Source of the DNA: a virus
Length of the DNA stretch: 64,000 bases
Virus record (IMG/VR): IMGVR_UViG_3300044733_003647
Span: 92,658-156,657 of that record
Direction: 5' to 3' (one strand)
Shown here in pieces: positions 1 through 64,000 of the stretch; the first letter of the stretch is position 1, and each line of letters opens with the position of its first letter. The notes under the pieces were generated by a model that made no database searches, had not been told where the DNA came from, and saw only the letters and a list, made by a program, of their open reading frames with translations. The translations under genes were made by a program, and so were the position numbers.

Positions 1-747
1 TTTGCTTCTAATGCAACTGGAGCAATATCACAATATAATCCAGTACCATACAATTTTGATTTCAATCTGTATTTGTATGTACGTAATATTGAAGACGCAA
101 CTCAAGTTATTGAACATATCGTACCATATTTCACACCGGATTATACAGTAAAATTGAATCTGATTCCTGAAATGGGTATCGTGAAAGAAATACCTGTAAT
201 TTTAAATTCTACAGATCACGAAATAGTTTATGAAGGTGATAGAGAACAAGCCACAAGGATGATCATTTGGACTTTAAGGTTCACCGTCAAAGGCTTTATA
301 TTTGGTAAACACACAGAAACAAATTTCATTACACATTCTATTTCTTCAATATACAGTTTAAATTCCACAAATGATGTTGTATCATTTACAATGAATCCAG
401 CCACAGGAAATGGATATTATGGAATAGGAGATGTTGTTTACCAAGGGTATTCTTTTGGTACAGCCACAGCCACTGCAAAAGTTACACAGTGGATACCTTC
501 TCTAAATATTTTGAGACTGACAGATATAAAAGGTAATTTCAATTCAACATCTCCAATTATTTCTGCTCAAACAAATGCAAGTTATACATACACATCGTAC
601 TCACCATTCGAAGGCAAGTATGCACAAATTGATACTGCAACTGCAACATTCGATTTGAATACATATACCATGGACAGCACTGCTGGTGATATTACGATGG
701 ACCTGGATTCAGGTAAATATCCATCATCAATAAGGGAATACAACTAA
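1..747 (+). CDS. gp15: Tail sheath stabilizer/completion protein (5'-truncated by window)
   Basis: Frame open from base 1 (..YNPVPYNFDFNLYLYVRNIED..IVPYFTPDY..WTLRFTVKG); T4 gp15-like motifs; synteny before gp16/17. Confidence 0.85.
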   Translation, partial: FASNATGAISQYNPVPYNFDFNLYLYVRNIEDATQVIEHIVPYFTPDYTVKLNLIPEMGIVKEIPVILNSTDHEIVYEGDREQATRMIIWTLRFTVKGFIFGKHTETNFITHSISSIYSLNSTNDVVSFTMNPATGNGYYGIGDVVYQGYSFGTATATAKVTQWIPSLNILRLTDIKGNFNSTSPIISAQTNASYTYTSYSPFEGKYAQIDTATATFDLNTYTMDSTAGDITMDLDSGKYPSSIREYN

Positions 748-748
748 A

Positions 749-1588
749 ATGGCTCAAGAAGTAATAAACACAGGAACATTACCAAATGATGGTAAGGGCG
801 ATACTTTAAGAATAGCCGGTCAAAAAATAAACAATAACTTTTTTGAGTTATATAATGTCGGCGCCGTAACAGATAACACAGCCAGACAAAGAGCTAACGC
901 AGCTTTCGATACAGCAAACACAAAAATCGCAAAGGCTGGTGATATTGTTACCGGCTCATTGATTTTTAGAACGAATGCAAATAATGCATATCCAAATACA
1001 AGAATAGGTAATATTCAAGAAGCAAACAGTATTGATGTTTTTGCAGGAAATGAAAATGACTTTGCTCAATTAAATTGGGCAAATACAAATTTTGCAATTG
1101 TTGATAGTGTTGGTGTTGTTGCCACTACAGCAAATACTTCTGTTGAATTGAAAGATGAACAGGAATTAGTTTTAGTCAGAGTAAATACACAGAATTGGTC
1201 ATTTACTAGTAATGGAAGAGTAACTGTTTTTGATACTTCAACAGCTGCCAAAACAACTTTGGCTCCAGGTTTTAGAAATGCAATAACAGTAACTTCAAAT
1301 ACACACAACGCATCAAATACAAATGACATTTTATTTTGTGATCCAACCACTGCGGGTGGCAATGTAGTTGTAAATCTTTCAGCCAACGTAGATGCCGGTA
1401 AATGTTATACAATTAAAAATATAAATCCCGGTGGATATAGTGTCAACGTAAGTGGTACGGAAAGAGCTTACCCATACATAGAAGATCCTGATGCTTTAGG
1501 AAATTTTGTGACAAGAGTAAGAATGTCAAACACTGGAGAAGTATACACATGGGTTTTTGATTCCGGAGTCTATAGATACATACAATAA
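749..1588 (+). CDS. Virion structural protein with gp9/gp10-like N-terminus (baseplate/fibre-associated)
   Basis: N-terminal INTGTLPNDGKGDTLRIAGQKINNNFFELY motif typical of T4-like baseplate wedge/fibre connectors. Confidence 0.65.
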   Translation: MAQEVINTGTLPNDGKGDTLRIAGQKINNNFFELYNVGAVTDNTARQRANAAFDTANTKIAKAGDIVTGSLIFRTNANNAYPNTRIGNIQEANSIDVFAGNENDFAQLNWANTNFAIVDSVGVVATTANTSVELKDEQELVLVRVNTQNWSFTSNGRVTVFDTSTAAKTTLAPGFRNAITVTSNTHNASNTNDILFCDPTTAGGNVVVNLSANVDAGKCYTIKNINPGGYSVNVSGTERAYPYIEDPDALGNFVTRVRMSNTGEVYTWVFDSGVYRYIQ

Positions 1589-1591
1589 AAT

Positions 1592-2011
1592 ATGAATACT
1601 TTTGATAAAAATATGGAAAAAATATTTGATGTTACTCCGGTTGAAGTGCCGGAGAAACAATCATTGATACCTGTGAAAAGTGATTCTGAAGAATTGGATT
1701 TGAAACAAGACTTGACAGATGCATACGAACAATCGAAAAGTAATCTTCAAGATATAATCGAACAAGGCAAAGATGCAATGGATGAAATCCTACAGATTGC
1801 AAAAGCAGGTCAGCATCCAAGAGCGTTCGAAGTCTATGGTACTCTACTAAAGAATATGGTAGAAGCCAATGATCGTCTATTAAAAATGCAAAAAGAAATG
1901 CGTGAGATGGACGGAAAGAAAAAAGATAATGGTGATACTAAAATTGACAAGGCTATTTTTGTTGGTTCGACTGCTGAACTATCAAAAATTCTAAAGAATA
2001 ATGGACAATAA
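1592..2011 (+). CDS. gp16: Terminase small subunit
   Basis: HPRAFEV and IFVGSTAEL motifs; directly upstream of large terminase. Confidence 0.9.
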   Translation: MNTFDKNMEKIFDVTPVEVPEKQSLIPVKSDSEELDLKQDLTDAYEQSKSNLQDIIEQGKDAMDEILQIAKAGQHPRAFEVYGTLLKNMVEANDRLLKMQKEMREMDGKKKDNGDTKIDKAIFVGSTAELSKILKNNGQ

Positions 2012-3677
2012 AGATTCTTACCGCGACAATCCGTTATTAAAGAGAGCCGGTGTACAACTAGAATATACTCAAGAACAAATCGATGAGTATATAAAATGTG
2101 CAAAAGATCCAATTTATTTCGCAAAAAATTATGTAAAGATCGTCAACGTTGATGAAGGTCTTATTAATTTTAGGATGTGGCCTTTTCAGGAGAAAATGCT
2201 CAACCTTTTTAAGGACAATCGTTTCGTAATTACAAAATGTCCTCGACAGGTTGGTAAAACCACAACAACGGTTGCATATCTATTACATGCAACATTATTC
2301 CAAGACTCTCAAAACGTTGCCGTTCTTGCCAACAAAGGCTCTCTGGCCAGAGATATTCTTGGTAAATACCAACTTGCGTATGAAAACCTACCAATGTGGT
2401 TACAACAAGGTGTCATCACATGGAATAAGGGTAACGTAGAACTGGAAAACGGTTCAAAGATTATTGCTGCATCCACATCATCAAGTGCTATCCGAGGTGG
2501 TGCATTCAACATCGTATTCTTGGATGAATTTGCGTTCGTTCCACAAAACATTGCTACAGAATTCTTCAACTCTGTTTATCCCGTTATCTCATCCGGTAAG
2601 AAAACAAAGATCATTATTGTTTCTACGCCAAATGGTATGAATCTGTTCTACAAACTCTGGATGGATTCAATCAACAAAAAGAACGATTACGTTTCATTTG
2701 AGATTCACTGGTCAAACGTACCAGGAAGAGATGAAAAGTGGAAAGAAGAAACGATTCGTAACACTTCATTACGTCAGTTCCAACAGGAATTTGAAACTGA
2801 GTTCTTGGGTTCTTCAAACACACTGATCTCCGGTTATAAACTTCAGCAATTGGTGTACAGAGATCCAATTGCTGATCACGACATGTTGAAAATCTATGAA
2901 CATCCGATCAAAGAAATCAACGGGCATCCAAAAGACAATCTGTATGCAATTGTTGTTGATGTGTCGGAAGGTAAAAACTTGGACAGTTCTGCATTCTCTG
3001 TGATTGATATATCTCAGACACCATACAAACAGGTTGCAACGTACAAGAGTTCATCGATTTCACCGATATTGTTCCCGACAGTCATCTATAACGCAGCAAA
3101 GTACTATAACGATGCATACGTTCTGGTAGAAATCAATAACAACCCACAAGTTGCAGACTCACTACATGCAGATTTTGAGTATGAGAACCTATGGAAAGTA
3201 TTCACGGGTAATAAGAAACCACAACAACTATCTGCCGGTTTTGCAAGAGGTGTGCAGATGGGCATTAAAATGTCTCCCCAAGTTAAAGCAATTGGTTGTT
3301 CAAACCTAAAAACTTTGATCGAAGGCGACAAACTTTTAATCAATGACTTTGATACTTATTCCGAACTGACAACTTTTGTTCAACAGAACAATTCATTCAA
3401 AGCGGAAGAAGGTGCAAATGATGACTTAGTTATGGGTCTGGTTATTTTTGCATGGTTAACAACACAAAAATACTTTAAAGAAATCGTTAACCATGATGTT
3501 AGAAAACAAATTCAGTTGGAAAGCATGAACCAGGTAGATGAAGAAACTTTACCTGCACCAATTATTGAAAATGGTTTAGACAACGACTTTGAAATAATGG
3601 GTGGAGATATCTGGGAAGTTGCAAATGGAGGAGAAACATATGCAAACTTCATCAGAAAGACATTAAGTGGTTTATAA
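2001..3677 (+). CDS. gp17: Terminase large subunit
   Basis: Walker A PRQVGKTT, Walker B FLDEFAF, STPNG, C-terminal nuclease DDLVM. Confidence 0.97.
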   Translation: MDNKDSYRDNPLLKRAGVQLEYTQEQIDEYIKCAKDPIYFAKNYVKIVNVDEGLINFRMWPFQEKMLNLFKDNRFVITKCPRQVGKTTTTVAYLLHATLFQDSQNVAVLANKGSLARDILGKYQLAYENLPMWLQQGVITWNKGNVELENGSKIIAASTSSSAIRGGAFNIVFLDEFAFVPQNIATEFFNSVYPVISSGKKTKIIIVSTPNGMNLFYKLWMDSINKKNDYVSFEIHWSNVPGRDEKWKEETIRNTSLRQFQQEFETEFLGSSNTLISGYKLQQLVYRDPIADHDMLKIYEHPIKEINGHPKDNLYAIVVDVSEGKNLDSSAFSVIDISQTPYKQVATYKSSSISPILFPTVIYNAAKYYNDAYVLVEINNNPQVADSLHADFEYENLWKVFTGNKKPQQLSAGFARGVQMGIKMSPQVKAIGCSNLKTLIEGDKLLINDFDTYSELTTFVQQNNSFKAEEGANDDLVMGLVIFAWLTTQKYFKEIVNHDVRKQIQLESMNQVDEETLPAPIIENGLDNDFEIMGGDIWEVANGGETYANFIRKTLSGL

Positions 3678-3750
3678 AAACAATGTTTCATAAATAACCA
3701 TTATGGTATTCAACTGCCAAAAGAACAAATATTAATTCAAGGAGAATAAA

Positions 3751-5439
3751 ATGGCATTTCAAATCTCTCCAGGCGTAAATGTTTCAGAAGTAGACTTAAC
3801 AACAGTAGTCCCTTCTGTACTTACAACCGCCGGTGCTTTTGTTGGAACTTTCGATTGGGGTCCAGCACAAGAAATTAAGTTGATTGACAGTGAAATCACT
3901 TTACTCAAAACTTTTGGTCAACCAAGTTCAAACTCTGCTGTATCTTTCTTTTCAGCAGCAAACTTTTTGGCATATGGAAATAACTTAAGTGTTGTCCGTG
4001 CTGTTGGTGCAAACTGTTTCAATTCTTGCGTAACATCAGCTGCGGCCGTTAAAGTTAACAACGAATCTGCGTTCCAAGAATCTTATCTAAGCGCAAATAC
4101 AAACACTTTTGGTTCTTTCATGGCCAGATTCCCTGGCGTATTAGGCAATTCTCTAAACGTTTCTGTTTGTTCAAGCAGCACACAATTCAGTACATGGGAT
4201 TATAAGTCTTATTTCACATCAGCACCAGGCACATCTGATTACACAACTTCTTTAGGTGGTTCAAATGATGAACTGCACGTTGTTGTTGTCGATGAAGATG
4301 GTCTGTTTACGGGTATCAAAGGTACCGTGTTAGAAACATTCCCATTTGTTTCAAAAGCATCAGACGCAAAGATTAATGGTCAATCAAACTACTACAAACA
4401 AGTAATTTTTGATACATCAAGCTATGTGTATGCAGTTGCACCTGTAGATTTCTCAAACACTGTGACAACATGGGGCACAACAGCTGCAAATAAAACTTTC
4501 GCCAATGCGTTAAACACATACCAATCTTTGGGTGGCGGAAATGATGAACTGCCATCAACTGCTAATCTGCAAACAGCGTGGGATTTATTTGGAAACAAAG
4601 ACACTGTTGACATATCTCTAGTTGTTACCGGTGATGCAAGCACAACAGTTCAACAATACATAATTGATAACGTTGTTAATGCTCGTAAAGACTGTGTTGC
4701 TTTCATTTCACCAGCAGAAACAGATGTTGTAAGTGAAACAGATTCAACTGCAACAACAAATATTACCACATGGTTGTCAACACTGTCACGTTCTTCATCA
4801 TATGTTGTTGCCGATTCTGGTTGGAAATACCAGTTCGACAAATACAATAACGTATATCGTTGGATTCCACTGAACGGTGATATTGCTGGTCTGTGTGTAT
4901 ACACCGACAACGTAACAGATCCTTGGTTCTCTCCAGCAGGTTACAACCGTGGTGCCATCAAGAACGTTATCAAACTGGCTTGGAACCCACCAAAAACATA
5001 TCGTGACACACTATATGCAGCAGGTGTAAACCCAGTTGTTTCCTTCCCAGGTCAAGGAACCATATTGTTTGGTGACAAAACACTGTTGAACAAACCTTCA
5101 GCATTTGATCGTATCAATGTGCGTAGATTGTTTATTGTTCTGGAAAAGGCAATCTCTGAGGCATCTAAGTTCTCACTGTTCGAATTGAATGATGAATTCA
5201 CAAGATCACAATTTGTGTCTCTGATTACTCCATTCTTACGTGACATTCAAGGTCGCCGTGGTATCGTTGACTTTAAAGTTGTTTGCGATGCAACAAATAA
5301 TACACCACAAGTTATTGATAACAATCAATTCGTTGGTGATATTTACATTAAGCCTGCTCGTTCAATTAACTACATTCAATTGAATTTTGTTGCTGTTGCT
5401 ACGGGTGTTGAGTTTAACACAGTTGTTGGTGCAGCTTAA
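3751..5439 (+). CDS. gp18: Tail sheath protein
   Basis: SPGVNVSEVD start, WFSPAGYNRG, FDRINVRRLF, YIKPARSIN. Confidence 0.97.
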   Translation: MAFQISPGVNVSEVDLTTVVPSVLTTAGAFVGTFDWGPAQEIKLIDSEITLLKTFGQPSSNSAVSFFSAANFLAYGNNLSVVRAVGANCFNSCVTSAAAVKVNNESAFQESYLSANTNTFGSFMARFPGVLGNSLNVSVCSSSTQFSTWDYKSYFTSAPGTSDYTTSLGGSNDELHVVVVDEDGLFTGIKGTVLETFPFVSKASDAKINGQSNYYKQVIFDTSSYVYAVAPVDFSNTVTTWGTTAANKTFANALNTYQSLGGGNDELPSTANLQTAWDLFGNKDTVDISLVVTGDASTTVQQYIIDNVVNARKDCVAFISPAETDVVSETDSTATTNITTWLSTLSRSSSYVVADSGWKYQFDKYNNVYRWIPLNGDIAGLCVYTDNVTDPWFSPAGYNRGAIKNVIKLAWNPPKTYRDTLYAAGVNPVVSFPGQGTILFGDKTLLNKPSAFDRINVRRLFIVLEKAISEASKFSLFELNDEFTRSQFVSLITPFLRDIQGRRGIVDFKVVCDATNNTPQVIDNNQFVGDIYIKPARSINYIQLNFVAVATGVEFNTVVGAA

Positions 5440-5465
5440 TAAATAAACAATAACGGGAGAAAAAA

Positions 5466-6047
5466 ATGGCATTTAATGTAGCAGAATTCAGATCAAACAT
5501 GATTGGTGACGGCGCACGTGCCAATCTGTTTTCTGTAGACATGATTCTACCAAGCTATGCACTATCTGCACAAGCTGCAACAAACAAAGTCAGATTCATG
5601 GCCAAGTCGGCACAGTTACCTGGTTCCACAATCGGAACAGTACCTATGTTCTACTTTGGTCGTGAAATGAAATTTGCTGGTAACAGATCATTTGCAGATT
5701 GGACAATTACGATTGTTAATGATGAAGACTTCCTGATCAGAAATGCAATGGAAAGTTGGATGAATGCAATCAACAATCACAGATCAAACACAAGAGCTGG
5801 CGTTGCACTAAGAAATGGTTCTGGTCCAGCAACAACCGTTGGTGGTTATACAACTGACGCAAATGTTGTGCAGTATGGCAAAACAGGAAATACTTTAAAG
5901 AATTATAACTTTGTTGGTATCTTCCCAATCGACATATCTGCAATCGACTTAGACTGGGGTTCAAACGATGCTATCGAAGAATTCACAGTAACATTTGCTT
6001 ATCAGTATTGGGAAACCAATTCCACTCCTCCTGGCGCAGTAGGTTAA
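5466..6047 (+). CDS. gp19: Tail tube protein
   Basis: GARANLF, GREMKFAGNRSFADW, IEEFTVTFAYQYW; follows sheath. Confidence 0.95.
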   Translation: MAFNVAEFRSNMIGDGARANLFSVDMILPSYALSAQAATNKVRFMAKSAQLPGSTIGTVPMFYFGREMKFAGNRSFADWTITIVNDEDFLIRNAMESWMNAINNHRSNTRAGVALRNGSGPATTVGGYTTDANVVQYGKTGNTLKNYNFVGIFPIDISAIDLDWGSNDAIEEFTVTFAYQYWETNSTPPGAVG

Positions 6048-6070
6048 AGTGGTTAAATATTGATTTAAAC

Positions 6071-6097
6071 GGAAGAGCTGCAAAGCTCTTCCACTTA
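6071..6097 (+). terminator. Stem-loop after gp19 (probable terminator or processing hairpin)
   Basis: GGAAGAGC-tgcaaa-GCTCTTCC inverted repeat; U-tract is weak. Confidence 0.5.
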
Positions 6098-6132
6098 TGA
6101 TTAGTTGATTTTATTATTAATTTTTAAAAAAC

Positions 6133-7860
6133 ATGGCCGATACAAATAAATTTTCACTTTTTGGTTTTACAATCTCACGTGATAAGAGAGAACAGCAAGA
6201 TGTTCTCCAGCAATCTTTTGCGCCTCCGGCAGCAGATGATGGCGCATTAACTATTTCATCAGCCGCTTATTATGGTACATATGTTGACTTAGACGGTACC
6301 GCAAAGAACGAAGTAGAACTGATTTCTAGATATCGCGAAATGTCAATGCAACCAGAAATCGAATCTGCGATTGATGACATAGTTAATGAAGCTATTTGCC
6401 AAGACGATGATGGCAAAATTATCAATATCGTTTTAGACAACCTAAAACAACCCGATAGAATCAAAAAAGCTTTAAAAGAAGAGTTCAACATCATTCTTAA
6501 ATTGTTGAACTACAACAATATGGCTCACGATATCTTCCGTAGATATTATGTTGATGGTAGAATGTATTACCACATCATCATTGATAAAGAAAATCCTGCT
6601 GAAGGTATTAAAGAATTAAGATATATTGATCCACGTAAACTACGCAAGGTTCGTGAAATCAAAAAACAAAAGGATGAAAGAACTGGTGCAGAGATAATGG
6701 CCACGGTCAATGAGTATTATCTCTATAATGACAAGGTTGTCACTGGAAGTTCTTCCAACTATGGACCTGTTGGTGTTCGTATCACGACAGACTCTATTAT
6801 CTCCGTAGTCTCAGGACTCATGGATTCACGCCGTGCAGTTGTTTTAAGTTACCTACACAAGGCAATTAAACCATTGAACCAGTTGCGTATGATTGAAGAC
6901 GCAACGGTTATCTACCGTATCTCTAGAGCGCCAGAACGCCGTATCTTCTATATTGACGTAGGCAATTTACCAAAGTTAAAAGCAGAACAATACCTGCGTG
7001 ACATTATGGTCAAATACAAAAACAAACTTGTGTATGACGCAAACACTGGTGAAATCCGTGACGACAGAAAATTCTTATCCATGATGGAAGACTTCTGGTT
7101 GCCACGTAGAGAAGGTGGTAAGGGTACAGAAATCACTACACTACCAGGCGGTCAAAACCTGGGTGAACTGGAAGACGTTAAGTATTTCCAGAAAAAACTA
7201 TACGGTGCTTTGAACGTTCCAGTTTCTAGATTGGAAACAAACCAGAGTTTTTCTCTAGGTCGTTCATCAGAAATTACACGTGATGAAATTAAGTTCTCTA
7301 AGTTTGTTGCACGTATGCGTAACAAGTTTTCGGATGTTTTTGACCAAGCAATGCGTGTTCAGTGCGTATTAAAAGGTATTTGTACCGCTGAAGAGTGGGA
7401 TACTTTCAAAGAAAACATCTATTTCGATTTCATCCAAGACAATAACTTCACAGAACTCAAAGATGCAGAGTTAATGAGAGAAAGACTTTCGTTACTGCAA
7501 TCTGTGGATCCTTATACAGGTCGTTACTTCTCACAGAAGTGGATTCAACAAAACGTGTTGCGTCTGACAGATGATGAAATTAAAGACATGCAAGATCAAA
7601 TCGATCTGGAAAAAGAACAAGGTTTAGGATTACCAGTTGAGGTAACAAACTCAGTTGCACAACAGCAAATGGCAGGTGACATTCAAACGCAACAGCAGTT
7701 GCAAATGGCACAAGGTCAAGCTGAGATACAACAAGATATGCAACCACAAGAGCAAACGCCTGTGGCAAATAATTCAAGTGACAAAAAGAAACAAACCAAT
7801 TCTAGAGCCGACTTGAGTTTAGAAAATACTACATTTACTAAATTGAAACGTATATTATAA
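6133..7860 (+). CDS. gp20: Portal protein
   Basis: IYRISRAPERRIFYIDVGNLP, EDFWLPRREGGKGTEITTLPGG. Confidence 0.97.
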   Translation: MADTNKFSLFGFTISRDKREQQDVLQQSFAPPAADDGALTISSAAYYGTYVDLDGTAKNEVELISRYREMSMQPEIESAIDDIVNEAICQDDDGKIINIVLDNLKQPDRIKKALKEEFNIILKLLNYNNMAHDIFRRYYVDGRMYYHIIIDKENPAEGIKELRYIDPRKLRKVREIKKQKDERTGAEIMATVNEYYLYNDKVVTGSSSNYGPVGVRITTDSIISVVSGLMDSRRAVVLSYLHKAIKPLNQLRMIEDATVIYRISRAPERRIFYIDVGNLPKLKAEQYLRDIMVKYKNKLVYDANTGEIRDDRKFLSMMEDFWLPRREGGKGTEITTLPGGQNLGELEDVKYFQKKLYGALNVPVSRLETNQSFSLGRSSEITRDEIKFSKFVARMRNKFSDVFDQAMRVQCVLKGICTAEEWDTFKENIYFDFIQDNNFTELKDAELMRERLSLLQSVDPYTGRYFSQKWIQQNVLRLTDDEIKDMQDQIDLEKEQGLGLPVEVTNSVAQQQMAGDIQTQQQLQMAQGQAEIQQDMQPQEQTPVANNSSDKKKQTNSRADLSLENTTFTKLKRIL

Positions 7861-7870
7861 GGAGATAGAG

Positions 7871-8062
7871 ATGAGCGAAGTAACAAGAAACATAGTTGAT
7901 TTGGCAGATGAAGGTGATGCAAAGAATATGCGTGATGCATTGTATGCAGCCATTCAAGATAGAGTAATGGCACATATAGATTCTCACAAACAGAGTATTG
8001 CAAAAACATTAATTGCACCAGAAGAATCGGAAGATTCAACTGATGCGGTTGAAAACGCTTAA
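7871..8062 (+). CDS. Small acidic prohead core protein (gp67-like position)
   Basis: Good SD (AAGGAG); acidic; located between gp20 and gp21. Confidence 0.55.
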   Translation: MSEVTRNIVDLADEGDAKNMRDALYAAIQDRVMAHIDSHKQSIAKTLIAPEESEDSTDAVENA

Positions 8063-8090
8063 ATACCTCAAATAATACTAGGGATAAAAA

Positions 8091-8636
8091 ATGGCCAACA
8101 AATATTCTTATCAAGTACTAAAGGACGACACACAATTTGCAGTCATCAAACTGACAGCAGATTTTGACGGTACTGGCCAAGAGAACAATACAGCAAGAAT
8201 TGCCGCAAACACTCTTTATGGTGCTTTGGCAACAAACGGTTTCTTAGTTGCAAATTCTCAAGGCGGCGCAGCAAACACAACACTATCATATTACGGTTTA
8301 AATGTGAATCGTATTTGGTATGATACAGATGGAGCAACAGGTGATGTTCAATTGTATTGGTCAAATACCGCAAGTGCATTAGCTAATGCAGGTGTACCAA
8401 TCATGTTCTTACAGGGTAATGGTGAATATGATGCCGGTGGAAACTGGATCACTATCAGAAATCCCAATAGAACATCATTTAACAATGGGGACATTGGCAT
8501 AGTTACAAGAGGTCAAGTTGCAAATTCAAGTTACACAATTATTCTAGAATTGCGTAAAGAAAACGAATACTACCAGCGCGGTCAGTTCAACGATCCTGCT
8601 GCATTCAACTACGGCGAATATTCGATCCGTCCATAA
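8091..8636 (+). CDS. Hypothetical virion protein
   Basis: 181-aa ORF in head operon with late-promoter-like TAAATA upstream. Confidence 0.55.
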   Translation: MANKYSYQVLKDDTQFAVIKLTADFDGTGQENNTARIAANTLYGALATNGFLVANSQGGAANTTLSYYGLNVNRIWYDTDGATGDVQLYWSNTASALANAGVPIMFLQGNGEYDAGGNWITIRNPNRTSFNNGDIGIVTRGQVANSSYTIILELRKENEYYQRGQFNDPAAFNYGEYSIRP

Positions 8637-8648
8637 TAAGGTAATAAA

Positions 8649-9293
8649 ATGAAACTTATTAAAGAAATTACCGAGTCCGTAAATTACTTAACGGAAGAAA
8701 AAGATGGAAAGAAAACGCTTTTCATTGAGGGTCCTTTCCTCGTTTCCGAAAGAACAAACAAAAATGGACGCATGTATAAAGAAGAAACTATGCGTAAAGA
8801 AGTTTCTCGTTATACAGAAGAATACATCAATAAAAATCGTGCCTTCGGTGAACTGGGGCATCCAGATACACCTTCAATCAATCTCGACCGTGTCTCTCAC
8901 TTAATTGTGGGTCTACGTCAAGAAGGAAATGATTGGATAGGCAAAGCTAAAATTCTTGAAACACCAATGGGTAACATTGCAAAGAATCTGATCGAAGGCG
9001 GCGCACAACTAGGTGTGTCTTCTCGCGGTATGGGTTCTCTGAAAGCTGTCAATGGTGTTAACATAGTTCAAGATGACTTTCATCTGGCCACAGCGGCAGA
9101 TATTGTAGCAGATCCTTCTGCGCCTGGAGCTTTTGTTCAAGGTATTATGGAAGGTAAAGAATGGGTGTTCGTTAACGGAATTTGGACTGAACAACATATC
9201 GAAGAGTCGAAAAAACTAATTCAAAAAGTTTCTCGTAAAGATGTTGAAAAAGTAAGTTTACAAATTTTCGAAAACTTCATCAAAAAACTTTAA
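8649..9293 (+). CDS. gp21: Prohead core protease
   Basis: GELGHP, LGVSSRGMGSL, DIVADPSAPGAF. Confidence 0.96.
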   Translation: MKLIKEITESVNYLTEEKDGKKTLFIEGPFLVSERTNKNGRMYKEETMRKEVSRYTEEYINKNRAFGELGHPDTPSINLDRVSHLIVGLRQEGNDWIGKAKILETPMGNIAKNLIEGGAQLGVSSRGMGSLKAVNGVNIVQDDFHLATAADIVADPSAPGAFVQGIMEGKEWVFVNGIWTEQHIEESKKLIQKVSRKDVEKVSLQIFENFIKKL

Positions 9294-9294
9294 T

Positions 9295-9302
9295 TATAAA
9301 TA
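9295..9302 (+). promoter_or_regulatory. T4-type late promoter (TATAAATA) for gp22
   Basis: Exact TATAAATA 30 nt upstream of gp22 ATG; gp55 encoded in window. Confidence 0.8.
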
Positions 9303-9331
9303 TCCAATATAAAATCAAGGAGATTCTCAAA

Positions 9332-10582
9332 ATGGGAAAATTTAATCTGACAGAAGCCGCTAAAGACATTTTGCAAGGCAACGTATCTGCAAAACACGGT
9401 GGCCAAGATGCACCACAAAAACTAAGTGGCGCAGTTGCTTATGGTACAAAAGAAGCTGGCGAAGTTGCTGGTGTCGTTGACAAACAAGACGACGATAAGC
9501 CAGATTATACAAAAGGCACACCAAGTGCTACACCTCCTGGTGCTACACCTCCTGTCGGTGCTCAGCCTGGTGGCAAGTTGTCTGGCCCAGCAGAAACAGA
9601 AGGCCGTAAAGATTTGGCACAAACTGTTCAAGCAGATGCCACAGAATACGCTTCAATCCGTGACCGCGTAAAAGCTCGTCTGGCTACACAAACAATGCAA
9701 TCAAATCCTGGCGCAGTTTTTCATGCCGTTCCAGAAGAAACAGAAGTTGATTCTGAAGTTATTGCAGAAGCCGAAAAAGAAGGCCATGAGGACGAAGCTC
9801 AAGACAAAGCAATGATCAAGAAGATGATGAAGAAACAAAAAATGAAAGAAGACATGGACGCTGACGTTGATGCACTTCTTTCTGGTGAAAATCTCTCTGA
9901 AGAATTCAAAGAGAAAGCACAAACAATTTTTGAAGCTGCCGTTATTGCACGTTCACACGCAATCGTTGAAGAAGTTGAAGAAGCTCTGTACGAAGAGTTC
10001 GAACTGGCTGTTGAAGAAGTCAAAGATGAACTGGCAACAAAGCTTGATGATTACATCAACTATATGGCAGAAGAGTGGGTCAAAGAGAACCAACTGGCAA
10101 TCGAAAAAGGTCTGCGCGCCGAAATCGTTGAAGATTTCATCCGTGGATTACACGACCTGTTCAAAGAACACTATATCGATATTCCAGAAGAAAAAGTGGA
10201 TGTTGTCGAAGAACTGACAAACAAAGTTGAAGAACTTGAAGCCACAATCAGCGAACAGATCGAATCTGCTGTTCAGTTGAAGAAGGAATTAAACGAACAC
10301 AAAAAGAATGAGGCTATACATGCAGTATGTGAGGGCCTAACGCAGACTCAAGTGGAAAAAATGAAATCACTCGCAGAGAGTGTTGACTTTACCACTGACG
10401 AAGATTTCGCGGACAAACTAGTTACACTGAGACAATCATATTTCAGTGCATCAGTTAAAACTGCGGACAGTTCTGCTCTGAATGAAGCGGTGGAGATCGA
10501 GGAAGAAAAGAAGGAACAACCTTCGGCCGATCCAATGATCAACATGTATGCAAAAACAATCTCAAAAACATTGGCTAAATAA
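9332..10582 (+). CDS. gp22: Prohead core scaffold protein
   Basis: LSEEFKEKAQTIFEAAV, LDDYINYMAEEW; acidic coiled coil between gp21 and gp23. Confidence 0.92.
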   Translation: MGKFNLTEAAKDILQGNVSAKHGGQDAPQKLSGAVAYGTKEAGEVAGVVDKQDDDKPDYTKGTPSATPPGATPPVGAQPGGKLSGPAETEGRKDLAQTVQADATEYASIRDRVKARLATQTMQSNPGAVFHAVPEETEVDSEVIAEAEKEGHEDEAQDKAMIKKMMKKQKMKEDMDADVDALLSGENLSEEFKEKAQTIFEAAVIARSHAIVEEVEEALYEEFELAVEEVKDELATKLDDYINYMAEEWVKENQLAIEKGLRAEIVEDFIRGLHDLFKEHYIDIPEEKVDVVEELTNKVEELEATISEQIESAVQLKKELNEHKKNEAIHAVCEGLTQTQVEKMKSLAESVDFTTDEDFADKLVTLRQSYFSASVKTADSSALNEAVEIEEEKKEQPSADPMINMYAKTISKTLAK

Positions 10583-10622
10583 ATAAAATTTACCAATATT
10601 AGAAACTCACAAGGAGAAATCA

Positions 10623-11969
10623 ATGTTTCTATCTGAAGAATTACAAAAGAAATGGACTCCTGTTCTGGAACACCCAGAACTGGAAAAAATTACAGATCCA
10701 TATAAGAAAGCCGTTACTGCTGTAGTGTTGGAAAACCAACAACAAGCAATGAAGGAATCTGCACAACAACTGAATGAAACAACATACTCAGCTGCGCCAA
10801 CAAACGTAACTGGTGGTGTTTCAAACTATGACCCAATCTTAATCAGCTTGGTTCGTCGTGCTCTGCCTAACCTGATTGCTTATGACGTTGCTGGCGTTCA
10901 GCCAATGACAGGTCCTACAGGCCTGATCTTCGCAATGCGTGCTCGTTACGACACACAATCTGGCGGTCCTTCTAATACAAACGAAGCCTTCTTCAACGAA
11001 GCCAACACCATTTTCTCTGGTGCTGGTTCTTCTACTAACCTGTACGGCTTCCGTGGTAACAACACAACAGACGTTAGAACAAACTCTGTTGCAGACTTTA
11101 CTGCTAACAGCTACACAACCGGTATCGGCATGACAACAACACGTGCTGAAGGCCTGGGTGCAGATACAGACACAGGTATGTTCAACCAGATGGCATTCAG
11201 CATTGAGAAAGTTACTGTAACTGCTCAATCACGTGCTCTGAAGGCTGAGTATTCTCTGGAACTGGCACAAGACCTGAAAGCAGTTCATGGTCTGGATGCT
11301 GAAACAGAACTGTCTAACATTCTGTCTACAGAGATTCTTGCTGAAATCAACCGCGAAGTTATTCGTACAATCTACACATGCGCTGTTAACGGTGCTCAGT
11401 ACGGTACAACAACCGCTGGCGTGTTCGACTTAGACACAGACTCTAACGGTCGTTGGTCTGTTGAGCGTTTCAAAGGTCTGATTTTCCAAATCGAACGTGA
11501 TGCTAACGTTATCGCTAAGCAGACTCGTCGTGGAAAAGGTAACGTTCTGATCGTTTCTTCAGACGTTGCTTCTGCTATGGCTATGGCTGGTGTTCTGCAA
11601 TATACACCTGCTCTGCAAGCTGACCTGCAAGTTGACGACACAGGTAACACCTTCGCTGGTCTGTTACATGGTCGTATCAAGGTCTACATCGACCCATACT
11701 TCGGTGGATACACATCTAACCAAGAATTGGTCACAGTTGGTTATAAGGGTACTTCTCCTTATGACGCAGGCTTGTTCTACTGCCCATACGTTCCTCTGCA
11801 AATGGTTCGTGCAGTTGACCAGTACACATTCCAACCAAAGATTGGATTCAAGACACGTTACGGCATGGTTGCAAACCCATTCGCAACAGGTCTGACAACT
11901 GGCAATGGTGCTCTGAACGCACGTAGCAACGTTTACTACAGAATCTTCCAAGTTAAGAACCTGATGTAA
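10623..11969 (+). CDS. gp23: Major capsid protein
   Basis: GVQPMTGPTGLIFAMR, SRALKAEYSLELAQDLKAVHGLDAE, FQPKIGFKTRYG. Confidence 0.98.
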   Translation: MFLSEELQKKWTPVLEHPELEKITDPYKKAVTAVVLENQQQAMKESAQQLNETTYSAAPTNVTGGVSNYDPILISLVRRALPNLIAYDVAGVQPMTGPTGLIFAMRARYDTQSGGPSNTNEAFFNEANTIFSGAGSSTNLYGFRGNNTTDVRTNSVADFTANSYTTGIGMTTTRAEGLGADTDTGMFNQMAFSIEKVTVTAQSRALKAEYSLELAQDLKAVHGLDAETELSNILSTEILAEINREVIRTIYTCAVNGAQYGTTTAGVFDLDTDSNGRWSVERFKGLIFQIERDANVIAKQTRRGKGNVLIVSSDVASAMAMAGVLQYTPALQADLQVDDTGNTFAGLLHGRIKVYIDPYFGGYTSNQELVTVGYKGTSPYDAGLFYCPYVPLQMVRAVDQYTFQPKIGFKTRYGMVANPFATGLTTGNGALNARSNVYYRIFQVKNLM

Positions 11970-12000
11970 TCGGTAAGTCACCGTTAAGAGTGACACTTTA

Positions 12001-12029
12001 AAGGGACCAAGAAATTGGTCCCTTTTTTT
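12001..12029 (+). terminator. Rho-independent terminator after gp23
   Basis: AAGGGACCAA-gaaa-TTGGTCCCTT followed by T-run. Confidence 0.9.
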
Positions 12030-12060
12030 ATGGCTCCTAAATACCTACAAGGAGATTTAA

Positions 12061-12573
12061 ATGACCGCACTGAACAGAAATCCAGAAAATACAAATCTAT
12101 TACAACCAACAAAGTTTTTGTTGACGTTCAGTAGAATTGCTACGACACAATATTTTTGTCAGACAATTAGTATACCAAGTATTTCTTTGGGTGAAGTGGA
12201 CAGAGTTACACCGTTTCTGGACATGTATTCTCCTGGTACAAAACTAAAATATGATCCATTGGACATTTCTTTCATAATAGATGAAGATTTGCAATCCTGG
12301 AAAAACTTATATGACTGGTTCATTTCAATTGCCGATCCGGAAGGTTTTGGTGGAAGAACAGCAAATCGTGAACTTCAACAACAAAAATATTTTTCTGATG
12401 CAACGTTGACTGTACTAAGTGCTCTGAATAATCCAATTTTAAGAATTGATTTTACAAATGTATTTCCATTAACCATGTCGAGTATTGATTTTGATACCAG
12501 ATTATCAGCCGACACTGTGGTTACATGTAATGCAACTTTTAGGTATCAATCATATAAGTACTTGACAATTTAA
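12061..12573 (+). CDS. gp3: Tail tube terminator/completion protein
   Basis: gp3/gp19-like fold motifs (PGTKLKYDPLDISFIIDEDLQSWKNLYDW, SDATL); usual position after gp23. Confidence 0.8.
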   Translation: MTALNRNPENTNLLQPTKFLLTFSRIATTQYFCQTISIPSISLGEVDRVTPFLDMYSPGTKLKYDPLDISFIIDEDLQSWKNLYDWFISIADPEGFGGRTANRELQQQKYFSDATLTVLSALNNPILRIDFTNVFPLTMSSIDFDTRLSADTVVTCNATFRYQSYKYLTI

Positions 12574-12590
12574 CTGATATCCTTTATAAT
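12562..12590 (+). promoter_or_regulatory. sigma70-type promoter for uvsY
   Basis: TTGACA-17 nt-TATAAT. Confidence 0.8.
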
Positions 12591-12658
12591 GTTTTGAAAC
12601 AATTTATTTAACGTAAGTTGTTGTCCTGTATAATAAAAACTGAATTTGTGAAACGATT

Positions 12659-13093
12659 ATGGAAACAATTGAAAACATATTGAAAATGTGGGAAACCGAT
12701 GCAGTCATAGACCAAACGGAACCCAGCAAAGAACTTATCAAAATACCCACACTGCACAGCAAGTATCTTGGATTTCTAACCAAACACAAGATCGCATCGA
12801 AAAAGGCACACTTTGATTATCTACGTATGCGTAAGGTCAAGTGGGAGTACTTCACTGGTAAATTGTCTCAAGAAGAACTGGAAGAATATGGTTGGGAACC
12901 ATTTCAGTTTGCACTCAAATCGGATATCTCCACATATCTTGAAGCAGACAAAGACTTGATTAAGTTACTTGAAAAGAAAGTATACCATGATGAAACAGTT
13001 TCTGTTGTGGAATCTATCATGTCGGAACTGAAACAAAGAACTTGGCAATTGAGAGACTTCATCTCATGGGAAAAATTTATAGGTGGTCAATAA
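12659..13093 (+). CDS. uvsY: Recombination mediator UvsY
   Basis: IPTLHSKYL, YLEADKDL, RTWQLRDFISW; synteny with uvsW. Confidence 0.88.
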   Translation: METIENILKMWETDAVIDQTEPSKELIKIPTLHSKYLGFLTKHKIASKKAHFDYLRMRKVKWEYFTGKLSQEELEEYGWEPFQFALKSDISTYLEADKDLIKLLEKKVYHDETVSVVESIMSELKQRTWQLRDFISWEKFIGGQ

Positions 13094-13494
13094 TGAGTAA
13101 TAATAAATTGTCCACCAAAATATGCATTAAGTGTGAAAAATCAAAACCACTAGATGCATTTATGACAAGAGAAAATTTGGCTAGTGGTAAATCTTCTTAT
13201 AGAACTGAGTGTAAAGAATGTACTTATGAAAAAGCTAAGTTAAGAAAAAAATTGGAAAAACAACATCCAAGACCAACAGATTTAAATTACTGTTGTCCAA
13301 TTTGTGAAAAAACAGAGTCACAATTAAAAAAGAACGGAAGATTTGCGGATAGATCAATTTGGTGTTTAGATCACAATCACGTAACGGAAGAGTTTCGCAA
13401 TTGGATATGCAATAATTGTAATGTGGCTATAGGTAGATTTGAAGATAATTCGTCTATTGCATATAAAGCGTATAAGTATCTATTAAATGATTGA
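13093..13494 (+). CDS. Endonuclease VII-family (His-Me finger) putative homing endonuclease
   Basis: CxxC pairs, CPICEK..LDHNH...RNWICNNCNVAIG; start at ATG in a TAATG overlap with uvsY stop. Confidence 0.8.
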   Translation: MSNNKLSTKICIKCEKSKPLDAFMTRENLASGKSSYRTECKECTYEKAKLRKKLEKQHPRPTDLNYCCPICEKTESQLKKNGRFADRSIWCLDHNHVTEEFRNWICNNCNVAIGRFEDNSSIAYKAYKYLLND

Positions 13495-14974
13495 CTTATT
13501 AATAACAAAAAAAGATGAGGTGTTCGCCAAGATATCTTGTGAACGCCATATCGCTATGGAGTTATCAGAATACTTCACATTCTTTGTACCTGGTTATCAA
13601 TTCGTTCCAACCTATCGGAATCGAATCTGGGACGGTAAAATAAGACTATTCAATCTAGCGACAAGTCAAATATATCTTGGGCTGATACCTTATCTGAAAG
13701 AGTTCTGTGAAGAACGCAACTACAAGTACGAATTTGAAGAAACACAAGATGAATATTCGATATATCATTTTGAAAAATATGTTAAAACTCTGAATCTACA
13801 TTCACAAGGTCGACCAATTGATGTAAGAGATCATCAAAGAAAAGCATTCATTCATGCAATGCAACATAGAAGAGCTCTGTTGTTGTCTCCCACCGCATCA
13901 GGAAAATCACTGATCATTTATTTGTTGTTTAGACAGTTACTAGATTATCAGAATCTAAAAGGATTGATTATTGTTCCCACAACTTCTCTTGTTGAACAGT
14001 TATATTCAGACTTTGAAGACTACTCTTCACACAACGGTTTCAATGTGGAAGAAAACGTACACAGAATATATCAAGGCAAAGACAAACATACAAACAAGAA
14101 TCTGACTATCTCTACATGGCAGTCACTTTATCAATTGCCAAAACAATACTTTGAACAGTTTGACTACATCATTGGAGATGAGGCACACTTGTTCAAGGCA
14201 CAGTCACTCACAACAATTATGACTGCCGCAAACAAGACAAAGTATCGTATTGGTTTAACTGGTACTTTAGATGGTACAAAGACTCACAAACTGGTTTTGG
14301 AAGGTTTGTTTGGAACTGTAGAGAAGGTAATCACAACAAAAGAGTTGATCGACAAAAAGCAATTGTCACCTTTCAATATCAAATGTCTGGTACTTAAACA
14401 TTCACCAGAGGTATGTGAAAATCATAAAGATGACACTTATCAGGAAGAAATAGAATACCTTATTACATCCGAAAACAGAAATAGATTCATCAGGAATCTA
14501 TGCATCAGTTTAGATAAAAATACCCTAGTGCTTTATCAAATGGTTGAAAAACATGGTAAAATATTGTATAATATAATTAAAGAAAAAGCAAACGGCCGCA
14601 AGGTATTTTTTGTACATGGCGGAGTAGAAACAGAAGACAGAGAGAATATTCGTAAGATTATGGAGACAGAGAATGATGCTATTGTTGTGGCTTCTTTTGG
14701 GACTTTTTCTACTGGAATTAATATTAGGAATTTACATAATATTATCTTCGCATCTCCGTCAAAGTCAAGAGTTCGAAATCTTCAATCGATTGGACGATCT
14801 CTTAGACAGTCGGAAGGTAAAGAAATGGCAACACTCTATGACATTGCAGACGACCTCAGACACAAAAAGAAAATGAACTTTACGTTGCAACATTTCGTGG
14901 AAAGAGTGAAAATATATAATGAAGAGAAGTTCTCTTTCAAACTTTATAACATAGGATTAAAAGATGGAAAATAA
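13487..14974 (+). CDS. uvsW: DNA helicase UvsW
   Basis: SPTASGKS, DEAH, GLTGT, QSIGRSLR (SF2 helicase). Confidence 0.96.
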   Translation: MIDLLITKKDEVFAKISCERHIAMELSEYFTFFVPGYQFVPTYRNRIWDGKIRLFNLATSQIYLGLIPYLKEFCEERNYKYEFEETQDEYSIYHFEKYVKTLNLHSQGRPIDVRDHQRKAFIHAMQHRRALLLSPTASGKSLIIYLLFRQLLDYQNLKGLIIVPTTSLVEQLYSDFEDYSSHNGFNVEENVHRIYQGKDKHTNKNLTISTWQSLYQLPKQYFEQFDYIIGDEAHLFKAQSLTTIMTAANKTKYRIGLTGTLDGTKTHKLVLEGLFGTVEKVITTKELIDKKQLSPFNIKCLVLKHSPEVCENHKDDTYQEEIEYLITSENRNRFIRNLCISLDKNTLVLYQMVEKHGKILYNIIKEKANGRKVFFVHGGVETEDRENIRKIMETENDAIVVASFGTFSTGINIRNLHNIIFASPSKSRVRNLQSIGRSLRQSEGKEMATLYDIADDLRHKKKMNFTLQHFVERVKIYNEEKFSFKLYNIGLKDGK

Positions 14975-15326
14975 CATTTACGCTTTGAGATTTAAAGATG
15001 GTATTGATGTTATTTGTGTTATGGAACAACTTGATTCATATCAAATTAAAATTACAAACCCCATGATGTTTGAAGTTAGGAATTCAAATCTGCTTTTGCA
15101 ACATTGGTTACCGGTAGATATTATGAAAGGTGATTCAGTGGCAATTAACAATGAAGATGTTCTTTGTATTTTTGAACCAACTGAGGATTTTAAAGAATAC
15201 TATCTGAATACCGTGGAGAGGATGGCAGAAATATTGAATAACAGATCCAAAGTAAAAGAACAAGATGTTAATATGGCGGAGATGTTAAGAGAAATGGAAT
15301 CAATTAAAGGAACTTTATTACATTAA
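14964..15326 (+). CDS. Conserved hypothetical protein (Sm-like)
   Basis: ORF with SD between uvsW and gp55, as in other T4-like phages. Confidence 0.6.
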   Translation: MENNIYALRFKDGIDVICVMEQLDSYQIKITNPMMFEVRNSNLLLQHWLPVDIMKGDSVAINNEDVLCIFEPTEDFKEYYLNTVERMAEILNNRSKVKEQDVNMAEMLREMESIKGTLLH

Positions 15327-15399
15327 TATCATCGGGGCTACACCGTGAACTGTATCACGTGTCAAGCCTTTTGTCAACAACTTTTTATGGTATACTTGA

Positions 15400-15942
15400 A
15401 TGAACAAACAGAAACACTACATCAATAACGAAGATTTCCTAAAGGCCTTGGTTGCATACAAGGAACTATGTATCGAAGCCGAGAAGAACGGCAAAGCAAA
15501 ACCCAACATACCAAATTATATCGGTGAATGTTGGATGAAAATTGCCGAAGGACTCTCACACAAACCAAACTTCATCAACTATACTTACCGAGATGAAATG
15601 ATTTCGGATGGCATCGAAAACTGTCTGATGTATTTTGAGAACTTTGATCCGAATAAATCCAAAAACCCATTTGCATACTTCACCCAAATCATTTACTACG
15701 CCTTCCTCAGGAGAATACAGAAGGAAAAGAAACAATTGTATGTGAAGTATAAGTCTACCGAACAAATTGGTATTCTGGATGAATTTGAAACCATGGAGTT
15801 CGAAGATGGTACAACCAAACAGTTTGAACTGTATGACAACATTGCCGAGTTTATTGAGAACTACGAAGTTGCCAAAAAAACTAAAAAAGAATTGAAGACG
15901 GTAAAGAAACCAAAAGGGCTTGAAAAATTTATTGAGGAGTGA
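15400..15942 (+). CDS. gp55: Late sigma factor
   Basis: HYINN, NFINYTYRDEMISDGIENC, NPFAYFTQIIYYAFLRRI. Confidence 0.95.
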   Translation: MNKQKHYINNEDFLKALVAYKELCIEAEKNGKAKPNIPNYIGECWMKIAEGLSHKPNFINYTYRDEMISDGIENCLMYFENFDPNKSKNPFAYFTQIIYYAFLRRIQKEKKQLYVKYKSTEQIGILDEFETMEFEDGTTKQFELYDNIAEFIENYEVAKKTKKELKTVKKPKGLEKFIEE

Positions 15943-15946
15943 TATA

Positions 15947-16408
15947 ATGAAAATTGGATTTAATTGTAGCACCTTTGATTTGTTCCATGCTGGGCATGTC
16001 ACAATGTTGCGAGAAGAAAAAAGACACTGTAATTATTTGATTGTGGCAGTACAGGTTGATCCAACCGTGGATAGGCCAGATACCAAAAATAAACCAGTAA
16101 TGTCTATGTACGAAAGATTTATGTGTGTGTCGGCTTGCAAATATGTTGATGAAGTTTTGGTATACCATACCGAAGAAGATTTATTGAACATGTTGAAAAC
16201 GGTGCATATTGATATTCGCTTTTTAGGTGATGAATATAAAACAAAGGACTTTACTGGAAAACAATGGTGTTTGGATCAAGGCATAGAATTGTTCTATCAC
16301 GAACGACAACACCCATACAGTAGTTCTGGTTTAAGAAAAAGAGTATGGGAAGCGGAAGAAAAAAGAATGGGTATTTTGAAACAGGAATATAATGATTGTA
16401 AAAAATGA
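15947..16408 (+). CDS. Cytidylyltransferase (TagD/glycerol-3-phosphate CT-like)
   Basis: FDLFHAGH (HxGH), YSSSGLRKR; start set at ATG 15947 after GAGGAG. Confidence 0.85.
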   Translation: MKIGFNCSTFDLFHAGHVTMLREEKRHCNYLIVAVQVDPTVDRPDTKNKPVMSMYERFMCVSACKYVDEVLVYHTEEDLLNMLKTVHIDIRFLGDEYKTKDFTGKQWCLDQGIELFYHERQHPYSSSGLRKRVWEAEEKRMGILKQEYNDCKK

Positions 16409-17478
16409 AAATTGCCATAATAACTGATCAACATTTTGGTGCGAGAAATGATTCGGTACACTTTTTAGATTTTTACGAAAAGTTTTATAGAGATACCTTC
16501 TTTCCTAAAATCAAAGAGGAAAATGTACAAGCCGTATTGATGTTGGGTGATACTTTTGACCGCAGAAAGTACATGAACTTCTATACACTCAAACGTGCCA
16601 AAGAAATGTTCTTTGATCCTCTGGCACAAATGGGAATTGATGTTCACATTCTGGCTGGCAATCACGACACCTATTTCAAGAACACGAATGATGTGAACTC
16701 GGTTGATCTGTTACTCCGAGAATACTCTAGTTCATTTAATGTGATTGATGATCCAACGGAGATTTATGTTGGTCCACACAAGATTTGCATGATGCCTTGG
16801 ATTTGTCCAGAAAATTATGAAGATAGTATGACGATGCTTCAAACTACTGATGCAAAGTACTGCATGGGTCACTTTGAAATTTCTGGTTTTGCAATGTATC
16901 GCGGTATGCCATCTGAAGGAGGATTAGATCGTGGGATTTTTCGTAAGTTCTCTCATACTTTTTCTGGTCATTATCATCATAAGTCTAGTTCAGACGACAT
17001 TTACTACCTCGGAAATCCATACGAACTCACTTGGCAAGATTACAACGATCCTCGCGGCTTTCATATCTTTAATTTGGATAACGATGGGCTTGATTTTGTA
17101 AAGAATCCAAATGTCATGTTTCACCGCATCAAGTATGATGACAAGGAAGAAACTATCACCGAAATCAACAATAAAGATTTATCAGTTTACACCGGCGCTT
17201 ATGTTAAAGTGGTTGTAATGAATAAAACGAATCCATATTTGTTTGACAAGTTTATGAATAACTTGTATAATGTCAATCCAATTGATATCACCATTGCAGA
17301 AGACTTTTCTGAATTGACAGAAGGTGTTGAAGAGAATATGGTAGATCAAGCTGAAGACACCTTAACCATACTCAACAAATATGTTGATGCAATTAAGGAA
17401 GATAGCATAGATAATAATGAATTGAAAAAATTATTGAAAGAACTCTACGTAGAGGCATTGAATACTGAGAGAGCATGA
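16405..17478 (+). CDS. gp47: Recombination endonuclease subunit (Mre11/SbcD-like)
   Basis: DQHFG, LGDTFD, GNHD, GHYH. Confidence 0.95.
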   Translation: MKIAIITDQHFGARNDSVHFLDFYEKFYRDTFFPKIKEENVQAVLMLGDTFDRRKYMNFYTLKRAKEMFFDPLAQMGIDVHILAGNHDTYFKNTNDVNSVDLLLREYSSSFNVIDDPTEIYVGPHKICMMPWICPENYEDSMTMLQTTDAKYCMGHFEISGFAMYRGMPSEGGLDRGIFRKFSHTFSGHYHHKSSSDDIYYLGNPYELTWQDYNDPRGFHIFNLDNDGLDFVKNPNVMFHRIKYDDKEETITEINNKDLSVYTGAYVKVVVMNKTNPYLFDKFMNNLYNVNPIDITIAEDFSELTEGVEENMVDQAEDTLTILNKYVDAIKEDSIDNNELKKLLKELYVEALNTERA

Positions 17479-19193
17479 TACTATTTCAAAAAATCCGTTG
17501 GAAGAATTTACTGTCTACCGGTAATTCTTTCACCGAAATCAATTTCACCAGATCAACAAACACACTGATTATTGGTCAGAATGGAGCAGGTAAATCCACC
17601 ATTCTTGATGCATTGTGTTTTGTTTTGTTTGGTAAACCATTCAGAAAAATAAATAAACCACAACTGTTAAACTCTATCAATGGTAGAGATGCGGTAGTCG
17701 AAATAGAATTTTCTATTGGTAAAAAATCGTACAAAGTTGTTCGTGGTATTAAACCCAACATCTTTGAGATTTATGTTGATGGTGTTCTGCTGAACCAAGA
17801 TGCAGCTGCAAAAGATTATCAAGAAGTACTAGAGAACAATATTCTCAAATTAAATTACAAATCTTTCACGCAGGTTGTGATTCTTGGTTCAGCTTCTTTC
17901 GTTCCGTTTATGCAGTTATCTGCTTCAGATCGTAGGACAATTATCGAAGACCTACTAGACATTCAAATTTTCTCTTCAATGAATTCCGTTGTCAAAGAGA
18001 AAATGTCCACAATCAAAGATGATATTACCAAAGTAAAATTTGATATCAATCTGGTGGAAGAAAAAATTAAGTTTCAGAAACAAAACATTGAAGACCATCG
18101 TTTACGTAATGATGTTGAGATTGAAAATAAGAGAAATGAAATTGTCACCTCACAAGGACAAATTACCAAAATCACTAACGACATTTCTCTCATACAGAAA
18201 CATGTCGATGCACTAACTTACAAAGTTGGTGATGGCCAAGACAGTCTGGATAAAAAGTCTAAAAAACTAATTCAGTTGGAAGCCAAGATTGAAAACAATA
18301 TTTCAAAGAATGAAAAGGATATTGAATTTTATGAAAAAAATGACAATTGCCCAACATGTAAACAGTCTATTGAAACACATTTCAAAGCTCAGCAAATCCA
18401 AGAAAGAAAAGATAAAGTCAACACACAACAAAAAGGTCTTGACGAAATTAAGGCAGAGATCGGTAAAATTACAAAACGAATGAATGATATCGCTGCCGTA
18501 TTGAAACACATCAATGCACACAATGGCGAAATTATTAAACACAACTCAACCATATCTGCTATACAACAATATATTACCAAACTGAATAAAGAGATCACCG
18601 ATCTCTCTTCAACCAAAGACAATCTGGAAGAAGAGAATGAGAAGTTGAAAGATTTGAAAAGTGAATTGACAACATATACTGAATCGTATGAAAAACTTGT
18701 TTCGTTGAAACATTACCATGAATATGCCAGCACTCTACTGAAAGATACTGGTATCAAAACAAAGATCATCAAACAGTACTTGCCGATTATGAACAAGTTG
18801 ATCAACAAGTACCTGTCTTCAATGGACTTCTTTGTCAACTTCAATATTAACGAAAACTTTGAAGAGACAATCAAGAGTCGGCACCGCGATGAATTTTCAT
18901 ATGCTAATTTTTCCGAAGGTGAGAAACAAAAGATTGATATGGCATTGTTGTTAACTTGGCGCCAAGTTGCCAAATTGAAAAATAGTACCAATACCAATCT
19001 GTTGATATTGGATGAAATATTTGATAGTAGTTTGGATACGGCTTCTGTTGAACTGTTGATGAACCTACTAAAAGAGTTGTCTTCTGATACAAACGTTTTT
19101 GTCATCTCACACAAAGGTGATCAACTGTTTGATAAGTTCCGTTCCGTTATTAAGTTTGTAAAGAAGAATAATTTTTCTGTGATTGAGAAATAA
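17475..19193 (+). CDS. gp46: Recombination ATPase subunit (Rad50/SbcC-like)
   Basis: GQNGAGKST, CPTC hook, FSEGEK, ILDEIFD. Confidence 0.96.
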   Translation: MILFQKIRWKNLLSTGNSFTEINFTRSTNTLIIGQNGAGKSTILDALCFVLFGKPFRKINKPQLLNSINGRDAVVEIEFSIGKKSYKVVRGIKPNIFEIYVDGVLLNQDAAAKDYQEVLENNILKLNYKSFTQVVILGSASFVPFMQLSASDRRTIIEDLLDIQIFSSMNSVVKEKMSTIKDDITKVKFDINLVEEKIKFQKQNIEDHRLRNDVEIENKRNEIVTSQGQITKITNDISLIQKHVDALTYKVGDGQDSLDKKSKKLIQLEAKIENNISKNEKDIEFYEKNDNCPTCKQSIETHFKAQQIQERKDKVNTQQKGLDEIKAEIGKITKRMNDIAAVLKHINAHNGEIIKHNSTISAIQQYITKLNKEITDLSSTKDNLEEENEKLKDLKSELTTYTESYEKLVSLKHYHEYASTLLKDTGIKTKIIKQYLPIMNKLINKYLSSMDFFVNFNINENFEETIKSRHRDEFSYANFSEGEKQKIDMALLLTWRQVAKLKNSTNTNLLILDEIFDSSLDTASVELLMNLLKELSSDTNVFVISHKGDQLFDKFRSVIKFVKKNNFSVIEK

Positions 19194-19204
19194 AAGGAAA
19201 CAAA

Positions 19205-19798
19205 ATGAGTACTGATGAAGTTGTATTATACGATACACAAGAACAAAGTAAGGTTGCGTCAATTGCACCAATTTTTAAACTTGTTCCTCCAGATTGGCCA
19301 ACTCTTTACCAAGTGTTGCCAGAGTTTAACTTTAAGAAACCACCCGTTAATCCGGCAGAGTTTGCTTCTTCTCTGGTAGAAACCTGTAAAACAAATAATG
19401 GATTAGGTCTTTCTGCAAATCAATGTGGTTATGCACATCGTGTTTTTGTTATGGGTACGGGTGAGGAATATGTTGCATTCTTTAATCCTGAACTGATCTC
19501 TTCTGAAGGAGAAGTTCATATGGATGAAGGTTGCCTTTCTTTTCCAATGTTGACATTAAAGGTAACAAGACCAAAAACAATTCAGGTAAAATACCAAGAC
19601 TTCAAAGGTGAAACACATACCAAAACTTTTGAAGGATTAACCGCCAGGTGTTTCCTGCATGAACTTGACCACATGAACGGAATAGTGTATACTGACAGGA
19701 CTAAACCTCTTGCACTTCAACTTGGTTTGAAAAAACTGAGTAAGTTAAACAAGAAGATGCTTAAGTTTCAAAAGTACAATCTATCAAAAAAGAAATAA
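19205..19798 (+). CDS. def: Peptide deformylase
   Basis: GLGLSANQCG, EGCLS, HELDHMNG motifs. Confidence 0.95.
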   Translation: MSTDEVVLYDTQEQSKVASIAPIFKLVPPDWPTLYQVLPEFNFKKPPVNPAEFASSLVETCKTNNGLGLSANQCGYAHRVFVMGTGEEYVAFFNPELISSEGEVHMDEGCLSFPMLTLKVTRPKTIQVKYQDFKGETHTKTFEGLTARCFLHELDHMNGIVYTDRTKPLALQLGLKKLSKLNKKMLKFQKYNLSKKK

Positions 19799-19801
19799 TT
19801 A

Positions 19802-21076
19802 ATGGCGAAGAAAAAAGTATATCCATCGTTCGATGAACAGTGGCGTCTTTGGCAAATTGAAAATGAGCCAGCACGTTTCACTCATATTGATACCGAGAAA
19901 CTAAAACAATCTTTAGTCGATGACTTGACGAAGGCATCCAACATGGATGTCCGTGAATATACTTTGTATCAAAAGTGGTGTGAGGTACATGAGAAGTATC
20001 CCACAAGAGAGATCAATACTATTTTTGATGGATATCAGGTTCAATTGGTCGACAACAACCAAATGAAGATGATTGAAGAAGTCAAATCGAATTTCTGGAT
20101 GCCAGAAACACCAGAGTGTTATGAGAAACTAAAACCTAAAATGGTCTTGTCTAATGGACCTTTGGCAGAAACCTGGAACACCATTCGTACCTTCTCTTCA
20201 ACAATGAAGAACAATTCAAACATTGGTCGAAACTTGTTCTACACTGTTCAAGATGAAGTTACAGGTAAATATCTTGGTGTCATCTGCATTTCATCCGACT
20301 TTCTTGACTTGACACCGCGAGACAAGGCAATTGGTTGGGAAAGAACCATCAAGACACAAGGTAATATGATTAATCATACTGCAATCGGTTCGACCATCGT
20401 ACCTTTGCAACCTCTTGGATTCAACTATATGGGCGGCAAATTATTGGCACTACTTTGTCTCTCTGATACTGTACAGAAAGATTGGAAGAGACAATATGGT
20501 GATGTACTCGTAGGTGTGACAACAACATCACTCTATGGTAATACCAAATCAAATGGTCTGTCTCAGTATGATGGGCTTGAACACTGGAACAAAATGGGTT
20601 TCTCTAGTGGTTCTGTTGCATTCGAACCGACAAAGAAGACCGTTAATGCTGTCTATGATTGGGTGAAAGAAAATCACACTCAAAAATATTTCGAATGGTG
20701 GGAAGCCAAAAAACCAAATGGTTTGCCTTTTAAACGTGATCATAAAAACCGCACGTTGAATTTCGCATATCCAAAACTTGGCATTCCTAAAAACCTGGTT
20801 CGTACCGAACATCAAAGAGGCATTTATTTTTCTCCTCTTTATAATAATACCAATGAATTCTTAAGAAAAGAAATTGGTGAAAATGAACTGATCAAATCTT
20901 TCGATACATCCGAAGAAACCCTATCGAATATTTGGAAAATCAAATATGCCAAAGGTAGGATTTCCATGTTGAAGAAGAAGAACAATGTCTCTTATGAGTC
21001 TTTGTTTTATGATGATTTGATCTTCTTGTCTTGGGAAGAAACCAAGGCAAAATACCTGCCACAAGTTGGCAGATAA
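19802..21076 (+). CDS. DUF4338 / Druantia DruA-like protein (paralog 1)
   Basis: GRNL.., IVPLQPLGFNYMGGKLLA, TTSLYG, SQYDG motifs shared with 46205..47314. Confidence 0.65.
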   Translation: MAKKKVYPSFDEQWRLWQIENEPARFTHIDTEKLKQSLVDDLTKASNMDVREYTLYQKWCEVHEKYPTREINTIFDGYQVQLVDNNQMKMIEEVKSNFWMPETPECYEKLKPKMVLSNGPLAETWNTIRTFSSTMKNNSNIGRNLFYTVQDEVTGKYLGVICISSDFLDLTPRDKAIGWERTIKTQGNMINHTAIGSTIVPLQPLGFNYMGGKLLALLCLSDTVQKDWKRQYGDVLVGVTTTSLYGNTKSNGLSQYDGLEHWNKMGFSSGSVAFEPTKKTVNAVYDWVKENHTQKYFEWWEAKKPNGLPFKRDHKNRTLNFAYPKLGIPKNLVRTEHQRGIYFSPLYNNTNEFLRKEIGENELIKSFDTSEETLSNIWKIKYAKGRISMLKKKNNVSYESLFYDDLIFLSWEETKAKYLPQVGR

Positions 21077-21098
21077 TTCAAGTATACCATGAAAATAC

Positions 21099-21127
21099 TT
21101 GACACGGTGTCTATATAATAGTATACT
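21099..21127 (+). promoter_or_regulatory. sigma70-type promoter
   Basis: TTGACA-17 nt-TATACT. Confidence 0.75.
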
Positions 21128-21183
21128 GTGAAGACTTGCAAAACGCAAGATTTTTGTTAAACCTTGTCATTATGGAGATTACT

Positions 21184-21453
21184 ATGACTAAATTATCCGC
21201 TAAGCAACGCCTACTTAACTTTCTGAGCAAGAAAGAAGGCTACAACACCCTCTCTACCGCACAAGCTCGTGCTCGCTTCGGCATCCAGAATGTCAGCGCT
21301 CGTATCGATGAGCTGCGTCAAGAAGGTCATGTTATCTACACGAACACCAAGACCCGCGCTGACGGTTCTAAGGTTTCTGTTTATCGTATGGGCACACCAA
21401 CCAAAGCTTTGGTTCGTGCTGCACGCCAAGCCGGTTACAGTTTCAACGCTTAA
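21184..21453 (+). CDS. Small winged-helix DNA-binding protein
   Basis: Basic 89 aa; ARARFGIQNVSARIDELRQEG HTH pattern; own promoter, SD (GGAG) and terminator. Confidence 0.7.
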   Translation: MTKLSAKQRLLNFLSKKEGYNTLSTAQARARFGIQNVSARIDELRQEGHVIYTNTKTRADGSKVSVYRMGTPTKALVRAARQAGYSFNA

Positions 21454-21466
21454 TTGACGTTTGACT

Positions 21467-21500
21467 GGGAGACCACCATGGGGTGGTTCTCCCTTTTTTT
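21467..21500 (+). terminator. Rho-independent terminator
   Basis: GGGAGACCACC-atgg-GGTGGTTCTCCC followed by T7. Confidence 0.88.
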
Positions 21501-21515
21501 ATTTTTGGAGAGATA

Positions 21516-22334
21516 ATGGAAATTTCAATTAAAAAAGAAGAGCTTCAAAAGAAAAGTATTTTCGTTGCAACACCTATGTATGGTGGTATGAATCACGGAC
21601 TGTATGCCAAGGCTTGCCTTGATTTGCAGTCTATTTGTATTCAGTATGGTGTACAAGTTAAATTTTCATTTCTCTTCAATGAATCTTTGATTACACGTGC
21701 AAGAAACTACCTTGTTGATGAGTTCTTAAATCGTTCAAACTGCACACATATGTTGTTTATTGACTCTGATATTCACTTTGATCCGAAAGATGTGATTGCA
21801 CTTCTTGCTCTGGACAAAGATGTTATCGGTGGTCCTTATCCTAAGAAAGCTATTAAATGGCGTTCTGTTAAGAAAGCCATGGAGAGAAATCCAGAAATCG
21901 ATGCTCAAGCTTTGGAGAAAGTAACTGGTGATTATGTTTTCAATCCCGTTCGTGGTACTGAAAAGTTTTCTGTGTCTGAACCACTTGAAGTTCTGGAAAT
22001 TGGTACGGGCTTTATGATGATTAAGCGTGAAGTATTCCCCAAGATGGAAGAAGCGTACCCACAGTTGCGTTATAAACCCGATCACGTTGGCCAGGCACAT
22101 TTTGATGGTTCGCGTTACATTCACGCTTTCTTTGATACTATCATTGATACTGAAGATTCTGCAACTGGCGGCGGCACAGATCGTTATCTGTCTGAAGATT
22201 ATATGTTCTGTCAACTCTGGCGTAAACTTGGTGGACAAATCTGGCTTTGCCCTTGGATGCGTACTGATCACATCGGTACATATCACTTCAAAGGCGACAT
22301 GCCTGCTGTTGCGAATTTTGTTGGAGAAATGTGA
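21516..22334 (+). CDS. GT-A fold glycosyltransferase-like protein
   Basis: ATPMYGG, ESLITRARN, FIDSD (DxD), LSEDYMFC. Confidence 0.75.
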   Translation: MEISIKKEELQKKSIFVATPMYGGMNHGLYAKACLDLQSICIQYGVQVKFSFLFNESLITRARNYLVDEFLNRSNCTHMLFIDSDIHFDPKDVIALLALDKDVIGGPYPKKAIKWRSVKKAMERNPEIDAQALEKVTGDYVFNPVRGTEKFSVSEPLEVLEIGTGFMMIKREVFPKMEEAYPQLRYKPDHVGQAHFDGSRYIHAFFDTIIDTEDSATGGGTDRYLSEDYMFCQLWRKLGGQIWLCPWMRTDHIGTYHFKGDMPAVANFVGEM

Positions 22335-22978
22335 TGATTGTAGGCCTACTTGGATTCATTGGTTCAGGTAAAGGCACAGCAGGTGACATCCTTAGAGACA
22401 TGGGCTTTACTCCTTTGAGTTTTGCCAAAGGTGTTAAGGATGTTGCCGCTGAAATGTTTGGCTGGCCTAGACACCTTCTAGAAGGTGATACTGATGCCTC
22501 CCGCAAGTGGCGAGAACAACCTGACGAATTTTGGTCTAAAGAATTTGGAAAAGATTTTACACCAAGACTCGCATTACAGTTGTTGGGCACAGAAGTTGGT
22601 AGAGATGTATTTCACAAAGATTTTTGGGTTATTAAAATGAAGAGATACATCATGTCGAACCCGGAACAAAATTTTGTTATCACTGATGTTCGTTTTGAAA
22701 ATGAAATACAATTTGTACATGATCAAGGTGGCATTTTGATTGAAATACAAAGAGGTGTTAAACCACATTGGTATGACATTGCAAGAAAAGCAAACCGCGG
22801 TGATCGTGCTGCAGAAAGCTTCATGTTGCGATCTGGTATACATGAATCTGAGTGGCGTTGGATTGGCGGACATATTGATTATATCATTGAGAATGATGGT
22901 ACATTGGAAGACTTGAAGAAAAAGGTCACCAAAAAACTTGAACTTTCCTACGGTTCTAGTACAATTGAAGAAATGTAA
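22331..22978 (+). CDS. gp1: Deoxynucleoside monophosphate kinase
   Basis: GFIGSGKGT, TPRLALQLLGTE, ITDVRFENE, HESE. Confidence 0.88.
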   Translation: MMIVGLLGFIGSGKGTAGDILRDMGFTPLSFAKGVKDVAAEMFGWPRHLLEGDTDASRKWREQPDEFWSKEFGKDFTPRLALQLLGTEVGRDVFHKDFWVIKMKRYIMSNPEQNFVITDVRFENEIQFVHDQGGILIEIQRGVKPHWYDIARKANRGDRAAESFMLRSGIHESEWRWIGGHIDYIIENDGTLEDLKKKVTKKLELSYGSSTIEEM

Positions 22979-22991
22979 TAAGGAGTATATT

Positions 22992-23666
22992 ATGAAATTA
23001 TCGAGTGAGACACTAACAGTGTTGAAAAACTTTGCTGGCATTAATTCCGGCATTGAATTTAAAACAGGCAATAAGATTGCAACCATTTCGTCAACTAAAA
23101 CGGTTCTTGCAAAAGCAACCTTACCTGATGAGTTCCCACAAGACTTTTGCATCTATGATCTGAATCAATTTTTGTCGGTGTTCTCTCTGAACAAAGATAC
23201 TGAATTGGATTTCGACACACAACACGTGATCTTTAAATCTGGTCGCAGCAAAACAAAATATCGTACTACTGTAAAGACGATGATCGTTTCTCCTCCAGAT
23301 AAAGAACTGAAACTACCAACAGTCGATGGTGAGTTTGTGTTGAAAGATGAAGACTTGGCCCAGGCATTGAAGAATGCTGCCGTTCTTGGATCGTCACACA
23401 TTGCATTTCAATCTGATGGTTCTAAAGTTGTCGTTTCGACATTCGATGCCAAGGATGATTCTGCACACACGAACACAATCGAAATCGGCGAGATTAATAA
23501 TGAAAAAGTTTTTAAGGCAGTTTTTCTTGCTGAAAACTTTAAGATGATTCCTGGCACTTACACTGTTGAAGTCTCGTCACAGGGGCTTGCTTCATTCAAG
23601 AATGAAAAGGGTGATCTGCAATATTGGATTGCCATCGAAGCCAAAGAATCTAAATTCGGAGAATAA
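22992..23666 (+). CDS. gp45: Sliding clamp
   Basis: MKLSSETLTVLKNFAGIN, IYDLNQFL, YWIAIE. Confidence 0.95.
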   Translation: MKLSSETLTVLKNFAGINSGIEFKTGNKIATISSTKTVLAKATLPDEFPQDFCIYDLNQFLSVFSLNKDTELDFDTQHVIFKSGRSKTKYRTTVKTMIVSPPDKELKLPTVDGEFVLKDEDLAQALKNAAVLGSSHIAFQSDGSKVVVSTFDAKDDSAHTNTIEIGEINNEKVFKAVFLAENFKMIPGTYTVEVSSQGLASFKNEKGDLQYWIAIEAKESKFGE

Positions 23667-23667
23667 C

Positions 23668-23865
23668 ATGTTGATTTATTTTACTGATGCAATGTCTAAA
23701 AAACCAATTGCAATTAATCCTGAACATGTTATTGCTGTATTGGAATCTCCAAATACGGAAGAAGTTCCGGGAAACACTGTCGTCAACTTGATCACAGGCA
23801 CTGTTGCTCTAGAACAAATGATGTTGGATGTTGTTGGATTGATTAATGGAGAACTTAACAAATGA
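23668..23865 (+). CDS. Hypothetical protein
   Basis: 65-aa ORF from ATG 23668 with GGAG SD. Confidence 0.55.
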   Translation: MLIYFTDAMSKKPIAINPEHVIAVLESPNTEEVPGNTVVNLITGTVALEQMMLDVVGLINGELNK

Positions 23866-24137
23866 CTAAAGTGAATACACTATTTGGTTCTTATGATGAA
23901 GAACAACTTAAAAAATTGAAAGGTTATGTTGATGAGATGGTTCTACACATGAACCGCAATCAATCGAATAATGAGGCAATCAAAGATATCGTTGATGCTG
24001 CCAATGATGAGTTGAAAGTTCCTAAAAAGATTGTTAAACGCATGGCAAAAACCCAGTTCAAACAATCTTTCCACACAGAGGTTGCCGAATCTAAAGAATT
24101 TGAAGCCCTTTTCGAATCGATGTTGGATGTAAAATGA
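23862..24137 (+). CDS. dsbA: dsDNA-binding protein (T4 DsbA-like)
   Basis: IKDIVDAANDELKVPKKIVKRMAK..K pattern; helical 91 aa. Confidence 0.65.
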   Translation: MTKVNTLFGSYDEEQLKKLKGYVDEMVLHMNRNQSNNEAIKDIVDAANDELKVPKKIVKRMAKTQFKQSFHTEVAESKEFEALFESMLDVK

Positions 24138-24481
24138 ATCCGGCCAGCAGAAGAAATTTTGCAAAAGGCCTGGGATTAACAGGCCTTTTTTTGGCTGGCG
24201 TTGCAGGTTACAAAGAAGTCCAAGAACGTATTGTTTATAAACAAGATGAGTTGCCAACCAAAGAGTTGGAAAAACAACTTGAAAAGAAACCTGTGTTGCA
24301 ACTTCAAGCAACATATGGTGAAGAATTGCCACCACAACAGAGTATTTATGGAAATTATTTTCTTGTTGGTATGGGACCAAATTATAAACCTGGAACAGAG
24401 AAACATGTTTCGGTGAATATTGCACCAGGTCCTGATGGTAAACTTTACGTCAAAGAGAATGACACCTGGCGTAAAATCTGA
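24134..24481 (+). CDS. Hypothetical protein with twin-arginine (Tat)-like signal
   Basis: N-terminus SRRNFAKGLGLTGLFLAG. Confidence 0.6.
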   Translation: MNPASRRNFAKGLGLTGLFLAGVAGYKEVQERIVYKQDELPTKELEKQLEKKPVLQLQATYGEELPPQQSIYGNYFLVGMGPNYKPGTEKHVSVNIAPGPDGKLYVKENDTWRKI

Positions 24482-24513
24482 TACAATGTTATTTTATATT
24501 ATGGAGAATTTGA

Positions 24514-25449
24514 ATGAACGAACACATGTTGTGGGTGGAGAAGTATCGTCCTAAGACCATCGAGGAATGTATTCTTCCTGATGCACTCAAAAAGACATTT
24601 CAGGACTTTGTAAATCAGAAGAAGATTCCCAACCTTCTTTTGTCAGGCACCGCAGGTGTCGGTAAAACCACCGTTGCAAGAGCCCTCTGTGAAGAGATTG
24701 GATGCGATTACATCATCATCAACGGTTCTGATGAGTCTGGTATCGATGTTCTGCGGAACAAAATCAAGAACTATGCGTCCTCAATGTCCTTATCTGGTGG
24801 ACGCAAAGTTGTTATTCTAGACGAAGCGGACTATCTAAATCCAAATTCGACGCAACCTGCGCTGCGTGGTGCAATCGAAGAGTTTGCTTCTAACTGCTCG
24901 TTTATCTTTACTTGCAATTACAAGAATCGGATTATCGATCCTATTCATTCTCGTTGCACAGTAATCGACTTTAAAGCTAATGGCAGCAAAGCCAAGATGG
25001 CATCACAGTTCTTTAAACGTGTTGAAAATATCCTTCAGACTGAAGATATCACTTACGAAAAAGAAGTTGTTGCATCCGTTATCACTAAACACTTTCCAGA
25101 CAATCGTAGAATTCTGAACGAACTTCAGAGATATGCTGCTGGCGGTACTATCGATAAAGGTATTCTGGCATCAGTTTCTGAAATTCGTATTACTGAACTT
25201 ATCACTGCACTCAAAGACAAAGACTTTGCATCGTGCCGTAAGTGGGTCACAAACAACCTGGACAATGATCCGACACGCATTTTCAGAAACATCTATGATG
25301 GTTTGTATGGTGTTCTAGAAGCAAACTCTGTGCCACAGATGGTTGTGATTCTGGCGAAATACCAATATCAAGCCGCATTTGTTGCAGACCATGAGATTAA
25401 TCTGATCGCATGTCTGACTGAAATCATGGTTGAGTGTCAGTTCAAATGA
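24514..25449 (+). CDS. gp44: Clamp loader ATPase subunit
   Basis: WVEKYRP, GTAGVGKTT, LDEAD, SRC. Confidence 0.96.
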   Translation: MNEHMLWVEKYRPKTIEECILPDALKKTFQDFVNQKKIPNLLLSGTAGVGKTTVARALCEEIGCDYIIINGSDESGIDVLRNKIKNYASSMSLSGGRKVVILDEADYLNPNSTQPALRGAIEEFASNCSFIFTCNYKNRIIDPIHSRCTVIDFKANGSKAKMASQFFKRVENILQTEDITYEKEVVASVITKHFPDNRRILNELQRYAAGGTIDKGILASVSEIRITELITALKDKDFASCRKWVTNNLDNDPTRIFRNIYDGLYGVLEANSVPQMVVILAKYQYQAAFVADHEINLIACLTEIMVECQFK

Positions 25450-25814
25450 GTCCGTTCGATTATGTGGATCTGATTCTTCAAAAGAAGAAGGCAGAAGATG
25501 AACTGGATTTCAAGGATTACGCACCCTTTATTGTTAATCGGTCTTTGTCATATCATCTAGATTGCGTACTGTATGCAAGTGAAATGAATCTTTGGCCAGG
25601 TATCGACAAAGACATGCAATACCAGTATTTTCTAAATAACATTAGACCCATGAAGCGCAAGTTCGCTCCGTGGCAAAAGTCTAAAAAAGATGAGAATATT
25701 GATTGCGTAAAAACCTACTTTGGGTATTCGAATCAAAAAGCCAAAGAGGCTTTGCGTATTCTCACCGATGAACAAATCTCTGAAATAAGAATAAAAACAG
25801 ATAAGGGTGGGTGA
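25446..25814 (+). CDS. gp62: Clamp loader small subunit
   Basis: YAPFIVNRSLS, YFGYSNQKAKEAL; follows gp44. Confidence 0.9.
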   Translation: MSPFDYVDLILQKKKAEDELDFKDYAPFIVNRSLSYHLDCVLYASEMNLWPGIDKDMQYQYFLNNIRPMKRKFAPWQKSKKDENIDCVKTYFGYSNQKAKEALRILTDEQISEIRIKTDKGG

Positions 25815-25815
25815 A

Positions 25816-26223
25816 ATGAATGACGTTAGGAATTTGGTAGAAGTAACTTTAAAAGAAAAAGATGATTTTCTAAAGGTGCGTGAAACACTTACCCGTATCG
25901 GTGTTGCATCTAAAAAAGACAAAACTCTTTATCAATCTTGCCACATTCTGCACAAACGTGGGCAGTACTATGTGGTACATTTCAAAGAATTATTTGCTCT
26001 AGACGGAAAAGAAACCGATATTACCGACAATGACCTATCTCGCAGAAATGCGATTGTTAACTTGTTGGAAGATTGGGGTCTTTTAAAAATTGTCAACAAA
26101 GAGCAAACAAAAACTCCAGAACCTATCTTCCTTTCTCAGGTGAAGATCATTTCACATAAAGAAAAAGATGAGTGGCAACTGGTACCGAAATACAATATCG
26201 GTAAACGTTCAAATAATTCTTGA
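25816..26223 (+). CDS. regA: Translational repressor RegA
   Basis: DDFLKVRETLTRIGVAS, LYQSCHILHKRG, WQLVPKYNIG. Confidence 0.96.
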   Translation: MNDVRNLVEVTLKEKDDFLKVRETLTRIGVASKKDKTLYQSCHILHKRGQYYVVHFKELFALDGKETDITDNDLSRRNAIVNLLEDWGLLKIVNKEQTKTPEPIFLSQVKIISHKEKDEWQLVPKYNIGKRSNNS

Positions 26224-26248
26224 CATCCAATATAAATAATTGTATAAT
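26220..26248 (+). promoter_or_regulatory. Nested sigma70 and late promoters upstream of hsp20 leader
   Basis: TTGACA-17-TATAAT with TATAAATA (26231-26238) inside the spacer. Confidence 0.8.
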
Positions 26249-26253
26249 CCTAG

Positions 26254-26440
26254 TCCCATCGGGATGGGAAACTACCATGCCTGTGAAGGGTAGTAAAAGA
26301 ACCACAGGTGCCAATTCTGCCCACCTTAGGGCCTGTTTGTCGCTACGGTAAAAGGCGTCCGTGTAATTACACCTCTGACACGAAAGTTCAGACCAGTATA
26401 AGGTAAGCTGGATTAACCGCAACGCCTTCGGGGTTGCAAT
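26254..26440 (+). ncRNA. Structured RNA / long 5' leader of hsp20
   Basis: GC-rich island with several hairpins, a pseudoknot, a loop-loop complementarity and a UUCG-capped stem. Confidence 0.65.
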
Positions 26441-26445
26441 TTTTT

Positions 26446-26472
26446 GTACTCGCTTAATAGGAGAACTATATG
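26446..26472 (+). promoter_or_regulatory. ROSE-like RNA thermometer hairpin
   Basis: CTCGCT-taat-AGGAG: U(C)GCU motif with bulged G pairing the SD, directly before a small heat-shock gene. Confidence 0.7.
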
Positions 26473-26931
26473 ACATACGTAAAAGATGTGTTCGGCAAAG
26501 ACCTTTTCGACTTCCACAAATTTGACCCTTTCGCTGTTGGTTACGACAAGATGTTCGATGACCTGCAAGAAATGGCAAAGAATGTGACTAAGGCTATTCC
26601 TTCTTATCCCCCATATAACATTCGCCAAGTCAAAGATAACAAATGGGTTATCGAACTGGCAGTTGCAGGTTTTGCAAAATCTGATATTGAGGTAACTCTA
26701 GAAGGTAATAAATTGGTTATCAAAGGCGCAACACAGGACAATGAGCCTGAAGAAGGTACATTCCTACACAAAGGCATTGCTACTCGCAATTTCACCCGCG
26801 AATTCAAACTTGCGGACAAAATCGAAATTGAAAATGCGGAACTTACCAATGGTATGTTAAAGATTTGGTTGGAAAACCTAGTCAAAACACAAGACATGGT
26901 CAAGAAAATTTCCGTGAAAAGTAAAGAATAA
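26470..26931 (+). CDS. hsp20: Small heat shock protein (Hsp20/IbpA-like)
   Basis: YPPYNI, ELAVAGF, HKGIATRNFTREF, NGMLKI. Confidence 0.95.
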   Translation: MTYVKDVFGKDLFDFHKFDPFAVGYDKMFDDLQEMAKNVTKAIPSYPPYNIRQVKDNKWVIELAVAGFAKSDIEVTLEGNKLVIKGATQDNEPEEGTFLHKGIATRNFTREFKLADKIEIENAELTNGMLKIWLENLVKTQDMVKKISVKSKE

Positions 26932-26932
26932 A

Positions 26933-27019
26933 ATGATTAGAAAATTATTCGAAGCTTTTTTGGAAGCAATTCAAAATCTTAAAAAATATAAATCTGGACC
27001 AAGTATAAAAGGTAGTTAA
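26933..27019 (+). CDS. Small hypothetical peptide (28 aa, amphipathic)
   Basis: MIRKLFEAFLEAIQNLKKYKSGPSIKGS directly after hsp20 stop; below ORF-track cutoff. Confidence 0.4.
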   Translation: MIRKLFEAFLEAIQNLKKYKSGPSIKGS

Positions 27020-27040
27020 TACCAAAACCAAATGGAGGGC

Positions 27041-27069
27041 TTGACAGGCCCTCCACTTTATTGTATAAT
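27041..27069 (+). promoter_or_regulatory. sigma70 promoter with -35 in a hairpin loop
   Basis: TTGACA-17-TATAAT; -35 lies within the TGGAGGGC/GCCCTCCA inverted repeat. Confidence 0.75.
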
Positions 27070-27075
27070 TTTATT

Positions 27076-27273
27076 ATGAAAACGCAAAAAAAATCTATTC
27101 TCAAAAAAGTCCGTGTGAAAATCTCAAATGAGGAGTTCTACACGTTCTCTGATTGGCCATCAAAGGAAATTGATGGTGTGGAATTTATTGCCGTGAATAA
27201 ACGTCTTCCAGCAGGTAATCAAACACAACTAATCCATTGGTTGCGTAAAGATAGCGTAGAATATATCAAATAA
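27076..27273 (+). CDS. Hypothetical protein (possibly leaderless)
   Basis: ATG 6 nt after the -10 box; no SD. Confidence 0.55.
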   Translation: MKTQKKSILKKVRVKISNEEFYTFSDWPSKEIDGVEFIAVNKRLPAGNQTQLIHWLRKDSVEYIK

Positions 27274-27278
27274 TATTT

Positions 27279-27354
<76 letters not shown>

Positions 27355-27372
27355 TTTTAAAAAAGGAAAAAC

Positions 27373-27822
27373 ATGTCTACCACAATAAAAAACTTAGAGA
27401 GTGCATTGGCTGGTGAGTCAATGGCACATATTAAATATCGCTATTTCGCCAAGATTGCCCAAGATGAAGGTTTTGAGGACATTGCTAAACATTTTTGGCA
27501 TACCGCAGACCAAGAACTTCTACATGCATGGGGTCACCTTGAGTTGTTGATTGGTAAGCCTTCCACTAAAGAATGTTTGGAGAAAGCAATTGAAGGTGAA
27601 ACGTATGAATTCACCACAATGTATCCAGATTTTCAACGTGCAGCTGAACTTGAAGGTGATCTTACCGCCTCAATGGAAGCAAAAGTACAAATTGAAGAAT
27701 CTAAAGAACACGCCGAACAATTTAAAAAGGTTCTTGAATTGGCAGAGAAACGTTTCGCTGCACTTGCTAAGGTCGAGAAACGCCACGCAGAAGCATATCA
27801 ACAAAAACTAGGAGAACTATAA
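27373..27822 (+). CDS. Rubrerythrin (ferritin-like diiron domain only)
   Basis: ALAGESMA, QELLHA, GETYE, ESKEHA ExxH motifs. Confidence 0.9.
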   Translation: MSTTIKNLESALAGESMAHIKYRYFAKIAQDEGFEDIAKHFWHTADQELLHAWGHLELLIGKPSTKECLEKAIEGETYEFTTMYPDFQRAAELEGDLTASMEAKVQIEESKEHAEQFKKVLELAEKRFAALAKVEKRHAEAYQQKLGEL

Positions 27823-27953
27823 TGAGTGAGAAAGTATATGTTTGTATCGTTTGTGGTCACACATTGTCTGAAGCAGATTATTTGAGTCTGCCAGATTCAG
27901 TTAATTGTCCCGAGTGTGGTGTTTCTAAAGAAGATTATGTTTTGATGGAGTAA
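27822..27953 (+). CDS. Rubredoxin (43 aa, missed by ORF track)
   Basis: MSEKVYVCIVCGH...LPDSVNCPECGVSKEDY; two CxxCG motifs; GGAG SD; TAATG coupling. Confidence 0.88.
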   Translation: MSEKVYVCIVCGHTLSEADYLSLPDSVNCPECGVSKEDYVLME

Positions 27954-27956
27954 TTT

Positions 27957-28367
27957 ATGGACTGCATGGTTATTGGTGATAGCATTGCGGTTGGTACAGC
28001 AATGTACCGACCAGAATGTGTTAGTTATTCGCGTGGTGGTTGGAATACTTGGCAGTGGAATAGAGATTATCTTTCTATGGCATCAAGTAAATCTTATAAG
28101 ACAGTGATTATTAGTTTGGGTGCTAATGACCATGCAGGCGTAAAAACTGAGCAAGAACTCCGCAAAATGCGTCAAAACATTAAAGCGGATAGAGTTTTTT
28201 GGATTAGTCCAGGTATGGAACGCAAGCCTGTACCTCAAACTGCAATCGAAAAAATTGCAAAAGAATATGGTGATTTTGTTTTACCTAGACCTAAAGATCA
28301 TATGAGTACTGATGGAATTCATCCTACAGGTAAAGGTTATAAAATTCTGGCAGAACAATCTAGATGA
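27957..28367 (+). CDS. SGNH/GDSL hydrolase
   Basis: GDSI, SLGAND, DGIHPT. Confidence 0.85.
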   Translation: MDCMVIGDSIAVGTAMYRPECVSYSRGGWNTWQWNRDYLSMASSKSYKTVIISLGANDHAGVKTEQELRKMRQNIKADRVFWISPGMERKPVPQTAIEKIAKEYGDFVLPRPKDHMSTDGIHPTGKGYKILAEQSR

Positions 28368-28379
28368 ATACGAAGTTCC

Positions 28380-28874
28380 TTAAGTTTTTGTAAAGATTAG
28401 CCACATAAATTTAATAAAGGCAATTAAAATAAACAATCCAATCAAAGAAACAACTATGGTTAAAAAATCTTCTGCCATTTGTTCTCTTTGTTTGGCTTTT
28501 GCTTTTATCATTTCCCTTTCAGCAGCATTTCTCTCTTTGATTAGGCGTGTTCGTTCGCGGAGCATGTCTTCCCAAACATCTCCGTTGCCACTGTATATCA
28601 ACAGTTCTTTAAGTTCTTTTTCGGCATCTCTGAGTCTTTTCGAATTCATTGCAAGTTCTAAAGCTACAGCACCTAATTCACTGTCACTTTTACCAACATT
28701 TTTTGCTTTCAGTTTAACTGAAGCTGAATGTACCGTATCGGATGAATTGAAAAATTTTATAAACTCACCGGTTAAAGAATGAATATCTTTACCTAGAGCC
28801 ATTGCTTTTTTGATATTATTAACTGACGATTGAGCCACACTAAAAGCGATGCCGATTGTTACAGGATCAATCAT
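28380..28874 (-). CDS. Hypothetical coiled-coil protein with C-terminal TM helix
   Basis: MIDPVTIG start; hydrophobic C-terminus; late-promoter-like CTAAATA just upstream on minus strand. Confidence 0.7.
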   Translation of the reverse strand: MIDPVTIGIAFSVAQSSVNNIKKAMALGKDIHSLTGEFIKFFNSSDTVHSASVKLKAKNVGKSDSELGAVALELAMNSKRLRDAEKELKELLIYSGNGDVWEDMLRERTRLIKERNAAEREMIKAKAKQREQMAEDFLTIVVSLIGLFILIAFIKFMWLIFTKT

Positions 28875-28894
28875 ATAATTATTTAGGATGTGAA

Positions 28895-29410
28895 ATGAAA
28901 GAAAAATTTATTAATGCATATATGAAAACGGCCGAGGTGTTCGCAGAACTATCCTCGGCTCGTAGACTCCATGTCGGTGCGATTGTTGTAAAAGATGATC
29001 GCATCATTTCAATTGGTTATAATGGTACTCCTTCTGGTTGGGATAACAACTGTGAAGATAAAGAGTATATGGACCAAGGAGCTGGTGGTTGGCTCAGTCC
29101 AGAAGAAATTGAACATTCATGGCCAAACCTAGAACAACAACTTCCAAAAGAATCCAATATTTGGAAAAGATATAAGTTAACAACCAAACCTGAGGTACTT
29201 CATGCTGAAACAAATGCAATTGCAAAGTTGGCTAAAAATGGCGCTTCTTCTAATGGTGCTGTATTGTTTGTTACTCACGCTCCTTGTTTGGATTGCGCCA
29301 AGCTTGTATATCAAAGTGGCATCAATTCTGTGTATTATCGCAACAGTTATCGTAGTGAAAGTGGCATTCAATTCTTGGAGAAAGCTGGAGTTAAAGTAGA
29401 GAAAATTTAG
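28895..29410 (+). CDS. cd: dCMP deaminase
   Basis: IGYNG, HAETNAI, PCLDC. Confidence 0.93.
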   Translation: MKEKFINAYMKTAEVFAELSSARRLHVGAIVVKDDRIISIGYNGTPSGWDNNCEDKEYMDQGAGGWLSPEEIEHSWPNLEQQLPKESNIWKRYKLTTKPEVLHAETNAIAKLAKNGASSNGAVLFVTHAPCLDCAKLVYQSGINSVYYRNSYRSESGIQFLEKAGVKVEKI

Positions 29411-29458
29411 TTGATAAATATATGTGGGTAATAGTGTCTCAAAAATGGAGATTCTTTG

Positions 29459-29965
29459 ATGCAGGTACGTATACTTAACTGTCCAGATAAAGACTTCAGA
29501 CCTTTCGTTGAGAGAGCTGCCGTTTTTTACGCCAAAGAACTTATACCAAATACCAGAATTCGAAATAATTGCCTAACAGAAATACATTTCGATACTAAAT
29601 TAGATGATTATGGCTTCGCAAGTGTAGAAGATTACAATAGCAGAAAACAACCTAGACATTTTATTATCGAAATCAATCCACTTATTGGTTCCAGAAGAAT
29701 ACTTGAAACACTTGCACATGAAATGGTACACGTGAAACAGTACATTTTTGGTGAAACCAATGATACATTAACCAAATGGCGTAATAAAAAATTAGATCCT
29801 GATAAAATAGATTATTGGGTACAGCCTTGGGAAATAGATGCGTATGGCAGAGAAACAGGTTTATTAACCAAGTTTGCGATATCAGAACTTCTATGGGAAG
29901 TATTTGACGACTTTGTTGACCCTTCTGGCCCAATACAAGAAAAACCAATTGCCTGGAAAAGATAA
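29459..29965 (+). CDS. HExxH zinc metallopeptidase-like protein
   Basis: LAHEMVHVKQ, PWEIDAY. Confidence 0.75.
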   Translation: MQVRILNCPDKDFRPFVERAAVFYAKELIPNTRIRNNCLTEIHFDTKLDDYGFASVEDYNSRKQPRHFIIEINPLIGSRRILETLAHEMVHVKQYIFGETNDTLTKWRNKKLDPDKIDYWVQPWEIDAYGRETGLLTKFAISELLWEVFDDFVDPSGPIQEKPIAWKR

Positions 29966-30510
29966 TGTCACACAAAGCACAATTAAATTTTGTTAATCGA
30001 TTAAAAGAAAATAAACCTAATTTTTTTAATAATGCAAAAATTATTGAAATTGGAAGTTTGGATATTAATGGAACAATTAGAAGTTTTTTTGAAAATTGTG
30101 ATTATGTTGGTGTCGATGTTGGGCCGGGAAAAGGAGTCGATTTGGTTTGTGAAGGTCAAAAAGTAGATCATCCAGACAACACTTATGATGTTTCTTGTTC
30201 TTGTAATTGTTTCGAACATAATCCATATTGGGTTGAAACATTTAGAAATATGTTTAGATTAACAAAAAGTGGTGGACTAATTTTTGTTTCTGTTCCTACC
30301 ACGGGAAGACCGCCTCATGGTACACATGAAATTTCTCCGGAAGATAGTCCATTAACAATAAGCATTGGTTGGAATTACTATAAAAATTTAACCGAAAAAG
30401 ACTTTACTGATAATTTTAATTTAAATGAAATGTTTAGTGAATTTAAATTTGAAGAATACCATGAAGAAAATAGTGAACATGATTTATACTTTTTTGGTAT
30501 TAAAAAATAA
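29965..30510 (+). CDS. Class I SAM-dependent methyltransferase
   Basis: IIEIGS, GVD, FEH, LTKSGGLI; very AT-rich. Confidence 0.8.
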   Translation: MSHKAQLNFVNRLKENKPNFFNNAKIIEIGSLDINGTIRSFFENCDYVGVDVGPGKGVDLVCEGQKVDHPDNTYDVSCSCNCFEHNPYWVETFRNMFRLTKSGGLIFVSVPTTGRPPHGTHEISPEDSPLTISIGWNYYKNLTEKDFTDNFNLNEMFSEFKFEEYHEENSEHDLYFFGIKK

Positions 30511-30524
30511 TTTTTAAAAACCGC

Positions 30525-30553
30525 TTGACAAACAAACAAAACGCCTATATAAT
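30525..30553 (+). promoter_or_regulatory. sigma70 promoter of leader/tRNA array
   Basis: TTGACA-17 nt-TATAAT. Confidence 0.85.
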
Positions 30554-30584
30554 ACAAACATTGTTAAATTTTTTAGGAAGAATC

Positions 30585-30689
30585 GTGTCTCTCATACATA
30601 AACCCTTTAGTTTGCAGCCAGAGTATCGCACAATTAATTGTGCCGATGCGTCATGGCCGACCGGGTTTTGTGTAGAAAAGGATTGTTAA
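30585..30689 (+). CDS. Putative attenuator leader peptide (34 aa, all 20 amino acids): MSLIHKPFSLQPEYRTINCADASWPTGFCVEKDC
   Basis: AGGAAG SD then GTG start; 27 consecutive non-repeating codons; overlaps antiterminator strand. Confidence 0.75.
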   Translation: MSLIHKPFSLQPEYRTINCADASWPTGFCVEKDC

Positions 30690-30726
30690 GAACTAAGTTC
30701 TAAAAAAGACTCCAAACACAAGACCC
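30663..30726 (+). promoter_or_regulatory. Antiterminator helix
   Basis: GGGTTTTGTGT (30663-30673) pairs with ACACAAGACCC (30716-30726), which includes the terminator 5' arm. Confidence 0.72.
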
Positions 30727-30752
30727 TTAGACTAAAACTCTAAGGGTTTTTT
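30721..30752 (+). terminator. Rho-independent terminator (attenuator)
   Basis: ACCCTTAGA-ctaaaac-TCTAAGGGT followed by T-run; extendable via CCAAACA/TGTTTGG. Confidence 0.85.
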
Positions 30753-30758
30753 GTTTGG

Positions 30759-30829
30759 TGTTGCGATAAAACAACACACTGGTTGACAGGTCATTGAATC
30801 TGTCATACAATACACTTTGTTCTTTAAAA
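30759..30829 (+). promoter_or_regulatory. Promoter with TGTTG-N8-CAACA palindrome and boxA-like site
   Basis: TGTTG-N8-CAACA, TTGACA-17-TACAAT, TGTTCTTTAAAA (30818-30829). Confidence 0.7.
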
Positions 30830-30848
30830 ATTTATAGAGTTATTTTGA

Positions 30849-30922
30849 TCCCGGATTGTGTAGTGGTAGCACAGCAGACTTTGACTCTGTTAGTATAAGT
30901 TCGATTCTTATTCCGGGTGCCA
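30849..30922 (+). tRNA. tRNA-Gln (TTG)
   Basis: Cloverleaf, CT-TTG-AC loop, CCA. Confidence 0.9.
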
Positions 30923-31127
30923 TAAGTATGATAATTAAGTTGTCGGATGTGTGAAAGCAAGAGCCTCGAAATTCTTGTAAGTTGGACCTAATTAGTCTAG
31001 TAGCAAACAAGTAACACTATCACTGACGGATCCTAAGAGTAGAAATACTCATAAGCACAGGCGCTGATAAATTGTGCATAATGCTTCCAATGTTGTGATG
31101 GAAGAACTTAATTATCATTCTTATGGC
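30919..31127 (+). ncRNA. Stem-enclosed structured RNA 1
   Basis: 23-bp terminal inverted repeat (1 mismatch) 30919-30941/31105-31127 with internal hairpins. Confidence 0.6.
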
Positions 31128-31141
31128 AAAGGAGATATGCA

Positions 31142-31600
31142 ATGAAAAAAATTGTATTGTCTATATTATTGTCTTTACCTTTATTTGCTCATGCATGTAA
31201 AGGTTATGTGATAGGATTTAAAGGTTTGAATGATTCATTTAATTCTGTTGCATTTCAGAAATACTCAAATCGTTTAGGTTATTGTGGTAAATCTTTTTCT
31301 TGGTTTCAAGATAGAGAAGCATTACAATACATTCAAACACTAAAGAAACCTTATCGCCTTTATGGTTTCAGTAGAGGCGCACAGACAGTTTCAGATGTGT
31401 TAAAACAAACGAAAAGAAAACCTGAGTATGTCGTGACCATTGGTGCTTACAAAACTGCGAATGTTAATTTTGATGAGTACGATATACGTTATGATAATTT
31501 TTTTGACCATTCTGGAGTAGGTCAGAAAAGCCCAGGAGTATTTTTCAATGTGTCTCATGCAGACATAGAGAAAGAAGTTAGTGAATTTATAATAGAATAA
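31142..31600 (+). CDS. Secreted alpha/beta-hydrolase-like protein
   Basis: Signal peptide (..LPLFAHA), GFSRGA nucleophile elbow, late His (SHAD). Confidence 0.65.
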   Translation: MKKIVLSILLSLPLFAHACKGYVIGFKGLNDSFNSVAFQKYSNRLGYCGKSFSWFQDREALQYIQTLKKPYRLYGFSRGAQTVSDVLKQTKRKPEYVVTIGAYKTANVNFDEYDIRYDNFFDHSGVGQKSPGVFFNVSHADIEKEVSEFIIE

Positions 31601-31601
31601 T

Positions 31602-31693
31602 GGAAGCGTGCCAGAGTCCGGTTTATTGGAACAGTCTTGAAAACTGTCGATCTAGAAATAGGTCCGTGAGTTCGAATCTCACCGCTTCCACCA
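31602..31693 (+). tRNA. tRNA-Ser (TGA)
   Basis: Class II cloverleaf, CT-TGA-AA, CCA. Confidence 0.9.
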
Positions 31694-31696
31694 ATT

Positions 31697-31770
31697 CAGG
31701 GTATATGATAGTGGCAGTCGCCGAGGTTTGGAACCTTGTAGTGCAAGTTCGATTCTTGCTACCCTGACCA
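31697..31770 (+). tRNA. tRNA-Pro (TGG)
   Basis: TT-TGG-AA loop, CCA. Confidence 0.85.
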
Positions 31771-31780
31771 CAAAGATTTC

Positions 31781-31870
31781 GGAGAGTGGGCAGGATGGTA
31801 ATGCAGCGGATTGCTAATCCGTAGATCGTGTAACAGCGGTCAGTGGGTTCGACTCCCACACTCTCCACCA
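31781..31870 (+). tRNA. tRNA-Ser (GCT)
   Basis: Class II cloverleaf, TT-GCT-AA, CCA. Confidence 0.9.
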
Positions 31871-31872
31871 AT

Positions 31873-31963
31873 ACCTCTGTAGTTTAATGGTAAAACAGCG
31901 GATTTATACCCCGTAGCGCCAGATAAGCGGCTGATGTGAGTTCGATTCTCACCAGAGGTACCA
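31873..31963 (+). tRNA. tRNA with TAT anticodon (Ile) and long variable arm
   Basis: ACCTCTG/CAGAGGT acceptor, TT-TAT-AC loop, ~20-nt V arm, CCA. Confidence 0.75.
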
Positions 31964-31969
31964 ATTTAT

Positions 31970-32045
31970 GTGGGTGTGACCCGAAAGGCTAGGGAACGGA
32001 TTGCAAATCCGTTTTATGCAGGTTCGATTCCTGTCACCCACTCCA
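31970..32045 (+). tRNA. tRNA-Cys (GCA)
   Basis: TT-GCA-AA loop, U73, CCA. Confidence 0.9.
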
Positions 32046-32072
32046 GTTCATTCGCCATTCGCGAATAGAGAA

Positions 32073-32161
32073 TGTTGTTAAAAAACAACAGTATGGTTGA
32101 CAGATTCGGTAGTTCTGTTACAATACATTCATACGTTGAGAAATCAACATGTTCTTTAAAA
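32073..32161 (+). promoter_or_regulatory. Second palindrome-bearing promoter with boxB/boxA-like leader
   Basis: TGTTG-N8-CAACA, TTGACA-16-TACAAT, GTTGA-GAAA-TCAAC hairpin, TGTTCTTTAAAA. Confidence 0.72.
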
Positions 32162-32167
32162 ATTTAC

Positions 32168-32256
32168 GCGAGTGTGGTGGAACGGTATACACAGCAGACT
32201 TAAAATCTGCCAGGACCGCAAGGTCCTTGAGGGTTCGAATCCCTCCACTCGCACCA
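32168..32256 (+). tRNA. tRNA-Leu (TAA)
   Basis: Class II, CT-TAA-AA, CCA. Confidence 0.92.
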
Positions 32257-32258
32257 AT

Positions 32259-32334
32259 GCACCTATCGTCTAACGGTTAGGACGGCGCCCTTTCAAGGCG
32301 CAAACGAGGGGTTCGATTCCCCCTAGGTGTACCA
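32259..32334 (+). tRNA. tRNA-Glu (TTC)
   Basis: CT-TTC-AA, CCA. Confidence 0.92.
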
Positions 32335-32481
32335 TTTGTTTAGTGTTATCAAGGTATCGTGTATGGACGCATACACTATTCGGGCTCAACCGGCCGGGAA
32401 CGGGTCCTGATATAACTGCATCGGCTTTGAAGAGGAAGCACCTCAATTCTAAATTTGCACGATAACACTAAACAAATGGTA
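32330..32481 (+). ncRNA. Stem-enclosed structured RNA 2
   Basis: Perfect 21-bp inverted repeat 32330-32350/32461-32481. Confidence 0.6.
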
Positions 32482-32487
32482 ATTTAT

Positions 32488-32561
32488 GGGGGTATAACTT
32501 AGTGGTAAAGTATCCGGCTTTTAACCGGAAAACCAGAGTTCAATTCTCTGTGCCCCTACCA
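32488..32561 (+). tRNA. tRNA-Lys (TTT)
   Basis: CT-TTT-AA, CCA. Confidence 0.9.
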
Positions 32562-32672
32562 TATAAAAACACATTGTCATGCAGCACAGCCGAATCTGTG
32601 TGTAACTCCTAGGCGTAACCTATTGTGAGAAATAGGGGAGTGCAATTCTCATCAGTGTGTTTCTATATGGTA
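32557..32672 (+). ncRNA. Stem-enclosed structured RNA 3
   Basis: ~20-bp imperfect inverted repeat 32557-32576/32653-32672. Confidence 0.55.
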
Positions 32673-32674
32673 AA

Positions 32675-32828
32675 TTATTTGTTGAAAGCCTGACAGAAAG
32701 TGCTTAACCAGCGGCCTAACTCTCAAGGTAATACCAACCCTTGCACTTATTGCTGTGGTGGCAATCGCTTCCAAGGGGACCACTTTATTACTAGGTCTTA
32801 AACAGTAGAGAGTGCTTTCAACAAATAA
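32675..32828 (+). ncRNA. Stem-enclosed structured RNA 4
   Basis: Perfect 15-bp inverted repeat TTATTTGTTGAAAGC/GCTTTCAACAAATAA. Confidence 0.55.
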
Positions 32829-32900
32829 AAAGGGAGAATCGCCGCGAGGCGTATTCTTAAACGACCTGTAGAACTCCCAGGCGTCCCGTAGTTAGTTTTT

Positions 32901-32993
32901 GGAGGTCTTGATGCTAAGGCGTGTGCATCACCGGACTGTAAATCCGGTCCCTCGTGGTAAACATTCGCGGTTCGACTCCGTGGACCTCCACCA
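32901..32993 (+). tRNA. tRNA-Tyr (GTA), atypical D arm
   Basis: CT-GTA-AA, long V region, 5-bp D stem GATGC/GCATC, CCA. Confidence 0.82.
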
Positions 32994-33011
32994 ATTTAAT
33001 AGGAGAGTACT

Positions 33012-33215
33012 ATGTTAATTTCAGAAATATCAAATTATACCACTTGGGTGGGTGATATTAGAAAAACAATAGTAAGAGAAATTTTTAAATATGATGAGGG
33101 TAATGATGTAATAGTTGTAACAGTTCATGGTCAAGAATTTGCACAACTGTATAGTGAAAAAGGAAAAGAAGTTTCACAAGATAATAAAGGAACGAATATA
33201 GATATTCGTGCTTAA
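33012..33215 (+). CDS. Hypothetical protein
   Basis: AGGAG SD; 67 aa inside tRNA array. Confidence 0.6.
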   Translation: MLISEISNYTTWVGDIRKTIVREIFKYDEGNDVIVVTVHGQEFAQLYSEKGKEVSQDNKGTNIDIRA

Positions 33216-33220
33216 GATTT

Positions 33221-33295
33221 GGTCTCAAAGTGTTCATGGACGCACGTATGCCTGTCACGCATAAAGAAGGGGATCGTTACCCCTTGGGACCGCCA
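33221..33295 (+). tRNA. tRNA-Asp (GTC), atypical T loop
   Basis: CT-GTC-AC, G73, T loop ATCGTTA. Confidence 0.82.
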
Positions 33296-33297
33296 GA

Positions 33298-33500
33298 ACG
33301 TTCTGTCTAATCAACAGATAGTCTGACCCGGACGATGAGAAGTGGTGTGATATCCACGGGTGGTACACTTTAAACCGAAAGTGCGTTGGCAATACGATAA
33401 CGGTCCCTGTCGGGAAGCGGGTGGAAGGTATGCGTGATGGATATGAGAGACAACCAACTAAATCCTGATGTACTACAATTACCGCCGGGGGACGCAGAGC
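33298..33500 (+). ncRNA. GC-rich multibranch structured RNA 5
   Basis: No credible ORF; several local stems (CACTTT/AAAGTG, GTCCC/GGGAC, GCGG/CCGC). Confidence 0.5.
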
Positions 33501-33591
33501 ATATTGAAACACATTCGCCTTCCCATGGTGGGAAGGTCCCGTAAAGCTGTCCTAGGCGGTGGGGTAGTTGCAAGAAGTGTGTTTCAATATG
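33500..33591 (+). ncRNA. Stem-enclosed structured RNA 6
   Basis: 14-bp inverted repeat CATATTGAAACACA/TGTGTTTCAATATG. Confidence 0.55.
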
Positions 33592-33725
33592 GTGTCTGCA
33601 AACTGCTCACTTGTTGAACCTATAATTTACTAGACGGGTGACTAGGATGGTTCGCAACCTTAAAGGTATGATCCGTACAGCGTTAACGGACAGTCTAGTA
33701 AGTCGGATATGAGCACCGACCACCA
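33591..33725 (+). ncRNA. Rod-like RNA 7 ending in ACCA
   Basis: Nested pairings GGTG/CACC, TGCTCA/TGAGCA, TTACTAGAC/GTCTAGTAA. Confidence 0.5.
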
Positions 33726-33737
33726 TTTTATTTTTAT

Positions 33738-33812
33738 TCCAGTGTAGCACAGCGGTAGTGCAGGTGACTGTTAATCACTTGGTCGTTGGTTCGATCCCAG
33801 CCACTGGAGCCA
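33738..33812 (+). tRNA. tRNA-Asn (GTT)
   Basis: CT-GTT-AA, G73, CCA. Confidence 0.93.
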
Positions 33813-33819
33813 ATTTAAT

Positions 33820-33896
33820 CCGAGTATAGCGCAGTCTGGTAGCGCACCTGGTTTGGGACCAGGGGGTCGGGAGTTCGAACCTCTCTACTCGGACCA
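33820..33896 (+). tRNA. tRNA-Pro (TGG), second copy
   Basis: TT-TGG-GA, canonical Pro body, CCA. Confidence 0.93.
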
Positions 33897-33950
33897 ACAC
33901 TCGCCTTGACTTATGGCGTATAATAAGAAAAATAATAAGTCATCTTTTTT

Positions 33951-34026
33951 GGGCTGATAGTGATACTGGGGTACACGCTGGTTTTGCAATCCAGAGATAG
34001 GAGTTCGATCCTCCTTCGGTCCACCA
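33951..34026 (+). tRNA. tRNA-Ala (TGC)
   Basis: TT-TGC-AA, G3:U70, CCA. Confidence 0.85.
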
Positions 34027-34032
34027 ATTAAT

Positions 34033-34107
34033 GGTACTATGACGTAGACGGATGCGTACCGGTTTCATAAGCCGAGGAGATTGGATCGTTACCAATTAGT
34101 ACCACCA
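34033..34107 (+). tRNA. tRNA-Met (CAT), atypical T loop
   Basis: TT-CAT-AA, T loop ATCGTTA, CCA. Confidence 0.78.
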
Positions 34108-34110
34108 TAA

Positions 34111-34188
34111 CCGCCCGTAACTCAGTGGACTTAGAGTGCTTGGCTACGAACTAAGAAGTCGGGAGTTCGAATCTCTCCGGGCGGTCCA
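34111..34188 (+). tRNA. tRNA-Arg (ACG)
   Basis: CT-ACG-AA, CCA. Confidence 0.9.
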
Positions 34189-34192
34189 TTTT

Positions 34193-34267
34193 ACCCTTGT
34201 AGCTCAGAGGAAGAGCACCGTCTTGATAAGGCGTAGGTCGACATTTCGAAATTGTCCAAGGGTACCA
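34193..34267 (+). tRNA. tRNA-Ile (GAT)
   Basis: TT-GAT-AA, CCA. Confidence 0.85.
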
Positions 34268-34270
34268 AAT

Positions 34271-34344
34271 ATCTCGCTGGTGTAATGGCAGCATCACAGT
34301 CTCCAAAACTGTTGGTCGGGGTTCGAGTCCCTGGCGGGATGCCA
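34271..34344 (+). tRNA. tRNA-Trp (CCA)
   Basis: CT-CCA-AA, G73, CCA. Confidence 0.9.
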
Positions 34345-34370
34345 TAAGTAAAATAAGAAAGGTGATTGAT

Positions 34371-34859
34371 ATGAAAAATTTCAATTTGCAAGAAGTAAAA
34401 GAATTTGTCTTGAATCAAGGACCCGATACGAAAGTTTATTTGGGTGCAGACTCAGAACGTATTCGTGTTAATGGTGTTTGGTATGCAGATTATGCTCTTG
34501 CAGTTGTAGTTCATATCGATGGTCGCCATGGTTGTAAAATCTTTGGTTATGTTGAGAGAGAACTGGATTACGATCATAAGAAAAGTAAACCAGCAATGCG
34601 TCTGATGACTGAAGTTTATAAAGTGTCTGAATTGTTCCAAAGTTTGGCTGATGTGTTGGAAGACCGTCATGTTGAAGTTCACTTAGACCTTAATAAGTCT
34701 GATGAATACGGAAGTTCATGCGTTGTACAACAAGCAATTGGTTATATCAAAGGTACATGTAACATGACACCTATGGTTAAACCAGATGCACCAGCTGCTT
34801 CGTTCTGTGCAGACCGATTAAAACGGATTCTTACAGAACAAGTAACTGTAACATGTTAA
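34371..34859 (+). CDS. RNase H-like YkuK (DUF458) family protein
   Basis: YLGADSE, RLMTEV, EVHLDLN, KPDAPAASFCADR. Confidence 0.8.
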   Translation: MKNFNLQEVKEFVLNQGPDTKVYLGADSERIRVNGVWYADYALAVVVHIDGRHGCKIFGYVERELDYDHKKSKPAMRLMTEVYKVSELFQSLADVLEDRHVEVHLDLNKSDEYGSSCVVQQAIGYIKGTCNMTPMVKPDAPAASFCADRLKRILTEQVTVTC

Positions 34860-34866
34860 TGACGAT

Positions 34867-34942
34867 GGAGTTATTAGTGTAGTGGACTGCACACCTTGCT
34901 GTGACCGAGGTAGTATGAGTTCGATCCTCATATAACTCCCCA
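34867..34942 (+). tRNA. tRNA-His (GTG)
   Basis: CT-GTG-AC, G-1:C73, CCA. Confidence 0.9.
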
Positions 34943-34948
34943 AATTAT

Positions 34949-35023
34949 GCCTTGTTAACTCAGCGGTAGAGTGTCTCCCTTACAAGGAGAAGGTCGGCGG
35001 TTCGATCCCGTCACAAGGTACCA
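34949..35023 (+). tRNA. tRNA-Val (TAC)
   Basis: CT-TAC-AA, CCA. Confidence 0.92.
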
Positions 35024-35026
35024 ATT

Positions 35027-35102
35027 GCTGCTTTAGCTGATGTGGTCATAGCGGCGGCCTGAAGAGCCGTTGAAGTTGGTTCGATTCCAACAGGCAGCGC
35101 CA
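35027..35102 (+). tRNA. tRNA-Phe (GAA)
   Basis: CT-GAA-GA, CCA. Confidence 0.85.
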
Positions 35103-35103
35103 A

Positions 35104-35177
35104 GCTCTCATAGTATAATGGTATTACATACCCTTGGTAAGGGTAAAACACAAGTTCAATTCTTGTTGGGAGCACCA
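35104..35177 (+). tRNA. tRNA-Thr (GGT)
   Basis: TT-GGT-AA, CCA. Confidence 0.9.
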
Positions 35178-35320
35178 ATGTTGGGAATAACCAACGGTTT
35201 GAATTCAGCTTTCGCTTGATTAATTATTGGATGTGGTGTAAAATACCTACTTGTTGTAAGATAAATGCAGTGATGCACATTAGCTGAGATTTTTATAGGT
35301 TCATTCATAAAAGTATATAT

Positions 35321-35397
35321 GCCCCGGTGACGGAATCGGTATACGTGTTGGTCTTAGAAACCAAATTTTGGGAGTTCAAATCTCCCCTGGGGCACCA
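35321..35397 (+). tRNA. tRNA-Leu (TAG), short variable loop
   Basis: CT-TAG-AA, Leu-type D arm but no long V arm, CCA. Confidence 0.85.
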
Positions 35398-35403
35398 AAA
35401 TTT

Positions 35404-35478
35404 CTGGCGTTCGTATAATGGATAATACAGGGGTCTTCTAAGCCCTTAATAGGAGTTCGATTCTCTTACGCCGGGCCA
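35404..35478 (+). tRNA. tRNA-Arg (TCT)
   Basis: CT-TCT-AA, CCA. Confidence 0.88.
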
Positions 35479-35493
35479 AGATAAGGAGTTAAA

Positions 35494-36081
35494 ATGCCAG
35501 CAGTTTTCTTAGTGAGTGATACACATTTTGGCCATGCTGGAGTGTGTAGGTTTATGCGCGCTGATGGTGTGACTAAACTTCGACCATGGGATAATCCTGA
35601 AGAAATGGATGAAGAAATGGTGAAACGTTGGAACGAAACAGTTCGGCGAAATGATAAAGTATATCATCTTGGTGATGTTGTTATCAATCGCAAGTCACTT
35701 AATATTATGCGCCGATTAAACGGTGATAAAGTATTAATTCGTGGTAACCATGACATTTTTAAACTTGAAGATTACACAAAATATTTTAGAGACATTCGTG
35801 GTTATCATGTGATGAACGGAATGATTCTGTCTCATATTCCGGTACATGAAGAAAGTCTAGGTCGTTTTGGTGTTAATATTCATGGTCATTTACATGCCAA
35901 TCGTGTGCTTCGTACAGTGAAAACTTTCACTGTGGAAGAACCTGTGATTGATTCACGTTACCATTGTGTTTGTGTTGAACAAACTGATTTTAGACCTATT
36001 CTTTTTGAAGACGTTATGAAGAAAATAAAAGAAGAAGGTGGTGAAATTGGTTTTCGCAATGGTAATGGTCCAACTATGTGA
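35494..36081 (+). CDS. Calcineurin-like metallophosphoesterase
   Basis: SDTHFGH, HLGD, GNHD, HGHLH. Confidence 0.9.
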   Translation: MPAVFLVSDTHFGHAGVCRFMRADGVTKLRPWDNPEEMDEEMVKRWNETVRRNDKVYHLGDVVINRKSLNIMRRLNGDKVLIRGNHDIFKLEDYTKYFRDIRGYHVMNGMILSHIPVHEESLGRFGVNIHGHLHANRVLRTVKTFTVEEPVIDSRYHCVCVEQTDFRPILFEDVMKKIKEEGGEIGFRNGNGPTM

Positions 36082-36082
36082 T

Positions 36083-36167
36083 GCGAGTGTGGCGGAATTG
36101 GTAGACGCAGCAGACTCAAAATCTGCCGCCGCAAGGCGTGTCGGTTCGATTCCGACCATTCGTACCA
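36083..36167 (+). tRNA. tRNA-Leu (CAA)
   Basis: Class II, CT-CAA-AA, CCA. Confidence 0.93.
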
Positions 36168-36177
36168 AAAGTAGTTG

Positions 36178-36206
36178 TTGACAATACAAAAAAAGGCCTA
36201 TATAAT
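36178..36206 (+). promoter_or_regulatory. sigma70 promoter within tRNA array
   Basis: TTGACA-17-TATAAT; spacer resembles that at 30525. Confidence 0.8.
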
Positions 36207-36228
36207 AACTCTATAAATTTAAATTGAT

Positions 36229-36303
36229 GCGGGTATGGTGCTAGTGGTAACACAAGACCTTGCCAAGGTTTAGTTGTGAGTTCGATTCTCACTACCCGCT
36301 CCA
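36229..36303 (+). tRNA. tRNA-Gly (GCC)
   Basis: TT-GCC-AA, U73, CCA. Confidence 0.92.
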
Positions 36304-36310
36304 AGATTTT

Positions 36311-36384
36311 GCCCTATTAGTATAATGGTATTACACCGGTTTTGTAATCCGGGTACGGGAGTTCGATTCTCTCATGGGGCACCA
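36311..36384 (+). tRNA. tRNA-Thr (TGT)
   Basis: TT-TGT-AA, CCA. Confidence 0.88.
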
Positions 36385-36392
36385 AGTTAGTT

Positions 36393-36466
36393 GCGGGATT
36401 CGTATAATGGTAATACCTTAGCCTTCCAAGCTAAAGCCAGGAGTTCGATTCTCCTATCCCGCTCCA
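36393..36466 (+). tRNA. tRNA-Gly (TCC)
   Basis: CT-TCC-AA, U73, CCA. Confidence 0.92.
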
Positions 36467-36473
36467 GTTTTAT

Positions 36474-36540
36474 GCGGTGTGTAATAATACGACATGGAGT
36501 ACCCCTTCATGTTAGCTGTGTGAATCAGTACACCGCTCCA
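36474..36540 (+). ncRNA. Non-canonical 67-nt tRNA-like RNA with Gly-type acceptor
   Basis: GCGGTGT/ACACCGC-T-CCA; shrunken D arm, 8-9 bp anticodon stem, odd T loop. Confidence 0.65.
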
Positions 36541-36554
36541 TTTTTGAGGACATT

Positions 36555-36800
36555 ATGAATATCAAACCACTGAAAAATAAAGTTGTTGTTGAACGTGTGG
36601 AGAATGTAAAAACTACGGCTTCCGGAATTATTCTAAGGTCCTCACCGGAACCAGACAAAGCAAAAGTTTTAGCTGTTGGTCCAGATGCTGAAGATGTATC
36701 TGTTGGTGATGTTGTACTGCTTGATTGGAATGCAGCCGTACCAATCGACAATAAATATGTTGTATCAACAACAAGTATTGTTTTAATCTACGGAGATTAA
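36555..36800 (+). CDS. groES: GroES-like co-chaperonin
   Basis: IKPLKNKVVV, TTASGIIL, VLAVGP, VSVGDVV. Confidence 0.9.
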   Translation: MNIKPLKNKVVVERVENVKTTASGIILRSSPEPDKAKVLAVGPDAEDVSVGDVVLLDWNAAVPIDNKYVVSTTSIVLIYGD

Positions 36801-36801
36801 T

Positions 36802-36984
36802 ATGTCTGACGGCGGCAAAGGATCAAGCCCAAGACCATACAGTGTTGACCAAAAAACTTTTTCAGAAAATTGGAATAATATTTTCAAGAAAAAAGATCCA
36901 AAAGAAATCGATGATGCAATCGCTGAAGATGAAGAGTTCAAGCGAATTGCATCATTGAATAACCTAAAACAAAAACATAAATAA
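36802..36984 (+). CDS. Hypothetical protein
   Basis: GGAG SD; MSDGGKGSSPRP start. Confidence 0.65.
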   Translation: MSDGGKGSSPRPYSVDQKTFSENWNNIFKKKDPKEIDDAIAEDEEFKRIASLNNLKQKHK

Positions 36985-36987
36985 TTT

Positions 36988-37060
36988 GGCGGGTTGGTGA
37001 AACAGTATCACAGTGGGCTCATAATCCTCAGTTCCGGTGCAACTCCGTGACCCGCAACCA
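36988..37060 (+). tRNA. tRNA-Met (CAT), initiator-like
   Basis: 1:72 mismatch, GGG in anticodon stem, CT-CAT-AA, CCA. Confidence 0.75.
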
Positions 37061-37062
37061 CT

Positions 37063-37716
37063 TTATTTGTTATTCAATGGATTGTCCAGTGCTTTCTGGA
37101 TTTTTGTATCCACTTCCTTCTTTAGAGTTTCAACCCTTCCGTTGACTTCTCTTTTCATCACATCAACATCTCTAGCAATTTCTTTCTTTGTTGTATCAAC
37201 TTCTTTAGAAATTTCACGGCGTGCATCCGCCACTTCTTTACGTATTGATGCAACTTCACCTCTTGCTTTTTCTAAATCTTCACGAATATCTTTTCGTGCC
37301 TGACGCATTTCTGCCTCAGTTTCTCTTTGTGCTTGCTTGACACCACGTTCAATTTGTTCTGTCACTGATTCGTTTCTACGAATATCATTCTTCAGATCAT
37401 TCTTAATGTCTCTAGTGTAGTCTGAAGTTTTGGCACTGTTTTCTTCAATAACTGCAAGCCTCTTATCGAATTCGGATAAATCTGGTGCAATGTATTCAGC
37501 AATTTTCTTTTTCATCCCTTGATAGTCTTTATAGACTTCAAATGCACCATAGAGACCACCAAGTGTGGATGATACGATAGTGAATGCTACCATTAATTTT
37601 GCTGGAGTGAATTCGTAACCGCCGATGCTAATTACGGTATCTTTGCTTGCATACTTCTTTACTGCTGCTTCAGCATCATCAATTTTTTTGTTAACGTTTT
37701 TAATTTCTTCCGTCAT
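37063..37716 (-). CDS. Membrane-anchored coiled-coil protein
   Basis: One TM segment followed by 11-residue-type helical repeats. Confidence 0.75.
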   Translation of the reverse strand: MTEEIKNVNKKIDDAEAAVKKYASKDTVISIGGYEFTPAKLMVAFTIVSSTLGGLYGAFEVYKDYQGMKKKIAEYIAPDLSEFDKRLAVIEENSAKTSDYTRDIKNDLKNDIRRNESVTEQIERGVKQAQRETEAEMRQARKDIREDLEKARGEVASIRKEVADARREISKEVDTTKKEIARDVDVMKREVNGRVETLKKEVDTKIQKALDNPLNNK

Positions 37717-37717
37717 T

Positions 37718-39439
37718 TTAGTTCCTGTATTGTTGATTGACCATTTCTTGATGTAATCTATCGGATGATAGTTGTCTCAATGCTCTAACATTATCTACAG
37801 TCACTTGGTTTTTATAAATCTCCTCAGGTTTGTATAACTGACCATCCCTGAGTGTTAAACTCATATAAGCATTAAATCCTGGCGGCGTAACTGCCATTCT
37901 GTTTATGTCTATGTTACCAGCCAATTCATTTGGTTGTACGTTGCTCTTAACTGTTTCTGTTTTTTGGTCCGCCGCCGAAGTTTCTATTATAGGTTTCTGT
38001 TCCAAAATTGATTTTATCGGACTATCATTACTCATAAAATTTGATTGAGCGACCATTTCAATCTGACTTTCGTTTTGTCTAAACACACTTGTTGTAGAAA
38101 AATTAGGCAAAAGTACAGGTTGTGTTAGCAGTGAATAATCGATTTTAGAAACTTCAACTTGTTGTATTTGTGTATTCACCTGTTCAATTGGTTTTTGTAT
38201 TTGTTGAGTCTGATTTACAACTACAACAGGTTCAAAATTAAAACTGTTTTGTCCGTTTGTTTGTGCATTTTGTAATTGAATATTTACAATACTCGTTTGT
38301 TGTGATTCTGTTGCCGCTTGTTGTTGTGTTGCATTGTTTCTTTGATTGTTTTCAATGACCATGTTTGTTTGGTCTTGTGCATTTGCTATTGCACTTGAAA
38401 CTTCTTGTAGTGCATTTTCAACAGCAGCAGTTTGCGTGGCTCTGTCATTTGCTTGTATTTGGCGAACCACACTCATTATAAGAGACATGTTCGGACTAGA
38501 TTTTGTTTTTTCTTCCTGTTTTTCAGACTCTGTTTTTTGTGCCGATTCTTTTACGGATTGTGGAATATTATCTGGTGCGCTTATTGTTCCACTAGTTGAT
38601 ACTTCAACACCGCCAGCGTCAACAGTTATTGTTGATGGTTGTACATCAGAAGTTGTTGGCAGAACTGTAGATATTATTGGTGTTGAAATTGTGACAACAG
38701 TTGCTGTGGTTGCTGGCGTTAAACTATTGATTGCACTCAAGTAACCTGGACAAGTAGGTGAACTTAACACATTGACAGAACATGGATCAACAGTGTATTT
38801 TAAAGAAAAAGAAACATTAATCACTTCTGGCCCATAAGGACCTGACCAACCATTGTTGTCTCTACCTATGAAACCGTATTGAACTTGTCCAATAGAAGAA
38901 GCATTTAAAGGAGAAGTAAAATTCTCGGAGAAATTAAAATTGGTCCAATTAAATTTGTAATTTAAATCGTATGAATTACCATATAGTAAATTACTGGTTC
39001 CTCTACCGCCTGTAGTATCCCAAAAACGAACAAGCGCCGCCAATTGGTCTACGCGCCCATCGTCCCATCCATTACCGTTCTTTGCTCTGAATCCAAAGTT
39101 ATATCCTGTGACTTGTAATCCAGGTGTAGAACTTGGCAATATGCTTGAAATGTCTTGTTGCTGATAAAGGTAAGTTGAACCAAAAGAGAAGTTTATGTTA
39201 TTTCCTGGACCAACAATAGCATTAGGACCACAATAACCAGGTTGTCCCCAAGACCAACATGTCAAGTTGTCTTGATAAACACCATTCACCCAAGATGAAG
39301 GACCACCTTGATTTGTCGGTAGAACTATATTACCTGTATTGTATATTTGACCCGCAATTAAATCCTGTGCGTTACTTGATAAGCTTGTGAACAAGAACGC
39401 CAAGGAAACTGCCGATGCCAATCTTTGTATACGAATCAT
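37718..39439 (-). CDS. Secreted protein with beta-rich N-domain and Gln/Thr-rich stalk
   Basis: Signal peptide, Cys pairs, low-complexity linker; 573 aa. Confidence 0.75.
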   Translation of the reverse strand: MIRIQRLASAVSLAFLFTSLSSNAQDLIAGQIYNTGNIVLPTNQGGPSSWVNGVYQDNLTCWSWGQPGYCGPNAIVGPGNNINFSFGSTYLYQQQDISSILPSSTPGLQVTGYNFGFRAKNGNGWDDGRVDQLAALVRFWDTTGGRGTSNLLYGNSYDLNYKFNWTNFNFSENFTSPLNASSIGQVQYGFIGRDNNGWSGPYGPEVINVSFSLKYTVDPCSVNVLSSPTCPGYLSAINSLTPATTATVVTISTPIISTVLPTTSDVQPSTITVDAGGVEVSTSGTISAPDNIPQSVKESAQKTESEKQEEKTKSSPNMSLIMSVVRQIQANDRATQTAAVENALQEVSSAIANAQDQTNMVIENNQRNNATQQQAATESQQTSIVNIQLQNAQTNGQNSFNFEPVVVVNQTQQIQKPIEQVNTQIQQVEVSKIDYSLLTQPVLLPNFSTTSVFRQNESQIEMVAQSNFMSNDSPIKSILEQKPIIETSAADQKTETVKSNVQPNELAGNIDINRMAVTPPGFNAYMSLTLRDGQLYKPEEIYKNQVTVDNVRALRQLSSDRLHQEMVNQQYRN

Positions 39440-40490
39440 CTTTTTTCTCTTTTATTGGTGCAGGAACTTTATTTGGATTTGCTTGCCATTCAACCTTTGC
39501 AGCCTCACCAATTTTTCCCTCGTAGGGGCATGGAGTGCCGGCGGCCATCATTGCGTCCCAAACTCTGCGGTCTTGGCACATTGTAGCAACGGCGGCGACT
39601 TTCATTCCCATATCAAAAAGAGTTTTAGATAATTTTAATCTTTCACAATTTTCGTCACGTATAGTACCACCAGAACTTACACCAAAAATTTGTGTTTGTA
39701 CCGCACTACTAGAACCAGTAGTACACAAATCGTTGTTACCACCACTCATCATTGTTGGCGCAACCGCTGTAGGTGGCGGTTGAATTATTCTTTGTGTAAT
39801 ATTACTTTCATTAATATTGCGATTTGTCATGTCACCAGAGTTGACATTGTTATTTGTGTTTGTGCTTGTTGATGCACTAGTATTTGTATTAACATTGTTA
39901 TTGTTATTTGTCATCGTGCCTGTATTCACATTGTTATTTGTGTTTACGTTTGTACTGGTGCTTGCACTAACATTGTTATTGTTATTTGTCATCGTGCCAG
40001 AATTTATATTATTATTCGTATTCACATTTGTAGATGTGCTGGCGTTGGTGTTGACGTTATTGTTGTTATTAGTCATCGTGCCAGAATTTATATTATTATT
40101 CGTATTCACACTCGTAGATGTGCTGGCGTTGGTGTTGACGTTATTGTTGTTGTACGTCATTGTACCACTATTCACGTTGTTGTTATTGTTCGTAACTGTG
40201 CTAGTGGAAGTTGAAGCATTGACGTTATTGTTGTTGTACGTCATTGTGCCAGTGTTCACGTTATTATTCGTGTTTACACTGGTGCTTGTATTGACATTCG
40301 TGGAGACACTATTAACATTAGTGTTATTAGTGTTGACGGTCGTAGCCGTGCTAGTATTGTTTGTATTTACGGTGCTTGTCGAGGTAGATGTACTGTTTGT
40401 GTCTACCAGCGTACTCGAATCATAGGTGGTCTGCGCGACCGATGACAAAGACATTACAAAAAGCACCATTGCGGTTAGCTTTTTGAACAT
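39372..40490 (-). CDS. Secreted Asn/Thr-repeat protein with Cys-rich C-domain
   Basis: Signal peptide, repeats NNNVNSGTMT, PPPTAVAP..C..C..C domain. Confidence 0.8.
   Translation of the reverse strand: MFKKLTAMVLFVMSLSSVAQTTYDSSTLVDTNSTSTSTSTVNTNNTSTATTVNTNNTNVNSVSTNVNTSTSVNTNNNVNTGTMTYNNNNVNASTSTSTVTNNNNNVNSGTMTYNNNNVNTNASTSTSVNTNNNINSGTMTNNNNNVNTNASTSTNVNTNNNINSGTMTNNNNNVSASTSTNVNTNNNVNTGTMTNNNNNVNTNTSASTSTNTNNNVNSGDMTNRNINESNITQRIIQPPPTAVAPTMMSGGNNDLCTTGSSSAVQTQIFGVSSGGTIRDENCERLKLSKTLFDMGMKVAAVATMCQDRRVWDAMMAAGTPCPYEGKIGEAAKVEWQANPNKVPAPIKEKKDDSYTKIGIGSFLGVLVHKLIK
39820..40345 (-). repeat. Coding tandem repeats (~75-84 nt units)
   Basis: Near-identical DNA copies 84 nt apart (CCAGAATTTATATT at 39997 and 40081). 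Confidence 0.8.
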
Positions 40491-40518
40491 TTATTTTCCT
40501 TTTTAACCACTATTTTGA

Positions 40519-40594
40519 TTGACAAAAAATCATTTTGTATGTATAATCACAAAGTCAAATAGGAATAATTTTTCTATCAATACATATATTTATA
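40519..40594. promoter_or_regulatory. Face-to-face promoters: sigma70 (+) for gp43 operon and late TATAAATA (-) for minus-strand trio
   Basis: TTGACA-17-TATAAT at 40519-40547; TATTTATA at 40587-40594. Confidence 0.7.
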
Positions 40595-40616
40595 AACTTT
40601 TCGAAAAGGTAAAAAA

Positions 40617-40928
40617 ATGAAAATCTTAACAGCCAAATTAATTACACACGAAGAAATTTTAGGTGAAGTGGAAAAAGAAAGTATGGAATCAATCACTTTC
40701 AAAAATCCTGTGGCAATTTCTATTGTCCGAGGTAAAGATGGGGCACCAAATGTAGGATTTTCACCTTTTCCATTACATGCCGAACAAAAATCCGGATTTA
40801 TTATTGACATAGATAAGAGAAATATTGTATACTCTTACGAACCCGCAGAAGATTTCAAAAGCAACTACAACCAATTATTCGGGTCTGGCATCATTCTACC
40901 CAAACAACAAAGCATCATTACCGGTTAA
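40617..40928 (+). CDS. Conserved hypothetical protein (Sm-like)
   Basis: KLITHEEILG..YNQLFGSGIILP; precedes gp43. Confidence 0.7.
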   Translation: MKILTAKLITHEEILGEVEKESMESITFKNPVAISIVRGKDGAPNVGFSPFPLHAEQKSGFIIDIDKRNIVYSYEPAEDFKSNYNQLFGSGIILPKQQSIITG

Positions 40929-43471
40929 TGTCTAATTTCTACACCAATGTTCAAGCCCTAGGCGGCAAGATCCTGTATCGCGGGATCATGGACGGAAAAC
41001 GTATCAAACAAAAGGTTGACTACGAGCCATCACTATATCTTCCTGCCAAAAAAGATAAAGGCACTCACAAATCCCTTGATGGTCTGGACTTGTCTGAAAA
41101 ACGTTTCGACAGTATCTACGAAGCGCGAGAATTCTTTAAGAAGTATGACGGCATTCCTGGTGCACCAAAAATCTATGGTAACACCAGGTACGAATATGCA
41201 TTCATTGCAGATCAACATCCTACGATGGTTGATTGGGATCAGGATAAAGTTTCTATCGCTATCGTAGATATTGAGGTTGGTTCAGAAAATGGATTTCCCG
41301 ATCCTTATCTGGCCAACGAACCCATCACCGCAATTGCAATCACTTATATCAACGGCAAAACCTATGTGTTCGGATGTGGTGATTATGAAGTACAAGGTGA
41401 CGAAGTTTATATTAAGTGTAAAGATGAATGGACTCTTTGCAAGAAGTTCCTGATGTTGTGGTCAGACAATTGCCCAGACGTTATCACTGGTTGGAACACA
41501 AAGTTTTTCGATATTCCTTATCTCGTTAATCGTTTTCGTAAAATCTTGGGTGAAGATGACACGAAGAAACTTTCGCCTTGGAATTATATTTCCGAACGCA
41601 AAACAAACATCAATGGCAGAATGTTAATTGCCTATAGTTTTGTTGGTGTCGAATCTCTAGACTACATCGAACTCTACAAATGGTATGCGCCGGGTGGCAA
41701 GTCACAAGAATCTTATCGTCTTGATAATATTGCAAACGTTGAACTTGGTGAAGGTAAAATCTCATACGATGAATATGAAAACTTGCATCAATTGTATCGA
41801 TTGAACTTCCAGAAGTTTATTGAATATAACATCAAAGACGTTAAACTGATTCTTAAACTGGAAGATAAACTGAAACTGTTGGAACTGGCACTGACTCTTG
41901 CATATGATACCAAGTGTAACTATGAAGATGTGTTTGCACAGACACGCATGTGGGATTCACTGACATATTCCTATCTACTGCAACAGAAGATCATTGTACC
42001 ACCACGTGAGGTGCAGGACAAAGATTCCGCATTCGAAGGTGCATATGTTAAAGAACCTCAGGTTGGCCTACACAACTGGGTTGCCAGTTTCGACTTGAAC
42101 AGTCTGTATCCTCACCTGATGATGCAGTATAACATTTCGCCAGAAACTCTAATCGAACCGGCAGACTACACACAAGAAATGCGTGATGTTCTATCGCAAG
42201 GTGTTTCCGTTGACAAACTTTTGAAATGTCAAATTGACACATCAAGTTTATCTGGTGTTACAATCACACCAAATGGACAATACTTTCGAACAGATGTTCA
42301 AGGTTTCTTGCCTAAGATGATGGAAGAAATGTATATTGACCGCAGCAAATTCAAAAAGATGATGTTGGCTGCGAAACAGGAATATGAAAATGAAACCGAT
42401 GATTCAAAGAAGTATGACATTGAGAAACGGATCGCGAGATACAACAACCTACAACTCGCTAAGAAAGTCTCTCTCAATTCTGCTTATGGTGCTTTGGGTT
42501 CTCAGTATTTTAGATTTTACGACCTACGGATGGCTCTGGGTGTCACTACTGCTGGCCAGCTTTCTATTCGTTGGATTGAAAATAAGATTAACCAGTACAT
42601 GAATAATGTTCTTAAAACGGAAGGTGTTGATTATGTCATTGCATCAGATACTGACTCAATCTATCTCAATCTTGGACCTTTGGTGCAACATGCGATGGGG
42701 GACAGAAGTCAAGATATTAACAAGGCGATATCCTTCATGGATAAAGTTTGTGAGACTAAGATTCAACCGTTTATTGACAAGTCTTATGCAGAACTTGCTG
42801 ACTATGTTAAGGCATATTCACAAAAGATGCAAATGAAACGTGAAGGTCTGTCCAACAAAGGTGTTTGGACTGCCAAGAAGCGTTATATCTTAAACGTGTA
42901 CAACAACGAAGGTGTTCAATATAAAGAACCACAGATGAAGGTCATGGGACTGGAAATGATTAAATCATCCACACCATCGGCAATCCGTGAAAAGATGAAA
43001 GCGGCAATTCAGTTGATGATGACCGGTAATGAAAATGATGTTCAAAACTTCATTGCGAATTTCAGAGAAGAATTCAAAAGATTGCCACCAGAAGAAATAT
43101 CTTTTCCGCGTGGTCTCAATGGCCTGAACACATATTCTGATTCGGTTACACTATATAAGAAAGGTACACCAATTCATGTTAAAGGTGCAATTCTATACAA
43201 TCACAATCTGAAATTGATGGGATTGGAAAAGAAGTATCAGAAGATTCAAGAAGGTGAAAAAATCAAATTCACCTATCTCAAAATGCCAAATCACTTCAAA
43301 GATACCGTTATTTCTTTCCCTTCCAGAATACCAAAAGAGTTTGAACTTGACAGGTATATTGATTACGATGTACAATTCGACAAAGCATTTTTGGAACCAA
43401 TTCGTGTGATATTGGATTGTATGAAATGGAAAGTTGAGAAGAACAATTCTTTGGAAGACTTCTTCAGTTGA
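40928..43471 (+). CDS. gp43: DNA polymerase family B
   Basis: DIEV exonuclease, FDLNSLYP, KVSLNSAYG, SDTDS. Confidence 0.98.
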   Translation: MSNFYTNVQALGGKILYRGIMDGKRIKQKVDYEPSLYLPAKKDKGTHKSLDGLDLSEKRFDSIYEAREFFKKYDGIPGAPKIYGNTRYEYAFIADQHPTMVDWDQDKVSIAIVDIEVGSENGFPDPYLANEPITAIAITYINGKTYVFGCGDYEVQGDEVYIKCKDEWTLCKKFLMLWSDNCPDVITGWNTKFFDIPYLVNRFRKILGEDDTKKLSPWNYISERKTNINGRMLIAYSFVGVESLDYIELYKWYAPGGKSQESYRLDNIANVELGEGKISYDEYENLHQLYRLNFQKFIEYNIKDVKLILKLEDKLKLLELALTLAYDTKCNYEDVFAQTRMWDSLTYSYLLQQKIIVPPREVQDKDSAFEGAYVKEPQVGLHNWVASFDLNSLYPHLMMQYNISPETLIEPADYTQEMRDVLSQGVSVDKLLKCQIDTSSLSGVTITPNGQYFRTDVQGFLPKMMEEMYIDRSKFKKMMLAAKQEYENETDDSKKYDIEKRIARYNNLQLAKKVSLNSAYGALGSQYFRFYDLRMALGVTTAGQLSIRWIENKINQYMNNVLKTEGVDYVIASDTDSIYLNLGPLVQHAMGDRSQDINKAISFMDKVCETKIQPFIDKSYAELADYVKAYSQKMQMKREGLSNKGVWTAKKRYILNVYNNEGVQYKEPQMKVMGLEMIKSSTPSAIREKMKAAIQLMMTGNENDVQNFIANFREEFKRLPPEEISFPRGLNGLNTYSDSVTLYKKGTPIHVKGAILYNHNLKLMGLEKKYQKIQEGEKIKFTYLKMPNHFKDTVISFPSRIPKEFELDRYIDYDVQFDKAFLEPIRVILDCMKWKVEKNNSLEDFFS

Positions 43472-43488
43472 AATGAAAAGGAAATTAT

Positions 43489-44544
43489 ATGAGTATTCTT
43501 GATAAAATTAAAAAGAACAGTAGTATCAAAGATTCTGCTATTCTGGCGAAATCAAAATTCTTTACCGAAAAAGATATGATTCCAACGGCAGTTCCAGCAA
43601 TCAATATTGCATTGTCTGGTAAGCTAGATGGTGGTCTAACACCAGGTCTTACGATGTGGGCTGGTCCATCTAAACATTTTAAGACTGCATTTTCTCTGTT
43701 GATGGCTAAGTCTTATCTAGATAAATATCCTGATGCAGCACTGCTATTTTACGATTCCGAATTCGGTACTCCGCAGTCCTATTTCGATAGTTTTGGTATC
43801 GACACTGAGCGAGTGCTTCATACTCCTCTTACAGATATTGAACAATTAAAGTTTGATGTGATGCAACAGTTGACACAATTAGAACGTGGTGAACATCTTA
43901 TCATTGTGATTGATTCAATTGGCAACCTTGCATCCAAGAAAGAGGTCGAAGATGCACTTGAGGGCAAATCTGTTGCAGATATGTCACGCGCAAAACAAGT
44001 TAAGAGTTTGTTCCGTATGGTGACACCACACTTGTCACTAAAAGATATTCCAATGATTGTTGTCAATCACACATACAAAGAAATCGGTATGTTCCCGAAA
44101 GACATTGTTGGCGGTGGTACAGGCTCTTATTACTCAGCAGATAATATCTTCATTATTGGGCGCCAACAAGAAAAAGAAGGAACTGAAATTGTTGGTTATA
44201 ACTTCATTATTAACGTAGAAAAGAGTAGGTATGTTAAAGAAAAATCTAAAATCCCTGTGTCTGTATCTTTTGATGGTGGTATTAGCCGTTGGTCAGGTTT
44301 ACTTGATATTGCATTGGAATCCGGACATGTCATCAAACCCTCAAATGGGTGGTATAGCAAAGTGGATGTTTCCTCCGGTGAAGTAGAAGATAAGAAGTAT
44401 CGGGAAAAGGACACTCACTCAAAAGAGTTCTGGTTGTCTGTTTTGAAACAAAAATCTTTCCAAGAATTTGTTGAAAATAAGTATCGTGTTGCTGCAAGTG
44501 AAATCATGCAAAGCGAGAACGATGAGGGTGTTTTAAATGATTGA
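43489..44544 (+). CDS. uvsX: RecA-like recombinase
   Basis: GPSKHFKT, YDSEFG, DSIGNLAS. Confidence 0.96.
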   Translation: MSILDKIKKNSSIKDSAILAKSKFFTEKDMIPTAVPAINIALSGKLDGGLTPGLTMWAGPSKHFKTAFSLLMAKSYLDKYPDAALLFYDSEFGTPQSYFDSFGIDTERVLHTPLTDIEQLKFDVMQQLTQLERGEHLIIVIDSIGNLASKKEVEDALEGKSVADMSRAKQVKSLFRMVTPHLSLKDIPMIVVNHTYKEIGMFPKDIVGGGTGSYYSADNIFIIGRQQEKEGTEIVGYNFIINVEKSRYVKEKSKIPVSVSFDGGISRWSGLLDIALESGHVIKPSNGWYSKVDVSSGEVEDKKYREKDTHSKEFWLSVLKQKSFQEFVENKYRVAASEIMQSENDEGVLND

Positions 44545-44860
44545 GGGTATTGATTTCTGTTACATATATCCTAAGAATGATGCAACAACAGTTCACATCA
44601 GACTTCTACAAGGACCTTATAAAGATACCGTATTTAAATATGGTAAGGTTAAAATAAAAGAAGAAAGTGACGGAGTTCATTTACTTTTTGCTTATGATGT
44701 GTTAGAATCTGAAATCAAGAAACCAGCAAAGCTGGAAAAAGATGAAGATTTCAAAAATTATATTGGTGACTTATTGGTAGAAATAATGTCATTTAATATG
44801 GATGAGGATATTATTGATGAAACTGGAACAGACAATACTGAAAAACCTAATTTACAATGA
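44537..44860 (+). CDS. Hypothetical protein (syntenic with T4 gp40)
   Basis: Between uvsX and gp41; acidic 107 aa. Confidence 0.6.
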   Translation: MIEGIDFCYIYPKNDATTVHIRLLQGPYKDTVFKYGKVKIKEESDGVHLLFAYDVLESEIKKPAKLEKDEDFKNYIGDLLVEIMSFNMDEDIIDETGTDNTEKPNLQ

Positions 44861-46208
44861 TGAGTATCTACGCAAAGTTTTACCTTTCATAAAATCCGAG
44901 TATTTCACCGACAGAACCGACAAGACGATTTTTAATCAAATCGCATCGTTCGTTGAAACCTACAATTCGACACCATCAATCGAGTCGTTAGTTTTATCTA
45001 TTAAAGAAAATAGAAATCTGACAGAAACAGAACTAGAAAAATGCGAATCGTATCTTAAAGAAATTCAAGACGGTAAAAAAGAAGAATCCAAGATCGAATG
45101 GCTTGTAGACAAGACAGAACATTTTTGCCAAGAAAAAGCAATTTACAATGCAGTTCTCGGTTCAATTTCTATTCTTGATGGTAAAGATAAGACACATGAT
45201 AAGGGTCAGATTCCCAAGATTCTCTCTGATGCACTAGCTGTCAGTTTCGACAGTTCCGTTGGTCACGATTATCTGGAAAATTCAGATGATCGTTTTGACT
45301 TTTATCACCGCAAAGAAGAAAAGATTCCTTTCGATTTGGAATACTTCAACAAAATCACCAAAGGTGGTCTTCCTGCAAAGACATTGAATATTGCTCTTGC
45401 AGGCACTGGCGTTGGTAAAAGTTTGTTCATGTGTCACGTTGCTGCATCATGTATGGTTCAAGGCAAGAATGTGCTATATATCACCATGGAAATGGCTGAA
45501 GAAAAGATCGCAGAACGTATCGATGCGAACTTGTTGAACGTCACTGTTGATGATTTGGTCAACTTATCTAAGGATGCGTATGACAAAAGAATCGCAAAAT
45601 TAAGAGAGAAAACTGTTGGTAAACTAATCATCAAAGAATACCCAACAGCAGCAGCATCAGTAACACATTTTAGGACATTGTTGAATGAACTCAATCTCAA
45701 GAAAAGCTTTGTTCCTGATATTATCTTTGTGGATTACCTCAATATTTGTTGTAGTTCTCGCGTTAAGGCAGGATCAAACGTCAACAGTTATACCTATGTT
45801 AAGGCAATCGCAGAGGAATTGCGAGGTCTTGCCGTTGAGTTCGGATTACCAATTGTTTCTGCGACACAAACAACAAGAAGTGGATATACTTCTTCCGACC
45901 CCGGATTGGAAGACACAAGTGAGTCTTTTGGTTTGCCCGCTACAGCAGACTTGATGTTTGCACTGATTTCTTCCGAAGAACTGGAAGAACTCGGTCAGAT
46001 CATGGTCAAACAGTTGAAGAATCGTTATTCTGATCCAACACAATACAAACGATTCAGTCTTGGTATTGACAGAGCGAAGATGAGACTGTATGATGTAGAA
46101 CAATCTGCACAAGATGATATCATTGATTCGGGTAAAGATAAACCGTTGAACACTTTTGGTAATAGAGAAATGAAAGCCAAAAAAGCTTTCGAAGGTTTTA
46201 AAGTATGA
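44817..46208 (+). CDS. gp41: Replicative helicase
   Basis: AGTGVGKSL, TMEMAEE, VDYLNI, SESFGLPATAD. Confidence 0.96.
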   Translation: MKLEQTILKNLIYNDEYLRKVLPFIKSEYFTDRTDKTIFNQIASFVETYNSTPSIESLVLSIKENRNLTETELEKCESYLKEIQDGKKEESKIEWLVDKTEHFCQEKAIYNAVLGSISILDGKDKTHDKGQIPKILSDALAVSFDSSVGHDYLENSDDRFDFYHRKEEKIPFDLEYFNKITKGGLPAKTLNIALAGTGVGKSLFMCHVAASCMVQGKNVLYITMEMAEEKIAERIDANLLNVTVDDLVNLSKDAYDKRIAKLREKTVGKLIIKEYPTAAASVTHFRTLLNELNLKKSFVPDIIFVDYLNICCSSRVKAGSNVNSYTYVKAIAEELRGLAVEFGLPIVSATQTTRSGYTSSDPGLEDTSESFGLPATADLMFALISSEELEELGQIMVKQLKNRYSDPTQYKRFSLGIDRAKMRLYDVEQSAQDDIIDSGKDKPLNTFGNREMKAKKAFEGFKV

Positions 46209-47314
46209 TCTTGAGCACAGACGATGCAATTCACTGTGCAAAAGTATTTAAAGATTACTTTGGTGAATTCAATCGAATCGATGAATACATGCGAAATCAG
46301 AAGTTGGCATCTCTTTCTGAAATGCCAAGCAATCCTCTTTTTCCATTAGAAGATGATTTGTTTTCGGATTTCACTGTGCATCCATCCGATATGGATTTTG
46401 AAGTCTGTGAGATTCCAATTGATCAATGGGAAAATCTACTGAATATCACCAGTTCTCACATCAATATTTCTCCTGTTGGTCGCCAGGTTCGTCTGGCTGT
46501 TATCGAAAAGAACACCAAGAAAATTATTGGTTTCATTCGCCTTGGTTCTCCAGTAATCAATATGAAACCGAGAAATGAAATGTTGGCGCAGGTGTTCACT
46601 CAACAACCAGAATGGGCAAAACGATTTAATGATTCTGCAATGATGGGATTCGTAATCGTTCCCGCACAACCATTTGGTTACAATTATCTTGGTGGTAAAC
46701 TTCTTGCAAGTATTTGTACATCACATGAAGTTCGTGAAATCGTCAACAAGAAATACAATATGAACCTGTGTTTGTTTGAGACAACCAGTTTGTATGGTAG
46801 TACAAAGACAGTTTCTCAATATGATGGCATGAAACCTTTCATTCGTTTCAAAGGTTTAACTGACAGTGATTTTGTACCACTTATGCACGGTAAACCATAC
46901 GAAGACCTGAAAAGTTTTGTTGAAAGTAGAGTTGGTGATATCGTTGATCCCGAATCATCAAGTAAGAAACTTAAAACAACAATGACAATCATTGCTATGA
47001 CTAAGAGTGCATTAAAGGCTGACAAAGACGCTTTAAGTGAATTTAATGATACAATAAGTAAAGCGAAGAATCTGACAGAACAGAAGAGGTATTACATCAG
47101 TGATTATGGTTTTAATAACATGGTTGATTATGTCAACTGCAAAACTGACAAATTAATTCCTGGTGAAAACCATGAGAAACACTATCTTGAAAATCTGATC
47201 AGATGGTGGAAAAACAAGGCAACGAGCCGTTATACTAATCTGAACGAAGAAAAGAAATTGAAAACTGATCTAGAGGTTTGGACTTCAGGTAAAGAGATAC
47301 AAATCATAAGATGA
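46205..47314 (+). CDS. DUF4338 / Druantia DruA-like protein (paralog 2)
   Basis: PVGRQV, IVPAQPFGYNYLGGKLLA, FETTSLYG, SQYDG. Confidence 0.65.
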   Translation: MILSTDDAIHCAKVFKDYFGEFNRIDEYMRNQKLASLSEMPSNPLFPLEDDLFSDFTVHPSDMDFEVCEIPIDQWENLLNITSSHINISPVGRQVRLAVIEKNTKKIIGFIRLGSPVINMKPRNEMLAQVFTQQPEWAKRFNDSAMMGFVIVPAQPFGYNYLGGKLLASICTSHEVREIVNKKYNMNLCLFETTSLYGSTKTVSQYDGMKPFIRFKGLTDSDFVPLMHGKPYEDLKSFVESRVGDIVDPESSSKKLKTTMTIIAMTKSALKADKDALSEFNDTISKAKNLTEQKRYYISDYGFNNMVDYVNCKTDKLIPGENHEKHYLENLIRWWKNKATSRYTNLNEEKKLKTDLEVWTSGKEIQIIR

Positions 47315-47349
47315 AGACTAAATAATAAATTATAACAACAGGAATTGCA

Positions 47350-48381
47350 ATGGCCGACTTGGGTAGTAAAGCCACTGATGGTAGATTATCTTTCACAAAA
47401 TATGTGACAGAAAATAAAAGATTCTCCGAAATCGATTTTGAGATCGAAAAAGGAAAGTCTACTGTTCTGTATACCAAGAAAGGCAAAAACATAGTTGCTG
47501 GAACTAAAGAATTTAAGGCCGGCACCAAAATTAAGATAACTGATCGAAATGTGTTTGAGATTGGTAAGTTGAAGATGGCTTCAGTAAAAATTGGCCAAAC
47601 TTCTGGTTATATTCCAATCAATGCCATTCGCAAACCAACAGGCGGTAACGGCACACAATATGAAGATGAAGTTGTTGATGCCATTAATGCCTATATTCTA
47701 GATGCTGGTGGCAAAATTGATGTTAAATTAAAAGGTGACAACAAAATATACAAAGATATTGCGTATGCTATAAAAGTTGATTCACCAATAAAACAAAAAG
47801 CGGGTGTCAAGGGAGATCCTAAAGCTGACATTATTCTTTGCAAAGATAATAAGAATCCCACTGCATCTGGTTCGATTTATGTTTCTCATAAGAAAGAAGG
47901 TGGACCAGAAGCTTTTCAACAATATGGTGGTTTATCTGAACAGGCCGGTGAATATATCTACAATCATCCACTTGTTCAAAAGTTTTTGGGAGAAGTTGCC
48001 AAAGTTATTGGTAATAGTAATCAACTTTCTATGCCAGTTATGGGCGAATTTACGGATGATGAACTTGCCAATATGTCGATTTATGGACCAGAATATGGCC
48101 GACCATTCTCTTTACAACATACACAGTTGATTGGTCAAGGCAAACCAGTGTTTAAAAATATGGGCAAGCATATAGAACTCGACTTCTCCAGTCACATGAG
48201 TTTGTCTGGTGATTTATCACACTTTAAGGGTGGATACTTGCCGGTCTTTGGTGCAACATTTCGAGCTGGTCGAGGATTCACCTATAAGAATAAACGTTAT
48301 AATGGCGCTCGCGTAGCTATTTACCCATACAAGTTAATGGCCACTCGTGGTGGTTTGTTAATAGTAAAAATTAAAAAGTAA
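47350..48381 (+). CDS. PD-(D/E)XK-like nuclease-fold protein
   Basis: E-helix (GTQYEDEV), PKADI, VSHK; preceded by CTAAATA late-like motif. Confidence 0.55.
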   Translation: MADLGSKATDGRLSFTKYVTENKRFSEIDFEIEKGKSTVLYTKKGKNIVAGTKEFKAGTKIKITDRNVFEIGKLKMASVKIGQTSGYIPINAIRKPTGGNGTQYEDEVVDAINAYILDAGGKIDVKLKGDNKIYKDIAYAIKVDSPIKQKAGVKGDPKADIILCKDNKNPTASGSIYVSHKKEGGPEAFQQYGGLSEQAGEYIYNHPLVQKFLGEVAKVIGNSNQLSMPVMGEFTDDELANMSIYGPEYGRPFSLQHTQLIGQGKPVFKNMGKHIELDFSSHMSLSGDLSHFKGGYLPVFGATFRAGRGFTYKNKRYNGARVAIYPYKLMATRGGLLIVKIKK

Positions 48382-48406
48382 AATTAATACATCAAGAGGT
48401 TAAATT

Positions 48407-49117
48407 ATGAGTGTGACAGTGATTATGCCAACTACCGGTGCACCGGAGTTGAAGACTGCTATTGCAAGTGTGTTGAATCAGAGTTATGAATCAAAATGTT
48501 ATGTTGTTGCAGATGGACCAAAAGCACATTCCAGTACAAGAATCATCACGGATGATTTTTTGTCAAGAAAGAATCTGGAAAGGTGTTTTCTACCACTTAA
48601 TGTCGGTGCAAACGGATTCTATGGTCATAGAGTTTACGCAGCTTTCACCCACCTAATTGATACCAAGTATGTGATTTACCTGGATCAAGACTGTTGGTTT
48701 GAACCAGATCATATCAAGAACTGCATCAAGACAATAGAGGAGCAGAACCTGGACTGGTCCTATTCGCTCCGAAAGGTATGCACAAAAGACGGTGAATACA
48801 TATGTAATGATGATTGCGAATCTCTTGGTAAGTGGAAAACATATCATGGAGTTAATCACATAGATACTAATTGCTATTGCATAAAAACAGAAGTTGCGAT
48901 AAAATTAGCACAAGTATGGCATGGTGGTTGGGGTCAAGATCGTGTTTGGTTAAATGTATTGTCACAACATTTTCCTAAATTCGACTGCACAGGAAAGTAT
49001 ACTGTCAACTATCGTGTTGATGGCAATGCTGGTTCTGTTAATGCAGACTTCTTTTTAAATGGCAACAAAGTGATGAATGAAAAATATAATGGAGAATTTC
49101 CGTGGAGAAAAATTTAA
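48407..49117 (+). CDS. Glycosyltransferase family 2
   Basis: VIMPT, SVLNQSY, YLDQD. Confidence 0.85.
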   Translation: MSVTVIMPTTGAPELKTAIASVLNQSYESKCYVVADGPKAHSSTRIITDDFLSRKNLERCFLPLNVGANGFYGHRVYAAFTHLIDTKYVIYLDQDCWFEPDHIKNCIKTIEEQNLDWSYSLRKVCTKDGEYICNDDCESLGKWKTYHGVNHIDTNCYCIKTEVAIKLAQVWHGGWGQDRVWLNVLSQHFPKFDCTGKYTVNYRVDGNAGSVNADFFLNGNKVMNEKYNGEFPWRKI

Positions 49118-49959
49118 TTATTGGTGGTTTCACCAACTATGAAATCAATCAGTTAAAACCTTGGGTATTGTCAGCAAAAGAAGTTGCTGGTGATAATGAT
49201 GTTGTTCTGGTTACGGGTAAAACAACACAAAAAACAATCGATTGGTTAAATGAACAAGGTGTCATTGTTGTTCCAATGGCTCATGTTGATGGCGTTCCAA
49301 TTCACGTTTTGAGATTCCTATCAATCTATGAATATCTCAGAACAAACTGGGCAAAATATAAATTGGTTGTTACGACCGATGTAAAAGACGTTTACTTTCA
49401 AAAAGATCCATTCGAACACATTGAAAGAGAAATCACACCAGGTTCCTCGGTGAAATTAATTGTTGCATCTGAAGGGCTTCGTTATAAAGATGAACCTTGG
49501 GGTGATGACAATCTGAAACAGTCCTATGGTCCATATGTTTATGAACAATTCAAAAACAATGTTATCTACAACGTAGGAACTTTTGGTGGCGCTTCAGAAT
49601 ATGTGAAAGATATGGTTTTCAATATCTTTACGAATGCAATCAACAGGCCAATTCCTATTTGTGACCAAGCAGTATTCAATGTTTTGATTGGCACACAACC
49701 TTTCAAAGATGTGGTGAGAGTCACAGTTAGTTGGGCTTGTGAAGCTGGCACTGTTGCAGATCCAACAAAGATTGATTATTTCAGACCAAATCTATTGTGT
49801 TATGAACCAGTGTTTGATAATGGTGTTGTAATGACACATGATAGATATGTTTTCCCCATCGTTCATCAATATGATCGCGTTCCCGAATGGAAGAAATTCG
49901 TTGAACAAAAATATGATCAGGAAGATGAATCACAATTCTTTAAGTATAGGACTTTATAA
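49102..49959 (+). CDS. GT-A glycosyltransferase-like protein
   Basis: TDVKDVYFQKDPF, DQAVFN, IVHQYDR. Confidence 0.7.
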   Translation: MEKNLIIGGFTNYEINQLKPWVLSAKEVAGDNDVVLVTGKTTQKTIDWLNEQGVIVVPMAHVDGVPIHVLRFLSIYEYLRTNWAKYKLVVTTDVKDVYFQKDPFEHIEREITPGSSVKLIVASEGLRYKDEPWGDDNLKQSYGPYVYEQFKNNVIYNVGTFGGASEYVKDMVFNIFTNAINRPIPICDQAVFNVLIGTQPFKDVVRVTVSWACEAGTVADPTKIDYFRPNLLCYEPVFDNGVVMTHDRYVFPIVHQYDRVPEWKKFVEQKYDQEDESQFFKYRTL

Positions 49960-50528
49960 TGAGTGACGTTATTACATTTAATACTGAAACACAAGCTTTC
50001 ACACTTCCGACCACAACGTTCAAGTGTTCTGGTTACGGGCTTGGAGAGATGATCAAAAAAATGCATTATCCAAGAGTGTTGGAAATTGGTTGTGATATTG
50101 GTGACACCACACAATTTTTGTTGGATAGTAATCCAGACTGTGTATTGACTGGTGTAGATCCATATTCAAACTATGTTGACTGGAACGGAAACAATCTAAA
50201 TGAACGCGAAGCAATCTATCAAAGATTTATGAATCGTTTGTTGGGTTACAGTAATCGTTTTAATCTGTTGAGAGACTATTCGGACAACGTTGTCGATAAA
50301 CTATTTGATGATGATTATGATGTTATCTTTATTGATGGTCTACACACTTACGAACAACTCACCAAAGATTGTGCCAACTTCTATTCTAAAGTGAAGCCTG
50401 GTGGCGTCTTTGCTGGGCATGATTACAATGCTATTCCTGGTGTTCGTAAAGCCGCAGATGAGTTTGCCGCCAAAGTTGGCAAAGAAATTCTTTTCACAGA
50501 TTGTGATGTTTGGTACTGGATCAAATGA
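49959..50528 (+). CDS. Class I SAM methyltransferase (Methyltransf_24-like)
   Basis: LEIGCDIG, FIDGLHTY, KPGGVFAGHDY. Confidence 0.88.
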   Translation: MSDVITFNTETQAFTLPTTTFKCSGYGLGEMIKKMHYPRVLEIGCDIGDTTQFLLDSNPDCVLTGVDPYSNYVDWNGNNLNEREAIYQRFMNRLLGYSNRFNLLRDYSDNVVDKLFDDDYDVIFIDGLHTYEQLTKDCANFYSKVKPGGVFAGHDYNAIPGVRKAADEFAAKVGKEILFTDCDVWYWIK

Positions 50529-51214
50529 AAAATTGTATCGTCTTATCTGGTCAATATAGAACATTTGACCAAACATGGGAAAACATCAAAAAGTTTATTG
50601 ATTTAAATCAACTGGATGTTTACTGTCACCTCTGGTCTGACAGTCAGGAAGAATTTAACAATGTGATTGATAGATTGAAACCTATAAGAATCAAAGCCGA
50701 GAACTATGAGGTTCACAAAGAAGAATTTGAAGAGATGGAAAAAAGGATTCGTCTTGCCCATCCAAAGAATGCAAACAATGATAGAATTGCCGGTAATGCA
50801 TCGATGAACTATAGCCGAAAGGCAGCATTCGATTTGATTGAAGAAGAATATCACACACTGGTATATTGTAGATACGATATCAAGTTTCATCAGTTATTTG
50901 ATTTCAAAGATGTTGATATGTTAATCACTCCTTTCGAGGAGTCTTACAATTTAATATCTGATATTTTTGCAATCATGCCATTCTCTTATGCAAAACATTA
51001 TTTTTTATATGATGAATATGAAAGATTGCATTCAACTCAATTCGAACAAGAATTTGAAGATCACCTCAGAAATGACCGCAAATATGGTGAGGAGAATATC
51101 AGAATTCATAAAGAAGATAGATATTGCCCACACATGATGTTATTGCGTAATATATACATGAACAAACTACGTGGTGTAACAACAGACCAACTCAGAGTAT
51201 CGATACAAAGATGA
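50525..51214 (+). CDS. Putative glycosyltransferase-like protein
   Basis: LSGQYR..DVYCHLW..CRYD; paralogous to next gene. Confidence 0.55.
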   Translation: MKNCIVLSGQYRTFDQTWENIKKFIDLNQLDVYCHLWSDSQEEFNNVIDRLKPIRIKAENYEVHKEEFEEMEKRIRLAHPKNANNDRIAGNASMNYSRKAAFDLIEEEYHTLVYCRYDIKFHQLFDFKDVDMLITPFEESYNLISDIFAIMPFSYAKHYFLYDEYERLHSTQFEQEFEDHLRNDRKYGEENIRIHKEDRYCPHMMLLRNIYMNKLRGVTTDQLRVSIQR

Positions 51215-51888
51215 AAATTGCATTATGTTTTTCTGGACAATCCAGATCGTTTGAAAAAGGTTATGAATATTACAAACGTAATCTACTAGACCATTACGAT
51301 GTGGATGTGTACATTCATAGTTGGAAATTTGATGGTGAAAGAAAACTTTTGGAACTTTATAGGCCAACAAGTTATGAATTCGACACACCACCTTTGGTTG
51401 ATTATGACAGCAAGTATAAAAATACACCAAACGCAGAGAAATATCCTCCAAGATTCACTTATCGGATGTTCTATTCTATGAATGAATGTAAAAAATTGGT
51501 CTTTGGTGATTATGATTGGATCATTCGTTCGCGTACAGATTATGCATTGAACGTGAAGATTCCTTTCGAACAGTTGGATAATTCTAAGTTGTACATACCA
51601 AATTGCAGAATGGTGCCGACGAGAGACTTTGGGAATGACCAGTTTGCTTTTTCATCAAAAGACAATATGATGAAATATATGTCAACATATGAAAACATTG
51701 ATGAATACTACAATGGTGGCAATCAATTCATTGGTGAAGACTTGATGAGAGCGAACTTACACAAACACGGTTTGATTGGTGAGAAACTTGTCTATGTGAA
51801 CATGAACAATCCATTTCCACCTGGTGCTCACAACGGAACATGGCATTCTTTAATTCGGGATGATTACGAACAATGGACAAAATCATAA
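51211..51888 (+). CDS. Putative glycosyltransferase-like protein
   Basis: FSGQSR..DVYIHSW..SRTD, NDQFA. Confidence 0.55.
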   Translation: MKIALCFSGQSRSFEKGYEYYKRNLLDHYDVDVYIHSWKFDGERKLLELYRPTSYEFDTPPLVDYDSKYKNTPNAEKYPPRFTYRMFYSMNECKKLVFGDYDWIIRSRTDYALNVKIPFEQLDNSKLYIPNCRMVPTRDFGNDQFAFSSKDNMMKYMSTYENIDEYYNGGNQFIGEDLMRANLHKHGLIGEKLVYVNMNNPFPPGAHNGTWHSLIRDDYEQWTKS

Positions 51889-52616
51889 AGGAACTCAGTG
51901 GTCATTCCGGTTGTAAAATATTTTTGAAAGAAAACGAAACCGGATTGTACGTTGAAAAGACTGGTAATATAGAAAGAAATTTCAAACAAATGAAGTTTCT
52001 ATATGATGCATACTATCCTGTTCCTGAAATATATTCGGTTGGTGAAAATGTTCTAATCATGGAATACATTCACGGTTTGGATATGAAGAATTATCTAATA
52101 CACAATAATAGTCACCAGCTGTTTAATTTTTTGTCTACTTTATTTGATAATTTTTCTGATAATCTCGAAATGAAAGACTATACCGAAACTTATTACAATA
52201 AGTTGAAGTGGTTGGACGACTGTGATGAAATGCCATTCACAAAGGAAGAATTGATTGGCAAGTTACCTAAAATTTTACCCAAATCAACATATCATGGCGA
52301 CTTAACGTTAGAGAACATAATGTACACCGATCCAGGATTTCACCTGATCGATCCTGTCACGATAGAATATGATTCTTATGTCTTTGACATTGCAAAACTC
52401 AGGCAAGACCTGGAGTGCAAATGGTTCTTAAGAAACACCAATATCAAGTTGGAGGTCAAGTTACAGAACCTACAAAATAAACTAAGAAAACAATATGAAA
52501 AGTTTTTCGATGACAATCTTTTGATATTGATGTTGTTAAGAGTCTATCTACATACTAAACAAGGTGATGACAACCATAAATTCATTATGAAGGAAATAAA
52601 CAGACTATGGAAATAA
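51873..52616 (+). CDS. APH/choline-kinase-like phosphotransferase
   Basis: GHSG, MEYI, HGDLTLENI, LIDP. Confidence 0.8.
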   Translation: MDKIIKELSGHSGCKIFLKENETGLYVEKTGNIERNFKQMKFLYDAYYPVPEIYSVGENVLIMEYIHGLDMKNYLIHNNSHQLFNFLSTLFDNFSDNLEMKDYTETYYNKLKWLDDCDEMPFTKEELIGKLPKILPKSTYHGDLTLENIMYTDPGFHLIDPVTIEYDSYVFDIAKLRQDLECKWFLRNTNIKLEVKLQNLQNKLRKQYEKFFDDNLLILMLLRVYLHTKQGDDNHKFIMKEINRLWK

Positions 52617-53632
52617 TTGTACCCGCAGCAGGACTATCTACAAGATTTCCTGACATGAAGCCAAAATATCTCTTGTACGATTACAGGGGTGAAATGATGT
52701 TGATGAATGCACTGAGAAAATATAGGGAACTCGGTATGAAAATCAACATCGGTATTCTAAAAGAACACCAAGACAAGTATGCTGTCATAGAACAGATACA
52801 ACATGAATGGTCCGACAATCTTAATTTTGTTGTGATTGATAAACCAACCAAAGGGCCTGCCGATACTGTATATCGCATTTTATCAGAATCTGGTACAAAA
52901 GGTGAGTTCTTAGTTAAAGATTGTGACAGTTTCTTTGACCACGAAAACACATCAGGTAATTACATTTGTGTTTCCAACATCTCTGAACATGAGATTCTGA
53001 AGAAGTTGGCATCAAAAAGTTTTGTTATTGTTAATGAACAAGACATTGTAACCAATATCATAGAAAAACAGGTTGTTTCAGACACATTCTGTGTTGGTGG
53101 TTACAAATTCGAAAGTGCTGAACAATACAAGTCTGCTTTTGAATATGTTTCACAAATGGATGGTGAAATCTTTGTTTCTGATATTATTGGTCGAATGTTA
53201 GATCAAGGGCACATTTTCACCAAGAGAAGTGTCACAAATTATGTTGACGTTGGAACCGCGAATGATTGGTTTGAATACAATGACAGACCAGTGATCTTCT
53301 GTGACATTGATGGTACAATTGTCAAGGCACAATCTAGACTGGATCTGGAAAGTAAGTGTCTTGAAGTACCTTTACAGAATAATGTGAAAAGATTATTGAA
53401 ACTCCAAGATAGTGGCGCACAATTTATCTTTACTTCTGCTAGAGAAAATGAGTATACATCACTGACAAGAGAGATGTTATATCGGTTAGGTTTTAAAAGT
53501 TTCACTTTGATTTGTGGTCTACAGAATTCTAGAAGAATCTTGATCAATGATTACAACAAGGCGAATCCATATCCTAGAGCAGAAGCCATCAATTTATACC
53601 GAGATTCTGATAACCTGAGTGATTTTCTATGA
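52607..53632 (+). CDS. Sugar nucleotidyltransferase-like + HAD phosphatase fusion
   Basis: PAAGLSTRF..PK N-domain; CDIDGT HAD motif. Confidence 0.8.
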   Translation: MEIIVPAAGLSTRFPDMKPKYLLYDYRGEMMLMNALRKYRELGMKINIGILKEHQDKYAVIEQIQHEWSDNLNFVVIDKPTKGPADTVYRILSESGTKGEFLVKDCDSFFDHENTSGNYICVSNISEHEILKKLASKSFVIVNEQDIVTNIIEKQVVSDTFCVGGYKFESAEQYKSAFEYVSQMDGEIFVSDIIGRMLDQGHIFTKRSVTNYVDVGTANDWFEYNDRPVIFCDIDGTIVKAQSRLDLESKCLEVPLQNNVKRLLKLQDSGAQFIFTSARENEYTSLTREMLYRLGFKSFTLICGLQNSRRILINDYNKANPYPRAEAINLYRDSDNLSDFL

Positions 53633-54330
53633 TACCAGATAAAAATCTGTTTATTGTTACTTCATCACTTAAACCAGCCATTGGTGCATTTAATGACGAA
53701 GAAAGATTTTCACAAACAGTTGCATCATTGAAGTCTATACGCAAGGTGTTACCTGAAGCAATCATATTGTTTGCAGATGTTTCGGTTAGACCAGTCTCGG
53801 AGTTAGAAAAAGAAACTTTAGCTGGTCTATCAAATTATTATTTGGATTTGAGTGAAGAACCAAATACAAGATATTGTGCAGTAAATGGTCTGAAGAGTCA
53901 TGGTGAAAACTGTTTATTGTTTGCAACACTTGCAACAATTAAAAATGACTTAAAATTAAGTAAGATGTTGAGTTCAGTCAAAAGAATATTTAAGTTTTCT
54001 GCAAGGTCTGAACTTGAAGATAGTTTCGATATGAAAGAATATGAAAACTTGTTTGGTAAGTTTGTATTCAAGAAAAGAATACCAACTTGGATGGGTTACA
54101 TTAAGTTTGGTGCAGATCATCTATTAATCACCAGAATGTGGTCAATGTGCCCATCTTTAATAGATGCTTATTTATCAGTTATTCAACAGAATCTAGGAAT
54201 GTTATCCAATGGTCTTGCTGACACAGAACATGCACATTATGTAAATATACCAAAAGATTATTTGATCGAATTTGACAAAATACATTGCTGGGGATGGTTG
54301 GCGGGAAATAGACAAATCGAACATTATTGA
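53629..54330 (+). CDS. Hypothetical protein (glycan cluster)
   Basis: Translationally coupled at end of cluster. Confidence 0.6.
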   Translation: MIPDKNLFIVTSSLKPAIGAFNDEERFSQTVASLKSIRKVLPEAIILFADVSVRPVSELEKETLAGLSNYYLDLSEEPNTRYCAVNGLKSHGENCLLFATLATIKNDLKLSKMLSSVKRIFKFSARSELEDSFDMKEYENLFGKFVFKKRIPTWMGYIKFGADHLLITRMWSMCPSLIDAYLSVIQQNLGMLSNGLADTEHAHYVNIPKDYLIEFDKIHCWGWLAGNRQIEHY

Positions 54331-54353
54331 GTGCTATATATCGAACCGAATAT

Positions 54354-54394
54354 TTGACAAATTTGCCAGTGTGTAGTATAATCCATTATAAATA
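54354..54394 (+). promoter_or_regulatory. Tandem sigma70 and late promoters
   Basis: TTGACA-17-TATAAT (54354-54382) then TATAAATA (54387-54394). Confidence 0.75.
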
Positions 54395-54437
54395 AATCCA
54401 CGGGCAACCAAAGTGTGTTGCAATCAAAGGCAAATTA

Positions 54438-55637
54438 ATGAAATCTTTTAAGTCATTTATCAGAGAACAGGTAGAGCCTGAAGAGGAAGGTGCAAGCCGT
54501 CAGATTAAACATTTGACGCACGTTGAAGATCGTCCACTTCAAAAGGGAGAAAAGGGTGCAAAACACGCCATGAAATCTCTGATGGCTGCGGCTGAACACA
54601 TAAAACAAGGTAAAAAGACTTCCGAATTAACAACAAAATATGATGGATCTCCTGCCATCGTTTATGGGCATCATCCAGAAAATGGTAAGTTTTTTGTTGC
54701 ATCCAAGTCAGCCTTCAACAAAACACCTAAGGTCAACTATACTCCAGCTGACATTCTAAAGAACCATGGTCATGCACCAGGTCTTGTTTCCAAATTAAAA
54801 GAAGCACTCAAACACTTACCCAAAGTTACACCAAAAGAAGGTGTTTATCAAGGTGACATGATGTTTTCGGCCGAAGATAAGAAGAAAAGTGTTGATGGTG
54901 GAACATCTTTTAATCCAAATCCTTCTGGTTTGACATACACCGCACATGGAGATCATAAGAAGTCCGTAGACAAGGCAAAAATTGGTGTCGTCACACACCT
55001 CTCATACCACGGCAAAGATTCCAAAAATCTAAACGCATCACACGAAGTTGATCACGAAAACTTCCAGAAACATTCGGATGTATTCTCGGTCGACCCAAGA
55101 ATGGATACTGCAAAGGTTCATTTTAGTAAAGAACATCAAAAACAATTTGATAAACACATTAAGATGGCTCAGTCAGTTCACGATACACACGGTGATGATA
55201 TGTATGCTGGCACCAGTGCTCACCACGGTGTTGGTGGCCATCTAGAAACATATATGAATCACACAGTTAGAACTGGTGAACAACCAAATCATCAAAACTT
55301 TAAAAACTGGTTAGAAACCAACAAAAACAAAGCCATCGATAAGTTGAAGACCGAAAAAAATAAGACAGCCAAACAATCAGAGTTGAAAGATGAACTGGGC
55401 AAGATTGAAAGAAATAAGAAACACTATAACAATCTATTCAAAATGCATGGGCATCTACAGGCTGCAAAAAATGTTTTGATTGATGTAATGAATCAACACC
55501 AAGAATTTCAACATAAACATGGTGGTGAAACTGCTAATCCAGAAGGATACGTATTTCACCACGGAAATGAATCGGATAAATTTGTAAATAGAGCAGAATT
55601 TTCCCGCAGAAACTTTGCTGGAATTAGAAACATATGA
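54438..55637 (+). CDS. RNA-ligase-like nucleotidyltransferase (DUF6267-like) with capsid-targeting-like N-terminus
   Basis: TKYDG (motif I), YQGD, EGYV, terminal K; starts MKSFKSFIRE. Confidence 0.6.
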   Translation: MKSFKSFIREQVEPEEEGASRQIKHLTHVEDRPLQKGEKGAKHAMKSLMAAAEHIKQGKKTSELTTKYDGSPAIVYGHHPENGKFFVASKSAFNKTPKVNYTPADILKNHGHAPGLVSKLKEALKHLPKVTPKEGVYQGDMMFSAEDKKKSVDGGTSFNPNPSGLTYTAHGDHKKSVDKAKIGVVTHLSYHGKDSKNLNASHEVDHENFQKHSDVFSVDPRMDTAKVHFSKEHQKQFDKHIKMAQSVHDTHGDDMYAGTSAHHGVGGHLETYMNHTVRTGEQPNHQNFKNWLETNKNKAIDKLKTEKNKTAKQSELKDELGKIERNKKHYNNLFKMHGHLQAAKNVLIDVMNQHQEFQHKHGGETANPEGYVFHHGNESDKFVNRAEFSRRNFAGIRNI

Positions 55638-57493
55638 AAAAATTCTTAGAAAAATTACATGAGGACGAACAAACACATAGTCCTGTGGTCATGGCTTTTG
55701 GTCGCATGAATCCACCCACAATTGGGCATGAAAAGTTGGTCAACAGAGTTAAAGATATTGCGAGTGACTATAATGCACCGCATCATGTGATCATTTCACA
55801 TACAATGGACACAAAGAAAAATCCTTTGGCTGCAAATGTCAAATTGAAACATGCAAAGAGATTTTTCCCAGACACCAATATAGATGTTTCGAGCAAAGAG
55901 AGACCAACCTTCTTACAACACGCTGCAGCACTTCATGCAGCTGGCCACGATCATCTAATCATGGTTGCTGGTTCTGATCGTATACCAGAATATGAACAAA
56001 AGTTAAATCAGTACAATGGAATTGGTCCCGGAAAGTTGTTCAACTTCAAAAAGATAGAAGTCAAGTCTGCTGGACAAAGAGATCCTGATTCTGAAGGCGC
56101 AGAAGGCATGTCTGCATCGAAGATGAGAGAACATGCTATTAATAATCGTTTCAATGACTATATTGACAAAGATGGTAAAAAGAAACCTGGATTCAGAAGT
56201 GGTATTCCATCACATGTACCAGAAAAACACGCAAAAGAATTGTTCCGCGATGTTAGAAGTGGGCTCGGAATCAATGAAGATTTCAACAGAGGTCTATTTA
56301 AAGCAATTTTCGTGACAGGTGGTCCAGGTTCAGGTAAAGATATCATCATCCGTGAAGCTATCGCTGAAAGTAAATCCGTTGAACTGAATTCGGTTCAGGC
56401 TTTCGATATTCTGATGGACAAACAAAAACTCTCAGAGAAGTCAAACGATGTTCGCAGAGAAGCAGTCAGAAATCGTGGTCCATTGATCATTAATGGACCT
56501 GCTGACGACAATAAATTGTTGACAATCAAAGAAGAACTAGAAGAACTGGGTTATGAAACTTCTATGGTGTTTGTTGACACCACAAATGAAGCCAGTAAGA
56601 ATAGAAACGAAAAACTGGCAAAAATGATTGCCGAATCTGTGAGATATGATAAATGGAAACAAGCACAAGCCAGCAAGCTTTCATACTCCCAAAAATTTGA
56701 GAACTTTATCAACTTTAATAATAGCTCTTCCCTAGAAGAAATTGAAGAAGATATTACTGACACCTACGAAAAAATAAATAGGTTCATTGAGAACAAAAAT
56801 TACAATGAAATTGCGTTCTCTTGGTTAGAAAGCCGCGGTAAAATCAATATCGCAGAATCTTATGGTTTATTATTTAAGGAAGATGAAAATGTTAAGAAAA
56901 ATTCTAGATTTTTTGAGAATTACAAGTCCAAGCGCAACGCCGGAAAAGCATCCACTGGATATTCAAAAATATCAGCCGGTGCAGGCTCCAGAGCCGCAGG
57001 TCCAGGAGATATCCCAGCCGACAATCGTGCAGGAGACCCCAACGCCGACAATATCAAGTGGGACGCCAACAAGCGAACCGGTAGTTACATCTTCCGAACC
57101 TACACCGAAGAAAACTCGCAGCAAAGCCGCAAAGACTACCCAGAACCACAAGAGACAAACTTCAGCAAAGACAAAGAAAAAATAAAGAAGAAGGGTCTAA
57201 GAGACTCTCCTACGGTTAGTCAGAGATTGAGAAACGTTACATCAATTGGACCAGAATTCGATACCCGTCAACAGGGAACAGTCTATCCAATGTCTGGTCT
57301 AGGTGATGTGACGTATAGAGAAGAGACAAATTTTCATTCTTTCAGAAATAAAATGAAAGAATCTTTTATGGATCCAGGCGACAATGAGATGGGTGTTGCT
57401 GGTGTTTTGAATGGTGCAACAAACAAGGAACCAATTCAAAGTCCAAAAGACAATATTGGTATAACAATAGAAAAGAAAAAGAAAAAGAAATGA
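55634..57493 (+). CDS. HIGH-type nucleotidyltransferase fused to P-loop kinase
   Basis: FGRMNPPTIGH, VAGSDR, MSASKMR; GGPGSGKD. Confidence 0.75.
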   Translation: MKKFLEKLHEDEQTHSPVVMAFGRMNPPTIGHEKLVNRVKDIASDYNAPHHVIISHTMDTKKNPLAANVKLKHAKRFFPDTNIDVSSKERPTFLQHAAALHAAGHDHLIMVAGSDRIPEYEQKLNQYNGIGPGKLFNFKKIEVKSAGQRDPDSEGAEGMSASKMREHAINNRFNDYIDKDGKKKPGFRSGIPSHVPEKHAKELFRDVRSGLGINEDFNRGLFKAIFVTGGPGSGKDIIIREAIAESKSVELNSVQAFDILMDKQKLSEKSNDVRREAVRNRGPLIINGPADDNKLLTIKEELEELGYETSMVFVDTTNEASKNRNEKLAKMIAESVRYDKWKQAQASKLSYSQKFENFINFNNSSSLEEIEEDITDTYEKINRFIENKNYNEIAFSWLESRGKINIAESYGLLFKEDENVKKNSRFFENYKSKRNAGKASTGYSKISAGAGSRAAGPGDIPADNRAGDPNADNIKWDANKRTGSYIFRTYTEENSQQSRKDYPEPQETNFSKDKEKIKKKGLRDSPTVSQRLRNVTSIGPEFDTRQQGTVYPMSGLGDVTYREETNFHSFRNKMKESFMDPGDNEMGVAGVLNGATNKEPIQSPKDNIGITIEKKKKKK

Positions 57494-58233
57494 AATCATT
57501 CCTAGACTTTGCCAAAGAAAAAGAAAATGACGAACTGAAAAGACAGGTCGATCATTTAAAAGATATGACCGCTGAACACGAAGAGAAAGCCCAATCAGCT
57601 TTAATGATGGGTGATCGTGATGGGCACGCTTTACATATGGCCAAGTGCGATCATTTCAAAACACAACACGATGCATTAAAGTCTAAAATGAATGAGAGTG
57701 TTGAACAGATTGATGAAAGTCATGTTGCTATCGCCATGGGTAAAGAAATGGACGATGAAGGTAGTATGATTATGAATCAACTGGATCAAATCGAACGTTC
57801 AATTAAAATGTTACGCGATACAGTAAAAGATCCAGAGATGCAAATTCCTGCTTGGGTACAATCTAAAGTAACTTTGGCCGCAGATTACATGGAAACTGTT
57901 GCTGGTTATATGTCAAGTAAAAACGAAAAGGTCAGTGAAGAAGTTGATCTGGATGAAGCATCACCAGCTTGGCAACGCAAAGAAGGCAAATCTGCATCTG
58001 GTGGTTTGAACCGTAAAGGTATCGCTTCTTATCGTAAACAAAATCCAGGATCAAAGTTATCGATGGCTGTCACAACAAAACCATCGAAGTTAAAACCAGG
58101 TTCGAAAGCAGCAAACAGACGCAAGTCTTTCTGTGCAAGAATGTCGGGAATGAAGAAACGTTTGACTTCTGCTAAGACGGCAAAAGATCCAAACTCTAGA
58201 ATAAATAAGTCACTACGCAAATGGAATTGCTAA
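57490..58233 (+). CDS. Probable head internal protein (DUF6321-like C-terminus)
   Basis: MKSFLDFAKE start; AWQRKEGK..SFCARM..KSLRKWNC. Confidence 0.65.
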   Translation: MKSFLDFAKEKENDELKRQVDHLKDMTAEHEEKAQSALMMGDRDGHALHMAKCDHFKTQHDALKSKMNESVEQIDESHVAIAMGKEMDDEGSMIMNQLDQIERSIKMLRDTVKDPEMQIPAWVQSKVTLAADYMETVAGYMSSKNEKVSEEVDLDEASPAWQRKEGKSASGGLNRKGIASYRKQNPGSKLSMAVTTKPSKLKPGSKAANRRKSFCARMSGMKKRLTSAKTAKDPNSRINKSLRKWNC

Positions 58234-58246
58234 AAGGAAAACAAAA

Positions 58247-59314
58247 ATGATCAATATAAAAAAACAAGATCCTGTTGCTGATGCTGTTAGAGATATTTTA
58301 CAGCAAGAAGCATTAAAAGGCAATCAACACAAAATCGACAAGAACAAGAACAATAAAATCGATGCTCACGATTTTAAAATTCTGCGTGGTGAAAAGAAAT
58401 CTGTAAAAGAAGATTCTGTGGAAGAAACAAATAATCCTTTTGACTGGAAAAATTATAAGAGTCAATTGCCTACTAAACCAGGTGAAAAAGCTGGATTTGA
58501 CTCCAAGAAAATTTCAACAGGAACTTTTTATTCCAGAAAGCCTGTTAAAGATGAACCGATGAAGAAAGAAGAAGTTGAGCAGATTGATGAATTGAAGAAG
58601 TCAACTGTAAAGTCATATATGAATAAAAAAGTTGATCGTATTCACAAAGATGCTGATCTTCAATATCCTTTCAAACCAAAACCAATCACCAAAAAAGAAG
58701 TTGAAAAAAATACTAAAGATTTAATGAGAGGTCATGCAAGACTATCTGGTGTTAAGCCAACTTCAGAAGAAGTTGAACAAATTGATGAATTATCAAAATC
58801 AACACTAGGTTCCTATGTGAAAAATGCAGCAAGAGATGTTGGTGCTTCTCGTTCACTTGGTGCCGACTTTAAGAATAAGGCAGAAAAGTCTAGAAAACCT
58901 AATATAAAAGCAGCGTCATCTAGACTCTCTGACAGATTTAATGCCGTTGCTCAAAAGCGTCACGCTGGCATAGGCAAAGCAGTTGAACGTTTAACAAAAG
59001 AAGAAATTGAACAGGTTGATGAACGCACCCTATCTACAAGAGAGACTGCTGAGAAAGAGCGTATCGTAAAGGGTATGAAAAAGAATCTTGCTGGTTTTAA
59101 AGCTCGTTACGGTGAAAGAGCAAAATCAGTCATGTATGCTACAGCAACCAAAAATGCCATGAAAGAAGAGGCACTGGAAGAAGGCAAACGTCCAGAAGGT
59201 GATACAGTTCCTTTTGTTCAGAATGCAAACACATCTTCTTCACCAATGAAGAAAATCAAAGAAGTCGCTGGTGCAGCAATGAAGAAGATTTATAAAGACT
59301 TAAAAACTAAGTAA
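58247..59314 (+). CDS. Probable head internal protein with EEVEQIDE repeats
   Basis: Basic modules separated by three EE(V/I)EQ(I/V)DE linkers. Confidence 0.65.
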   Translation: MINIKKQDPVADAVRDILQQEALKGNQHKIDKNKNNKIDAHDFKILRGEKKSVKEDSVEETNNPFDWKNYKSQLPTKPGEKAGFDSKKISTGTFYSRKPVKDEPMKKEEVEQIDELKKSTVKSYMNKKVDRIHKDADLQYPFKPKPITKKEVEKNTKDLMRGHARLSGVKPTSEEVEQIDELSKSTLGSYVKNAARDVGASRSLGADFKNKAEKSRKPNIKAASSRLSDRFNAVAQKRHAGIGKAVERLTKEEIEQVDERTLSTRETAEKERIVKGMKKNLAGFKARYGERAKSVMYATATKNAMKEEALEEGKRPEGDTVPFVQNANTSSSPMKKIKEVAGAAMKKIYKDLKTK

Positions 59315-59315
59315 A

Positions 59316-60302
59316 ATGAATAAGACTGCATCTAAAATAAAAGAAATTGTTAAAAGAACTGTTGCCGAAAAACCATCCTTTGGCACAGATCCTATGGAAC
59401 CATGGTCTGCTAAGTATAATGTAACTGAAGATGCAGCTCTTGATAGATATCTTTTGTCTAGAGGTTTGAATCCGAAATACGTGAATAAGGACCTAAAAGT
59501 TTCACATGCAAAGTCCAATGCATTTATAAATTGGAAAAATTCTCATTCGAATGAGATTCAAAAAGAATCAATGACAATGGCACATACGCCTACAGCGAAA
59601 AGACAATACCAATTAAAGAAGTCTGCACACTTTGGTAAAGAAGTTCGAACCAACGGCATACACGGTTCAAAACTACATTCAGAAGCCGTTGATAAAAGAG
59701 ATACTGTCACATTCGATATTCCATTTTTAATCAGAGTGTTGGAATACTCGCGTGAAGATGCCAAGACAGATATGGATCTTCATAATGTTGTAACGAAATT
59801 GATTCATATTCGTAACAAGGGTGTTCTGACAATGAAGGACTACAACTTTGTTACCAGATTGAAAGAACACTTTGAAATCGATGATATCATCACCGAACAA
59901 GAATGTAAGTGTTCGGACGAAAAGGAATGGGAAAAGAAAGCACAGGCTCGTTCTGAAATTTGGAGAAGAAAGCGTCTAAAGATTGATGAAGACAAATATC
60001 AAGATCCAATGGCTGCAACACAGACTGTTGGTTCAGAAGTTGATACCGATTCTGTACCAAAAAGAAAACGTGAAATGACAAAATCAGCAAGAATGATCAA
60101 GTCAATTTACAAAAAGAAACGTGTCAAGAATGTCAAAGAAGAATTATATGATCACGAAAAAGAAGATAAAGGTGCGAAATTTGGTGAAAAACCATTTGCT
60201 GCAGCTGTTCTCAAGGGCGGAAAAACAATGACTGGTACACAAAGAGACACCATCGAAATTGATCCAATGATGCGTGCCAAGCCAGGAAAAGTAAACAGAT
60301 AA
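59316..60302 (+). CDS. Hypothetical (probable head internal) protein
   Basis: 328-aa charged ORF in same operon. Confidence 0.6.
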   Translation: MNKTASKIKEIVKRTVAEKPSFGTDPMEPWSAKYNVTEDAALDRYLLSRGLNPKYVNKDLKVSHAKSNAFINWKNSHSNEIQKESMTMAHTPTAKRQYQLKKSAHFGKEVRTNGIHGSKLHSEAVDKRDTVTFDIPFLIRVLEYSREDAKTDMDLHNVVTKLIHIRNKGVLTMKDYNFVTRLKEHFEIDDIITEQECKCSDEKEWEKKAQARSEIWRRKRLKIDEDKYQDPMAATQTVGSEVDTDSVPKRKREMTKSARMIKSIYKKKRVKNVKEELYDHEKEDKGAKFGEKPFAAAVLKGGKTMTGTQRDTIEIDPMMRAKPGKVNR

Positions 60303-60338
60303 ATAGTAGATAACCCATAGGTTAAAAGGAGAATATAA

Positions 60339-61025
60339 ATGTCATCTTGGGGAAATAACGACAATGCAGCTAACGCGCCTTACTGGGCAGTTAACTCAAC
60401 AATTTTAAATGTGCTCGGGACAGAAAGATCCTATGCTGCACCGACTGCTGCTAACGTAGCACTTCTTTACGGAAACACTACAGCTGATGTTTACCATACA
60501 GGTCAAACAATTGGTCTTTTCGGTGTTGATGGTCAAGAAGCCGATGTTAATGGCAATGGTACAGTACACACAGGCTGGGTCCTAAAGACTACAGGTTCTG
60601 GTGGCCGTGCTGATAGAATTCAACAAGAAGTTCTGGTTGCTCTAAGTGAAATGAAATCTGATGGTGATGGCCAACAGTATCCTAACGTTTCGATTACACT
60701 TGTTAACCCATCTAACGCTACAGTTGCTTCAAGTTCTTCTAATGCCAACTCTGTTGCATTCACTGTTGGTACCACATTAGCTGGAAATACTTCTGCAACA
60801 CTGGGTTATCAGTGGCAAGTTAACAGCAACACAGGTGCTCTGGGCTGGACAAACGTTGCGAACAGCACACCAACCAACACAAGTTATATTGGCGGCACAA
60901 CACCAACACTGCTTGTCTATCCAAAGACAGCCGCAGCGAACGCATTTGTGTTCCGTGCAATTGTTACGGCCGCAGATCAAGGCGTATCTGCAACATCTGC
61001 AAACGCAATAATTACAATCATGTAA
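60339..61025 (+). CDS. Virion structural protein with Ig-like C-terminal domain
   Basis: HTGWV..GRA..EVLVA N-domain; YQWQ Ig-like motif; late-like TAAATA upstream. Confidence 0.65.
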   Translation: MSSWGNNDNAANAPYWAVNSTILNVLGTERSYAAPTAANVALLYGNTTADVYHTGQTIGLFGVDGQEADVNGNGTVHTGWVLKTTGSGGRADRIQQEVLVALSEMKSDGDGQQYPNVSITLVNPSNATVASSSSNANSVAFTVGTTLAGNTSATLGYQWQVNSNTGALGWTNVANSTPTNTSYIGGTTPTLLVYPKTAAANAFVFRAIVTAADQGVSATSANAIITIM

Positions 61026-61032
61026 TTAAACT

Positions 61033-61059
61033 GGGGATGGTGAGAGCCATCCCCTTTTT
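61033..61059 (+). terminator. Rho-independent terminator
   Basis: GGGGATGG-tgagag-CCATCCCC followed by T5. Confidence 0.88.
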
Positions 61060-61064
61060 ATAAG

Positions 61065-61451
61065 ATGTTTGATGATTTGAATGAAGATAATTTTATGATG
61101 TATGCGATGAAAGCATATGTTTCGCCGCACTGCATCATGTCGGAATTTGAGGGAGATATCAAAAGAATAAAATATCTGAAAAGATTATTCAGAAGATATA
61201 AGATAACAAAATCCCTTAAAGAACGTCTGATTTTAAATCACATCATCTTATTAAACAATGTTTTTGGTCCTAAAGTGACAGCAAGAATATTGTTTTATAA
61301 GACCGATGAACGCGATTATGATATTTTGAAAACCTTTCTTGCCTATCTGGACATTGCACCTGATGTAGTGTACGGAATAAGAGGAAAGAATATTCTCGTT
61401 ACTGAAATTCCGTTAGAAACAAATGTCGCAGAGATATTACTCAAAATATGA
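61065..61451 (+). CDS. Conserved T4-like hypothetical protein
   Basis: KYLKRLFRRY..LILNHIILLNNVFG. Confidence 0.7.
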   Translation: MFDDLNEDNFMMYAMKAYVSPHCIMSEFEGDIKRIKYLKRLFRRYKITKSLKERLILNHIILLNNVFGPKVTARILFYKTDERDYDILKTFLAYLDIAPDVVYGIRGKNILVTEIPLETNVAEILLKI

Positions 61452-62107
61452 AAACATTCAAACAATATTTGGACGAAAAGGGAAGATGCTGGCCAGGTCA
61501 TAAACCTGTTCCTGGTAAGGCACCATTTTCACCCGGCAGTTGCACAAAAGAAGAAGTATCCATTCAAGAGGACCTGAGAAAGTGGTTCAAACAGAAATGG
61601 GTACGCATGGACACCAAGGGTAATATCAAAGGTGACTGTGCAAGAGAACCAGGCGAAGGCAAACCAAAATGTCTGCCTCAGGCTAAAGCACATTCACTAG
61701 GAAAAGAAGGTCGCGCATCAGCTGCACAACGTAAGCGTAGAGAAGATCCTAATCCAGAACGCCGTGGTGCACCAATTAATGTTAAGACTGAAGAAGTTCA
61801 ACAAATACAAGAAAAGAATAAACCAACAAGCCCAGAAAAGTGGGCTAGAGCCAAAGCTGCAGCAAAATCAAAGTTTGCAGTATATCCATCCGCATATGCA
61901 AATGCTTGGGCATCCAAGAAATACAAATCAATGGGTGGTGGTTGGAAATCAGTTTCTGAAGATGCTGGTGCAATGAGTGCTGCACCAACAAATGCAGTCG
62001 GCACAGGAAACATTGCTGGTTCAGGTGGCGCAGGTGGTGAACCTGGTGTTTCGAAGAAAAGAAACCCAGTAATGTCATTCTTCAAGCGCAAACAACAAAA
62101 GGCATAA
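61448..62107 (+). CDS. Probable head internal protein (DUF5872-like module)
   Basis: MKTFKQYLDE start; LRKWFKQKW; YPSAYANAW..YKSMGGGW. Confidence 0.65.
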   Translation: MKTFKQYLDEKGRCWPGHKPVPGKAPFSPGSCTKEEVSIQEDLRKWFKQKWVRMDTKGNIKGDCAREPGEGKPKCLPQAKAHSLGKEGRASAAQRKRREDPNPERRGAPINVKTEEVQQIQEKNKPTSPEKWARAKAAAKSKFAVYPSAYANAWASKKYKSMGGGWKSVSEDAGAMSAAPTNAVGTGNIAGSGGAGGEPGVSKKRNPVMSFFKRKQQKA

Positions 62108-62108
62108 A

Positions 62109-62585
62109 ATGTGGATATTGAAATGGTTGCCTGATTGGATATTTTACGCAATCTTTTTCATAGGATTGTTAGGCATCATTGCATCCTTTGTGATGAAGTT
62201 TATTCCGTTTGTCTACGTCTATAGAACACCAATACAAGTAATCTCGGTCATTCTAGTTGCCATTGGTACATACATGTCTGGTGCAATATCAAATGAAGAA
62301 GCATGGCAAGCTAGAGTTAAAGAACTAGAAGCGAAAATTGCTGCCGCTGAAGCCGAAGGTGCAAAAGAAACAGTAAAGATAGTTGAGAAGGTAGTAACTC
62401 AACAGAAAGTTATAAAAGAGAAAGGTGATGAGGTTGTAAAATATATTGATAGAGAAGTTGTCAAATACGATACAAAATTTTTACCTGGTGGTGAATGCGA
62501 AATACCAAAAGAATTTGTAAAGAGTCTTAATGAAGCTGCAAAACCACCTGAAGGTGGTACTTGGGGCATAAAGGAAAAGAAATGA
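62109..62585 (+). CDS. Inner-membrane spanin (Rz-like)
   Basis: N-terminal TM helices, coiled coil, C-terminal Cys; precedes lipoprotein. Confidence 0.7.
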   Translation: MWILKWLPDWIFYAIFFIGLLGIIASFVMKFIPFVYVYRTPIQVISVILVAIGTYMSGAISNEEAWQARVKELEAKIAAAEAEGAKETVKIVEKVVTQQKVIKEKGDEVVKYIDREVVKYDTKFLPGGECEIPKEFVKSLNEAAKPPEGGTWGIKEKK

Positions 62586-62848
62586 AGTATATTATTATCC
62601 TTTCAACAATACTATTGACTGGCTGTGCAACGGTTTCGGTGCCAGTCAAAGCTAAATTTCCAGTAATGCCAGAAACATTAATCGTTAAATGCCCACAATT
62701 AGAGCAAACGCCAGAAGATGCAAAGCTAAGTGATATGGGTAAAATTATTACAAAAAATTATACAACATATTATGAATGCGCCGTCAAGCACGAAGCCATT
62801 GTTGAATGGTATACTATACAGAAAACAATTTATGAAAGTGCAAAATAA
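62582..62848 (+). CDS. Outer-membrane spanin lipoprotein (Rz1-like)
   Basis: Lipobox LLTGC, Pro-rich, C..Y..C. Confidence 0.75.
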   Translation: MKYIIILSTILLTGCATVSVPVKAKFPVMPETLIVKCPQLEQTPEDAKLSDMGKIITKNYTTYYECAVKHEAIVEWYTIQKTIYESAK

Positions 62849-63471
62849 TGGAACTAACAAAAGACCAACTCAAAAAGTTGTTGCCAAAAAATCCATACCT
62901 TGATTATTGGTACAATGCATTATCTCAGCTATTGCCGGACTATGAGATAAACACACCGCAACGTATTGCTGCATTCATTGCACAGTGCGCTCACGAATCT
63001 GGTAATTTTATGGTTCTGCAAGAGAATCTGAATTACAGACCACCAACACTTAGAAAGATATTTCCAAAATATTTTCCAACTGATGCGATGGCCGCTGATT
63101 ATTGCTCAAGACCAAACAAACAAGAAGCAATCGCAAATAAAGTCTATGCAAATCGTATGGGTAACGGCGATGAGGCTTCAGGCGATGGCTATCGTTATCG
63201 TGGTCGTGGACTTATTCAATTGACTGGTAAAGATAACTACACATTCTTTGCTGGCTCACTAGGCATTTCTGTAGAAGAAGCCGCAGAATACATGGCAACT
63301 TTCGAAGGTGCATGTCAAAGTGCATGTTTCTTCTGGGAACAAAACAAATTGAATCAATGGGCTGACAAGGGTGATATTGTTACTTTATCCAAACGCATTA
63401 ATGGTGGAACAATAGGTCTTGAGGACCGCATTAAGCACTATGAACATGCACTACATGTTCTAGGGGGATAA
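62848..63471 (+). CDS. Glycoside hydrolase family 19 endolysin
   Basis: FIAQCAHES, YRGRGLIQLTGKDNY, INGGTIGLEDR. Confidence 0.92.
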   Translation: MELTKDQLKKLLPKNPYLDYWYNALSQLLPDYEINTPQRIAAFIAQCAHESGNFMVLQENLNYRPPTLRKIFPKYFPTDAMAADYCSRPNKQEAIANKVYANRMGNGDEASGDGYRYRGRGLIQLTGKDNYTFFAGSLGISVEEAAEYMATFEGACQSACFFWEQNKLNQWADKGDIVTLSKRINGGTIGLEDRIKHYEHALHVLGG

Positions 63472-63472
63472 T

Positions 63473-63769
63473 ATGTTCAACGATAGAAAATTATTTCTAT
63501 GTTTATTGGTACTCATGGTTCTACCTTTAGGTCTAGCTATTTTTGGCGGTGATAGGTTCCGCTATCCATGTCAAGACCCTGCAAATTGGGATAAAGATAT
63601 ATGTAAGTTACCTAAATGTGATGTAACAAGAACTTGCCCAGAACACATATTTAAAGGCCAGCGTGACCCAAGATTAGGTCCACCACCAACAAGAACAGAA
63701 CCTATGGTTCAAAGCGGAGCACCTGCCGCTTGCACACCACCCGCACAAGGAGCAAATTGTGGAAAATAA
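63473..63769 (+). CDS. Membrane-anchored Cys-rich small protein in lysis module
   Basis: TM then RYPCQDPANW..C..C..CPE. Confidence 0.65.
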   Translation: MFNDRKLFLCLLVLMVLPLGLAIFGGDRFRYPCQDPANWDKDICKLPKCDVTRTCPEHIFKGQRDPRLGPPPTRTEPMVQSGAPAACTPPAQGANCGK

Positions 63770-64000
63770 TGCATTCGTTTATACCGAAGAACAGTTAATG
63801 GCCCGATTGAAGTTTTTCATCGGCGTCTGTCTCGCACTTACATTAACAGGAATTGTTTTTGTTGTTCTATATTCTATCATTTTTGTTACGCAACCATTGA
63901 ATGCGATTTCTCCAATTGACCAAAAGTTTTTTGAGTTGATTATTCCTATCGCTACATTCTTGACTGGTACACTATCAGGTATCATGCTTGCTGGTGCTAA
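63759..64000 (+). CDS. Two-TM holin-like protein (3'-truncated; not in ORF track)
   Basis: AGGAG SD, GTG start, MENNAFVYTEEQLMARLKFFIGVCLALTLTGIVFVVLYSIIF.. open to window end. Confidence 0.6.
   Translation, partial: MENNAFVYTEEQLMARLKFFIGVCLALTLTGIVFVVLYSIIFVTQPLNAISPIDQKFFELIIPIATFLTGTLSGIMLAGA

Follow-up and report, generated by a model that had tools for sequence, protein, structure and literature searches.

The window analysed here, 64,000 nucleotides in length, is the final 64 kb of one 156,657-bp virus record. The DNA polymerase encoded on the source genome is about 50% identical to the polymerases of T4-like cyanophages, and a search of GenBank returned no close relative of the genome. 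Within the window, a short ORF with its own promoter (P1) is followed by an intrinsic terminator, a second promoter (P2) and an array of tRNA genes; the features of this locus are collected in Table 1. The first-pass annotation had proposed that the ORF is a leader peptide containing all 20 amino acids and that it gates the tRNA array by attenuation. The consensus sigma-70 promoter that it placed upstream of the leader reached the maximum score of 12 in our promoter scan (the P1 and P2 sites both follow an E. coli-like consensus), and transcription from P1 is expected to start near 30560. Direct reading of the sequence confirmed the Shine-Dalgarno (SD)-like motif AGGAAG and the GTG start of the 34-codon ORF. 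Thirty of its 34 codons are distinct, with the first repeat at codon 28; every one of the synonymous codon sets previously listed as spread over isoacceptors is present; and all 20 amino acids occur when the GTG is read as Met.

Table 1. Features of the leader locus and the head of the tRNA array, in window coordinates.
Feature	Position	Strand	Details
P1, sigma-70-type promoter of the leader	30525..30553	+	TTGACA, 17 nt, TATAAT; 12/12 in the consensus scan
Shine-Dalgarno-like AGGAAG	30575..30580	+	4 nt 5' of the GTG start
Leader ORF	30585..30689	+	34 codons + TAA; all 20 amino acids; core motif EYRT...SW
Region 1, candidate anti-antiterminator (codons 4-7)	30594..30605	+	pairs with region 2 in the full-RNA fold
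Core hairpin within the ORF	30618..30656	+	base TATCG/CGATG, top CACAATT/AATTGTG; from predicted folds
Region 2, antiterminator 5' strand (codons 27-30)	30663..30673	+	GGGTTTTGTGT
Region 3, antiterminator 3' strand	30716..30726	+	ACACAAGACCC; its last bases, CCC, are the start of the terminator 5' arm
Intrinsic terminator	30720..30752	+	stem 30720-30750, core 30724-30731 with 30739-30746, T run 30747-30752; from the terminator scan
P2, promoter in the gap between terminator and tRNA-Gln	30783..30811	+	TTGACA, 17 nt, TACAAT
boxA-like motif 3' of the P2 -10 box	30818..30830	+	TGTTCTTTAAAAA
tRNA-Gln(UUG), first gene of the array	30849..30922	+	array of 29 tRNAs, extending to about 37057

The 29 tRNAs for all 20 amino acids that had been reported downstream were recovered as 27 ARAGORN predictions plus two tRNA-Met(CAT)-type genes. 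The latter (34033-34104 and 36988-37057) are missed by ARAGORN at its default settings and found by Rfam and by relaxed ARAGORN; one of the two may be an initiator tRNA or a lysidine-type tRNA-Ile. A 91-nt tRNA with the anticodon UAU (31873-31963) combines an acceptor stem like that of tRNA-Ile(GAU) with a long, class II-like variable arm of about 20 nt, and its counterparts in relatives are 90-92 nt long and adjoin tRNA-Ser(GCU). Additional promoters are present inside the array.

Two features upstream of the leader are described here in their own right. In the segment 27033-27279, a second promoter scoring 12/12 (27041-27069) is located within a G+C-rich inverted repeat and is followed by a 65-codon ORF (27076-27273). 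The ORF matches nothing in Pfam; its end is 5 nt upstream of a tRNA-Met (27279), with no terminator between them. The ATG of this ORF is 6 nt past the -10 box, and thus the message looks leaderless. The gene directly upstream of the leader encodes a SAM-dependent methyltransferase (29965-30510), an arrangement seen in the source genome only. Homologues of the methyltransferase (L002-L035; 54-61% identity) reside beside or inside the tRNA arrays of many uncultured phages; these loci were considered as leader relatives and rejected, being non-syntenic and without the leader.

Relatives of the leader were gathered in three ways, by a downstream ORF of 152 amino acids, by a DNA pattern built from two invariant sequence blocks (GAGTATCGCACA and GTCATGG) and by a peptide profile. 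The resulting cassette family comprises about 100 IMG/VR loci, with 48 unique nucleotide versions that encode 40 distinct peptides of 31-44 amino acids. The leader had no relatives in bacterial and archaeal genomes (one genome per prokaryote species), tblastn searches of GenBank phages with the leader gave chance hits only, and an exact 23-mer search over viral contigs gave no match. A metagenome scan yielded at least 2 new leader peptides among the matches listed, most of which represent one unrelated sequence from human-gut assemblies that shares the 19 bases. In Acinetobacter phage 133 there is no such leader 5' of the tRNA-Gln. In every relative for which a downstream tRNA was found, the first downstream gene is tRNA-Gln, whereas the upstream genes fall into four unrelated clusters. 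With its upstream neighbors differing in this way, the cassette travels with the tRNA array.

Several lines of evidence bear on whether the leader is translated. The reading frame is intact in all 108 readable loci and open in 48/48 unique versions, and length differences among relatives are multiples of 3. Counted along the edges of a minimum spanning tree, single-base codon changes comprise 63 synonymous and 58 non-synonymous replacements, i.e. 52% synonymous where 24% is expected (p = 3e-11). Broken down by segment, the ratio (synonymous:non-synonymous) is 31:31 for the N-terminal part, 13:2 for the core and 19:25 for the tail. The core motif EYRT...SW is strongly conserved at the peptide level, and FIGSDNQ is found in most members.

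The -10 region of P1 is kept among relatives, and those of the SD type have GGAG, AGGAAG or GAAAG at the position of the SD in the window. In a second subgroup the promoter is TTGCCA-17-TATAAT and the start codon follows 6-7 nt after the -10 box, with no 5'UTR, so that the message would be leaderless. Leaderless translation requires an AUG at the very 5' end of the message; an ATG start is found in 13/13 unique leaderless versions vs. 8/35 versions of the SD type. Taken together, these comparisons support the leader ORF as a real, translated and conserved leader.

A structured non-coding RNA in which the open frame is incidental would account for a strong, conserved fold that includes both invariant blocks, and for the one subgroup that has no room for an SD. 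Against such an RNA, the frame stays open throughout, indels preserve it, and codon changes are biased toward synonymous ones, while the very subgroup that has no SD places an ATG at the predicted 5' end of its transcript. In addition, Rfam covariance models run over 30525-30760 at E values up to 1 gave no match, neither to the leader families (Trp, His, Thr, Leu) nor to the T-box. We give this explanation very little credence.

The amino acid content of the leader is less easily evaluated from one genome. With the codon usage of the genome, the probability that 34 codons include all 20 amino acids is 8e-4, that the first 27 codons are all distinct 7e-5 and that at least 30 are distinct 3e-3. 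The genome as a whole offers 2,415 start-stop pairs of 28-45 codons, of which 4 hold all 20 amino acids; two of these are the leader ORF and the other two are unrelated frames of 43 codons. Because unrelated frames also reach 20, a single genome cannot carry the claim, and completeness in the source genome alone is only suggestive once this look-elsewhere effect is taken into account. It becomes convincing only through conservation among relatives.

Across the family, near-complete amino acid content is kept in diverged leaders. Of the 40 distinct peptides, 27 contain 20 kinds of amino acid, 11 contain 19, one contains 18 and one contains 17, for a mean of 19.6 against an expectation of 15-17. 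Random peptides with a length of 31-38 residues contain all 20 at frequencies of 2e-4 to 2e-3 given the composition of the genome, and of no more than 2% given a uniform composition. Shuffling within alignment columns, which keeps positional preferences and breaks co-occurrence, produced 6.9 ± 2.2 complete peptides and never more than 14 in any of 2000 shuffles, compared with the 27 observed, a contrast that is inflated by shared descent.

The pattern of substitution is also informative. Outside the core, 14% of residues representing an amino acid only once have changed, fewer than among repeated ones (23%; Fisher p = 0.02), and in 10/21 changes of a sole-copy residue the partner peptide has the same amino acid at another position. 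In two closely related 44-codon leaders (L178 and L210), the single His is at codon 31 in one and at codon 7 in the other, and both retain all 20 amino acids despite this swap. In another leader (L185), Glu has been lost from the core and is present in the tail instead. A rule of keeping one of each amino acid would also explain conservation of the core, since most core residues are sole copies. Selection for amino acid completeness seems likely from these comparisons.

Other aspects of codon choice are less distinctive. The leaders cover 23.8 of 26 decoding classes, vs. 22.75 in the comparison, with enrichment for Gly, Ile, Leu and Ser and none for Arg and Thr, and we regard the spread of leader codons over isoacceptors as a hint only. 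Codon rarity in the leader is unremarkable (index 0.55 vs. 0.69 ± 0.08, in the lowest 7%). The idea that a leader mirrors the content of its own array fails for the exceptions, in that two leaders, one without Cys and one without Cys and His, precede arrays that encode tRNA-Cys/tRNA-His. Val codons near the end of the leader may simply reflect the GGGT that pairing requires.

With respect to RNA structure, the 11-bp antiterminator formed by regions 2 and 3 (the 2:3 helix) was found as first described, overlapping the stem of the terminator. A 2:3 duplex is predicted in 48/48 versions, with a mean energy of -16.7 kcal/mol and a mean z of -4 relative to shuffled sequences, and it is stronger than most terminator stems in the family. 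We counted the 2:3 helix, and the helix between regions 1 and 2 (1:2), on fixed alignment columns in addition to computing the duplexes sequence by sequence. On these columns, 87% of cells are paired in the 2:3 helix as against 39-55% when one strand is slid, 6/11 pairs change on both sides, and the covariation score of 0.258 (0.126 in shuffles) was equalled or exceeded in 0/500 shuffles. The 2:3 helix is thus conserved through compensatory changes and excludes the terminator. RNAalifold recovered no more than 4 pairs from a MAFFT alignment, in which the terminator region is misaligned. A terminator hairpin with its T run is present in every relative, built on several different stem sequences.

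The remaining helices are less uniform. The 1:2 duplex of the window (-12 kcal/mol, z -2.2) appears in the full-RNA fold; family-wide this helix is weak, with 67% of cells paired and 13/500 shuffles as good, and the leaderless subgroup has no 1:2 helix. Region 1 is better in the window type, where the stop codon is also farther from region 2, and this points to two variants: one resembles trp and has four regions, and in the other, simpler one, RNA that is not being translated would read through. The palindrome noted earlier in the middle of the leader lies inside the hairpin predicted by folding the RNA of the window. The base pairs TCGC/GCGA of this core hairpin are kept in 48/48 versions and the top of the stem differs between two core types; from the folds, it is possible that it acts as a pause hairpin. 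The full-length leader RNA folds with unusual stability, at -60.2 kcal/mol and a z of -5.2.

Folds computed with a masked ribosome footprint, which are equilibrium folds, reproduced the logic that had been proposed. With a ribosome at the stop codon, the terminator forms in 48/48 versions and the 2:3 helix in 0/48, while a ribosome stalled at codon 8 leaves the 2:3 helix in 42/48. Nascent RNA that lacks the 3' arm and carries no ribosome likewise forms the 2:3 helix in 42/48 versions.

The mechanism that we propose from this anatomy would begin with a short RNA transcribed from P1, whose 34-codon ORF would be translated as RNA polymerase advances. Lying close to where the ORF ends, region 2 could pair with region 3 and so take the CCC that the 5' arm of the terminator requires. 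A ribosome that reaches the stop codon would make region 2 unavailable by the time regions 3 and 4 emerge, and transcription would terminate at 30752. The distance from region 2 to the stop codon is 0-5 nt in most members and 12-13 nt in those of the window type; in most relatives the finishing ribosome itself would cover region 2, and in the window region 2 would be mostly re-paired with region 1. If instead the ribosome were delayed at any codon that precedes region 2 by more than about 4 codons, the 2:3 helix would form and polymerase would read through past P2 into tRNA-Gln and farther downstream. With nearly every amino acid represented once or twice in the leader, such a device would report general decoding capacity, responding to a lack of any charged tRNA instead of following a single amino acid.

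The breadth of the putative sensor is somewhat narrower than first claimed. A stall at almost any codon was said to free the antiterminator. The part concerning early stalls stands, as these give the 2:3 helix in the masked folds; the part concerning the end of the ORF does not, as W (codon 24), G (codon 27) and V (codon 30) of the window are inside region 2 or adjoin it. Stalling at any of these three should occlude region 2, so about 17 amino acids would be sensed rather than 20. In most relatives H and V are too close to region 2, and the sensing zone holds a mean of 18.1 kinds. With no more than one or two codons per amino acid, the response to a mild shortage of a single tRNA should be weak, and single codons should confer low sensitivity except upon near-total loss of one tRNA.

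An attenuator of the same construction might sense something other than the whole pool of aminoacyl-tRNAs, its amino acid diversity being incidental; the signal could be the supply of free ribosomes or initiation, or arrest by the nascent peptide, with the core responding to a ligand or factor. The behavior of ribosome-free nascent RNA agrees with such a signal, as does the default of untranslated RNA to the 2:3 helix in members without region 1, including the leaderless subgroup that has no 1:2 helix. The core is conserved at the amino acid level, and His and Val fall outside the sensing zone. What this explanation leaves unaccounted for is that completeness is retained while single-copy residues relocate, and the conservation of the core that it invokes is predicted equally by the 'keep one of each' rule. 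We judge it improbable.

The relationship between the leader and the array is complicated by P2. A promoter scoring at least 10/12 is found 22-40 nt downstream of the T run in 41/42 unique intergenic versions, and in 35/42 a boxA-like motif lies behind this post-terminator promoter. The boxA of the E. coli rrn operons is TGCTCTTTAACAA. In the window, a palindrome (TGTTG-N8-CAACA, 30759-30776) adjoins the -35 box of P2. The combination of P2 with a boxA-like motif suggests, from sequence, that the tRNA array could be subject to rrn-style antitermination. The view that the leader gates the array on its own was not sustained, since this strong promoter and motif precede tRNA-Gln; with P2 located after the terminator, the array can do without read-through, and the terminator might be there just to insulate P2. 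In the lineage of L094 and L109 (9 loci) the arrangement differs: only 9-10 nt, with no promoter among them, separate the T run from tRNA-Gln, and the terminator separates the sole promoter from tRNA-Gln. In these loci tRNA-Gln would be reached only by read-through.

These observations bear on a further alternative, namely that the locus is a self-contained small-gene cassette, encoding a peptide of 31-44 amino acids or a dual-function small RNA with a role of its own. The terminator would then shield P2 from upstream transcription, and the 2:3 helix would tune the stability or translation of the mRNA. Such a cassette would fit the nearly universal P2 3' of the terminator, the mostly synonymous change in the core, as for a functional peptide, and the unusual stability of the full-length RNA. 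However, the leader peptide matched no family in Pfam or PHROGs, and the L185 peptide has given up the core Glu and carries Glu in its tail. A cassette of this kind also leaves unexplained why the amino acid set stays complete while residues move, why the strand with which region 2 covaries overlaps an arm of the terminator and why the stop codon is so close to region 2, and the lineage without P2 keeps a terminator between its only promoter and tRNA-Gln. We consider the small-gene explanation unlikely, though worth keeping in view.

On balance, the locus is probably a ribosome-mediated (leader-peptide) transcription attenuator that heads a tRNA array and probes overall decoding capacity. Computation directly shows the promoter and terminator, the constraint on the coding frame, the completeness of the amino acid set, the alternative helix with its covariation and the linkage to the tRNA genes; we infer that the outcome is determined by ribosome position and that more tRNA is made upon read-through. 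More tentatively, and with rather more doubt than we attach to the attenuator itself, the leader of this family of uncultured T4-like phages may have been selected for completeness as a general decoding gauge, such that a shortage of any charged tRNA raises transcription into a full set of tRNAs. The shortage could arise from starvation, from a mismatch of codon usage early in infection or from host anticodon nucleases. The sensing of such nucleases, and with it a role in counter-defence, is speculation.

If the interpretation as an attenuator is correct, it would be the first described feedback between the speed of translation and the supply of phage-encoded tRNAs, with tRNA genes placed under demand-driven control by attenuation. 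It would explain how large phage tRNA arrays keep step with need, and would connect, in a way open to testing, the tRNAs of phages with tRNA-depleting defences of the host. Searches of full-text literature found no description of attenuation before tRNA genes, only before amino acid operons.

Leader-peptide attenuation is a feature of amino acid operons, in which a single amino acid is sensed through repeats of its codon. As judged from its sequence, the phage locus appears to have the testable marks of such an attenuator, the exceptions being the 1:2 helix and regulatory codons in tandem; none of the leaders has a tandem run of one regulatory codon. Like the enterobacterial leaders (trpL, hisL, pheL, leuL, thrL and the multivalent leader of ilvGMEDA), it has a short, translated, promoter-proximal ORF, an intrinsic terminator 5' of the downstream genes, a 2:3 helix that excludes the terminator and a stop codon placed so that a finishing ribosome blocks region 2; in the window type, region 1 is in addition able to pair with region 2. 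It differs from them in containing 19-20 kinds of amino acid once or twice each in place of a run of a single codon, in being carried by a phage and followed by tRNAs rather than biosynthetic enzymes, in lacking a conserved 1:2 helix and having one leaderless subgroup, and in a terminator that usually precedes a second strong promoter.

Two other regulatory systems invite comparison. T-box riboswitches also couple the charging state of tRNA to a choice between terminator and antiterminator, but they do so without an ORF, through binding of one specific uncharged tRNA, and the genes under their control are those for synthetases or amino acids. In pyrBI/pyrE attenuation, as proposed here, the outcome is set by the distance between ribosome and polymerase, with no dedicated regulator. 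In pyrBI, however, the close ribosome itself prevents the terminator hairpin and the signal is UTP-dependent pausing of polymerase, whereas a ribosome that has finished the phage leader would favor termination by way of the antiterminator. In the phage locus, textbook attenuation hardware seems to have become a broad sensor that stands in front of tRNA genes.

What the first reader, a model, noticed from the sequence alone, without database searches (positions are those of the whole stretch)
30919..33591. Family of stem-enclosed ncRNA cassettes interleaved with tRNAs, three of which pair over the upstream tRNA's CCA end
Seen: five 90-210 nt structured inserts, each closed by a 14-23 bp AT-rich inverted repeat (30919-31127, 32330-32481, 32557-32672, 32675-32828, 33500-33591). 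In three cases (after Gln, Glu, Lys) the 5' arm begins in the tRNA's own NCCA, so the 3' arm (..ATGGC/..ATGGTA) can sequester the acceptor end in the precursor. Two cassettes share near-identical arms (CATATAAAAACACATT vs CATATTGAAACACATT) but have unrelated interiors. Inference: a modular carrier stem, possibly an RNase III-type substrate, releases diverse small RNAs (decoys, antitoxin mimics or guides) or times tRNA maturation.
Basis: partly seen in the sequence, partly recalled or inferred. Interest (0 to 1): 0.72.

Follow-up and report, generated by a model that had tools for sequence, protein, structure and literature searches.

The report
Stem-clamped RNA cassettes in phage tRNA operon
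Five non-tRNA RNA modules, each closed by a long AU-rich helix that in three cases starts on the CCA end of the preceding tRNA, sit in the tRNA operon of an uncultured T4-like lake phage; two belong to a large uncatalogued virus-only hairpin family with swappable inserts, one is a widespread new structured RNA, and what they do after being cut out is unknown.

Summary
All five inverted repeats are at the stated coordinates, and four perfect repeats of 14 nt or more occur where 0.007 is expected. Three begin at position 72/73 plus CCA of tRNA-Gln, tRNA-Glu and tRNA-Lys.

The five are not one family:
- **C3 and C5** carry a conserved 18-bp "type-A" clamp. It occurs in at least 120 viral contigs, always in tRNA arrays, and once in 185,579 prokaryote genomes. 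It frames at least 135 unrelated inserts, has fixed polarity, a conserved A·C mismatch and U·G wobble, and compensatory changes.
- **C2** is a conserved RNA of about 150 nt. It is absent from Rfam, occurs in at least 130 viral loci, and 35 of its 37 pairs covary. Its clamp is simply its P1 helix.
- **C1** has a partly conserved insert with unique arms.
- **C4** is an orphan.

Close relatives lack C3, C4 and C5, or hold another cassette in the same slot.

Best reading: these are co-transcribed RNA modules whose clamp insulates them and marks where a host endonuclease frees the tRNA and a small RNA. RNase III is the most likely enzyme and RNase E or RNase P are alternatives. No RNA data could be obtained, so the enzyme, the release of discrete RNAs and the cargo function are all inferred.

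The same family was noted earlier by this scan on other phage genomes. I found no paper describing it.

The parts
30783..30811 (+). sigma-70-like promoter (11/12) driving tRNA-Gln, C1, ORF 31142 and the tRNAs after it
30849..30922 (+). tRNA-Gln(UUG); its last five bases are the start of the C1 clamp
30918..31128 (+). C1: 24-bp clamp with one mismatch and a 163-nt insert. Arms unique among 2.8 Mb of related loci. The 5' part of the insert is conserved in L169, L044 and L162 inside other arms. The ribosome-binding site of ORF 31142 follows directly.
32097..32124 (+). sigma-70-like promoter (11/12) driving the array that holds C2-C5
32259..32334 (+). tRNA-Glu(UUC); its U72-A73-CCA opens the C2 clamp
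32330..32481 (+). C2: perfect 21-bp clamp, which is the P1 helix of a conserved ~150-nt structured RNA. The RNA has a hairpin with a GACG loop, two further hairpins and conserved single-stranded runs.
32488..32561 (+). tRNA-Lys(UUU); its U72-A73-CCA opens the C3 clamp
32557..32672 (+). C3: type-A clamp with the family's A.C mismatch (32566/32663) and U.G wobble (32574/32655) and a 76-nt insert. The insert has one homologue (L138, 91%) inside variant arms. Absent from close relatives L002 and L001.
32675..32828 (+). C4: perfect 15-bp clamp, not on a CCA end. Arms and insert have no relative in the loci fetched. Absent from L002 and L001.
33296..33499 (+). G1: conserved 204-nt non-coding RNA after tRNA-Asp, on whose 3' end the C5 clamp starts. 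This pairing of G1 with a type-A cassette recurs in L204 and L206.
33500..33591 (+). C5: type-A clamp, a compensated variant with G-C in place of A.C, and a 60-nt, 60% G+C insert. One homologue (L078, 78%). Absent from L002, L005 and L001.

Best explanation
The five elements are RNA modules transcribed with the tRNAs from the two strong + strand promoters. Each module is closed by an RNA helix formed by its own two ends. The helix does two jobs. First, it keeps a foreign structured RNA folded as its own domain inside a polycistronic tRNA precursor. Second, it marks the cut that separates the tRNA from the module. The most likely path (inferred) has four steps. (1) The host's double-strand-specific RNase III cuts near the middle of the 18-24-bp helix. 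(2) The lower half, made only of A-U pairs and weakened in the type-A clamp by an A.C mismatch, falls apart. (3) The short 3' trailer left on the tRNA is trimmed back to CCA by the usual exonucleases. (4) The G/C-containing upper half stays as a protective terminal stem on the released small RNA. RNase E cutting in the AU-rich run just after CCA, and RNase P at the next tRNA, are alternative or additional cutters. C3 and C5 use a clamp of nearly fixed sequence that phages share and that frames hundreds of different inserts. The fixed arms probably also serve as short homologies through which inserts are exchanged between co-infecting phages. C2 is a separate, widely conserved structured RNA whose P1 helix has here grown onto the CCA of tRNA-Glu. 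What the released RNAs do is not known.
For: Co-transcription: promoters at 30783 and 32097, with no terminator inside the array.

RNA-level helix:
- C2 family, 61 sequences: 96.7% of cells paired against 67% in shuffles; 35 of 37 pairs change on both sides; covariation score 0.74 against 0.21 shuffled and <=0.13 slid.
- Type-A clamp, 195 unique cassettes: variant bases at helix positions 5, 6, 13 and 17 are compensated, and position 6 shows 0 mismatches among 29 variants.
- G.U outnumbers A.C 34:14 in the other clamps when both are scored alike.
- Polarity relative to the tRNAs is fixed: A.C in 142 and U.G in 160 of 195 cassettes, with the mirrored form essentially absent.

Restriction to tRNA operons:
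- Exact arms occur in >=120 viral contigs, each with tRNAs (median 19 per locus).
- 98 of 128 cassettes start on a CCA.
- In the phage's own genome the arms occur only at C3 and C5.
- One hit in 185,579 prokaryote genomes.

Modularity and exchange:
- 135 insert families among 195 cassettes.
- The same insert follows different tRNAs in different phages.
- At least five cassette types occupy the slot after tRNA-Glu.
- L002 and L001 lack C3, C4 and C5, and L005 has a type-A cassette where the window has C1.

Fold and nuclease source:
- The precursor fold keeps the cloverleaf, with the clamp abutting it.
- The phage encodes no RNase III, so any such cut is made by the host.
Against: - Transcript ends, discrete products and the enzyme are all inferred.
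- The type-A clamp does not reproduce the canonical E. coli distal-box pair order described in PMC1540722, and the host is unknown.
- RNase III alone does not explain why both type-A arms are conserved in sequence, because C2's P1 helix covaries freely.
- The inserts alone do not fold better than shuffled sequence (z = -0.3 to -1.7). Structure in the C3, C4 and C5 inserts is therefore unproven, and C4 has no relative at all.
- In 51 of 195 relatives the last GG of the clamp is G1G2 of the next tRNA, so the CCA/UGG pairs compete with tRNA folding.
Confidence: 0.6

Rival explanations
1. The type-A cassettes are miniature inverted-repeat DNA transposons (MITE-like selfish DNA) that target tRNA 3' ends. 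The RNA hairpin is only a by-product, tolerated because it is cut out.
For: Terminal inverted repeats; presence/absence differences between close relatives; the same arms plus insert behind different tRNAs; many copies per array in some phages.
Against: No target-site duplication at the filled versus empty sites. One fixed orientation in 195 of 195 cassettes. Compensatory changes and a G.U bias. No Y1, DDE_3 or rve transposase and no reverse transcriptase in a 94%-complete genome. Never found outside tRNA arrays.
Confidence: 0.12
2. The clamp is a regulatory device. By pairing NCCA it blocks aminoacylation, RNase P contact or attack on the 3' end until a controlled cut is made, so it times or protects maturation of particular tRNAs (Gln, Glu, Lys). 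The insert is only a spacer.
For: NCCA is fully paired in the predicted precursors. The clamp base opposite the discriminator follows it, C opposite G73 of tRNA-Gln and U opposite A73 of tRNA-Glu and tRNA-Lys. Cassettes are concentrated after Lys, Gln and Glu.
Against: Cassettes also follow non-tRNA RNAs and other cassettes, where they still begin with an NCCA-like start. C4 and C5 touch no tRNA. The array order is inherited, so the tRNA bias is not a set of independent events. In 51 of 195 cassettes the pairing GG belongs to the next tRNA.
Confidence: 0.12
3. The inserts are functionless filler. Any insertion into a tRNA precursor survives only if it is self-contained, so closing stems are what selection leaves behind. 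The shared arms reflect common descent and gene conversion.
For: 102 of 135 insert families are singletons. No shared motif among inserts. Inserts alone fold no better than shuffled sequence. L027 keeps the C2 clamp with the insert deleted.
Against: C2 is conserved with strong covariation and invariant single-stranded runs across phages ranging from about 150 kb to contigs of about 350 kb. Insert G+C is 47% against 38% for the genome. Several small insert families show compensatory changes. The C1 insert domain is conserved inside different arms.
Confidence: 0.12
4. The cassettes are members of a known stem-closed RNA class: retron msr/msd, bacterial Y RNA (YrlA), or T4 species 1/2 RNAs.
For: End-to-end pairing as in retron a1/a2 repeats and Y RNA stems. 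T4 also keeps two small stable RNAs in its tRNA cluster.
Against: No reverse transcriptase and no Ro/TROVE protein in the genome. No Rfam match. T4 rnaC and rnaD are tRNA-like, with a T arm or an ACCA-type end, and lack an AU-rich clamp. Only 14 of 195 inserts have a T-arm-like motif.
Confidence: 0.03

Closest known systems
RNase III processing stalks of polycistronic stable RNA and phage transcripts (pre-16S/23S rRNA stems; phage T7 R1.1-type sites; PMC1540722)
   Same: A long helix formed by sequences flanking an RNA inside a multi-gene precursor. The length (18-24 bp) suits RNase III. A mismatch or wobble sits inside the helix, as in the T7 sites.
   Different: Here one helix of nearly fixed sequence frames hundreds of different small inserts and starts on a tRNA's CCA. 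Cleavage is not shown, and the E. coli box rules are not clearly met.
Intervening sequences (IVS) of bacterial 23S rRNA, excised by RNase III without re-ligation (established knowledge)
   Same: Extended hairpins with a conserved stem and a variable top, sporadically present among close relatives, inserted into a stable-RNA gene cluster and removed from the precursor.
   Different: An IVS replaces a loop inside the rRNA. These cassettes sit between genes, at tRNA 3' ends, and some inserts (C2) are themselves conserved RNAs.
Phage T4 small stable RNAs rnaC and rnaD (species 1 and 2) in the tRNA cluster
   Same: Non-tRNA stable RNAs of unknown function, co-transcribed with the tRNAs of a T4-type phage.
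   Different: The T4 RNAs are tRNA-like and have no AU-rich clamp over the upstream CCA. No sequence similarity.
PeSL mobile regulatory cassettes of T4-type phages (PMC2839356, PMC4122927)
   Same: Short conserved motifs that flank variable inserts and are thought to drive modular shuffling between T4-type genomes by recombination.
   Different: PeSLs are promoter-terminator motifs flanking protein genes as direct repeats. Here the conserved motifs are inverted, form an RNA helix and flank small RNAs.
tRNA-linked hairpin RNAs of murine gammaherpesvirus 68 (tRNA-miRNA chimeras; from my own knowledge, not checked here)
   Same: A viral tRNA(-like) is followed directly by a stem-loop RNA that is freed by tRNA 3'-end processing.
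   Different: That system is eukaryotic, uses RNA polymerase III and tRNase Z, and its hairpins feed the miRNA pathway.

Membership tests
Any Rfam 15 family | Match to a covariance model | tested here: not met
   No match over any cassette at gathering score or at E <= 5. The same holds in four related loci.
RNase III substrate | Uninterrupted or nearly uninterrupted dsRNA of about two helical turns | tested here: met
   Clamps of 15-24 bp. The type-A clamp has 18 conserved pairs, often extended by 1-4 more.
RNase III substrate | E. coli proximal/distal box content (canonical UA/UG distal box, no G-C at key proximal-box positions) | tested here: inconclusive
   The lower clamp is all A-U and a U.G wobble is conserved, but its neighbours are in the opposite order to the canonical box as described in PMC1540722. 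The host enzyme is unknown.
RNase III substrate | Cleavage by RNase III | not testable with these tools
   No RNA data.
MITE / transposon | Terminal inverted repeats | tested here: met
MITE / transposon | Target-site duplication; insertion in either orientation; a partner transposase | tested here: not met
   No duplication at the filled versus empty sites. One orientation in 195 of 195 cassettes. No Y1, DDE_3 or rve domain.
Retron msr/msd | Adjacent reverse transcriptase | tested here: not met
   No RVT_1 domain in the 94%-complete genome.
Bacterial Y RNA (YrlA) | Ro/TROVE partner and a tRNA-like domain on a long stem | tested here: not met
   No TROVE domain. The weak YrlA matches fall on true tRNAs only. 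A T-arm-like motif occurs in 14 of 195 inserts.
T4 rnaC/rnaD | Sequence or fold similarity to the T4 RNAs | tested here: not met
   The T4 RNAs are tRNA-like and have no clamp.
Type-A clamp family (defined here) | 18-bp helix of the consensus found at window 32559-32575 / 32654-32670, on the tRNA strand, inside a tRNA array | tested here: met
   C3 and C5 meet it. C1, C2 and C4 do not.
C2-type RNA (defined here) | P1 helix plus a GACG-loop hairpin plus two hairpins, with conserved single-stranded runs | tested here: met
   C2 aligns throughout with 60 other members.

The most novel reading that the evidence does not exclude
The type-A clamp is a phage-specific platform for small RNAs, a kind of 'RNA integron'. 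One conserved helix acts both as the excision signal in the transcript and as the recombination handle in the DNA. This lets lake phages, from 150-kb T4-likes to those on contigs of over 300 kb, acquire, express and trade a very large pool of small RNAs. These RNAs would act in host takeover or counter-defence, for instance as decoys or sponges for tRNA-targeting or RNA-guided host systems.
Probability: 0.2. Interest if true: 0.85.

Novelty: new variant of a known kind. Interest (0 to 1): 0.66.

Why it matters
Phage tRNA arrays are usually read only as a supply of tRNAs. These arrays also carry a large, uncatalogued set of small RNAs packaged in a standard helix. One of them (C2) is conserved across very different uncultured phages, with covariation as strong as in curated RNA families.

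If the clamp is a shared excision and exchange signal, it gives a simple handle for finding hundreds of phage small RNAs in metagenomes. It would also be a natural design for expressing RNAs from tRNA operons. The enrichment after tRNA-Lys, tRNA-Gln and tRNA-Glu suggests a link to the fight over tRNAs between phage and host, but that link is untested.

Tried and rejected
- **GenBank phages:** megablast and blastn found nothing beyond tRNA matches.
- **Spacer-like origin of the inserts:** all extra matches were other cassettes with variant arms.
- **Antisense targets:** the conserved single-stranded runs of C1, C2, C3 and C5 have no target in the phage's own genome.
- **Shared insert motif:** none found. 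The CCUAGGCG motif shared by C3 and C5 is not kept in the C3 homologue.
- **Cognate nuclease:** the RNase H-like ORF in the array was found in only 27 of 77 pattern-found loci of at least 8 kb, which is inconclusive.
- **tRNA-derived inserts:** only about 7% have a T-arm-like motif.
- **Literature:** five searches and two targeted look-ups found no description of this family.
- **Coding reading:** the small ORFs at 32343-32465 and 33468-33617 have no ribosome-binding site, and variation in C2 is compensatory rather than codon-like.
Full report
**Setting.** The window comes from a 156.7-kb, 94%-complete, 38% G+C virus record. It encodes a T4-type DNA polymerase about 50% identical to those of cyanomyoviruses, plus a portal, a terminase and helicases. 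Twenty-eight tRNA genes lie on the + strand between 27279 and 36466. Strong sigma-70-like promoters at 30783 and 32097 point into the region of the finding, and no terminator lies inside it. The five elements are therefore expected to be transcribed together with the tRNAs. This is inferred from sequence; no RNA data were available.

**Observation.**
- Four perfect repeats of 14 nt or more with a 30-400 nt loop occur in 7.1 kb, against 0.007 expected from dinucleotide shuffles. None occurs in the remaining 57 kb.
- Three 5' arms begin four bases before the end of tRNA-Gln, tRNA-Glu and tRNA-Lys.
- When tRNA and cassette are folded together, the cloverleaf is kept and NCCA is paired into the clamp, which abuts the acceptor stem.
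- The good fold scores of the whole cassettes (z = -2.8 to -6.3) are due to the clamps. The inserts alone are no better than shuffled sequence.
- Rfam has no match, even at E <= 5.

**Relatives.**
- The RNase H-like ORF inside the array brought in 80 related loci out of 327 matches.
- A census of their inter-tRNA gaps found 181 strong stem-closed units. Of these, 103 start within the last five bases of a tRNA, mostly Glu, Gln and Lys.
- Close relatives differ by whole cassettes. L002 and L001 go straight from tRNA-Lys to the element before tRNA-Tyr, so they lack C3 and C4. They also lack C5 and the RNA after it.
- L005 has an 89-nt cassette of another kind exactly where the window has C1, and both are followed by the same ribosome-binding site.
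- The slot after tRNA-Glu holds at least five cassette types in different phages.

**The type-A clamp (C3, C5).** The arms of C3 (32559-32575 and 32654-32670) are the consensus of a large family.
These include contigs of 225-525 kb.
- *Context:* every such locus carries tRNAs. 98 of 128 cassettes start on the CCA of an annotated tRNA: Lys 72, Gln 18.
- *Specificity:* a shortened form of the arm pattern occurs once in one genome for each of 185,579 prokaryote species, on a 1.5-kb contig of a freshwater actinobacterial MAG. In the phage's own genome the arms occur only at C3 and C5.
- *Helix features:* when 195 unique cassettes are oriented by the tRNA strand, the helix has 18 conserved pairs. 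Position 7 (counted from 0 at the first C of CCA) is an A.C mismatch in 73%, G-C in 11% and A-U in 5%. Position 15 is a U.G wobble in 82%.
- *Polarity:* the mirrored arrangement is essentially absent, so polarity relative to transcription is fixed.
- *Covariation:* variant bases at positions 5, 6, 13 and 17 are compensated. C5 is one such compensated variant.
- *Inserts:* they fall into 135 families, 102 of them singletons, with no common motif and 47% G+C.
- *Mobility:* the same insert with its arms is found behind different tRNAs in different phages. The module has therefore moved or been exchanged.
- *Overlap with the next tRNA:* in 51 of 195 cassettes the last GG of the 3' arm is G1G2 of the next tRNA, or G-1 of tRNA-His.

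**C2 is something else.**
- Its insert is a conserved RNA. A pattern built from its invariant runs finds at least 119 further viral contigs, including several of 320-355 kb.
- Of 130 instances, 41 follow tRNA-Glu. Another 76 have no tRNA within 200 nt upstream, and they often lie among other structured RNAs.
- On 61 diverse members, 96.7% of cells are paired (67% in shuffles) and 35 of 37 pairs change on both sides. The covariation score is 0.74, against 0.21 in shuffles and at most 0.13 when partners are slid.
- Its 19-bp closing helix covaries freely across the family. In the window's lineage the helix simply begins on the CCA of tRNA-Glu. One relative keeps the clamp with the insert deleted.

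**C1 and C4.** The arms of C1 are unique, but the 5' part of its insert recurs in three loci inside different arms, with visibly compensated hairpins. C4 has no relative, in either arms or insert.

**Is it RNA or DNA?** The following points favour a helix selected in the + strand RNA over a DNA-level repeat:
- compensatory changes in the helices;
- a G.U excess over A.C of 34:14 in the non-type-A arms, when both are scored as mismatches;
- fixed polarity;
- restriction to transcribed tRNA operons;
- no target-site duplication;
- no transposase, reverse transcriptase or Ro protein in the genome.

**Mechanism.**
- *Shown:* co-linearity with tRNAs, an RNA-level helix, a modular family, and exchange between phages.
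- *Inferred:* the helix is the cutting site.

RNase III fits the length and double-stranded nature of the helix, and it would have to be the host's enzyme. However, the conserved pairs do not reproduce the E. coli box rules. RNase III also does not explain the sequence conservation of the type-A arms. An RNase E cut in the AU-rich run just after CCA, and RNase P at the following tRNA, remain open. I put RNase III at about 0.4 and RNase E at about 0.3. The conserved arms may persist because they double as recombination handles, as proposed for PeSL motifs in T4-type phages (PMC2839356, PMC4122927). This last idea is speculative.

**Known relatives and novelty.** The closest known devices are:
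- RNase III stalks of rRNA operons and T7 early transcripts;
- 23S rRNA intervening sequences;
- the T4 small RNAs rnaC and rnaD, which I checked and found to be tRNA-like and unclamped.

None of these is a family that these elements join. No paper describing them was found.

Earlier notes of this scan describe the same type-A family on other phage genomes and reach similar readings. Before reading those notes I had already established the family, its CCA anchoring and its diversity of inserts. The notes gave the IVS and T7 comparisons. New in this report:
- the split of the five cassettes into distinct classes;
- the C2 RNA family;
- the fixed polarity with its counts;
- the overlap with the next tRNA's 5' end;
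- the finding that the inserts alone are not thermodynamically unusual.

Noticed in passing
window 33296-33499: G1: a 204-nt G+C-rich non-coding RNA directly after tRNA-Asp, conserved in at least 48 related loci (75-93% identity). It has no match in Rfam or in GenBank phages. In L204 and L206 (the latter from a 345-kb contig) it is followed, as here, by a type-A cassette and then a C2-type RNA.
   Followed up: partly
window 33592-33737: R1: a 146-nt non-coding stretch between C5 and tRNA-Asn that ends in an ACCA-type 3' end. It has no relative in the loci fetched and is absent from L002, L005 and L001.
   Followed up: partly
window 32829-32900: X1: a 72-nt element with a G+C-rich hairpin directly before tRNA-Tyr, conserved in L002 (100%) and L001 (91%).
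   Followed up: no
window 34362-34859 and 35494-36081: An RNase H-like (PF04308, former DUF458) ORF and a calcineurin-type phosphoesterase ORF sit inside the tRNA array. The RNase H-like ORF has 327 relatives in viral contigs. Possible RNA-processing or repair enzymes; a link to the cassettes was not established.
   Followed up: partly
window 34033-34104 and 36988-37057: Two tRNA-like matches in Rfam (41.5 and 30.6 bits) that ARAGORN does not call. Possibly divergent or decaying tRNAs.
   Followed up: no
window 31873-31963: tRNA with anticodon UAU and a long variable arm (91 nt), conserved in the relatives' arrays.
   Followed up: no
L050 329-465 and 550-625: Between tandem type-A cassettes of a relative lie a degenerate tRNA-like piece (T arm, ending in AUCA rather than ACCA) and another stem-closed module with different arms. 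Cassettes that are not next to a called tRNA may follow decayed tRNAs.
   Followed up: partly
L201 (CAZQNP010000058.1, 1478 bp): The only prokaryote-genome hit to the type-A clamp is a tiny contig binned into a Candidatus Planktophila MAG. It is probably a mis-binned phage fragment and at most a weak host hint.
   Followed up: no
window 30525-30760: A perfect sigma-70-like promoter followed by a ~190-nt transcript ending in a strong terminator, conserved in 33 loci, just upstream of the tRNA promoter. This is the subject of another note of this scan.
   Followed up: no
window 31142-31600: A 152-aa ORF with a lipoprotein-like signal peptide lies between C1 and tRNA-Ser, so one transcript would carry a tRNA, a cassette, an mRNA and further tRNAs.
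   Followed up: no
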